Assembly (NCBI RefSeq): GCF_000019605.1
Contig: NC_010482.1
Location: 270,001 to 302,000 of the forward strand
From: Candidatus Korarchaeum cryptofilum OPF8
GTDB lineage: Archaea; Korarchaeota; Korarchaeia; Korarchaeales; Korarchaeaceae
Length of the DNA: 32,000 bases
Direction of reading: 5' to 3'
Of this stretch, positions 1-32,000 are shown piece after piece. A model generated the notes under the pieces. It saw nothing but the letters and a program-made list of their open reading frames with translations. It was not told the origin of the DNA and made no database searches. Each line of letters opens with the position of its first letter. Positions within the stretch are counted from its first letter, which is position 1. A program made the translations under genes and the position numbers.

Positions 1-14
1 GCGAGGAGGAAGAG

Positions 15-644
15 ATGAGAGCGCTCCCCATAATCCTCTTTCTTTTATTCTCAGTGCTCCCCTTATCAGCTCAGGATCCGCTGATCTACAAGAGAGCTGA
101 GGTGATAATAGCTCTGAGGGATGACGGCTCTGCCACTATGAGCTTGAGTTATGAGATAGAGAACAGGGCCTGGGTCCCAGTGGTGCCTGGCTACGGTTAC
201 CTAGAGTTCAACAGCGGCAGGATATTGAAGGCATCAGCTTCAATCAATGGCAAGAAGACTGAGGTGATTGTCAACGGGAGCAACTTAAGATACTCGATTT
301 GGGAGGTAATAGAGCCGGGGAAGGCCATAAATGTGAGAGTCAACGTAACAGTATCAGATTTCCTGAGCAAAGGCATAATATTCGATGAGTTCCAAGCGAG
401 GATAGGGCCCTTCTCATACGAAGTTGAGGAAGTTGATCTTAGGGTGATACCCCCGAATGGGATGAACATAGTTTACCTGAAGGGAGAGGGAAGGCCCCTG
501 AAGCCGGGAGAAGCTATAGATATAGAGGGAGAGGTCTCAGCGCTCCCGCTCCCGAACATAGGGGTCAGATGGTACCCCTTAGTCTGGCTGATAATAATAG
601 CCGCTTCTATATCAGCTGTAGTCCTAATGGGGAGGAGGAGGTAA
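15..644 (+). CDS. Small membrane-anchored or secreted protein (signal-like N-terminus, beta-rich ectodomain, C-terminal TM helix followed by RRR)
   Basis: ATG at 15 is preceded by GAGGAGGA. The N-terminus MRALPIILFLLFSVLPLSAQ looks like a signal peptide. The C-terminus WYPLVWLIIIAASISAVVLMGRRR looks like a membrane anchor. The TAA stop (642-644) abuts the start of the giant ORF. No family recognised. Confidence 0.6.
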   Translation: MRALPIILFLLFSVLPLSAQDPLIYKRAEVIIALRDDGSATMSLSYEIENRAWVPVVPGYGYLEFNSGRILKASASINGKKTEVIVNGSNLRYSIWEVIEPGKAINVRVNVTVSDFLSKGIIFDEFQARIGPFSYEVEEVDLRVIPPNGMNIVYLKGEGRPLKPGEAIDIEGEVSALPLPNIGVRWYPLVWLIIIAASISAVVLMGRRR

Positions 645-3600
645 TTGCGGGTCCCGCTAATTTTATTCATCTCTCTCATCCCAATCCTCTTAATAGATGC
701 GATACCCCAGATACAACTGGATAGGGGACTCTTGAGCCCTGGGGATATCCTGAATGTTAGGATCTTCCGAGCTTGCGATGTTAAGCTCCTAGGGGAGAAT
801 TTGAGCGTACAGCTCTTCAAAGGGAGCTCAGATTACTTAGAGCTCAAGGTCAATACTTCTAGCATGAAGCCGGGCGTCTACAGGATAGTGAACTCATGCG
901 ATGGATTTGAAGCGGAAGCTAACTTCACGCTTGACGAGCTCTATATAGAAGTCCTCTCTCCGGAGCCCAACGTTATAGAAGTGGTAGCTAAGACCGAGCT
1001 TCTCGGACCGGTCAATGCCTCGATAACCGTTAACGGTGAGCCTTACAAATCTCCATTTAAAGCGGATCCAGGGGATTACTATATAGAGGCGAATTTCTCG
1101 GGCCTTAGAGCTTCCAAACATATACATCTGCCTGAGATATATATGAGGGAATACTTACTGCCTCAAGATGATGTCGAGATCACTATAAGGGGAGATGAGA
1201 AGCCCTATCTGAAGATAATAACTCCCCTGAACTCATCAATGATCCCGGATCTCGAGAGGGTCAATTCCACTCACTGGTCCTCGAGGTTCAAATTGCCTCA
1301 GTCCATAGCCCTCGGTAACTACAGCTTGATAGTGGAGATGGGCAATATAACGCTCGAGAGGGAGTTCGTGGTAACGAGTATAGTGATAGATTACTCCAAT
1401 GGGAGCCTAAGGGCTAAGGATGCCTTGAGCGGGGAGCCAATAAGGGGGAATATAACCGTGGAATCTTGCTTCTGGAACTTTACATCACAATTCAATGGGA
1501 GCATAGAGCTCGGAGGACCTGCTGAGGTGACTATAAACGATGAGAGGGGCCTCAGATACTCCTTCGAGATAGAGGGTGTATCTACAGATAGGGACGTTTA
1601 CTTCCCAGGGGATACGTTGAGGGTATGCTCATCCGGAGGGAACCTGATAATAAGGTCCCCGACCGGGAGGGTTCTGCTAGATTCCGAAGTCCCCCCGGGG
1701 ATATATGAGTACCCACTGGTCAGGGACGTTAAGATAGGTGAGTATTCGGTAGAACTGAATGGGGTCTCGAGGAACTTTTACGTGGACAACTACTCGATAG
1801 ATGCTAGCTTCACCGGTGACTATGTGGAGGGAAGGGTCAGCTATTACTCCATAGCGCCGAATTCGGTCAGCTACCTCGCTCTGCCCTCGAACTTGAGCGG
1901 AGAATCCAGAGTGATGAACGGTAGCTTCAGGATATACCTTCCCGATTCCGAGGAAGTCATATTGAAGTGCGGGAATGCTGAGATGAGGCTGAGTAAAAAC
2001 TGCTCCTCGACTTCCCTAGATGGCCTGAGGCTTGAGGCTAATGGTTCATGCGTAAAAGCCGCTAAGGTTGAGAGCGGAATATACGTCAGCGTCAGATCCC
2101 ATAGCAATTTCACGGCGATACTCAGAGTCCATGGATCCGAGGAGCTGGAGGCATTCAGTGAGGATGGGAAACAACTTCACCTGAGGACGAGATTTTCAGG
2201 TGGTGTTCAGGAATTTCTATTGGAGGATGGATCACCTAATGATCCCGATGGTACTGCAAATGGACTTTTCAATATGATACTGCGCCCAAAGAGCTCAGAA
2301 GCCAATAAGAGCATTGAGAAGGAGATGAGGAAGGAGGTTAAGCTGTATAAGGGGCCGAAGATAGTGAAAGAGATCTCAGTCAAGGGATCTGGGAAGAAAT
2401 GGAAGGTAAAATTCTACAGGGTGGAAAGTTTCGAGAATTTAACGGGGATGTTCCAGCTCAAAAACGGGCTATTCGTGAAGGAGGAGGAAGTAGGAGAAGC
2501 TGAGGAGATAAAAGTTAGGAGCATATTGATAGCAGATGGGAAGATATTGGTGGAACTGGGGGAGAAAAGCGGGTGGGTTAGGGTATCAGTTGAGCTTCCT
2601 AAGGGGGCTCTAGTGAAGGAAGTTCTGGCAGAGGATGAGAATGGGACGAGGGTGATAGATGCGTGGTACCAGAGGGGGAATGAGCTGGTATTCTACGATG
2701 ACCCGAGCAGATATTACTACATTTTATATGGGGTCCCGCCCTGGTGGGATCCAGATGGCGTAGCTCAGGGGTACGATTGGCACTACAGGGTCCCCCTGCA
2801 GCTCCCTACCCTCAGAAAGGATCACACGATATGGTTGGATGTGAACTTCAACAAACTATTATCGCTTCTCAACGTCACCGGGACCTTCGATCCCAACTCA
2901 GTCAGGGTGGTGGATGATCAGGGGAACTTAGTTCCTAAGCAGGAATTCGTGCCGCTCGGTAGCGGAATTGGAAGAGTGAAGTTCATCCTGCATAAGGATC
3001 TGGGGAGCCCCTCCACATTCTACATATACTTCGATATAACTGAGAACGGGGCAAAACCATATCTGAATACTCTGAATGCAGGCCTGGATTCGGGTACGCT
3101 CAATTACTGGACCTACGGTAAGAACCCCTCTACTATATCATCGATAATACAAGCGAGCCCTCCAGGCCCTTACACAGTTTACGACCCATACGGAACTCCA
3201 AACTACATTACAGACGATGGGAATCCAGTTTTCGGTGGCTACTCCCTCGTTCTAGGCTATAGGACACCGAGCGGGAGCGAGGATTCTACCTCTACTGGGG
3301 AGGATACTTGGGCTTATTACGAGTTCACCGTGCCAGCTGATGGAGGTAAGCTCTACTTCTGGTATAGAGTTGAGTCATGGGACTCGGTAAACTACGATTA
3401 CTTCAGGGCCGAGCTCAGGAATACTGCCGGGAGTACTCTCGCTACTATAGTGAACAATTACAATCCAAATCCAGGGAATAATTATGGGCCATTTGCAGAC
3501 TCAGGCTGGCTCTCAGCTTCATTAGATCTCTCGCCTTACGCCGGTCAGACGGTGAGAGCTTACTTCCTCGTCCACACATATAGTGATGCTCTCTATAAGA

Positions 3601-6600
3601 CTTGGGCCTATATAGATAACTTGACGTGGGCTCCCGTGAATTTAACATCCTCCCTAGTTTCCAACATGGTCGAGGGCTTCGGAGTTCATGTTATCTCACC
3701 GGAAGGAGCCCTCTCATACGGCCCTGTTAAAGTTGAGGCTAAGGTGGATGCGAAGCCCTCAAGAGTAATAGCGAGGATATACAATCCACTAGGTGCTCTA
3801 GTGGCCACAGCTCAGCTCTACGATGATGGGACGAATGGAGATGCTGTTCCTAACGATGGGATATATACTAACGCTAACGCTTACACGCTCTCGCAAGGCT
3901 CGCCATTCGGGAAGTGGAGGGTAATAGTATTAGCTAACGATTCCTCTACCTCAATCTACCCAGGCTACTCCGGGCTAATACACATACCCGGGAGGCCTCT
4001 CGAAGTCAACTACACGGACTTCTTCAATGTAGATGAAACATATTTCTACTTCAGGCCAGTTAGAGGAAAAGTTTTTGAAGATAGGGAGCCCCTGGCTACT
4101 TACGGCAGCGAGGATAGGCCTATGAGTAATGTTCTTGTATATGCACTCAAGGATAATGGAGACGGTGTCTTCAACCCGCTCGATGATACCTTATTCACAT
4201 GGGGCAAGACGGGTAGCGATGGCTCCTATACTTTCTCAATCCAAGACGGCAGATACTTCGTGGTCGTTAACTCGAAGAACCTGACAGCCGAGCTCAATTC
4301 GGGCCACTCTATAGATGAGACCTGGGCCGAGCAGACATATCAGGTCGAGTGGAATGGTAGCGCTTACGTTGGCAAAGCAAAATATGGAGGGCTGAATCCC
4401 ACAGTAAGCGACTCCTGCCTCAGCTTAGTTTTCATGGATGACTTCGAGGTCTGGCAGGGATGGGTCAATTACGGTTCAGGCAGTGTCGCTCAATCAAATG
4501 CTGAGTTCTACAATGGAAGCTACAGCCTCGTCAGGAATGCAAATAACGAGCCAAACGGTGGATACAAGCTCATAGGAACTACTATAGGGAGGGGCTACAT
4601 TCTCCAAGGCTATGCGTTCAGACCAATAGGATCAAACGGCAGGGTCAGCATTGGGCTGGTTGATGGCAATTACAATGGTTACAGCTTCATCGTCGATCAC
4701 AGTAGCAATGTAATTCAGATAGTCCGCAGGGTAAATGGGGCAATAACTGCCACAATCTCCACATTGAGCTATAATCCTCCCGAGGGAAGTTGGTACTTCT
4801 GGAAGCTCATACTCTTAACTAATAACACGATAATATTCAGGCTTTATGATACGAATGGGAACCTCCTCGCTCAAACGAGGGCAACGGACTCCACTTACAA
4901 CAGCTTCGACAGAGTGTTAGTTCAGGGGGATGCCACTTACTACATAGATACTTTAGCCCTCTGGCGTATCCCAGATAGGTGCGAGCACATAACTACGATA
5001 GATACCAGCAATTACATGGGGGAGAGCCTCGACTTCGGGTTCAGTTATGAGGTGATAGTGAACACTAGGGATGCTGATGATGATCCAGGGATTAGGACAT
5101 GCCAGGGTTGCTTGAGGCAGTTCATAATGAACTCGAATGCTGTAAAGGGGATGCAGAAGAGCTACTTCCTCATACCTAAGAGCGATCCCAATTATTTGCA
5201 GGAGAGCTTGGGCTCATCCCTTATAGACGTATGGAGGATAAAGCTCTCCTCGAATCTTCCTCAGATGACTGACGATGTCAACCTAACGGCTAAGACTCAA
5301 TCAGGAGCTTATGGATTCGTGGAAGGTAAGTACGTTGGCCTCGATAACCACAGGATCCCAGACTTCGAGACCCCCAGGATAGAGGTGGATGGCAATGGCT
5401 ACGAGGTATTCAATGCGAGCGCTAGGAGAGCTCAGATAGAGGGCTTCAGTATATACAACGCGCCTTACGCTATAATCGTCAGGGGGAGCGATAACAGATA
5501 TACGATAAGGGATAACTTCATAGGAGCATACGCGAATGGATCGAACTCTCTAAAGGTGATCTTCGGGATAAGCGTGGGCAAATACTCGACTTCAACAATC
5601 TCCAGCAATTTATCAGCTTTCATAAGGCATAATATAGCGATCTCGGGTCATTACGGAATTGTCGTTAACAGCGGGAACATAGCTAATGCCACGATAGAGG
5701 ATAACTGGGTGAGGGAGTGCGGAGCTGGCTATAGCGTCGGGGATGGGATAAGCCTCCAGACTAACGGTAATAAAGTCATCCACAATTTCATTGAGAGGAA
5801 TAGGAATGATGGGAGCACATCAAGGATAGATGGAGGAGCTGGCGTGGAGCTGGTCGTCTGGGTCCCGGAGCAGAGCTCCGGATTGAATTTAGTGCTGAAC
5901 AATACGATAGTGAATAATTCGAGGTGGGGTATCAGTGTCCTCTCGAGCTACACTAAGGCTTTAATAGAGAAGAACGTGATCTACGGGAATCAAATAGGGG
6001 TAATCGTTCAAGGAACTTCCGTAGCTAATATAACGAGGAACAGCATATTCAATAACTCGAGGGTAGGGATAGACCTCGATATATCCGGCAACCCGAATGG
6101 GGATGATGTATCACTCAACGATGGAGCTCTATCAGCGAATCAGCCGAACAAGGGGATGGATTATCCCGTCATAACATCAGCTATCCTTTACGGCAGCACC
6201 CTTCAGCTGAGTGGATATATTGGAACGGGCCCAAGCTCAACTTTCGCGAACTCCATCGTGGACATCTACTTAGTCAGGAACTCGACGAAAGGAGATAATC
6301 TGACAGGAAACGATCTCTCCTTAGGCGGGACTCTCCCAGATAAGTACGGTGAGGGCTGGATATGGCTCGGGAGGCTCTCCGCCGGTAGCGATGGGAGGTT
6401 CGAGGGAGCCTTGGCTGCCCCTCAAGTTGACTGCAGTTCCCTGATAACGGCCACAGCCACTCTGAATGGGACATCCGAGTTCGGCCCGGATTTCCACGTC
6501 ATATGCAGGAGGAACGTATCCGCTTCCATAAGAGTATCCGGGAGCTCCGCTGTCCTAAATGTAACAGCTCACGGATTGAAGCAGTACAATATCATAGCTT

Positions 6601-8285
6601 ACTGGATAAAACCGCAAAACGTGGATATAGCCTCTATGAGCGGAGATTATGATTCCTATGGTTCTAGCGGTGATGTTTACTGGTGGTCATTCGATCAGAT
6701 AGATGCAGGTGAGACGAAGCACGTCTATCTGACTCTCTCCTTCTCAGGTGATTACAACTTGATCGATGCTTTCAACGTAGGCATAGATCCCCCGGGTTTG
6801 AGCGTAGAGATGAGGGAGTTCGCATCTCTCTCATTCAATCCCGACGGTAGCTATGTAGTCAGCAGGCTCTGGGGATTCTTAACGATTAACAACTCATCCC
6901 CTGATGTTATCTCAAATTTAGCACTGGATATCGATGCCCCTGGCTACACATTCTACCTGGATTATCCCCTTCCATCCAGCACGCCTCTGAGCCCCCCGTT
7001 AACTTATCAATGGCTCCCTCCGGGGAGCTACGTGAGGTGGAGGTACGAGGGGCCCCCATCGGAGGCTAGGGTTCCGCTGAGGATACGCGGGACAGGCTTC
7101 AATTGCGGCACTACGATAGAGGTATCAGCGTTGGATGATATAGATAACGTGACGATAAGGGGTTTCGGAGATATCTGGAGAATCGGTAGCATGAAGAGAG
7201 GGGAAAGAGTCAGCAGGACCTTCAGAGTAGGTAATATCGGTTGTCGAAACTATACCTTAGCCGTTGAGTTCGCTTATCCTAGCACATCTCTCTCAGGGAA
7301 GTTGAGGGCGTTGAGAGGGGTGAGCGACGCATCCGTCGAAGTTACGAAGGAGATGAATGGAAGCTCAGTTAGGGTCAGGGCATCGTTCAGGAATGGGGCT
7401 AAGGAGCTCATCTACAACTTGACTAGGATATGCATAATGAGGTCGCAATCTGGACCCGTATTGGCTTGCGAGACGCCCAATGTAATTCTGAGGCCTGGAG
7501 AGGGATACGAATCCTCCTATTACAGCGAGACAGTTAGCGGAGTTCCCGTCTATTATTCGAACGCTAGCTTCACGATAGTGCCCAGTGTGAGTGGAGTGAT
7601 GGTCCCGCTCGAGGATATAGCCTCAAGTTATTACTTAGCCACCGCTCTCCTCTCTCAAAGGGTGTGCTGCGAGAGAGGGGCTGCGATCACGACAATCCCT
7701 ATGCCAACAACTAAGACGCTCACTACAACTCCCCGGGGGGCCGAGGTCACAGTACCGCCGACAACTGCGACTCAGCCGACTACTACGACTCAGATGACTA
7801 CTACGCAAGTTGCGACTGAAACAGTCAGGACTGAGACAACCAAAACTACACCAATCAAAACTACTACTGAGATCGGGAATATATCTCTAGGAAGCCCAGT
7901 AGTGCTCAGGACAGGGATCCCGTTCCTGATGACGCTCGGGTTCCCCTTCATCCTCGCTATCTTCCTCCTCAGGAGGAGGGAGAGTGAAGTAGTGGTCGAT
8001 TACGATATACTGAGCTCCTTATATACTAGGGGCCTCCTTCCGAGGGCTTCCAGTATGTTCAGATTCGCTATGACTGACGTAACCCTCTTGAGAGTCATGG
8101 CAGATACTGAGTTGTTCAACGCGATTCAGAGAGTACATTTCAACGTATATCCATCCTCGAGCGAGGAGATAGCTAATGCCCTCTCTCTATCTCCCGATCC
8201 GGAGATAGTAGAGAGATTCCTGGCTAGATCCCTCGCATCCAGGCTGGATACGGATCTCCTCTCGGAAATGCTCTATGGGAGGTGA
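645..8285 (+). CDS. Giant (2546 aa) multi-domain cell-surface protein, probably heavily glycosylated (adhesin or S-layer-associated type)
   Basis: Uninterrupted 7.6-kb ORF with a TTG start at 645 and GGAGGAGGAGG just upstream. Hydrophobic N-terminus RVPLILFISLIPILLIDA. About 50 N-x-S/T sequons by manual count. Cna-B/SdrD-like segment VRGKVFEDRE...GSDGSYTF (~4050-4280). Jelly-roll/LamG-like segments (~3230-3640, ~4430-4970). Parallel beta-helix repeats IRDNFI, IRHNIAIS, IEDNWV, IHNFIE, LNNTIVNN, IEKNVIYGN, ITRNSIFNN (~5440-6130). Thr-rich linker (~7690-7875), TM helix plus RRR (7915-7979), then a ~100-aa tail. Confidence 0.85.
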   Translation: MRVPLILFISLIPILLIDAIPQIQLDRGLLSPGDILNVRIFRACDVKLLGENLSVQLFKGSSDYLELKVNTSSMKPGVYRIVNSCDGFEAEANFTLDELYIEVLSPEPNVIEVVAKTELLGPVNASITVNGEPYKSPFKADPGDYYIEANFSGLRASKHIHLPEIYMREYLLPQDDVEITIRGDEKPYLKIITPLNSSMIPDLERVNSTHWSSRFKLPQSIALGNYSLIVEMGNITLEREFVVTSIVIDYSNGSLRAKDALSGEPIRGNITVESCFWNFTSQFNGSIELGGPAEVTINDERGLRYSFEIEGVSTDRDVYFPGDTLRVCSSGGNLIIRSPTGRVLLDSEVPPGIYEYPLVRDVKIGEYSVELNGVSRNFYVDNYSIDASFTGDYVEGRVSYYSIAPNSVSYLALPSNLSGESRVMNGSFRIYLPDSEEVILKCGNAEMRLSKNCSSTSLDGLRLEANGSCVKAAKVESGIYVSVRSHSNFTAILRVHGSEELEAFSEDGKQLHLRTRFSGGVQEFLLEDGSPNDPDGTANGLFNMILRPKSSEANKSIEKEMRKEVKLYKGPKIVKEISVKGSGKKWKVKFYRVESFENLTGMFQLKNGLFVKEEEVGEAEEIKVRSILIADGKILVELGEKSGWVRVSVELPKGALVKEVLAEDENGTRVIDAWYQRGNELVFYDDPSRYYYILYGVPPWWDPDGVAQGYDWHYRVPLQLPTLRKDHTIWLDVNFNKLLSLLNVTGTFDPNSVRVVDDQGNLVPKQEFVPLGSGIGRVKFILHKDLGSPSTFYIYFDITENGAKPYLNTLNAGLDSGTLNYWTYGKNPSTISSIIQASPPGPYTVYDPYGTPNYITDDGNPVFGGYSLVLGYRTPSGSEDSTSTGEDTWAYYEFTVPADGGKLYFWYRVESWDSVNYDYFRAELRNTAGSTLATIVNNYNPNPGNNYGPFADSGWLSASLDLSPYAGQTVRAYFLVHTYSDALYKTWAYIDNLTWAPVNLTSSLVSNMVEGFGVHVISPEGALSYGPVKVEAKVDAKPSRVIARIYNPLGALVATAQLYDDGTNGDAVPNDGIYTNANAYTLSQGSPFGKWRVIVLANDSSTSIYPGYSGLIHIPGRPLEVNYTDFFNVDETYFYFRPVRGKVFEDREPLATYGSEDRPMSNVLVYALKDNGDGVFNPLDDTLFTWGKTGSDGSYTFSIQDGRYFVVVNSKNLTAELNSGHSIDETWAEQTYQVEWNGSAYVGKAKYGGLNPTVSDSCLSLVFMDDFEVWQGWVNYGSGSVAQSNAEFYNGSYSLVRNANNEPNGGYKLIGTTIGRGYILQGYAFRPIGSNGRVSIGLVDGNYNGYSFIVDHSSNVIQIVRRVNGAITATISTLSYNPPEGSWYFWKLILLTNNTIIFRLYDTNGNLLAQTRATDSTYNSFDRVLVQGDATYYIDTLALWRIPDRCEHITTIDTSNYMGESLDFGFSYEVIVNTRDADDDPGIRTCQGCLRQFIMNSNAVKGMQKSYFLIPKSDPNYLQESLGSSLIDVWRIKLSSNLPQMTDDVNLTAKTQSGAYGFVEGKYVGLDNHRIPDFETPRIEVDGNGYEVFNASARRAQIEGFSIYNAPYAIIVRGSDNRYTIRDNFIGAYANGSNSLKVIFGISVGKYSTSTISSNLSAFIRHNIAISGHYGIVVNSGNIANATIEDNWVRECGAGYSVGDGISLQTNGNKVIHNFIERNRNDGSTSRIDGGAGVELVVWVPEQSSGLNLVLNNTIVNNSRWGISVLSSYTKALIEKNVIYGNQIGVIVQGTSVANITRNSIFNNSRVGIDLDISGNPNGDDVSLNDGALSANQPNKGMDYPVITSAILYGSTLQLSGYIGTGPSSTFANSIVDIYLVRNSTKGDNLTGNDLSLGGTLPDKYGEGWIWLGRLSAGSDGRFEGALAAPQVDCSSLITATATLNGTSEFGPDFHVICRRNVSASIRVSGSSAVLNVTAHGLKQYNIIAYWIKPQNVDIASMSGDYDSYGSSGDVYWWSFDQIDAGETKHVYLTLSFSGDYNLIDAFNVGIDPPGLSVEMREFASLSFNPDGSYVVSRLWGFLTINNSSPDVISNLALDIDAPGYTFYLDYPLPSSTPLSPPLTYQWLPPGSYVRWRYEGPPSEARVPLRIRGTGFNCGTTIEVSALDDIDNVTIRGFGDIWRIGSMKRGERVSRTFRVGNIGCRNYTLAVEFAYPSTSLSGKLRALRGVSDASVEVTKEMNGSSVRVRASFRNGAKELIYNLTRICIMRSQSGPVLACETPNVILRPGEGYESSYYSETVSGVPVYYSNASFTIVPSVSGVMVPLEDIASSYYLATALLSQRVCCERGAAITTIPMPTTKTLTTTPRGAEVTVPPTTATQPTTTTQMTTTQVATETVRTETTKTTPIKTTTEIGNISLGSPVVLRTGIPFLMTLGFPFILAIFLLRRRESEVVVDYDILSSLYTRGLLPRASSMFRFAMTDVTLLRVMADTELFNAIQRVHFNVYPSSSEEIANALSLSPDPEIVERFLARSLASRLDTDLLSEMLYGR

Positions 8286-8291
8286 TGTTTT

Positions 8292-9032
8292 ATGGTTGAG
8301 GATATATTGAGGTTGGCTCTAGAATCCCTGGGTAGTGGGAGTTATGAGAGGATAAGGGGTCTCTTGATGAGGAGACTGGGGGCCGAGCCCTCCTCAGTCT
8401 TACTCAATGACCCCAGTGAGTTCATCCGGGCTCTCAAGGATTCCTTGGGAGGGGAAGCCGATAGTTGCTTGACAGCTATAGCTACTGTCCTCAGGGCCAG
8501 AGGGGTCGATATGGACAAGGATAAACTCGAGGGGATATTGATGAAAGGGGATAGGGAGGAAGTGAAGCGTATCTTCCTCGGAGGCTTATCTGGACAGGAT
8601 ATCTACGGGAGGATATTGATGGATCAGCTCGATATCATAGGGAGGAGGAGAGTTAGAGCAGCTATCCTCAGCTCTATATTGATAGGGACAGCGATATTCC
8701 TCTTCACATACCTGATGACGATAATCCTGCAGTACTACATACCGCCCGACCTGAGGGCTACTTCTCTCTTCATAGGGGCCGTCATATCCGTAGCTGTAGC
8801 GATAGAGAATTACTTAATAACGATGCCCAAGCTCCCATCTGGAGCTCGTATAAAGGTGAAAGTCGTGGATCAGGAAGCGTTGAAAGGCTCTATCCTATCT
8901 GGCTACCTTAAAGCGGGTGAAACTAAGCTAGATCTACTGAAGTTCTCGAGGGAGCTCGGTGTAACGCCTAACGATGTGGTGAAGGAGATAGACAGGTTGA
9001 GGAGGGAGGGGAAGCTCTCGATAGAATTTTAA
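8292..9032 (+). CDS. Membrane protein with a soluble N-terminal domain, two central TM helices and a C-terminal winged-helix-like domain
   Basis: ATG at 8292 lies 6 nt after the giant ORF stop, and GGGAGGTGA overlaps that stop. TM segments are AAILSSILIGTAIFLFTYLMTIIL and SLFIGAVISVAVAIENYLI. The C-terminus LDLLKFSRELGVTPNDVVKEIDRLRREGKLSIEF resembles a wHTH recognition unit. No family firmly recognised. Confidence 0.65.
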   Translation: MVEDILRLALESLGSGSYERIRGLLMRRLGAEPSSVLLNDPSEFIRALKDSLGGEADSCLTAIATVLRARGVDMDKDKLEGILMKGDREEVKRIFLGGLSGQDIYGRILMDQLDIIGRRRVRAAILSSILIGTAIFLFTYLMTIILQYYIPPDLRATSLFIGAVISVAVAIENYLITMPKLPSGARIKVKVVDQEALKGSILSGYLKAGETKLDLLKFSRELGVTPNDVVKEIDRLRREGKLSIEF

Positions 9033-9054
9033 TTTATACTACTCCGCTCGACTT

Positions 9055-10509
9055 ATGGAGTTCTCAGCAGATATCAAGGAGATACTAATCAGGTACAGGG
9101 ATATATGGTCCTTGAGATACGCTCTCTCCCTGCTAAGCTGGGATATGGAGACTTACATGCCCCCTCTAGCCTCTGAGGAGAGGGGCGAGGTCAGGGGGAA
9201 CCTGGAGACTCAGGTGCAGAGGCTCTACACTCATCCAGAGTTCATAGGGCTAGTTGAGAACGCTAAGCCGCGGAATGAGATCGAGGAAGGGATAATAAGG
9301 GTTCTGAAGAGGTGGATAAAGTATTACACGAGGATACCCAAGGAATTAATAGAAGAGGAGGAGAGGACCGTCGCGAAAGCCTTCCAGGATTGGAAGGAGG
9401 CGAGGGCCAAATCCGACTTCTCGATATTCATGCCCACCCTTGAGAAGATAGTCGAGCTCCAGAGGAGGAAAGCGGATTACTTGGGCTACGAGGACCATCC
9501 CTATGATGCCCTACTCGATATATATGAGGAGGGATTGACCCTGAAGAAGTGCGAGAGGATTTTCTCAGTCCTCAAGGATATCTCATCACTATTCAAGAAG
9601 CTCAAGGAGAGGTACCCGGAGAGGCACGAGATAGAGGAGATAGGTTACGATGAGAGGATGATGAGGAGGCTCATAGAACACGTCCTCTCCCACTTAGGGT
9701 TCGATACTTCGAGGGCTAGGCTCGATACATCCCCGCATCCATTCACGATTCACATGGGCCTCTACGATGTCAGGATAACCGTTAGGTACGAGGGGAAGGA
9801 CTTCAGGAGAGCCCTAATGGCGGCTGTGCACGAATTCGGCCACGCTTCTTATGAGATGAACATAAGCGAGGAGCTGAGGGCGACTCCAGTCCAATCAGGG
9901 GCTTCTTTAGGATTCCACGAATCTCAATCTAGGTTCTGGGAGAACATCGTCGGGAGATCGAGGGCTTTCGTGAGGAGGTTCTACGATCCAATGCTCATGG
10001 CGATCCCCGAGCTCAGGAAGTACGATGAGGAGGATATATACACTTACTTCACTATGGTCAAGCCGGAGCTGATAAGGGTAGAGGCCGATGAAGTCCAGTA
10101 CCCTCTCCACATAGGCCTGAGGTTCGAGTTAGAGAGGAGGATGATAGAGGGGGATCTGAAAGTTGAGGAACTTCCTGAGATTTGGAACCAGAGGATGGAG
10201 GAGCTGATAGGGATAACTCCGCCCAACGATAGCTTGGGGGTCTTGCAGGATATACACTGGGCTCACGCGACTATAGGCTACTTCCCGACTTACGCTATAG
10301 GGAGCATGATAGCTGCTCAGCTCTACTACAAACTGGAACTAGCTGATAGAGTTAAGGAGGGGAAGTTTAAGGAGGTGATGGAAGTGCTGAGGGAGAGGAT
10401 CCATAAGCACGGTTCTGTCTACAGCCCAGAGGATCTGCTCAAGAGGACGACTGGTGAGTACGTAAATCCTGAGTACTTCCTGAGGTACCTGAATGAGAAG
10501 TACTCATAG
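9055..10509 (+). CDS. M32 family metallocarboxypeptidase (carboxypeptidase Taq-like)
   Basis: Zinc motif HEFGH (AAVHEFGHASYE), plus HESQSRFWEN, IRVEADEVQYPLHI, DIHWA and GYFPTYAIGS, which are the characteristic M32 blocks. Length 484 aa. A TATA-like TTAATTTATAC lies ~20 nt upstream. Confidence 0.93.
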   Translation: MEFSADIKEILIRYRDIWSLRYALSLLSWDMETYMPPLASEERGEVRGNLETQVQRLYTHPEFIGLVENAKPRNEIEEGIIRVLKRWIKYYTRIPKELIEEEERTVAKAFQDWKEARAKSDFSIFMPTLEKIVELQRRKADYLGYEDHPYDALLDIYEEGLTLKKCERIFSVLKDISSLFKKLKERYPERHEIEEIGYDERMMRRLIEHVLSHLGFDTSRARLDTSPHPFTIHMGLYDVRITVRYEGKDFRRALMAAVHEFGHASYEMNISEELRATPVQSGASLGFHESQSRFWENIVGRSRAFVRRFYDPMLMAIPELRKYDEEDIYTYFTMVKPELIRVEADEVQYPLHIGLRFELERRMIEGDLKVEELPEIWNQRMEELIGITPPNDSLGVLQDIHWAHATIGYFPTYAIGSMIAAQLYYKLELADRVKEGKFKEVMEVLRERIHKHGSVYSPEDLLKRTTGEYVNPEYFLRYLNEKYS

Positions 10510-11328
10510 CATATGGGTCCCGTCACAAGAACTCGACCTCATGAGATCTGGGAATCCCTCCCTGCAGACTGAAGCAGTCATCCCCAGCTTCAATGCTTCC
10601 TCGACAGCCCCCTTGAGCAGCTTGTACCTGAGGCCCCTCTCCAAGTACTTGTAACCGCCGATACGTTCGGTGAAATTGAGCTCAGCTAACTCGGGGAAGG
10701 CGTTCAGCATCCTCCTCAGGTTGTCCGGCTTGGCTTTGTAAGTCGAGAAGACGACATGCTCAGCACCGCAATCCCTAGCCTCCCTAAGGAGCTCCCTTAT
10801 ATCATCGAGATCATCATTTATCTTTGGTATTATCGGATCTATCCTCACTCCCTTTCGCTTCTCCACCTGGGAGAGGGCTTCCAGCCTCTCCGAGGGGGAT
10901 GGGGCATTGGGCTCTAATTTAGAGGAGATTTCATCGTCTAGAGTAGTTATAGTGACCATAACAGCGTCAAATAAATCCTGATCGTATTTGAATGAGGTAC
11001 CCTTAGTCGTTATCAGCACCTTAAAGCCCCTGGATTTCAGCAGCTTCAGGGAGGCCCTAGTTATCCCTATGACAGCCTCCTCAGGTGTATAAGGGTCGCT
11101 GCTAGTCGATAGCTCGACTGGGATCCTTGGATCGGCCTCATATATGTCCTTCTTGAGCATCTTGATGAAGTCAAGCTTCGGCTTGCTTATCCTCCTGCCT
11201 ACATAAGATGTGGCGTAGCAGTAGAGGCAGGAGTGCGTGCAACCGGTGTAGGGGTGGAGGGAGTACTTCCTAGGGCACGTGCAGAGCTCACTCCTCCAGG
11301 GATCGAAGGGCTTCAGCACCCTCAACAC
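10504..11328 (-). CDS. Radical SAM protein, SPL/SplB-like (COG1533-type, the group usually annotated as DNA repair photolyase-like)
   Basis: CxxxCxxC in GCTHSCLYCYAT, preceded by the LCTCPRKYSLHPYTGC block typical of this subgroup. 274 aa. The 3' end overlaps the carboxypeptidase stop by 6 nt (convergent). Confidence 0.85.
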   Translation of the reverse strand: MLRVLKPFDPWRSELCTCPRKYSLHPYTGCTHSCLYCYATSYVGRRISKPKLDFIKMLKKDIYEADPRIPVELSTSSDPYTPEEAVIGITRASLKLLKSRGFKVLITTKGTSFKYDQDLFDAVMVTITTLDDEISSKLEPNAPSPSERLEALSQVEKRKGVRIDPIIPKINDDLDDIRELLREARDCGAEHVVFSTYKAKPDNLRRMLNAFPELAELNFTERIGGYKYLERGLRYKLLKGAVEEALKLGMTASVCREGFPDLMRSSSCDGTHML

Positions 11329-11359
11329 GATTTATATTGATCCAGTGGATAAAAAGGAG

Positions 11360-11884
11360 ATGAGGGTATCGGGGGCTCTGATCGTTATACTCTTGATAGC
11401 TCTAGCCTATGTTATTGTAAATCAACCGAGGTTTTGTCCTCAAAATCCTCAAATAAATGTCTACTTCTGTCCAGAGGACTCATGCGGTAACGCTGTGATC
11501 TCCCTAATCGATAGAGCCAATAGGAGCGTTGACGTCGCTATGTACTCATTCACGCATGAGGGCATAGCGGATGCCCTGATAAGGGCTAAGGAGAGGGGAG
11601 TAAGCGTCAGGGTGATAATTGAGAGTGAGCAGGTGACAAGTTATAGCCAGTATGGGAGGCTTAGAGCGGCGGGAATTGAGGTGAAACTGGATAAGAATCC
11701 CTACTTAATGCACAATAAGTTCGCTGTAGTGGATGGCAAGGTAGTGGCTACGGGTAGCTTCAATTACACTGAATCGGCTGATAAGAAGAACGATGAGAAC
11801 TTAATAATCATATGGGATCCTGAGATAGCTAGTAAATATGAGAGCGAGTTCGAGGAGATGTGGGAGGGGGTCTACGGGAAATAA
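11360..11884 (+). CDS. Phospholipase D superfamily endonuclease, single-HKD Nuc-like, with an N-terminal signal/anchor helix
   Basis: HKD motif HNKFAVVDGKVVATGSFNYTESADKKNDEN. N-terminus MRVSGALIVILLIALAYVIV. I chose the ATG at 11360 (GGAG directly upstream, TTTATATT box ~22 nt upstream) over the track start at 11279, which would overlap the divergent radical SAM gene. Confidence 0.85.
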   Translation: MRVSGALIVILLIALAYVIVNQPRFCPQNPQINVYFCPEDSCGNAVISLIDRANRSVDVAMYSFTHEGIADALIRAKERGVSVRVIIESEQVTSYSQYGRLRAAGIEVKLDKNPYLMHNKFAVVDGKVVATGSFNYTESADKKNDENLIIIWDPEIASKYESEFEEMWEGVYGK

Positions 11885-12422
11885 TATCATAGATTCCTCG
11901 AACTTGAGTCAAGCATTACTCTTCCTCAACTTCAGCATTCACAATGGCTCCTTTTTTCATCAAGTCTCCTCATACAACTCCTCAGTAGAGACTCCGGGGG
12001 CGGAGCAGAGGAATTCCCTCAATAGATCGGGATCCCTCTCAAAGCTCGAAAAATGCCTAAAGGTTTCGTCTGAGTTCATTCTCATTCTAAATCTTTCCTG
12101 AGGTTTAGCTGCAAATTTCAGCGAAAGCTGAGTGTACTTCAATATCCTGATTCCCAGCGCCACGATACCTCATGCGGTCGAGAGAATATAATACTTCCCC
12201 TCAATCCCGGTAGCGAGCATTGTACTGCCCAGCTCGGAGATCCAACGCTCTTCAAATCCCTCGCTGAGTTGACATTTCAGTAAATTGATTCATCAGAGAA
12301 CCTGATCACAGACCTCAAGATTTCCTAGCCCTCCCGGAGAGACCCTCACGCGTTAAGGGCAGGAACATGCAATTAAATGGCCTAAAAGAGATCTAAAGCT
12401 TCTGATAATTGCAAATTTTGGG

Positions 12423-13061
12423 CTACTCTATCACATGCCCGCATATGACCTCTATCCCCAGTTCCTCAGCCCTATCGTAAGCCTCTCTATCAACGTTGAC
12501 TGAAACTAGGATTATCTTATCCGCACTTCTATTCAAGTACTTCTCAGCAGCTCTTGCCTTCATATAAAGAGCATCTATATGATCTAGCTCAGCTCTTGAC
12601 TTCACCTCAATTAAGTAGAGCTTATCATCCTTCACTGAGATATCTATATCCACCACCTTGCCCTTGATCCCCGTTATGCTTCCATCCCTATCCACGAATC
12701 TTAGTTTCTCTACTTTCCCGGGCTCAATCCCCCTCTTCTCTAGGGCCTCCTTGAATATCTCTAGCACCATTCTCTCGAGATCCTCCCCCCATCTCCTCCC
12801 CATGCTCCCTATGGTGACCTCTACTCTCATGCTGAGTTTGTCGAATTCCTCCCTCAGTTTATCCTGTCCCTCCCTGAGAGATTTTACCTCCTCCCAAAGC
12901 TTATTCTGATTCTCCCAAAGCTTTAACATACTCTCCTCCAACGAATCGAGCCTCTTCAATATCTCAGAAATTCCCAGGTAGCCAGCAACTGCATATCTGA
13001 ACTCTATGTCCTCATCCAGCGATCTCAGGAACCTCCTCTTCTCCTCGGCGGATAGAGCCAT
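12423..13061 (-). CDS. Coiled-coil protein with a C-terminal PD-(D/E)xK nuclease-fold-like domain (paralog A)
   Basis: 212 aa. The conserved N-terminus MALSAEEKRRFLRSL..EFRYAVAGYLGISEIL is shared with the neighbour. Central heptad-rich region. C-terminus VVDIDISVKDDKLYLIEVKS gives a D...E-x-K pattern. ATTTTTAAAT box ~25 nt upstream. From memory this resembles archaeal DUF3782/DUF1626 (PDDEXK_10) proteins. Not verified. Confidence 0.7.
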   Translation of the reverse strand: MALSAEEKRRFLRSLDEDIEFRYAVAGYLGISEILKRLDSLEESMLKLWENQNKLWEEVKSLREGQDKLREEFDKLSMRVEVTIGSMGRRWGEDLERMVLEIFKEALEKRGIEPGKVEKLRFVDRDGSITGIKGKVVDIDISVKDDKLYLIEVKSRAELDHIDALYMKARAAEKYLNRSADKIILVSVNVDREAYDRAEELGIEVICGHVIE

Positions 13062-13200
13062 CAGGATAGATGGAAGGAGTGATTTAAAAATTATGGGGTT
13101 GCAGCGTTAAAGCTCTCATCCAATATGTTCGCGAATCCGCGATGCGGTCCATTAACTTGAAGAAGCTCCCATCGTATGGGTTTGTGAGATCAAGCGAGAG

Positions 13201-13839
13201 CTAGAGATCCTCAATAACTCCTCTTATTTCCACTCCCAATTCCTTAGCTAGTTCAGCAGCTCCTTTGTCCACGAATCCACCTACTATGAGGAGCCTGGGC
13301 TTCACACCCTCTTTCTCCTCATATAAGCTCCCTATCCTGCTGATCTCGGCCACATCGCCCTTCGATACTCTCGACTTCACCTCCACGATCACATGCTCCC
13401 CATCCCTCACTAGGACATCGACATCCACTGTCGATGGATGTCCATAGACGAAGCCCCTCTCATCCCTCAAGAGCAACTTCGAGACCTTCGCAGCCCCGAG
13501 GACCTCCTCAACTACATACTTCATCCCCTCTCTGAAGGATTCTTCGGATATAACTCCAAATCTATGAGCAATGACCACGATTAAACGTCTGAAGGAAATC
13601 ATTTCCTCCTCAAGCCTCGCAACTCTCTCCTCCAATTCTAAAAACCTTTCCTCAAGCCTCGCAAACCTCTCTTCGAGTCTCGCAAATCTTTCCTCAAGAT
13701 TGACGATTCTCTCCTCAATGGAAGTTATCCTCTCCAATATCTCGCTGTAGCCAAGCATCCCCGCTACAGCGTACCTGAACTCCTCATCCTTCTTCAATGA
13801 CTCAAGGAACTTCCTCTTCTCCTCGGGAGAGAGCGTCAT
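13201..13839 (-). CDS. Coiled-coil protein with a C-terminal PD-(D/E)xK nuclease-fold-like domain (paralog B)
   Basis: Also exactly 212 aa. N-terminus MTLSPEEKRKFLESL..EFRYAVAGMLGYSEIL. Repeated LEERFARLEERFARLEERFLELEERVARLEEE. C-terminus VDVDVLVRDGEHVIVEVKS. TTTTAAATTAAAG box ~20-30 nt upstream. Confidence 0.7.
   Translation of the reverse strand: MTLSPEEKRKFLESLKKDEEFRYAVAGMLGYSEILERITSIEERIVNLEERFARLEERFARLEERFLELEERVARLEEEMISFRRLIVVIAHRFGVISEESFREGMKYVVEEVLGAAKVSKLLLRDERGFVYGHPSTVDVDVLVRDGEHVIVEVKSRVSKGDVAEISRIGSLYEEKEGVKPRLLIVGGFVDKGAAELAKELGVEIRGVIEDL
13608..13712 (-). repeat. Five tandem 21-nt units encoding heptad repeats (LEERFAR-type) inside paralog B
   Basis: Plus-strand units: cctcaagcctcgcaactctct, cctccaattctaaaaaccttt, cctcaagcctcgcaaacctct, cttcgagtctcgcaaatcttt, cctcaagattgacgattctct. 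They are contiguous and in phase. Confidence 0.8.
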
Positions 13840-13958
13840 CCGAAAATTCAGGAAGCTTTAATTTAAAAGGTTTAAGGTATCTGGAATTTTACAGAGTCCC
13901 TCCCAGTGGGTTGGCTTCATATCATAATGGAGTTGATGCGGAGGAGATAACTTGATAT

Positions 13959-13981
13959 ATTGGATGGATTATCCATCCAAT
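13959..13981. promoter_or_regulatory. Perfect 23-bp palindrome (11-bp arms) between a TATA-like box and the nrdD ATG; candidate operator
   Basis: ATTGGATGGAT-T-ATCCATCCAAT, verified base by base. GATATAT sits immediately upstream (13954-13960). The nrdD ATG is at 13983. Confidence 0.5.
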
Positions 13982-13982
13982 T

Positions 13983-15929
13983 ATGCTAGAGCTCCTCTCC
14001 CTGATCGAGGGATACTTGGATAAAGACGATAACAGCAGGCATAACGCAAACTTAATTTATTCCCTCCCTTCCCTAGCCGGGATCCTCTCTGGATATGTCC
14101 AGAGGGAATTCTACCTGAACAAAGTCCTTACGGAGGAACAGAGGCTCCTTCATGAGGAGGGGTGGTGGTATCATCATCAGATGGCTCAATTGAGCCCTTA
14201 CTGCGCTGGTTTCTCAGCTCTTGATATAATGAGGCACGGCCTTCAATCCAGAAACCCATTCAGCGTTAAGTCTAGGCCCCCTCGCCATCTAAGGACGTTC
14301 CTAGATCAAGCGGCTAACTTCATACTCAAGATGAGTCAAGAGGTATCGGGGGCTGTGGCCCTCAATGACCTAACTTCAGTCGCAGCCGCCTACGTCTGGT
14401 ACGAGAGGGAGATCTTGGGGAGGGAATTGAGATATGGAGACATTAAGAATGCCTTCCAATCTTTCGTTTACAATGTTAACTTGGATTTCAGGAGTGGGAA
14501 CTCCCCTTTCACGAACGTAACGATAACGATAGGTGGTCCGGCTCCAGCTCTAATGGATGAACCGGTCACGATAGGGATGAGCTTAAGCGAGCCCAAGAGA
14601 TTCTCAGATATACCCAGATCTTACTACGATGAGGTCAATAACGCCCTCATAGAGGTGATGTCCGAGGGTGATGCTGAGGGGAAGCCCTGGACCTTCCCCC
14701 TCATAACTCTCTACATAACTGAAGACTTCGATTGGGAATCCGAAGTCTTCGAGAGGCTCTTAGATTTAATGGATAGCTTCGGCGGTATATACTTCGAGAA
14801 CTACATCCCGAAGCCCTTCCTAGATGATAAGTGGAGGAGCAAGGTGGGTAACTTGGAGGTGAGGGACCCTAAGCTCCAAAGATCTTTCTGCTGCAGGTTC
14901 CAAGTGGATCTAAATGAGCTCCTTAGGGTCCCTCACACGGGTTCGATATTCGGGAACCTCTCGGGCGTCGGATCGATAGGAGTTATAACGCTGAATTTCA
15001 ACAGGCTCGCCTACTTGCACAGGGGTAACTTGAGCTCCCTGCTCGATCACCTCGATATATTGCTGGAGATGGCTAGAGATGCTCTCAACAGGAAGAGGGA
15101 CTTCATATTGAGGAATAAGCAGCTCTATCCGACCTTCTTCTACTACGTGGATGAATCCCTCAGGACCTACTTCAACACAATATCTTTGGGAGGTGGACAC
15201 GAGGGCTTAGTGAACTTCGGTGTGAAGAAGGGGATACTTTGTGAGGAGGGCTTGAGATTAGCGAAGCTAATATCTGAGCGCATACTTGAGAAGCTCAGGG
15301 AATTCCAAGAGGCAGATGGGGTCGCCTGGAACTTTGAATATGCCCCAATGGAGACGGCCGCTGGCTACCTAGCGAGGAAGGATCTTGAATTCGTTGAGAA
15401 CCTAAGGGAGGGCAGAGTTACGAGGATGTTCAGTGATATAGTGGATGCCCGGAAGGAAGCACCCGATATATATGTATCTGGATCGAGGGAGAGGCCCATC
15501 CTGACCTCAGGCTTTCAGCCTCCATTCAGCGAGGGCGATATCTCGAAGCTAGTCTATGTCTCAGCTCACACCCAGAATTACGCTACAGGTGGATCGGTCC
15601 TTCATACCTTCTTGGGGCAGAAGGTTAGCTCTGATACCAAGAAAGAGCTAGTGAGAAAAATTTTCAACAACTACCCGGTTAAGTATATGACGATAACTCC
15701 AACGCTGACTAGATGTAATAAGTGCGGTGCGAAATTCGTCGGGGAGTATTTAGAGTGCCCTAAGTGCGGGAGCGATGATACTACGATATACTCGAGGGTC
15801 GTCGGTTACTTCAGGCCGATAGCGAGGAGGGTTAAGAGGAGGGATCCCTCCAGGGGGATCTATGATGGTGAGGAGAACATATGGCAGGACTCCAGGAGAG
15901 CCGACTGGCTGACCTCCTCCCCGCCCTGA
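13983..15929 (+). CDS. nrdD: Anaerobic (class III) ribonucleoside-triphosphate reductase; the 3' end runs into the IS element
   Basis: Active-site FCCRFQ, TGGSVLHTFLG block, C-terminal Zn ribbon CNKCG...CPKCG, and glycyl-radical motif SRVVGYF. The TGA stop (15927-15929) lies in the loop of the IS terminal hairpin, so the last few codons are probably not native. Confidence 0.93.
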   Translation: MLELLSLIEGYLDKDDNSRHNANLIYSLPSLAGILSGYVQREFYLNKVLTEEQRLLHEEGWWYHHQMAQLSPYCAGFSALDIMRHGLQSRNPFSVKSRPPRHLRTFLDQAANFILKMSQEVSGAVALNDLTSVAAAYVWYEREILGRELRYGDIKNAFQSFVYNVNLDFRSGNSPFTNVTITIGGPAPALMDEPVTIGMSLSEPKRFSDIPRSYYDEVNNALIEVMSEGDAEGKPWTFPLITLYITEDFDWESEVFERLLDLMDSFGGIYFENYIPKPFLDDKWRSKVGNLEVRDPKLQRSFCCRFQVDLNELLRVPHTGSIFGNLSGVGSIGVITLNFNRLAYLHRGNLSSLLDHLDILLEMARDALNRKRDFILRNKQLYPTFFYYVDESLRTYFNTISLGGGHEGLVNFGVKKGILCEEGLRLAKLISERILEKLREFQEADGVAWNFEYAPMETAAGYLARKDLEFVENLREGRVTRMFSDIVDARKEAPDIYVSGSRERPILTSGFQPPFSEGDISKLVYVSAHTQNYATGGSVLHTFLGQKVSSDTKKELVRKIFNNYPVKYMTITPTLTRCNKCGAKFVGEYLECPKCGSDDTTIYSRVVGYFRPIARRVKRRDPSRGIYDGEENIWQDSRRADWLTSSPP

Positions 15930-16110
15930 AGGGCGAAGGGTTCCCTCAGGACGGCTCACGGGTTCGTGGTTTACCGCCTTCATCTTCATCACTTCACAGC
16001 TGGTAGGTGCGGTTCGCACCCACCCCGCTCCGCTCGTCCAGTGGTAGACCACGGGCTGGGTCTTCAGCCCGTTACCCCTATCCCTCGCCAAGAGTTGCCC
16101 CTCGCTCTTG
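15905..16110 (-). ncRNA. Predicted omega (re)RNA scaffold of the TnpB element
   Basis: Assigned by position: the 3' end of tnpB through to the RE. GC stems visible: GGTGCG-GTT-CGCACC (16006-16020), GTGG-TAGA-CCAC (16041-16052), GGGCTG-GGTCTT-CAGCCC (16053-16070), plus the RE hairpin. No covariance or expression evidence is available. Confidence 0.35.
15919..15936. repeat. RE-side subterminal hairpin repeat CCCCGCCCTGAAGGGCGA
   Basis: Identical to 17405-17422. 5-bp GC stem with a TGAA loop. Confidence 0.85.
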
Positions 16111-17224
16111 GCTCCTTGGGACTCAGGGATATGTAGGATGTTTATTGCCCCGTTTAGGTCTGCATTTATGATCTTCCCCATGCGGGGACACTTATAGAGA
16201 CCGCGTTTGACACGCCCGTTTTCATGGGCTTCCCCGCACAGGGAGCAACTTTTTGATGTATTTGGTTCTGCAACATCAATTACCCTAATTCCCAACTCCT
16301 CACCAATCTCCTTAAAACGCTTGATTACATAACCATAATTCCAAAAGTTCACTGTGAGTTTATTTCCATGATTCTTAGCGATGTCCTTTGGGTAACCCAC
16401 TACGACCTCGCTCACTCCCTTCTCCTTCAACTCTCCCATTATTTTCCTAATCATGCTGTTCAAGGCATGCTTCAGGAACCTCCTCCTCTTATCATAGAGT
16501 AGCTTAAGCCTCCTACTCGTTCTCTGCCCATGCCTAGCCAAGACCTTCTGGATCCCGCTCATCTTCTTACTGTAGCACTCGTATTGAGAGAGGACACCAC
16601 CGCCCTTGAAGATGTACCACGTGCCATCCTCAACATAGACAGTGGCTAAATTAACGATCCCCAAGTCTACGGAAGCCCTCAAGCTACCCTCAACTTTCGC
16701 CTCATCTTCAACCTCCACCGGGATGTGGGCATACCAACTTCTCCTAGCCTCATTATAAACTATCTCCAGCCTACCCTGCTTCCCGCACCACTTGAGTTCC
16801 CCTTTAAAACCCAAGGCTAGCTTGAAGTCCTTTCAAATAGATAGTCCTACCATCCTCATCCACTTCGTAGCGATCGTTCCTAATGATGATTATCAGCCTA
16901 TATTTTCCACTCCTATCCCTCCAGTAGCTCGGAGGTCTCGGCTTGAACCACTTTGGTAGCTTCCCCTCCCTCTTTTCCCCGATTAAGGAGAAGAAGCTCC
17001 TCCATGCTTCAGCGTTCTTCCTGGCAACCTGCTGTGCGTTGACCTTCAGCACGCGTTTGTACTTCTCGTATACCTCCTTTCCGGTCTTTAAGAAATCGAC
17101 CCTCTCCCCCTTCTTGAACTGTTGCATCCTCAGCCAGTTCACTTCGTTCCAACACTTCACTGTAACGATGCCCAGCTTCCTCAGCTTCTCATGTGTTTCC
17201 TTGTCCACCACCAGCTTGACTACA

Positions 17225-17368
17225 TTAGTCCTTCGCATGCCTACCCCTCTTGTACTCCTCAATGAGTCTCTTGATCACATCATCATAGGTTTCCCTAGGG
17301 TGAATCTTCAGCCTCTTCAACTCCTCCTTAGTATCCTTCCCAATCCTAATCGGCTCAGTAGCAGGCAT
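17225..17368 (-). CDS. 47-aa ribbon-helix-helix-like protein (VapB/DUF217-type pattern) inside the IS, overlapping the tnpB start
   Basis: Not in the ORF track because it is too short. Translation is MPATEPIRIGKDTKEELKRLKIHPRETYDDVIKRLIEEYKRGRHAKD. The layout is a short beta strand (IRIG) followed by two helices. The ATG at 17368 lies ~25 nt downstream of a TATA-like box. The stop overlaps the tnpB ATG by 14 nt (ATGCGAAGGACTAA). Confidence 0.55.
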   Translation of the reverse strand: MPATEPIRIGKDTKEELKRLKIHPRETYDDVIKRLIEEYKRGRHAKD

Positions 17369-17392
17369 ACCACAGAAGTAGCGAACAGTAGC

Positions 17393-17404
17393 TTAAAAAC
17401 TTTA
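17393..17404 (-). promoter_or_regulatory. TATA-like box (minus strand TAAAGTTTTTAA) for the RHH-tnpB transcript
   Basis: AT-rich box between the LE hairpin and the RHH ATG. Spacing of ~25 nt fits a leaderless transcript. Confidence 0.45.
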
Positions 17405-17422
17405 CCCCGCCCTGAAGGGCGA
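17405..17422. repeat. LE-side subterminal hairpin repeat CCCCGCCCTGAAGGGCGA
   Basis: Identical to 15919-15936 and in the same orientation. Confidence 0.85.
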
Positions 17423-17427
17423 GGCTT

Positions 17428-17931
17428 GGTCGATGTCACCACAGGGAGCTAGTTGAGGGGAAATTCGAGGAGGTCCCACTAGAAGAGCTCCTCTGGGAGC
17501 TTGAGGGGAACTCCTTGATAGATATGCTGATCATAAGCGGTGGTGAGCCTACAATACATGGAGATAGCTTGCTCGAACTGATAAAGATATTGAGGATCAG
17601 GAGAGGAGATTTGCCAATTAGAGTCGACACTAATGGATCTCTACCGAAAGTAATGAAGATCATTGCCGATTATATCGATGGATTCGCTTTAGATGTGAAA
17701 GCGCCTCCTCTCCGAAGGGAAATGTATGAGAGGATTATAAGGAGGGAATTCGATCTCGAGAGCTTCATGGAAGCAGTTGAGATAGCTTCAGGGCTTCCGT
17801 ACACTATATTCAGGACTGTGAGGTACCCCTGGCTCAGGGAGGAGGATATAGGGGAAATAAGGGAATTCCTATCGAGGTACGGGGGAGGGAAGCCCCACAT
17901 AATTAATCCTTACTTCGAGCCGGAGCATTGA
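17428..17931 (+). pseudogene. nrdG: Anaerobic RNR activating enzyme (radical SAM), 5'-truncated by the IS
   Basis: The frame is open from 17416 and reads ..GRCHHRELVEGKFEEVPLEELL...IDMLIISGGEPTIHG...VDTNG. CHHRELV looks like the third Cys of CxxxCxxCHNPEL. The first two Cys and the N-terminus are absent. An in-frame TGA sits at 17413-17415 in the LE hairpin loop. Confidence 0.8.
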
Positions 17932-17959
17932 AAGTCTAAATATCGATTTGAGCTCGAAA

Positions 17960-19858
17960 TTAAGGTAATTTGATACCATTCGCCTCTAGATCGAGGATCA
18001 CATCCTCCAGTCCGAGCTCCATCAACTTCCCCCTGCTCGGTATCCCCCTCTCCCGATCCCATCCCCTGACCTCGTAGTACTCATCCAGCATCCTATCAAG
18101 CTCCATCAGATGCCCGGCTGACGGTCCTCTAGCTATCCTCTCCTCCAAGAACCTCTTTGGCAAGCGATCATCAGCTCTAGTCACCCCCTCCCTGATATTG
18201 AAGGCCCTCTCCAAGTTCACTATCCTCTCCCCAATATCCCTGACTTCCTCCGGCGTGAAGTCCAAGCCGGTGACGGCTCCCATTAGCTTAGCAACTCTCT
18301 CATAATTCAAGAGGTCCATGTTCTCAGCCAAATTCTTGCATACCTCTAGGGAATCGACTAGAGCGCATATGTTCTCATAGTAAGCCACTAATTTCCCCTT
18401 CCCCCTCACCCCGAGCCTGAGAGTGGCCTCCCCCTCCCCGAACATAGCCTCGCCTATCTTGGGATCGTCGCTCAACTCTATGAATGGCTCCGATCTCAGA
18501 TGATCAGCCCCTCTGCTCGCTACAGCGAAGCCCAATCCATATCCCTTCAGTCCTCTAGGATCTACTTGAATCATCTCAAGACCTTTGACATGCATAGCGA
18601 TCTCTCTTCCCTTCCCAAGCCTCTCAGAAGCTTTAGCAACACCATCAGCTAAGATATCGCCGAAGCCCTCCCTCCCAGCTATCATCTCTATGAGCTTCAT
18701 CACTGAATCCATATTCCCCCAGTTCAGCTCGAGCCCGATCTCCTCCTTCTTAAGGGCGCCACTCTCATATAGCTCCATAGCCCAGGATATGACTTCGCTT
18801 GTCGATATCACATCCATACCTAGGTCGTTCAATAAGGATATGGCCTTCAATCCCGCGTTCAAATCGCTATTCCCTATCCTCGCGGTCATGCCAGCTAGAG
18901 CTTCGTACTCAGGACCCTCTCCCATCAGGCCGGAGTACTCACCATCCTTAACTAAGAAGAACCTGCTGCAGTTGACGATGCAGGAGAAGCACGACATACT
19001 CTTAACATTGTACTTCAGGGCGAGGTACTCCCCGCTCACCTCGAAGGCGTAATCTAAAACCGGCTCCTTGAAGTGATTTCCCGGAAGTATACCGAGCCTA
19101 TTCGCTGCCATTAATATTCTAGAAGTTCCCATTATCCTCCTGGGCCAGAACTGCGGATGGGCATAGGTTTCCTCCTCTATCTCATCCACTATCCTCTCGA
19201 ATTCCGCCGGTCTAGCTACTTCCACATAACCATCTCCCCTGACAGCGATCGCTTTCACTTTCTTAGATGCCATTAGAGCTCCCATCCCGGTCCTGGCAGC
19301 TGGCCTATAGAGGTTGAAGAAGATCCCAGAGTATCTAACTAGTTTCTCAGCTGCAGGCCCAATTAGAGCTATTTGAGCTCTCCAATCCCCAAGCTCCCTG
19401 AGTATCTCGCTGTAAGCATCCGAGATCCTCCTCCCCCATATGCCGCTCGCATCCCTGAGCTCCACCTCGCCATCCGATATGTAAATATAGACGGGCCTCT
19501 CGCTCCTACCCTCTAATATTATGGAATCATAGCCAGCGTATTTCATCTCAGCGGAGAAATGCCCTCCCACATTGGAATCTCCGATCAACCCGGTCTGAGG
19601 AGATTTCCCGGATACGTTGAGTCTAGAACCCAGGGGGAAGCCGGTGCCCGCCAGGGGACCCGTTGATATGTAGAGCTTGTTCATGGGGCTCAGGGGGTCA
19701 GCTCCCCTCACCTCGCTGTAGAGCATCCTCATGTTCATCCCCCTCCCCCCTATGAAGCCCCTTATCACTTCCCTGCTCAGCGGTTCCACCTTGATGCTTC
19801 CATCAGTCAAATTTATCCTCAGTAGCTTTCCAGCGTATCCGTACAGCTTACTCGACAT
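17960..19858 (-). CDS. aor: Tungsten-type aldehyde:ferredoxin oxidoreductase (AOR family)
   Basis: N-terminus GYAGKLLRINLTDGSIKVEPL, Fe-S ligands CFSCIVNC, and a later LVDSLEVC block. 632 aa. Confidence 0.92.
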   Translation of the reverse strand: MSSKLYGYAGKLLRINLTDGSIKVEPLSREVIRGFIGGRGMNMRMLYSEVRGADPLSPMNKLYISTGPLAGTGFPLGSRLNVSGKSPQTGLIGDSNVGGHFSAEMKYAGYDSIILEGRSERPVYIYISDGEVELRDASGIWGRRISDAYSEILRELGDWRAQIALIGPAAEKLVRYSGIFFNLYRPAARTGMGALMASKKVKAIAVRGDGYVEVARPAEFERIVDEIEEETYAHPQFWPRRIMGTSRILMAANRLGILPGNHFKEPVLDYAFEVSGEYLALKYNVKSMSCFSCIVNCSRFFLVKDGEYSGLMGEGPEYEALAGMTARIGNSDLNAGLKAISLLNDLGMDVISTSEVISWAMELYESGALKKEEIGLELNWGNMDSVMKLIEMIAGREGFGDILADGVAKASERLGKGREIAMHVKGLEMIQVDPRGLKGYGLGFAVASRGADHLRSEPFIELSDDPKIGEAMFGEGEATLRLGVRGKGKLVAYYENICALVDSLEVCKNLAENMDLLNYERVAKLMGAVTGLDFTPEEVRDIGERIVNLERAFNIREGVTRADDRLPKRFLEERIARGPSAGHLMELDRMLDEYYEVRGWDRERGIPSRGKLMELGLEDVILDLEANGIKLP

Positions 19859-20363
19859 CGAGGCCCCACCTCCCAGCCTGCTCCGCGAATTCTCTCAGGG
19901 CGTAGATGTAAGCGGGGTCAGTTATTTCGAGCGCCCTAACCTCAAACCTTTGGAATGTCAGAGCGTTCATAGGGCATCTTTTAACGCATTCAGGCTCTCC
20001 ACCGCAGAGATCACAGACGATGGGGACTCCCTTAGTTTTGTGCATCCTAATTGCCCCATATGGACAGCTATTAATACAATTGCCGCAACTCGAGCAAGTT
20101 TCCTCGAAAATAACTATGGCTCCTATATCATTCCTCCGGATGGAGCCCGTTGGACAGGCCTCCATGCAGGGAGCCGGCTCACAGAACCTGCAGATAACTG
20201 GATAGTCGAGTCCGATCCTCACATCCCTGACCACAGTCACCCTCGAGAGGGATGAGCTGAAGACACCCTCGTGTTTGTATGAGCACCACATCTCGCAATA
20301 CCTGCATCCAGAGCACCTACTCGCATCGACTCTTATAGCCGGCATCCCAGCTCGAGCTTTCAT
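19848..20363 (-). CDS. Polyferredoxin with four 4Fe-4S binding motifs, probable AOR electron-transfer partner
   Basis: Motifs CSGCRYCEMWC, CRFCEPAPCMEACP, CSSCGNCINSCP and CDLCGGEPECVKRCP. The gene overlaps the AOR start by 11 nt. Confidence 0.9.
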   Translation of the reverse strand: MKARAGMPAIRVDASRCSGCRYCEMWCSYKHEGVFSSSLSRVTVVRDVRIGLDYPVICRFCEPAPCMEACPTGSIRRNDIGAIVIFEETCSSCGNCINSCPYGAIRMHKTKGVPIVCDLCGGEPECVKRCPMNALTFQRFEVRALEITDPAYIYALREFAEQAGRWGLDVE

Positions 20364-20594
20364 GGGCTCTGAAGGGATACTGGAGGATTTAATCGTTTTG
20401 TTCGATCAGGGGAGAGCTGAGCTTTGAGTTCACGCGGGGGTCGGAATCGCATCATATGAAGCTTTCGTGAGATATCAAATTAAAAAATAAATCTTAATCC
20501 TAATTTTCTTATGATTTTTAACATCATATGCCTCTATAACTCAAAAATCTGGGAGGGAAGCTCCGGAGCTCTCGCTATGTTACGATCTGTAACC

Positions 20595-20614
20595 CTAAAA
20601 ATTTTTAATTTTTA
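20595..20614 (+). promoter_or_regulatory. AT-rich TATA-like region upstream of the TauE-like gene
   Basis: CTAAAAATTTTTAATTTTTA lies 27-46 nt upstream of the ATG at 20641. A GGTGGA sequence sits just before the start. Confidence 0.4.
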
Positions 20615-20640
20615 CGTTATCGCGGCTCTGGGGGTGGATC

Positions 20641-21417
20641 ATGATGCAGGAACTAGTTCTGCTCATCGTAGGCCTATTAGGAGGGATAATAGGGGGACTG
20701 CTAGGTACAGGGGGTTGCGTCATAATGCTTCCCGCCCTCGCCTTCCTCTTCGGATATCAGCTGCCCATAGCGATAGGGACGACGATAACTGCCGTCATAA
20801 TAACCGCTACCTCGGGAGCTATAGGCCACATAAGGATCGGGAACGTTGACTACGGAACAGCTAAGGTCGTGGCGATATCCGGAGCAATAGGAGCATTCAT
20901 AGGGAGCCTAATATTCATCCTATTAGCTGGGAATATCTCAATCCTCAGCCTTATACTGGGGCTGGCTTTCCTATATGTAGCTGTTAGGATGGTTTATGAG
21001 GGGCTCAGGAGATCGATAGGGGCTAAGGATGGAAAGGAGATACCTGGAAGCTCAAAGAAGAAGGGGATCCTGGGCTTCCTGATAGGTATCCTCACCGGAA
21101 TAGTTGGTCTGGGAGGAGGTTATGCCCTAGTCCCCTCATTCATATACCTCCTCGGTTCACCAGTTAAGATAGCTGTAGGGACATCCCTAGCATCCTTCAT
21201 ATCCATGGCCCTGGTGTCGGGAGCTTTCAAGCTCATCCAAGGTTACGTGGATGTGATAGCGGCCCTCCTCTTAGGGATAGGGACGGCTGTAGGTGCTCAA
21301 ATAGGGGCCAGACTTGTCGCTAGGGTCCCCGCATGGGTGATAAAAATACTATTCGGACTGGTCTTCCTCTACGTCTCGCTCAAGTTCATATTATTACCCT
21401 TCGGGATCAGAATATAA
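20641..21417 (+). CDS. TauE/SafE (TSUP, DUF81) family anion exporter
   Basis: 258 aa, ~8 TM segments, with an internal duplication showing GLLGTGGCVIMLPAL and GLGGGYALVPSFIYL blocks. Confidence 0.88.
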   Translation: MMQELVLLIVGLLGGIIGGLLGTGGCVIMLPALAFLFGYQLPIAIGTTITAVIITATSGAIGHIRIGNVDYGTAKVVAISGAIGAFIGSLIFILLAGNISILSLILGLAFLYVAVRMVYEGLRRSIGAKDGKEIPGSSKKKGILGFLIGILTGIVGLGGGYALVPSFIYLLGSPVKIAVGTSLASFISMALVSGAFKLIQGYVDVIAALLLGIGTAVGAQIGARLVARVPAWVIKILFGLVFLYVSLKFILLPFGIRI

Positions 21418-21430
21418 TCTCTTTTTTAAT
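21418..21430 (+). terminator. Oligo-T tract after the TauE-like gene
   Basis: A T6 run at 21422-21427 lies 5 nt after the TAA stop, which is the archaeal terminator style. Confidence 0.4.
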
Positions 21431-21503
21431 GAAGGTCCCATTGTAAGATAAATCTTCCATCATAAGGATCATCTCAATTAACGATAGCTTCAGATCGGAT
21501 ATC

Positions 21504-22892
21504 TCAGAATCTAGTGGAAATAGAATGATTTATCCACCTAATATCGGCCCTCCTAACTTCCAGGAGGTGCAGCTTGCTGTCCATCATATCATAGTAAATG
21601 TTCCCGCCATCCCACTCAGCCTCTCCCACTTGACTGTCCACGGGATCCGATCTGAAACTCTCCTTAGGGGGATCGAAAGGGTAACTTATTTCCGAGTTGA
21701 AGGAGAGTCTGAACCCCTCTATCCCACCGAAGTAGAAATCCTTCCTCCAATCCTCTGTCGGGTGGCCGAAGCTCGGATCAGCGTAGACCCAGCCGAAGGG
21801 CTCCAAGTAGAACTGGGCCCAGTCATGCATGCCCCAATCCACTGGATTCGCGTACCAACCCGATTGCCACCTAGCTGGGATACCTGCCAGCCTGAGCATC
21901 GTTATGAGGAGTATGGCCTGAACCCCGCAATCCCCCCTCCTCTTAGTGAATGCGAACTCACTTATATTGTCGAATAGAGCGTAATCATGCACATAAGTAT
22001 ACCTCACGTTCTCCACAACCCAATCCCATATCCTCCTGGCTCTCTCCAGTGCATCCAGCCCCTCAGTGAGTGAGGAGACCAGATGCTTCAGGTCCTCCGA
22101 GAAAGTTATATGGGGGATCCTCTCCTCCCTATGCCTGGCTTCAGGCTCCCCATCGAGCTCCCTCAGGTCATCTGGTATCTCCTCCATGGGTCGCCGGGGA
22201 ACGCAAACGGCTTCGTATTCTATCCAGACGGTATCATCAGATCCGCTTGTCAACTCGAAGTAAGCGGTCCTCTGGGGATGCATCTCATCTGAGATGTAGG
22301 GCTCCCTGCTGTATGAGATCACCCTAACCTCCGGATGGAGCGCGCTCACCCTCGGGACCGGGAGCCAGACCCTCAACCTCTCCCCCCTCGGAAGAGCCCT
22401 TAAAGTGATCTCAGCCCTGAACCTGAAGATCAGGGGATAAGCCCTAGATTCTATGACCTCCCTAGCTCTTTTAGATAGCTCCTCCTTCTCCCTTATCCTC
22501 CTCTCATCCTCCCGCTCGAGCGATCTATCCTTCAGGCTGGGGCAGAGCCACATCATGTTGGGGAGGAACCTCTCGTAGATCCTGAGGTCACCATCCAAGG
22601 TTATGTGATCGACGCAACCCGATGATATGAGATCCCGAAATTCCTCCGGGCTGAGATCCCTTATCTTCTTACTCGCAATTTCGTAAGCTTCCATTTCCGT
22701 ATATGGATACTGTATAGCCCATCTCCTCAATCTATCTAGCTCGAACTCGAGCCTCCTCCTATAATCTCCCTCAGCGCCCCTTATTAGCTCTCTTAGGAGC
22801 TCCCTGGCCTCTGAGAGGAGTCCTCTCCTTATCAGATCGGAGAGCTCCGTAGGTAGCTCCAGCCTCATGAAGTAGAGCTCGTTATCCCTCAC
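21504..22892 (-). CDS. Transglutaminase-like (papain-fold) domain protein
   Basis: Apparent Cys-His-Asp arrangement: RRGDCGVQAILLITMLRLAGIPAR, then HDWAQFY, then WVYADPS. 462 aa. Confidence 0.85.
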   Translation of the reverse strand: MRDNELYFMRLELPTELSDLIRRGLLSEARELLRELIRGAEGDYRRRLEFELDRLRRWAIQYPYTEMEAYEIASKKIRDLSPEEFRDLISSGCVDHITLDGDLRIYERFLPNMMWLCPSLKDRSLEREDERRIREKEELSKRAREVIESRAYPLIFRFRAEITLRALPRGERLRVWLPVPRVSALHPEVRVISYSREPYISDEMHPQRTAYFELTSGSDDTVWIEYEAVCVPRRPMEEIPDDLRELDGEPEARHREERIPHITFSEDLKHLVSSLTEGLDALERARRIWDWVVENVRYTYVHDYALFDNISEFAFTKRRGDCGVQAILLITMLRLAGIPARWQSGWYANPVDWGMHDWAQFYLEPFGWVYADPSFGHPTEDWRKDFYFGGIEGFRLSFNSEISYPFDPPKESFRSDPVDSQVGEAEWDGGNIYYDMMDSKLHLLEVRRADIRWINHSISTRF

Positions 22893-22916
22893 ACACTAAT
22901 TTAGCGATCCTAAAAT

Positions 22917-24542
22917 TTAAAGCTGAAACTTCCTGATCTGCTTCTCATAGATCTCCCTCACTCTCTCTATAGTATCGGCCTCCTCAGGGGATTTATCATC
23001 CCTTATCCTAGTTATACGGGCGAACCTAAGGGCGAAACCGCTCTTATACTTCGGGCTCCTCTGAATTTCATTGAAGCTCACTTCCACGACTATCCTAGGT
23101 CTCACGCGAATGAGCTTCCCCTCCTTCCCTATCGATAGCTCCTCAAGTTTCTGGGTGATCCATTCGAACTCCTCATCCGTCAGCCCCTTGAAAGTCTTGC
23201 CCACTATCAGGAACTCACCGCTCTCCGGATCCCTCGCAGCTAAATAGTAATCGCTGTACCAACGGTGCCTCCTCCCATATCCTCTCTCAGCTGCGACTAT
23301 CACCAGATCCAGGGAATTTGTCTCCTTCACTTTCAGCCAGTATCTCCCCCTGACTCCAGGTATGTAAGGGGAGTTCAGCTTCTTGGCGATCACCCCTTCG
23401 TGCCCCTCCCTCAGAGCTTCCTCCATGAAGTCCATGCCCTCATCGGGATCCGATGTTATCAAGGACCTCACTAAGGAGACTGGATCCTCGATCAAGCCCT
23501 CCAGTTTCTCCCTCCTCTCAAAATAGGGTTTCCTGAGGTAACTGGAGCCATCCAGGAGAATCAAATCGAAGATGTAAAGCTTCAAGGGTATCTCCTCAAT
23601 CAACCTGGGATCCAATTGCCTCCTCTTGAACCTCCTAATTAGGATCTGGAATGGCAGAGGTCTCCCATCCCTCTCAGCTATTAGTTCGCCCTCTAGGATC
23701 GCTTCCCCAGCTCTGACGCCGTATCTAACTTGATCCGAGACATCTGGGAGGCTCTTCGTTATATCGCTCATCCTCCTGCTGAAGAACCTGACCTCATCTC
23801 CTCTCTTATGCACCTGAACCCTGACACCGTCCAGCTTGTACTCGAGGGCGCACCTCCCCAGCTCCTCTATAGCGCTCCTTAAACTATCCGATGATTGAGC
23901 TAGCATCGGTTTAAGGGGCCTGAATAAAACTGGCTCGAATTCCAGCTTCCCTCCCCTCCTGACTATCTCATAAGGATCCCCCAGTACCATGACAGCCCTC
24001 TCCACATCCTCCTTCCTCAAGCCGTAAGCCTGAGCTATGGATTCTATCAGGAGCCCCTCATTGAGCCCCAATCTCGTCTCCCCGACTATAGCATTAGCCA
24101 GGAGCCAGGCTTCGGATGGATCTGCCCTTGAGAATGGTATAGTGAGCAGTGCTTCCCTCTTCCCCTTCGATCCAGGTCCTTCTGCCTCCGATATAGCTTC
24201 TAGTATCTTATAGACCTCCTCGACGGTCAGGGGTTCCTCCAGTAACGCTGTCTGCCTCTTGCCTCTCCGCTCAACTATGGATTTGACGAGCTCACCGGCA
24301 TCGACTCCAGTGGGCTCAGCTCCGGAGAGCGATGAGACGACCTTCCACAAGGTAGCCCAGGATACGTTCAGCTCCCTGGGATCTGATGGAGGGAAGATCC
24401 TGCCGGTGAGGATTAGTAAGGCCTTATAAGCCTCCTCAGGATCGCTCCTCCTTATCAGATCTGAGACAAGGGAGACCTTATCCCTTCTAGATGATGTGGA
24501 AGCTATCCTCATCGCGAGTTCAGCGAGCTCCTTGAGGAGCAC
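22917..24542 (-). CDS. lig: ATP-dependent DNA ligase
   Basis: Motif I EYKLDGVRVQVH, followed by the typical adenylation and OB-fold blocks (EGVIAKK, WLKVK). An ATTTTAAAT box lies ~25 nt upstream. Confidence 0.95.
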   Translation of the reverse strand: MLLKELAELAMRIASTSSRRDKVSLVSDLIRRSDPEEAYKALLILTGRIFPPSDPRELNVSWATLWKVVSSLSGAEPTGVDAGELVKSIVERRGKRQTALLEEPLTVEEVYKILEAISEAEGPGSKGKREALLTIPFSRADPSEAWLLANAIVGETRLGLNEGLLIESIAQAYGLRKEDVERAVMVLGDPYEIVRRGGKLEFEPVLFRPLKPMLAQSSDSLRSAIEELGRCALEYKLDGVRVQVHKRGDEVRFFSRRMSDITKSLPDVSDQVRYGVRAGEAILEGELIAERDGRPLPFQILIRRFKRRQLDPRLIEEIPLKLYIFDLILLDGSSYLRKPYFERREKLEGLIEDPVSLVRSLITSDPDEGMDFMEEALREGHEGVIAKKLNSPYIPGVRGRYWLKVKETNSLDLVIVAAERGYGRRHRWYSDYYLAARDPESGEFLIVGKTFKGLTDEEFEWITQKLEELSIGKEGKLIRVRPRIVVEVSFNEIQRSPKYKSGFALRFARITRIRDDKSPEEADTIERVREIYEKQIRKFQL

Positions 24543-24563
24543 ACTCCATATACCTGGAGAGAT

Positions 24564-25646
24564 TTAAAATACATGGGAGAAGGAATTGACGATCTTAGCG
24601 TAACCCCTGGTGGCTCTCTCAACTTCATCCACCCTCACCATCTCATCTGGTCTGTGAGCGGCTTCCTGATCCCCTGGTCCATAGCCTATAGTCTCGATTC
24701 CAGCTTCGCCGGCCGTATAAGAGCCATCGGCCCCGAACCTCCAGATCATGATACCAGCCCCCAGCTCCGAGGCAAGCCTGCTCACTAGAGGTCCCTCATT
24801 TATCCAAGCTGGGAACCACGCTTCAACTTCCTCCTCATACCCAGTGTAGCACCTCAGGACCCTCCCGACTACTCTACCCCTGAGCTGCCCCTCTACATAC
24901 TCTCTGCTCTCTCCAGGCAGAGTCCTCCTATCGAGCAGGAGAGCGCAATAATCCGGTATCATTGGTATGAGGCCAGGGCTAACATCTACTCTCACCGGGC
25001 TCACTGAAGCCGATCCCAGCAGGGGGTGGGAGGGCATCTCAACCCCCTTGAGCTCCTCCAAATACTCGCACAATTCATAAAGGCAGTTAACCCCTAACTC
25101 GGGCATACTGGAATGAGCTGCTCTTCCTCGGAACTCTACTAGCACTTCCGCTCTCCCCCTGTGCCCCCTAGCGATATTCAGAGAGGTGGGCTCACCCAGG
25201 ATGACGAGATCCGGCTTCTCCATTGAATTGATCACATGTCGGACGCCGAAGCCCTCGTGGTCCTCCTCATGGACCACGAAAGCGTAAACGAGATCCGGAC
25301 CCCTCTCACTGAGCAAGGGGATGGAGTATACCATCGCAGCTAAGCTGCCCTTCGTATCCACTGAGCCCCTCCCGTAAACGTGACCATTCACCACCTCCCC
25401 GGAGAAGGGGTCCCTCCTCCACGCTCCTCTATCCCCGGCCGGGACCGTATCCATGTGAGCATCCAAAAGGATGAGGCGATCCCCGGATCTCTCTACTCTA
25501 GCTATCACATTCCCAATGTGATCTATCCTCACTTCATCGACCCCGAGCCTCGAGATCTCCTCCTTGATGATAGATGCGACCCCTCCCTCCTCACCCGGGG
25601 GACTGGGTTCCTTAATCAAATCGCTGAGGAACTTGATGACACTCAT
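24564..25646 (-). CDS. M20 family metallohydrolase (ArgE/DapE/LysK-like deacylase)
   Basis: LLDAHMDTVP, GRGSVDTKG and the HEEDHEG metal/catalytic blocks. 360 aa. Confidence 0.85.
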   Translation of the reverse strand: MSVIKFLSDLIKEPSPPGEEGGVASIIKEEISRLGVDEVRIDHIGNVIARVERSGDRLILLDAHMDTVPAGDRGAWRRDPFSGEVVNGHVYGRGSVDTKGSLAAMVYSIPLLSERGPDLVYAFVVHEEDHEGFGVRHVINSMEKPDLVILGEPTSLNIARGHRGRAEVLVEFRGRAAHSSMPELGVNCLYELCEYLEELKGVEMPSHPLLGSASVSPVRVDVSPGLIPMIPDYCALLLDRRTLPGESREYVEGQLRGRVVGRVLRCYTGYEEEVEAWFPAWINEGPLVSRLASELGAGIMIWRFGADGSYTAGEAGIETIGYGPGDQEAAHRPDEMVRVDEVERATRGYAKIVNSFSHVF

Positions 25647-25665
25647 AATCCCTTAACTCAGGGAA

Positions 25666-25675
25666 TTTTTAAAAA
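25666..25675. promoter_or_regulatory. Perfectly palindromic TATA-like element TTTTTAAAAA between divergent genes
   Basis: It lies 20 nt from the M20 ATG (25646) and 10 nt from the aldo/keto reductase ATG (25685), or 28 nt from the in-frame TTG at 25703. Confidence 0.4.
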
Positions 25676-25684
25676 GTTCTTGAG

Positions 25685-26599
25685 ATGGGGCCCGGGGGGA
25701 ACTTGAAGTACGAGAGATTGGGCAGGACTAATATCAAGGTATCTAAAATAGGCTTGGGGACCTGGCAATTCGGATCTAGTTACTGGGGATGGGGGAAGGA
25801 GCTGGATGAGGATGGAGCGATAAAGATAATTAGAAGAGCTATTGAGCTCGGTATAAACTTCATAGATACTGCGGAGATGTACGGGAATGGGAGATCCGAG
25901 GAGATAATAGGGAAGGCACTGAAGGGTCTGGATAGGGATGAGGTAGTGCTCGCCACCAAAGTGTTCCCTTACCCCTGGAGGCTGACCCCTCATCAGGTGG
26001 TGAAAGCCCTCAGGGGGAGCATGAGGAGGCTGGGCGTGAGCAGGATAGACTTATACCAGATCCACTGGCCCAGCCCGATATTCCCGCTCAAAGGAGCCCT
26101 AAAGGCCCTGGAGGGGGAGGTGGAGGAGGGGAGGATAGGTAGCATAGGAGTGAGCAACTTCTCCGTCAAACAACTGGAGAGGGCCAGGAGTTACTTGAGC
26201 AAAGTCGATATAGCCTCTAACCAGATAGAGTACAATCTCCTCAAGAGGGGAGCTGAGATGGATGTGATACCTTACTGCCTCAGGGAGGGGTTGAGCGTGA
26301 TAGCCTACAGCCCCCTGGCCCAGGGGCTCTTAACGGGGAAGTACGGGCCCGGGAGGGGCCCCTCAAATCTGAAGAGGAGGATATTCCTGGCCCTATCTTA
26401 CGGTAAGATAGATTGGGATGTGGTAGAGAGGCTGAAGGAGAGGGCTGAGGAGATGGGACTGACGCCGGCCCAATTAGCTATAGCTTGGGTCATAAGGAAG
26501 GAGGGGGTTTTAGCTATACCCGGAGCTAAGAGCTTAGAACAGCTCGAGAGCAACTTCTCAGCATCTAAAGTGAATCTGGATCCATCGATGGAGATCTGA
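25685..26599 (+). CDS. Aldo/keto reductase
   Basis: YERLGRTNIKVSKIGLGTWQFG N-terminal block, DTAEMYG, IDLYQIHWP, GVSNF. The true start may be the TTG at 25703, giving MKYERLG. Confidence 0.9.
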   Translation: MGPGGNLKYERLGRTNIKVSKIGLGTWQFGSSYWGWGKELDEDGAIKIIRRAIELGINFIDTAEMYGNGRSEEIIGKALKGLDRDEVVLATKVFPYPWRLTPHQVVKALRGSMRRLGVSRIDLYQIHWPSPIFPLKGALKALEGEVEEGRIGSIGVSNFSVKQLERARSYLSKVDIASNQIEYNLLKRGAEMDVIPYCLREGLSVIAYSPLAQGLLTGKYGPGRGPSNLKRRIFLALSYGKIDWDVVERLKERAEEMGLTPAQLAIAWVIRKEGVLAIPGAKSLEQLESNFSASKVNLDPSMEI

Positions 26600-26631
26600 C
26601 ATCCTTTTAAGATCCACCGCTATGATGCTTT

Positions 26632-27213
26632 ATGAAGATCCTAGCCGGCATAGTATCCCTCTCGATAGCCCTGATGACCATAGCCCTCTGCTGGGCCCTC
26701 AACCCATGGTTCGACTTCTGGAAGGATGCTTTCAGCGATTTCGGGGTTGAGAAAGCTAGATTTCCGTGGCTCTACAACGGGGGCCTCATCCTCTCTTCCA
26801 TATTCCTCATGCTGTACTCCATAGGCATTTATGAGGCCTCCTCCCACAAGCTCGAGGCCCTCTCCTCGGGGCTCCTGATTACGGCATCCATCTTCCTAGC
26901 CTTAATAGGCCTCTTCCCAGGGGGCACGGAGCCCCACAATTTCGTATCCACATGGTTCTTCTTACAATCCTTCTTCGGATTTTCAGTTCTGGGAATCGTT
27001 ATCTCACTGAAGGGAGATAAGATAAGGGGACTATTGATATCGATTCCCTCCGCTCTCTCCCCAATAGTAGCTCTAGCTATCGATCTCACTTCAGGTTGGC
27101 CATCCGCAGCTGTAGCTGAAGCCTCCGGTATATCGGTGCTAGCTCTCTCCCTATTCTCCTCGATCAGCCACTACTTGGGGAGAAGAAAGCGCCCATCTTC
27201 GGAGGCCCCTTGA
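26632..27213 (+). CDS. Integral membrane protein (5-6 TM segments, DUF998-like from memory)
   Basis: Hydrophobic throughout. A CCTTTTAAGAT box lies ~25 nt upstream. The family assignment is weak. Confidence 0.6.
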   Translation: MKILAGIVSLSIALMTIALCWALNPWFDFWKDAFSDFGVEKARFPWLYNGGLILSSIFLMLYSIGIYEASSHKLEALSSGLLITASIFLALIGLFPGGTEPHNFVSTWFFLQSFFGFSVLGIVISLKGDKIRGLLISIPSALSPIVALAIDLTSGWPSAAVAEASGISVLALSLFSSISHYLGRRKRPSSEAP

Positions 27214-27589
27214 TAATGCTCTCCATAAGGCATGCTCCCCAGACAGTTTCGATACCAGCTTCCTCGCACATCTTTATAGCTTCCTCATCCTCGGATCCGG
27301 GTTGGAACCAGATACGCCTCACTCCCACTTCTATAGCTTCCTTCACTATCTCCCTAGCTACATTAGGCGGGACCACTATATCGACGACATCGGGCACCTC
27401 GGGGAGGCTCCTCAAGTTCGGATAAACCTTATCCCCATCTATCTCCTCCACAGCTGGGTTTATGGGATATACCTTCCTGTACTTCCCCTTGAAGAACTTA
27501 TAGAGCTTGTAACCCCACTTCTCCGGGTTCCTAGATACTCCGACGACTGCTACAACGTTATCACTCCTCATGAAATCCTCGATGCCCAT
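27164..27589 (-). CDS. CoA-binding domain protein (YccU/CoA_binding_2-like)
   Basis: VAVVGVSRNPEKWGYK...YPINP...VDIVVPP...RIWFQPGSE. I chose the ATG at 27589 (MGIEDFMRS). The track start at 27715 adds 42 residues that do not look native and overlaps the divergent gene. Confidence 0.85.
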   Translation of the reverse strand: MGIEDFMRSDNVVAVVGVSRNPEKWGYKLYKFFKGKYRKVYPINPAVEEIDGDKVYPNLRSLPEVPDVVDIVVPPNVAREIVKEAIEVGVRRIWFQPGSEDEEAIKMCEEAGIETVWGACLMESIIKGPPKMGAFFSPSSG

Positions 27590-27698
27590 AAGGATCCCTG
27601 GCTCCACCCGCTTATTTACTTTTCTCGCATTATACTGAGTGACCAATGCTAATTCGGTGATCAGAGAAGACTTATAATCAGATCCCTTATTTTGATGT

Positions 27699-28445
27699 AT
27701 GCTCAAGATCTCCAAGCACGAGTTAGCTAAGAGGCCATATCATATCCTCGCGAAACCGGGGGATGTTGCTGAACGTATAGTAGCTGTCGGAGACCCTAAG
27801 AGGGCTGATTTGATATCGGAGGAACTTATCGAGGATGCTAAGCTAGTTAACAGTAACAGGGGCTTCAATACTTACACGGGCCTCTTCGAGGGCACTAGAG
27901 TTACTGTAGCTACGCACGGTATAGGTGGACCTTCAGCAGCTATAGCGGTTGAGGAACTGGGGATGCTCGGAGGTAAGCTCATACTGAGGCTCGGGACCTC
28001 AGGAGGGCTAGTGGAGGATCTCAAGGTCGGGGACGTAGTTGTAGCTCTAGGGGCTTCTCACTCCCCCGGGGGTACTGTGGGCATGTACGCACCCAACTTA
28101 TGCTATCCAGCTGTCGCTGATCCGGAAGCGACTCTGGAGCTTAAGAAAGCCTTGATCGATGAGGGATTCAATGTTAAAATGGGGTTAGTAGCTTCTAGCG
28201 ATTCCTTCCATGCAGAGGAATCTAACCTGCCTCTATGGAGCTCCCTAGGGATGATAGCCGTCGAGATGGAGTGCGCCACGATATTCACGGTAGCTAGGCT
28301 CAGGGGGATGAGGGCAGGAGCGGCTCTGCTGGTGATCGATAATTTAGCCACGGGCGAGTTTCTAGAGGATAAGGAGGAGAGGAGGGAGCTGGAGCTGAAG
28401 GCCGCTAAAGGGGTCCTGAGAGCTCTAGTCAGGATCCCCCTCTGA
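27699..28445 (+). CDS. Nucleoside phosphorylase, PNP/UDP-1 family (purine, uridine or MTA phosphorylase)
   Basis: GDPKRADLI, THGIGGPSAAIAVEEL, RLGTSGG and EMECATIF blocks. A TTATAAT box lies ~22 nt upstream. Confidence 0.88.
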   Translation: MLKISKHELAKRPYHILAKPGDVAERIVAVGDPKRADLISEELIEDAKLVNSNRGFNTYTGLFEGTRVTVATHGIGGPSAAIAVEELGMLGGKLILRLGTSGGLVEDLKVGDVVVALGASHSPGGTVGMYAPNLCYPAVADPEATLELKKALIDEGFNVKMGLVASSDSFHAEESNLPLWSSLGMIAVEMECATIFTVARLRGMRAGAALLVIDNLATGEFLEDKEERRELELKAAKGVLRALVRIPL

Positions 28446-28473
28446 TTTTTATTTACTGAAATCTCATTAGCTC

Positions 28474-29292
28474 ATGCTGTTCGGCATCCCCAGATCTGAG
28501 GATCCTAAGCTCTGCGTCCTCGGGATAAGGTGGGATGGATCATCTTCTTACAGGAGGGGCTCCTCTAAGGCTCCGGGATTCATAAGGGAAGCCACATCCG
28601 AGGAAATTTACAATAGCTTCAGCGAGGATCTGGTGAACTTAGCTGAGGCCTGGAGCTATTTTGATCTGGGCGATATCGAGGGTGAGAGCTTCGAGGACAT
28701 AGTCAGAGCTGTTGAGGAGAGAGTGGGCAGCATCTACAGGGGCCAGAAGTTCCTCTTCCTGGGGGGAGACCACTCAATAACTTACGCTACATTCAGGGGA
28801 TTGAAGAGAGCTTCTGGTGAGAAATTCGGGCTTATATACTTCGATGCTCATCCGGATTGTTATGAAATTTACGATGGAAACAGATATTCTCATGCATGCA
28901 CCGTGAGGAGGCTCCTGGAGGAGGGCTACGTTGATGATGTAGTGATGGTAGGGATAAGGGCTGCGACGAAGCAGCAGATGGAGTTCGCTGAGGAGAGGGG
29001 GATAAGGATATTCTCAGTCGATGATTTAGATGATTTCGATGCCCGCATGGAGAGGGCTTACATATCCTTCGATATCGATGTCCTAGACCCCGCATTCGCC
29101 CCCGGATCCAGCAACCCGGAGCCGGGTGGTTTGAGCACGAGGGAGCTGATAAGGGCGATAAAGAAGCTTGATCTCGACCTAGTTGCCTTCGATATAGTTG
29201 AGGTAAATCCTGAATTCGATCACTCTGGGATAACTTGCTTCGCTGCAGCTAAGATCATAAGGGAGGTGCTGGGTAAGTTCGCTGAGCTATGA
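28474..29292 (+). CDS. speB: Agmatinase (ureohydrolase/arginase family)
   Basis: GGDHSITY, DAHPD, SFDIDVLDP and EVNP metal-site blocks. 272 aa. Confidence 0.88.
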   Translation: MLFGIPRSEDPKLCVLGIRWDGSSSYRRGSSKAPGFIREATSEEIYNSFSEDLVNLAEAWSYFDLGDIEGESFEDIVRAVEERVGSIYRGQKFLFLGGDHSITYATFRGLKRASGEKFGLIYFDAHPDCYEIYDGNRYSHACTVRRLLEEGYVDDVVMVGIRAATKQQMEFAEERGIRIFSVDDLDDFDARMERAYISFDIDVLDPAFAPGSSNPEPGGLSTRELIRAIKKLDLDLVAFDIVEVNPEFDHSGITCFAAAKIIREVLGKFAEL

Positions 29293-29302
29293 ATCATGGA
29301 AA

Positions 29303-30199
29303 TCAATCCTCGAACTTCCATTCCCTCATCTCAGATTCATCGACAGGATATAGTTCGTAAAGCTCCTTTCTTTTAGCTTCAAGCATCTCTAGTGGCTTGT
29401 CAACGAGCTCATTCGATGTAATTACCTTTTTCTTAACCTCCCTCCCCTTATTAAGCACGCTCTCAATCCTCTTGCTCCACTCCAAATCCCTCAGGAGGTG
29501 ATGATCTATGACTAATGTTTCCACGGCATCGAGGATTGAGGAGAGGTTCCTTATTGATGCATCCAAGCTAGCTCTCGAGTACCTGTAGCCCAGCATGTAA
29601 GTCATGGGGCCATCCACCATCACTACCTTCGGCTTCTTCTCCAATACGAATCGAGCTTGGTCATCCAGAGATGGCCCCTCCACGTCGCTAGTGAATAGGA
29701 AGCTATCTTCCCCCTCCCTTATGAAGACCTCAATCACGTAGCCCAGCTTACTGTTGGTACCGTGGAACACGGGCTCGGAGAACTCTATGATAGTATCGCC
29801 CTCCCTGAATGACCTCCCATCCGCTATCTCGACATTGGCTATTCCCTCAATCTGCTTGAGGAAGAAGGAGGCCCTCCCCCTCTGGCTCTGATTTATGTTC
29901 CTCTTCGGGTCCTTAACGAGCACTCTCTTGCCCTCATATATCTCGAGCCCCTCCCAGGGGTTGTGGTGATCGTAATGGTAATGGGTCACGATCAGTAGGT
30001 CAGCTTTATGAGCTTGCCTCACTATCTCCCTCCAGTGAGCTTCCATCCTCTCCCACTCCTTGGGGTGAGGTGGCAGCCCGTATCTACTGGGCCCCAGGGC
30101 TACACCTGGATCTATCATTATCCTGAGGTCCTTCGTCTCCACAAAAGTAGCCATGCTCCTCGCTCCCATAGAATCGGAGCTAAGGGGGAGTATCCTCAT
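29303..30199 (-). CDS. Metallo-beta-lactamase-fold hydrolase (archaeal UPF0282-like)
   Basis: THYHYDHH motif and N-terminus MRILPLSSDSMGARSMATFVE. GGAGGTGA sits directly upstream of the ATG. Confidence 0.85.
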   Translation of the reverse strand: MRILPLSSDSMGARSMATFVETKDLRIMIDPGVALGPSRYGLPPHPKEWERMEAHWREIVRQAHKADLLIVTHYHYDHHNPWEGLEIYEGKRVLVKDPKRNINQSQRGRASFFLKQIEGIANVEIADGRSFREGDTIIEFSEPVFHGTNSKLGYVIEVFIREGEDSFLFTSDVEGPSLDDQARFVLEKKPKVVMVDGPMTYMLGYRYSRASLDASIRNLSSILDAVETLVIDHHLLRDLEWSKRIESVLNKGREVKKKVITSNELVDKPLEMLEAKRKELYELYPVDESEMREWKFED

Positions 30200-30298
30200 C
30201 CGATCACCTCCTCGAGCAAGCTGCAGAGCTTATTAAACATCTCGGGATCATCGGAAAGACTTTTAAGTAAAAATTTTTGCAGTCATGCTAGTGATATC

Positions 30299-31342
30299 AT
30301 GGAGAGGAAGCTCGGCCTCATCGAGAAGTACCTCACGATCTGGATCTTCCTGGCTATGATCTTCGGCATCGCCCTGGGCTACTTCTACCCCGGGATTTCG
30401 ATCATGCTAGCCGGTATGAGCGTGGGCACGACCTCCATTCCCATAGCCGCTGGGCTGATTTTGATGATGTACCCGCCGCTAGCTAAAGTCAGGTACGAGG
30501 AGATGGGAAAAATTTTCAAAAATTTGAAGCTATTATCCTTTTCTTTAGCCCAGAACTGGATCTTCGGTCCTATAGTCATGTTCCTTCTGGCAATAACGCT
30601 CCTACGTGACCTTCCAGCTTTCATGATGGGAGTGATACTCGTCGGTCTCGCTAGGTGCATCGCGATGGTGATAGTCTGGAATGAACTAGCTGAGGGGGAT
30701 AGGGAGCTAGCTGTAGGACTCGTGGCCTTCAATGCGATCTTCCAGATATTATTTTACGCTGTCTACATATATATCTTCATAACCCTAGCTTTAACTGGCC
30801 TGGGACTGGCTCAGGGGGTTGAGGTAAACGTCAGCATTCTGGATGCAGCTAAGACAGTCTTCATCTACTTAGGGATACCTTTCATAGCTGGTGTACTGAC
30901 TAGATACCTGAGCTTCGCGTTGAAAGGGAGGGATTGGTTCGAGAGGAATTTGGTCCCTAAGATAAGTCCGATAACTCCGGCAGCGCTCCTCTTCACCATA
31001 GTGGTGATGTTCTCCTTGAAGGGGGAGTACATAGTGGAGCTGCCCTACAACGTACTGAGGGTAGCTTTGCCCCTCGCCCTCTACTTCATGATAATGTGGT
31101 TCCTGACATTCTTCATAGCTTACAAGCTGGGAATAGATTATCCTAAAGCGACGGCAGTCTCATTCACAGCAGCCAGTAATGATTTTGAACTAGCGATAGC
31201 CGTTGCAATAGCGATATGGGGGATAAATAGCGATCAAGCTTTCGCGACCGTCATAGGACCGCTGATAGAGGTGCCCGTGCTCATAAGCTTAGTAAATGTG
31301 GCTTTAAGGTTCAGGGAGAAACTATATGGGATCAAATCCTGA
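30299..31342 (+). CDS. acr3: ACR3 family arsenite efflux carrier
   Basis: N-terminus MERKLGLIEKYLTIWIF, then LILMMYPPLAKV, GLARCIAMV, NDFELAIAVAI. Start set at the ATG at 30299 (TTTTAAGTAAAAATTTTT upstream). The track start at 30008 is antisense to the MBL gene. Confidence 0.9.
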   Translation: MERKLGLIEKYLTIWIFLAMIFGIALGYFYPGISIMLAGMSVGTTSIPIAAGLILMMYPPLAKVRYEEMGKIFKNLKLLSFSLAQNWIFGPIVMFLLAITLLRDLPAFMMGVILVGLARCIAMVIVWNELAEGDRELAVGLVAFNAIFQILFYAVYIYIFITLALTGLGLAQGVEVNVSILDAAKTVFIYLGIPFIAGVLTRYLSFALKGRDWFERNLVPKISPITPAALLFTIVVMFSLKGEYIVELPYNVLRVALPLALYFMIMWFLTFFIAYKLGIDYPKATAVSFTAASNDFELAIAVAIAIWGINSDQAFATVIGPLIEVPVLISLVNVALRFREKLYGIKS

Positions 31343-31348
31343 TATTTT

Positions 31349-31999
31349 TTAATGAGGAATTATGAAGAGAGCGATATATATGGCTCCCATCAGGTAAGAT
31401 GCTGCCACCAATAGCTTATCCTTCTTAGATAACTTGAGCTCCCTGTACCACGTGTGACACCTCTCCTCCCCGAAGCCCCTGAGCTCCATGGAGTCAGCTA
31501 TATCATAAATTGAGAGCGTCGCTGAGATCGTGACAGGGACTACGAGCGGTATTATTGAGATTAGCTTAGCTATGGGGTTCCTCCCACCCCTCGGCCTGAA
31601 GCCCCTAGCCATCTGAGCCTCGAGCGTTTTGTTCATCTCAGCTATGAACTCCGGTATGTACCTGAGGGCCAGCTGTATTATGTAAGCAGCTTTGTAAGGT
31701 ACCCCCATCTGCCCCAAAGCTGGGGCGTATAGATTGGGCGGTGTCGTGAATACTAGAGTCGCGGTAGCTAGGGCTAGGGAGAGCAGCTTCAACACGGGAG
31801 TGAGGGCCCTCTTCACCACCTCCGGGGAGGTGAGGGTCTCGATGAGGGGGCCCTTCGCGTATAGGAGCACTATAGTGGTGTAATTAAGGAGGGAGAGGAA
31901 GAGTATTATCAGGAGGATGAACTTCCAAGTGGCCCTAGTCTTGCTCCAGGGGAGTCTGGCTAGGGAGTAGAAGGCCAGAGATATCAATAGGAGCGGAAT
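31349..31999 (-). CDS. EcfT/CbiQ-type transporter transmembrane component; 5' end runs off the window
   Basis: The LALRYIPEFIAEMNKTLEAQMARGF signature region. The frame stays open to the window edge upstream of the TTG at 31987. Confidence 0.8.
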   Translation of the reverse strand: MPLLLISLAFYSLARLPWSKTRATWKFILLIILFLSLLNYTTIVLLYAKGPLIETLTSPEVVKRALTPVLKLLSLALATATLVFTTPPNLYAPALGQMGVPYKAAYIIQLALRYIPEFIAEMNKTLEAQMARGFRPRGGRNPIAKLISIIPLVVPVTISATLSIYDIADSMELRGFGEERCHTWYRELKLSKKDKLLVAASYLMGAIYIALFIIPH

Positions 32000-32000
32000 T

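Follow-up and report, generated by a model that had tools for sequence, protein, structure and literature searches.

Insertion sequences of the IS200/IS605 family, among them IS608, ISDra2 and the tnpB-only IS1341 group, carry subterminal hairpins of the same orientation at their two ends, lack inverted repeats, and insert without target duplication on the 3' side of a fixed motif of 4-5 nt (TTAC for IS608, TTGAT for ISDra2). Their tnpB gene is read from the left end (LE) to the right end (RE), with a scaffold that overlaps both the 3' end of tnpB and the right end, and the autonomous members encode a Y1 transposase, TnpA.

Three more specialized groups have been described. Arc-containing IS605 elements (Moon et al., bioRxiv 2026, 10.64898/2026.09.24.754181) are bacterial and carry tnpA, arc and tnpA often being divergent from tnpB; in these elements Arc is a promoter repressor. 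An archaeal clade in which TnpB is paired with an RHH (ribbon-helix-helix) or MazE protein is non-mobile and falls in a branch with a D-to-H change in RuvC-III (Altae-Tran et al. 2023, PMC10691335). Finally, large TnpB clades have been described in which the catalytic glutamate has changed to glycine and a compensating glutamate is present (PMC10691335).

Here we analyse a 32,000-nt stretch of the genome of Candidatus Korarchaeum cryptofilum OPF8 (hereafter the window), which holds a 1,526-bp element of the IS200/IS605 family at 15909-17434 on the minus strand, composed of an RHH gene and tnpB. The element has the hairpins of the family and its lack of inverted repeats and target duplication; it is inserted 3' of a fixed motif, in this case TGAC; its tnpB runs from left end to right end, with a predicted scaffold placed as in the family; and it has relatives that encode a Y1 TnpA. 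It differs from the described members in that it has no tnpA, with an RHH gene in its place, in that 18 nt are identical between the hairpins of its two ends, and in that the stop codon of tnpB is absent inside the element. We conclude, with a probability of about 0.85, that it is a recently active, non-autonomous insertion sequence of this family, inserted on the minus strand between nrdD and nrdG with loss of target DNA.

Results

The sequence is homologous to an intact nrdDG locus (L001) up to 15908 and again from 17433-17435 on, and limits drawn from such empty sites and from other copies lie within 4 nt of those (15905-17433) proposed in an earlier reading of the sequence alone. That sequence-only reading had suggested a search with 15850-17480 for further copies; ten were found, which define the ends and identify the target motif. 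They are 88-99.9% identical to the element (nine at 98% or more, one at 88%) and align from element position 1 (or 3) through 1526, where the flanks diverge. Copies that are 98-99.9% identical, with identical ends, occupy at least seven unrelated loci. The right-end terminus is GGAGGAGGTCAG in all copies of the family, with divergence directly beyond it, and the right-end tail is kept in about 20 relatives whose flanks differ straight after. Directly 5' of the left end, within host nrdG sequence, lies the target motif (TAM) 5'-GTGAC (17435-17439, minus strand), the core of which, TGAC, precedes the left end at all seven distinct loci of the near-identical group and in most diverged relatives. 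The flanks on the two sides of the element are mutually unrelated, there is no target duplication, and the element has no inverted repeats. Its mobility appears recent: one frameshifted version of tnpB is found at two different loci, and miniature derivatives comparable to PATEs or MITEs occur in related loci, outside the window. Three of these (L062, L050 and L053) retain in about 295 bp just the left end and the omega RNA/right-end part, and a fourth (L014) is a remnant of about 52 nt with a single hairpin.

The two identical 18-nt direct repeats first noticed at 15919-15936 and 17405-17422 (CCCCGCCCTGAAGGGCGA, plus strand) are exact matches and form the subterminal hairpins of the element. 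The repeat occurs exactly twice in the window, where allowing 3 mismatches brings up no third copy, and two 18-nt matches were obtained in 0 of 100 shuffled sequences. Both repeats contain CGCCC-TGAA-GGGCG, and all copies and relatives have the same hairpin at each end, 13 nt in from the tip; hairpins of the same orientation inside the ends of every copy bear out the original assignment to the IS200/IS605 type, and no copy has ends that exclude them. The stem of the left-end hairpin on the tnpB-sense strand is 9 bp long, including a G.T wobble (-7.7 kcal/mol, z = -2.2). The folding energy of the right-end hairpin alone is no better than that of shuffles (z = -0.7), so the evidence for the hairpins is their conservation across copies and not their energy. 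The left end (17369-17434, minus strand), delimited by aligning left ends across loci and by DNA folding, has its hairpin core at 17408-17421 (minus), inward of the 13-nt tip, and a TATA-like box, TTTTTAAG, at 17392-17399 (minus), which may serve as a promoter. Between this box and the ATG of the RHH gene is a conserved GCTACT-N4-GCTACT block, a putative operator, confined to the copies that bear the RHH gene. The right end (15909-15948, minus) consists of a hairpin core (15922-15935) and a 13-nt tail that ends in GGAGGAGGTCAG.

Both host genes are damaged. The truncated nrdD (13983-15929, plus strand; Pfam NRDD, 3.3e-95) encodes 642 native residues followed by LTSSPP, and its stop codon, TGA at 15927-15929, lies in the loop of the right-end hairpin; the element thus supplies the C-terminus of NrdD in the form of six codons and a stop, as the earlier reading had it. 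Orthologues of NrdD terminate in ...ADWVTRGIIGEEEIIAFTRDL, and the protein here is shorter by 18 residues. On the other side, the TGA at 17413-17415 proves to be in frame with the nrdG remnant (17435-17931, plus strand), as had also been proposed. The remnant lacks codons 1-35, and with them Cys29 and Cys33; its first in-frame start codon is a TTG at 17515, and the NCBIfam NrdG2 profile matches it over positions 33-182 of 193 only. Intact NrdG of L001 has C29, C33 and C36, and the remnant keeps only the third cysteine of the CxxxCxxC motif. Intact nrdD-nrdG loci (98% and 87% identity; L001-L003, all empty) hold 159 bp beyond the flanks that are joined here, and these missing 159 bp are bounded on both sides by TGAC sites. 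Lodging of the element in the nrdD-nrdG junction thus stands as regards its position, orthologous loci being empty and free of the 1.5-kb segment, but not as a clean insertion, since 159 bp of host DNA have been replaced. Similarly, the reductase and its activase have been parted as proposed, but the activase has in addition lost the start codon and, of three iron-sulfur cysteines, two: NrdG is destroyed, not just separated from its reductase.

The minus-strand gene between the repeats matches Pfam OrfB_IS605 (1.5e-33) and Cas12f1-like_TNB (5.7e-14), and its product scores 149.8 bits against NCBIfam guided_TnpB (cutoff 100). In this copy of tnpB the frame is interrupted by a single inserted nucleotide, an extra A at 16833 (minus strand; TTGAAAGGA, compared with TTGAAGGA in other copies). 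The 5' part (16807-17238, minus) encodes residues 1-144 and reaches a stop codon after the frameshift, and the 3' part (16113-16832, minus) contains the RuvC-I, RuvC-II and RuvC-III regions and a degenerate zinc finger, its frame staying open to 15750. The window shares the extra A with L037 and L039; seven of the ten other copies do not have it. Both TnpB aspartates are present, in SVDLGI (RuvC-I) and NADLNGAINI (RuvC-III). The position of the RuvC-II glutamate, aligned to the catalytic E of a Cas12f structure, is occupied by G (VVVGYPKDI), and about 44 residues downstream there is an alternative E (AEPNTS), within the motif (A/D)E(P/S)(N/Y)TS; the GYP and the downstream E are conserved across relatives. 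The RIIr branches of TnpB (PMC10691335) are alike in the change of the catalytic glutamate to glycine and in a conserved alternative glutamate further downstream, just ahead of the zinc-finger region, and unlike in that most members of the present group lack the fourth zinc-finger cysteine. The rearranged site matches these published clades, and a TnpB that carries it may be active. TnpB proteins with 62-83% identity occur in genomes labelled Methanomethylicota, Nitrososphaeria, Archaeoglobi and Marsarchaeota, as well as in the Thermoproteota lineages Acidilobus, Caldivirga, Vulcanisaeta and Thermocladium; most of these lineages are thermophilic, and such a distribution over many archaeal lineages indicates wide horizontal spread.

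The description of the element as TnpB-only has to be amended, for it also carries a conserved RHH gene of 47 aa (Arc/VapB-like; 17225-17368, minus strand), the end of which overlaps the start of tnpB by 14 nt. Its product matches Pfam DUF7557 (2.6e-07) and VAPB_antitox (1.9e-06); an identical protein is encoded on at least 22 contigs, and a median dN/dS of 0.12 indicates purifying selection. We found no literature on DUF7557 or on Korarchaeum TnpB. The gene sits upstream of tnpB, where relatives have the Y1 tnpA. Searches by tblastn found no Y1 tnpA in the window, in agreement with the sequence-only reading, or in Korarchaeum-like loci totalling about 200 kb; this is the state expected of a non-autonomous member. 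Relatives with the same left-end design (L006, L007 and L015) do encode one (Y1_Tnp, 1.5e-42); in a search for a cognate TnpA, the closest homologues with species labels come mostly from Sulfolobales, and no match is labelled Korarchaeum. The element would be expected to move as single-stranded DNA by means of a Y1 TnpA supplied in trans, and the RHH protein may repress a putative promoter in the left end as Arc does in bacterial IS605 elements. Like those elements, it encodes a small RHH protein next to its putative promoter; here, however, the host is archaeal, tnpA is lacking, and the RHH gene, read in the same direction as tnpB, overlaps its start.

The last 220 nt or so of the element (15909-16128, minus strand), overlapping the 3' end of tnpB and the right end, are predicted to form a structured, covarying guide-RNA (omega RNA) scaffold that runs to the right end. 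The consensus from a 26-sequence alignment has 53 pairs, with 98.4% of cells paired; its covariation score is 0.174, compared with 0.122 in shuffles (0 of 500 shuffles reached 0.174), and in one helix 6 of 7 pairs show compensatory changes. The alignment leaves out the diverged L033 and a stretch of L014 that is unrelated, since with these the structure was poorer. Rfam and tRNA scans of the window returned no matches, for omega RNA or otherwise. The 20 nt directly after the right end, CCAGTCGGCTCTCCTGGAGT (15889-15908, minus strand), are antisense to the 3' end of nrdD and probably act as the guide; in the intact allele L001 these 20 nt come directly after a GTGAC. With TnpB provided by intact copies, the omega RNA would then cut at TGAC followed by CCAGTCGGCTC..., that is, in the intact nrdD allele, and such cutting would favour retention or spread of the disrupted one.

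Discussion

We propose that insertion of the element at the TGAC within the cysteine motif of nrdG came first, and that the 159 bp adjoining its right end were lost afterwards, through joining of the right end to the following TGAC downstream in a transposase-type strand transfer or through recombination with a second nearby copy. A second locus offers a parallel: L036 is consistent with a simple insertion at its own locus (a search for an empty site there found none), and L042 and L043 lack a segment of 814 bp which in L036 comes after the right end and which finishes in ...ATCATGAC, so that this deletion, too, ends at a TGAC. At nrdD-nrdG, TGAC occurs three times in the 165 bp concerned, and a boundary at this motif is therefore less improbable there than one would judge from how often it occurs genome-wide. 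No microhomology links the right-end tip, GGTCAG, with the distal boundary in either deletion, which makes slippage unlikely if the deletion began at that tip. It is also possible that the element inserted at the nrdD TGAC and that a GTCAC-to-GTCAC deletion followed on the left-end side, which would yield the same product in the window. Further deletion cases were sought by looking for the right flanks of L037 and L044 in 10-kb extensions of sister loci; L044 turned out to be a recombinant of two copies, and the flank of L037 is unaccounted for there.

Taken as a general property, the strand-transfer route would mean that the family makes deletions next to the right end that finish exactly after the next TGAC, by transferring the right end, in a transposase-type reaction, to a target site farther down the same strand, with the omega RNA re-armed and TnpB able to drive the deletion allele. 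This we regard as doubtful; our limited literature search, which included work on IS608, found no target-bounded adjacent deletions by IS608-type elements. If true, the new right flank follows TGAC in unrearranged chromosomes, so that the omega RNA would gain a valid target automatically, and TnpB could push a dead nrdDG deletion allele through the population.

A different history, which deserves serious thought although we would bet against it, has two independent insertions in the same orientation, at the TGAC of nrdD codon 644 and at that of nrdG codon 36, followed by homologous recombination between the two 1.5-kb copies, with loss of one of them and of the intervening DNA. Each boundary is a valid target site, and recombination between copies is real, for in L044 the L036 copy contributes its 5' 1,370 nt and the L063 copy its 3' 150 nt together with its right flank. 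Against this, two insertions are needed within 159 bp, and at the L036/L042 locus another two within 814 bp, and a tandem pair is present on none of the contigs among 70 loci.

We consider it improbable that the loss is an artefact in which a (short-read) assembler collapsed two tandem copies around the 159 bp. Contig L034, with an identical truncated nrdD, does break 30 nt into the right end, as contigs do at repeats, but the window passes both junctions unambiguously, and the analogous 814-bp case is found on two independent 1.63-Mb contigs (L042 and L043), where collapse is unlikely. Such an artefact predicts reads across right end / ATGCTATGCAG... or ...left end / GTCACTAGGGG.

The match of the small protein to VapB-type antitoxin models, and a published hypothesis that covers archaeal RHH-TnpB pairs (PMC10691335), could suggest that RHH-tnpB is a fixed, non-mobile module of the toxin-antitoxin kind and not a transposon. 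This is very improbable given copies 98-99.9% identical with the same ends at seven or more unrelated loci, empty orthologous sites, miniature derivatives, and relatives that carry tnpA. The pair described here is archaeal like the published RHH/MazE-TnpB clade, but its TnpB retains the RuvC-III aspartate that is changed to H in that clade, has the RuvC-II E-to-G change instead, and lies clearly within a mobile element; an addiction role for RHH-TnpB inside such an element is possible.

That the 18-nt repeats, direct and identical as they are, represent a target duplication or the attachment sites of another kind of element can be set aside, since the 18-mers are missing from empty sites and, in each copy at each locus, are set 13 nt in from the ends, just as a clean insertion without target loss is refuted by the 159 bp present in intact loci and missing here.

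Conclusions

Replacement of bases by an insertion sequence is an ordinary kind of event, and this case has some instructive details. The locus provides, in Korarchaeota, an IS200/IS605 element that was active recently and has precise limits, with a defined target motif, defined ends and a guide-RNA scaffold supported by covariation, and shows that an RHH-tnpB pair can belong to a mobile element and not just to a fixed, toxin-antitoxin-like module. In one lineage the activase of the anaerobic ribonucleotide reductase has been inactivated, and two natural deletions bounded by the target motif make a specific transposase reaction testable.

Element ends, target motif and relatives

The window contains two and only two copies of the 18-mer CCCCGCCCTGAAGGGCGA, at 15919-15936 and 17405-17422, as the sequence-only reading had it for two identical repeats flanking a minus-strand tnpB; two matches were obtained in 0 of 100 shuffles, and near-copies are absent elsewhere in the 32 kb. 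The hairpins on the tnpB-sense strand have 8-9 bp when G.T wobbles are counted (DNA fold). At least 22 contigs encode a protein identical to the element's 47-aa small protein, and 10 of them carry element copies (nine 98-99.9% identical, one 88%) that align to window 17434 through 15909, from element position 1 (or 3) to 1526, with unrelated flanks. A search with the repaired TnpB, using one genome per species, gave 30 relatives with 38-89% identity over the best-matching segment and 62-83% for long matches, from records labelled Methanomethylicota, Acidilobus, Caldivirga, Vulcanisaeta, Thermocladium, Nitrososphaeria, Caldarchaeales, Marsarchaeota, Archaeoglobi and Methanodesulfokora. The right-end terminus TCGCCCTTCAGGGCGGGGAGGAGGTCAG, exact or altered by at most two substitutions or a small indel, is present in all relatives that reach it, and similarity ceases directly after it. 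At the other end, TGAC lies immediately 5' of the left end at 7/7 distinct loci of the near-identical group (ATGAC, GTGAC, TTGAC) and in most diverged copies, a few having one-base variants; no target duplication is present at the insertion sites. The element's limits, fixed by copy alignments, right-end tails and left ends after TGAC, are 15909 and 17434, and the target motif GTGAC occupies 17435-17439. By its structure it belongs to the IS200/IS605 family, as a non-autonomous member: in agreement with the sequence-only reading, no Y1 tnpA is encoded anywhere in the window, and no cognate TnpA was found in Korarchaeum by homologue search and among Korarchaeum-like loci.

The tnpB gene, on the minus strand between the repeats, matches Pfam OrfB_IS605 and Cas12f1-like_TNB and NCBIfam guided_TnpB (149.8 bits, cutoff 100). 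It is split by an extra A at 16833, common to the window and the copies on L037 and L039 and absent from 7 other copies; since L038 and L039 are one locus differing at this A, and the window is a different locus that has it, the frameshifted version has either changed locus or been copied from one locus to another. In an alignment with a solved Cas12f, the G of VVVGYPKDI falls opposite the RuvC-II catalytic glutamate; GYP, a glutamate some 44 residues further on, in (A/D)E(P/S)(N/Y)TS, and the RuvC-I and RuvC-III aspartates are kept across relatives. Window TnpB resembles large TnpB clades in which the identical E-to-G replacement is accompanied by a compensating glutamate (Altae-Tran et al. 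2023, PMC10691335). In this lineage the tnpB frame runs through the element without meeting a stop codon; in relatives with the right-end loop TTTA, tnpB stops at TAG in the loop.

Damage to nrdD and nrdG

NrdD has its closest matches in metagenomes and Candidatus Korarchaeum, and an element-free orthologous locus is present on three contigs (L001, 98% DNA identity; L002 and L003, 87%), each with a 661-aa nrdD overlapping a 200-aa nrdG by ATGA. By blastn, window 14407-15908 corresponds to L001 1-1502 and window 17433-18903 to L001 1660-3129, so that the window lacks L001 1503-1661, or 159 bp, after allowing for the element's first two bases, which are AT in every copy. The plus-strand nrdD ORF (13983-15929; Pfam NRDD, 3.3e-95) is closed by the TGA of the first hairpin loop; NrdD has lost VTRGIIGEEEIIAFTRDL and gained LTSSPP and a stop from the right end. 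NrdG is without its start and 35 codons, those for C29 and C33 of CNYNCIAC among them; the remnant has its earliest in-frame start at 17515 (TTG), and the NCBIfam NrdG2 match covers profile positions 33-182 only. Judged from these losses, the 159-bp deletion killed nrdG, and the activase is evidently dead in the window's lineage. The second hairpin-loop TGA is in frame with the radical-SAM remnant. The sequence-only reading was therefore right about both loop stops and the source of the NrdD C-terminus, and its core stands, while three points need amending: the element carries an RHH gene, its tnpB has a frameshift, and it is not simply lodged in the junction, 159 bp of target being gone. The identical truncated nrdD is also found on L034, a contig of a different data set, which breaks off 30 nt inside the element.

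Several features of the neighbourhood were also observed. The sequence TGTCACAACA occurs twice in intact nrdG (L001 1577-1586 and 1660-1669) and GTCAC three times within 165 bp, so the nrdD-nrdG junction is unusually rich in the target motif. The aldehyde:ferredoxin oxidoreductase gene and a small 4Fe-4S gene beside nrdG are intact in the window (17960-20363); L001 lacks window 18904-20414 (~1.5 kb), keeping a 309-aa C-terminal oxidoreductase stub (L001 2187-3129), and in L002 and L003 the oxidoreductase gene is broken into three ORFs (L002 12625-13794), a decay pattern opposite to that of nrdDG. Just upstream of nrdD lie two tandem minus-strand 212-aa paralogues (DUF3782 and PDDEXK_10; 12423-13061 and 13201-13839), where L002 has a single gene.

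Deletions bounded by the target motif

On the element strand, the ancestral sequence reads TTGTGAC, then a 159-nt segment running from ATGCTATG to CCCCTAGTGAC, then CCAGTCGG, and in the window the element exactly substitutes for the segment between these two cleavage-type positions. Had the element merely inserted at the nrdG site, its right end would adjoin ATGCTATGCAG; after an insertion at the nrdD site, its left end would adjoin GTCACTAGGGG. A second case is found among the copies on L036, L042/L043 (two 1.63-Mb contigs, Ga0527077_0005 and Ga0453288_0004) and L044, which share a left flank: L042/L043 are without an 814-bp segment, ending in ATCATGAC, that L036 has after its right end. Because L036 retains these 814 bp, the comparison indicates a deletion in L042/L043 on the right-end side. 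The right-end tip and the distal boundary share no microhomology.

Two explanations of the 159-bp loss carry about equal weight. The right-end 3' OH may have been transferred, in a transposase-type reaction, to a downstream TGAC-cleaved site with loss of the 159 bp; the chemistry would be that of normal integration, the flank standing in for the left end, and a literature search on this point found no report of right-end transfer to a downstream TGAC. Alternatively, two nearby insertions may have been followed by homologous recombination, and recombination between copies does occur, as shown by L044, in which parts of the L036 and L063 copies are joined. A tandem pair collapsed during assembly is a minor third possibility.

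Other rearranged copies were seen. The 5' 1,370 nt of the L044 copy are identical to the L036 copy, and its 3' 150 nt and right flank to the L063 copy, a different one (85% identical), the crossover lying in the conserved omega RNA region. A ~52-nt remnant on L014 (2820-2871), TGAC followed by AAAAGAACAACAAGTCTTGCCCCTTCTAGGGTGGGGAGGAGGTTAG, consists of left-end tip, single hairpin and right-end tail, exactly what recombination between the two identical hairpins would leave. Miniatures of ~295 bp (L062:5060-5354; also L050 and L053), preceded by TTGAC, retain only left-end positions 1-71 and omega RNA/right-end positions 1302-1526. The loci L037/L066 and L038-L039/L067-L068 share their left flank over 10 kb and have unrelated right flanks over 10 kb, reflecting either a larger rearrangement or a right-end deletion of >10 kb. 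Directly upstream of one copy (L069 6133-9943, = L040) are an IS607-type pair (serine recombinase and TnpB-like gene) and a further TnpB-like gene, which is truncated, so that transposons with RNA-guided nucleases are clustered there.

A predicted omega RNA

Nucleotide conservation over the last ~220 nt of the element exceeds what the protein frame requires. A 26-sequence alignment yields a 53-pair consensus structure with standard pairs in 98.4% of cells, 36 cells with compensatory changes (8.4 in shuffles) and a covariation score of 0.174 (0.122 in shuffles; reached by 0/500), the structure having been predicted from the same alignment that was scored. In slid controls the paired fraction falls to 40-51%; one helix has compensatory changes in 6/7 pairs. 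An Rfam scan of the window gave no match. Immediately beyond the right end come 20 nt, CCAGTCGGCTCTCCTGGAGT, that run antisense to nrdD; in the intact allele L001 they are preceded by GTGAC. In characterised systems the TnpB motif requirement is the transposon's target motif; if that holds here, the window copy would be programmed against the intact nrdD allele.

The RHH gene and its possible roles

The element had been read as TnpB-only, and this proved incorrect: a minus-strand 47-aa RHH ORF (17225-17368; Pfam DUF7557 and VapB_antitox) lies upstream of tnpB and overlaps its start by 14 nt. It is conserved: 18 distinct versions occur, and the median dN/dS is 0.12 (66 pairs among the 13 versions of 47 codons). 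A TATA-like TTTTTAAG in the left end, ~27 nt before the RHH ATG, suggests a leaderless transcript, and a GCTACT-N4-GCTACT block in the left end is found exclusively in copies with the RHH gene. Relatives of identical end design have three gene layouts: Y1 tnpA with tnpB (L006, L007, L015 and decayed L020; Pfam Y1_Tnp 1.5e-42), RHH with tnpB (window, L004, L009, L011, L012, L018, L019, L021, L022 and most metagenome copies), and tnpB alone (L005, with a 22-residue TnpA remnant, L008 and L010). The RHH C-terminus (VIKRLIEEYKRG; window 17225-17260) is like the TnpA C-terminus of relatives (TIRKYIEEQWGKG; L006 3960-4000), and the two are at the same place ahead of the tnpB start; tnpA may have given way to the RHH gene, with the final tnpA codons retained.

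Arc, an RHH protein similarly carried inside bacterial IS605 elements, was recently found to repress the transposon promoter (bioRxiv 10.64898/2026.09.24.754181), and by analogy promoter repression is the most likely role of the RHH protein here. An archaeal RHH/MazE-TnpB association has been proposed as a toxin-antitoxin pair that is not mobile (PMC10691335). In that clade the RuvC-III D is changed to H; window TnpB is without this change and, in contrast to that proposal, the element is plainly mobile, so membership is ruled out. An addiction role for RHH-tnpB inside a mobile element is possible. The interest of the finding rests on two grounds, the existence of mobile RHH-tnpB units and the deletions bounded by the target motif.

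Follow-up and report, generated by a model that had tools for sequence, protein, structure and literature searches.

An open reading frame (ORF) of 47 codons, encoding a protein of the ribbon-helix-helix (RHH) type, lies directly upstream of tnpB inside an insertion sequence (IS) in the window, the whole stretch of 32,000 nucleotides analysed here. The locus raises the question of whether this ORF is a gene and, if so, what so small a protein does beside a TnpB nuclease. Cas12 descends from TnpB, which is itself a candidate for miniature genome editing. The means by which nuclease and guide-RNA expression are restrained in TnpB elements are only now emerging, so far in bacteria.

The preliminary description of this locus placed such a gene outside the IS605 description, a view that is out of date. 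RHH (Arc-like) ORFs have been reported in IStron, IS605 and IS607 elements (Zedaveinyte et al., 2024, 10.1101/2023.11.20.567912). In bacterial IS605 elements, some of them 'arc + tnpB only', Arc-type RHH proteins bind the promoter of their own element and repress tnpB; microproteins of this kind escape annotation (Moon et al., 2026, 10.64898/2026.09.24.754181). Archaeal tnpB genes downstream of RHH or MazE genes were described in 2023 (PMC10691335). The window locus is an archaeal, sequence-distinct addition to the known IS-borne RHH genes of tnpB elements.

The insertion sequence and its tnpB gene

The ORF is carried by a non-autonomous IS200/IS605-family (IS1341-type) element of 1526 bp on the minus strand (15909..17434), containing the RHH gene and tnpB without tnpA. 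Its limits were obtained from other copies: homology to L003 and L004 (89% identical) and to L005 (98% identical) ends exactly at 15909 and 17434, and the flanks are unrelated. In the ORF list the small RHH ORF and tnpB are the only coding content of the element, with no tnpA within 15909-17434. These limits bear out the earlier placement of the ORF inside an IS, between the left-end (LE) hairpin and tnpB.

A target-adjacent motif (TAM), 5'-TGAC-3', lies directly 5' of the left end (17435..17438, minus strand) and precedes the left end in most RHH-carrying copies surveyed. The left-end subterminal hairpin, GCCTCGCCC-TTCA-GGGCGGGGT (17404..17425, minus strand), is conserved in all window-type copies. 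The right end (RE; 15909..15940, minus strand) consists of a hairpin repeating the core of the LE hairpin and the terminus ...GGAGGTCAG, where homology to the other copies ends. The two ends share an identical 18-nt repeat at 17405-17422 (LE) and 15919-15936 (RE). With its end hairpins, TGAC TAM, Pfam and NCBIfam matches for TnpB and lack of tnpA, the element belongs to the IS1341-type members of the IS200/IS605 family.

In-silico excision of 15909-17434 restored a radical-SAM-type ORF of 174 aa, which starts at 15881, resumes at 17435 and overlaps the 3' end of the anaerobic ribonucleotide reductase gene nrdD. The IS therefore interrupted a host gene. An exact-match search of metagenomes for the empty insertion site returned 0 matches, and the element boundaries therefore rest on the comparison of copies. 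Searching the whole window against Rfam gave no family and no match to a curated omega-RNA model, and tblastn against plasmid and phage collections gave no match.

The tnpB gene (15909..17238, minus strand) begins MRRTNVVK... (MRRTNVVKLVVDK...) and was identified from the Pfam domains OrfB_IS605 and Cas12f1-like_TNB, from NCBIfam guided_TnpB (150 bits) and by alignment. Its 3' part overlaps the presumed omega-RNA region. The window copy is disrupted by a 1-nt A insertion in the A-run at 16831-16833 (TTGAAAGGAC, compared with TTGAAGGAC in L003-L005) and is either a pseudogene or the product of a sequencing error. A programmed frameshift was considered and rejected, the extra A being missing from L005 (98% identical) and from L003 and L004.

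Nine TnpB sequences were aligned. All nine keep the Asp of RuvC-I and that of RuvC-III (NADLN or HRDAV), and the position of the RuvC-II Glu is occupied by Gly (VVVGYPKD) in 9/9. A profile alignment to the solved structure 8j1j set this Gly opposite the E of IQMEDL, which was taken to be the RuvC-II catalytic Glu. Window-type TnpB also contains a zinc-finger-type Cys region, CxxC...C(xxC).

Most copies surveyed sit 3' of TGAC, each in a different flank. One Archaeoglobales metagenome-assembled genome (MAG) has three copies with different flanks, and L005, 98% identical to the window copy, occupies another site. RHH-tnpB elements are insertion sequences and not fixed two-gene modules.

The 47-residue RHH-type gene and its product

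The gene occupies 17225..17368 on the minus strand, starts with ATG and encodes MPATEPIRIGKDTKEELKRLKIHPRETYDDVIKRLIEEYKRGRHAKD, in agreement with the position and translation given in the preliminary description. Its stop codon overlaps the start of tnpB by 14 nt within ATGCGAAGGACTAA (17225..17238, minus strand), again as described earlier and as found in both the sequence and the alignment of copies. The TAA is at 17225-17227, and the ATG at 17236-17238 is the first codon of tnpB.

An ORF of 47 codons is by itself uninformative in the window because dozens of that size are present in the ORF list. Short ORFs being so plentiful, this one could be spurious, an accidental and untranslated frame in conserved left-end DNA. 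The peptide nevertheless exceeds the gathering cut-offs of two curated Pfam families, PF24434 (DUF7557; 30.4 bits, cut-off 25) and PF02697 (VAPB_antitox, formerly DUF217; 29.0 bits, cut-off 27.9). A search of 5.8 billion proteins located 47 homologues with 58-96% identity, which Pfam assigned to DUF7557 (47/47), VAPB_antitox (45/47) and, weakly, CopG/RHH_1 (8/47). Their alignment has the invariant core L-K-x-H-P-R-E-T-Y-D-D-V-I-x-R-L, and eight residues (L17, K21, H23, T27, Y28, D30, V31 and R34) are invariant among all 47.

Codon statistics were calculated over 34 core codons from 24 related loci. Variable columns numbered 15 at first, 9 at second and 34 at third codon positions, of 34 in each case. 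Mean pN was 0.087 against a mean pS of 0.64 (near saturation), corresponding to a pN/pS of ~0.14. The frame is undamaged in nearly all of ~40 copies. On these observations the reading as an accidental frame is effectively refuted, and the ORF is a real gene under strong purifying selection. Both tests named in the preliminary description thus came out in favour of the gene: elsewhere the ORF is kept with synonymous-biased variation, and it is not generally disrupted or absent in other copies.

The preliminary description had compared the product with RHH proteins of VapB/DUF217 type. The family part of this stands, with PF02697 and DUF7557 both above cut-off; the fold was not recovered by structural comparison. 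An AF2 monomer calculated from the family alignment was predicted to be extended or coil at residues 1-10 and helical at 11-20, followed by a conserved loop (KIHPRET) and a second helix at 28-45, with no strand and a mean pLDDT of 68. The strand of RHH proteins forms only in the dimer. The model fits an RHH monomer and does not prove the fold. Foldseek of the monomer against the PDB gave no match, and only noise was returned when the family profile or a 78-aa paralogue was searched against PDB sequences. Assignment of the RHH fold rests mainly on Pfam membership. Pfam Arc (PF03869) gave no match at E<=1 among 47 members. JGI annotation names some homologues 'predicted CopG family antitoxin'; a literature search on DUF7557 or PF02697 found nothing.

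Paralogues of 78-85 aa, lengthened by a C-terminal extension, were located in Methanomicrobiales, where tnpB never adjoins them. A C-terminal extension is typical of toxin-binding antitoxins. In the 47-aa protein, helix 2 is followed by only ~8 variable residues.

Related loci and possible exchange of the first gene

Short-form homologues (44-47 aa) were found by genome scan in MAGs of Desulfurococcaceae (98% identical), Archaeoglobales, Caldivirga, Vulcanisaeta and Acidilobus, and further in Methanomethylicota, Methanodesulfokora, Nitrososphaeria and Jordarchaeia. In thermophilic archaea ~30 loci have a tnpB start (M/V-x-R-T/A-N) that overlaps the stop of the RHH gene, as was the case wherever the sequence extended far enough downstream. 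The overlap is 4-50 nt in every RHH locus with a tnpB start, most commonly 14 nt and otherwise 4, 23-50 or 25-28 nt. The exceptions are L016 (a truncated element), L020, L027 and L130.

A metagenome scan provided 80 TnpB relatives. Counting only the classifiable loci at 65-83% identity to the window TnpB, the first gene is RHH in 14 and a Y1 tnpA in 8, and in 11 there is none, only a short non-coding leader. Among relatives at 36-46% identity the RHH gene was found in 0 of ~45. The RHH gene is an optional cassette. The preliminary description had located the ORF where TnpA would sit, and this is literally true: in the 8 loci with a Y1 HUH transposase, tnpA fills the same slot and its stop likewise overlaps the tnpB start.

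Autonomous IS605-type siblings (L052-L058, L064 and L072) have the TGAC TAM and the LE hairpin in common with the window element, and their tnpB is 75-80% identical. In L055, L056 and L058, all of which carry TnpA, the TGAC TAM is the same as in RHH elements. The siblings differ in their first gene, a Y1 HUH transposase of ~135 aa, and in having another promoter-proximal palindrome; in the window element the tnpA cassette is replaced by promoter, candidate operator and RHH gene. Because the TAM and LE hairpin are common to both, RHH elements could be mobilised in trans.

In a rough NJ tree of tnpB DNA, calculated without support values, the RHH, TnpA and empty architectures are interleaved, which is only suggestive of repeated cassette exchange at the 5' end of the element. 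Derivation of the RHH tail from the 3' end of tnpA (IEEYKRCRHEKD compared with IEEQWGKEGEKN) was also considered, and the ungapped nucleotide identity was only 0.5-0.6 in a purine-rich stretch. The gene is also found in a second IS lineage (L007, L022-L026 and L133) with a TTAC TAM and a different hairpin. Relative to the window element, RHH in this lineage is ~73% identical and TnpB 37% identical.

The distribution bears on whether RHH and TnpB form a toxin-antitoxin (TA)-like pair, in which RHH would bind TnpB, block its engagement of guide RNA or target DNA and act as antitoxin to a TnpB toxin. This was hypothesised for archaeal RHH/MazE-TnpB by Altae-Tran et al. (2023; PMC10691335), who presented an AF2 co-fold of an archaeal RHH protein with its TnpB. 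That work and the Pfam name point to an antitoxin role and stand against the autorepression favoured below. The best Pfam and NCBIfam matches of the window protein are VapB-type antitoxins, the two genes overlap in an operon as in type II TA loci, and RHH-tnpB is patchily distributed.

VapB-type antitoxins (PF02697 and PF24434) resemble the window protein in family, size class and strand-helix-helix pattern. Their partner is a PIN-domain VapC, whereas the partner here is a TnpB RuvC nuclease in an IS, and the C-terminal toxin-binding extension is lacking; among the paralogues the extension occurs in those of 78-85 aa, outside TnpB contexts. Furthermore, intact TnpBs of the same clade (RuvC-II Gly) occur without RHH in 6/8 TnpA-carrying and 4/11 TnpB-only relatives. 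IS ends and insertion at many different TGAC sites are the behaviour of an IS and not of a fixed module. Judged from sequence, the protein appears to have neither the C-terminal toxin-binding region nor the obligate toxin partner of a type II antitoxin, and pairing of this kind is considered unlikely.

The RHH/MazE-TnpB group of PMC10691335 resembles the loci described here. In both, tnpB genes of thermophilic cren- and euryarchaea follow a small RHH gene directly, encode a rearranged catalytic site and have a long 3' region that could accommodate a guide RNA, and both are patchily distributed. That group was treated as a non-mobile TA pair of RIIIr-4 type (RuvC-III Asp-to-His, no zinc finger). 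The window set is set apart by description: its TnpBs have a RuvC-II Glu-to-Gly change and keep the RuvC-III Asp and the Cys motifs, so that they are RuvC-II variants with a zinc-finger region and not the finger-less RIIIr-4 type. They match the described RuvC-II-rearranged clades (e.g. RIIr-5) of PMC10691335. In addition, the pair is found here in elements bounded by TAM, LE and RE, at many sites and in three copies in one MAG. The window set thus has tnpB directly downstream of RHH, as in that group, and is neither RIIIr-4 in type nor non-mobile. Mobile elements with RuvC-II Glu -> Gly TnpBs appear not to be described in the three cited texts, and nor, it appears, are RHH and tnpA cassettes as direct alternatives in a single IS lineage.

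Predicted left-end promoter, candidate operator and proposed role

A TATA-like box, TTTTTAAG (TTTATAAG in some copies), was located at 17392..17399 on the minus strand, 23 nt before the ATG, where the preliminary description had placed one ~25 nt upstream. The box is conserved in both location and sequence among RHH-carrying loci. From archaeal promoter geometry, the box is expected to function as a promoter, and the mRNA is probably leaderless or near-leaderless.

The interval between TATA box and start codon (17369..17392, minus strand) contains a candidate operator, proposed from pattern matches and tetramer enrichment. In window-type elements the interval reads AAG-CTACT-GTTYG-CTACT-TCT-GT(A/G)GT-ATG. 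The direct repeats GCTACT-N4-GCTACT, 10 bp apart at 17377-17392, are the sole exact match in 32 kb, with 0.16 expected. A palindrome, CTAC-TTCT-GTGG (17370-17381), overlaps these repeats. In the L022-type divergent lineage CTAC-TAAT-GTAG lies between TATA box and RHH start and is followed by GTAG 10 bp downstream. The corresponding sequences are CTAC-AATT-GTAA in L133, CTAC-TTTT-GTAG in L132 and CCAC-TATT-GTGG in L007, and in L130, from an unrelated context, a palindrome likewise lies between TATA box and start. TnpB-only and TnpA-carrying relatives have in common a different palindrome, AATACTTTAAAGTATT.

CTAC/GTAG tetramers were counted in a -35..+15 window, and expectations were obtained by mononucleotide shuffle. 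In 23 RHH-carrying loci 67 tetramers were observed against 7.0 expected, the loci being phylogenetically related so that the enrichment corresponds to about two independent IS lineages; in 9 TnpB-only relatives 0 were observed against 6.2 expected. The repeats travel with the RHH gene across synonymously saturated lineages, and a repeat-bearing promoter always accompanied the gene.

The interval between TATA box and start is a classic position for an archaeal repressor. It is proposed that the RHH-tnpB operon is transcribed from the left-end promoter and that the 47-aa protein represses this promoter, and hence its own synthesis; we hold this to be probable. The left-end TATA box would direct a leaderless transcript beginning at or near the RHH ATG and running into tnpB. 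RHH dimers would occupy the CTAC-N4-GTAG palindrome together with the phased CTAC repeats, which fill the 23 nt from TATA box to start, and bound protein would occlude recruitment of the pre-initiation complex or RNA polymerase. The outcome would be negative autoregulation, keeping RHH and TnpB low and, as it would come from the same transcript, omega-RNA low too. The protein may also act in trans on sibling copies because the candidate operator is common to all copies. We infer DNA binding, operator identity, repression and translational coupling from the arrangement of the locus and its relatives. The confinement of the repeats to RHH elements, their TATA-to-start position and the bacterial Arc precedent together make autorepression the best reading, and control of tnpB expression, as suggested in the preliminary description, would be the best-supported role.

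The protein could instead be an accessory factor or inhibitor of transposition, which would bind the end DNA and modulate excision or integration by a TnpA acting in trans, or insulate the element, transcriptional control being secondary. The RHH gene exactly replaces tnpA in an element dependent on TnpA in trans, and the TAM and LE hairpin of the siblings are the same; the repeats lie <=35 nt from the LE hairpin, which together with its T-run also scores as terminator-like. The ends of IS200/IS605 elements are hairpins that transpose as single strands, and RHH proteins insert a beta-sheet into the major groove of double-stranded DNA. The fit is thus poor. The right end has no pattern-matched repeat, GCTACT-N4-GCTACT has its sole exact match in the window at the left end, and the repeats fall exactly in the TATA-to-start interval. 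A primary role in transposition is regarded as quite improbable.

Autorepression has a precedent in the bacterial Arc-like repressors. These are likewise tiny RHH proteins (some <=50 aa) encoded in IS605-family elements beside tnpB, with repeat motifs over their own promoter and with genes that are often unannotated; the window gene, too, is an RHH gene within IS605-family limits beside tnpB. Bacterial Arc elements have a -35/-10 promoter and arc is mostly divergent, whereas the window gene is archaeal, has a TATA box and leaderless arrangement, and is co-directional with and overlaps tnpB. Compared through the Pfam Arc profile only, the window protein does not appear to be homologous to the Arc clade and is placed in the DUF7557/VAPB_antitox family. 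Repression has been demonstrated for the bacterial proteins and is predicted for the window protein. A CTAC/GTAG repeat promoter accompanying RHH appears not to be in the three cited texts.

The window locus and its ~40 relatives would provide a compact archaeal counterpart, in which a regulator of 47 aa would control a leaderless operon from ~30 bp of promoter and operator. Siblings with tnpA or nothing in the RHH slot serve as natural controls. The system would yield a thermostable repressor and operator that can be tested, would allow the published toxin-antitoxin reading of archaeal RHH-TnpB to be checked, and exemplifies modular 5'-end cassette exchange in IS605-family elements. The current picture of IS605-family transposons is unchanged by the locus, which is a clean testable system and no surprise.

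A wider role was also considered. The RHH gene may be an interchangeable 'immunity' module in the place of tnpA, silencing in trans every sibling with a CTAC operator as a copy-number or dormancy switch across an entire archaeal family of RNA-guided-nuclease transposons, or the protein may directly gate the TnpB nuclease, as in a TA-like RNA-guided toxin. Conservation of RHH (73%) relative to TnpB (37%), persistence of RHH beside decayed tnpB and the interleaved architectures would fit a function extending past the local tnpB; this is held to be a speculative and rather doubtful extension. RHH is kept beside a decayed tnpB at ~45% of loci. Since the RHH gene presents a nine-fold smaller target for mutation, this retention did not reach significance as a sign of independent selection.

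Within the candidate operator the downstream half-site varies between GTAG, GTGG, GTTG and GTAA with the protein unchanged, a point against autorepression. Covariation between the beta-strand residues (PI to SV) and the half-site (CTAC to CCAC) in L007 and L020 was suggestive and was set aside, being contradicted by PIR proteins with GTGG half-sites. Inside the element the pattern CYAC-N4-GTRG has one other match, in the tnpB coding sequence, and a third GCTACT lies 20 bp beyond the direct repeats, in codons 3-4 of the RHH gene.

tnpB reading frame and catalytic site

Comparison of tnpB of the insertion sequence (IS) with that of its copies in loci L003, L004 and L005 identified one additional A in a minus-strand AAA run (window 16831-16833), as a result of which tnpB of the window copy is split into two ORFs, 16804-17262 and 15750-16814. 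The window tnpB is either a pseudogene or the product of a homopolymer sequencing error. Within the element the tnpB frame contains no stop codon (window 15750-16120; loci L003, L011 and L050-L068) and is open across the presumed omega-RNA region and the right-end hairpin into the flank, so that ORF lengths differ between copies, ranging from 432 to 586 aa.

Conservation of the TnpB segment P-V-V-Y-x-W-T-x-G-A-G-W is seen in the protein sequence and extends as far as the 37%-identical second lineage carrying the ribbon-helix-helix (RHH) gene. In alignment A2 the RuvC-II catalytic Glu is replaced by Gly (VVVGYPKD, window about 16390-16400) throughout the TnpB clade, comprising RHH-carrying, TnpA-carrying and solo members, with both Asp residues retained. 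The Gly-for-Glu pattern agrees with that of the 'RuvC-II rearranged' TnpBs (Altae-Tran et al., 2023, PMC10691335).

Left end and a nested layout

The left-end (LE) hairpin (window 17404-17425) is followed on the minus strand by TTTTT (17395-17399), giving an intrinsic-terminator-like score, and hairpin and T-run together could insulate the promoter of the element against host-gene read-through. In TnpA-carrying and TnpB-only siblings the palindrome AATACTTTAAAGTATT, which differs from the palindrome of the RHH element, is conserved just 3' of the TATA box, about 20-45 nt past the LE hairpin (L051, L055, L058, L072, L073, L084 and L113). This palindrome may be a binding site of another regulator.

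A nested layout was found in L001 (4001-5977), where an RHH gene, together with only codons 1-52 of the tnpB belonging to it, precedes a second LE hairpin (about 4602-4622), 3' of which lies a different tnpB, 40% identical, without an RHH gene. One element appears to have been inserted into another.

Host genes at the insertion site

A 174-aa radical-SAM-type ORF, NrdG-like by position, is broken by the IS and is restored by joining window 15881-15908 to 17435-17931; it overlaps nrdD (13983-15929) at the 3' end of the latter. The CxxxCxxC cluster motif is absent from the restored ORF, which is odd for an activase. Insertion replaced the last NrdD residues, VTTGS, with LTSSPP. Elsewhere in the window, a very long plus-strand ORF of 2546 aa (645-8285) starts with TTG.

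RHH relatives away from tnpB

Paralogues of 78-85 aa with a common HPRETYDD core and a C-terminal extension, DEPLSxETLEHL...AGR, were present in L028-L047 (Methanomicrobiales and others). None of these adjoins tnpB, and they are probably conventional antitoxins. A 42-aa member of the window RHH family (L130, 2010-2138) lies amid a cluster of small unannotated ORFs without tnpB, possibly a virus or plasmid. In the L130 gene the interval from TATA box to start codon holds an inverted repeat of its own with 8-bp arms, CCTCAGTA...TACTGAGG.
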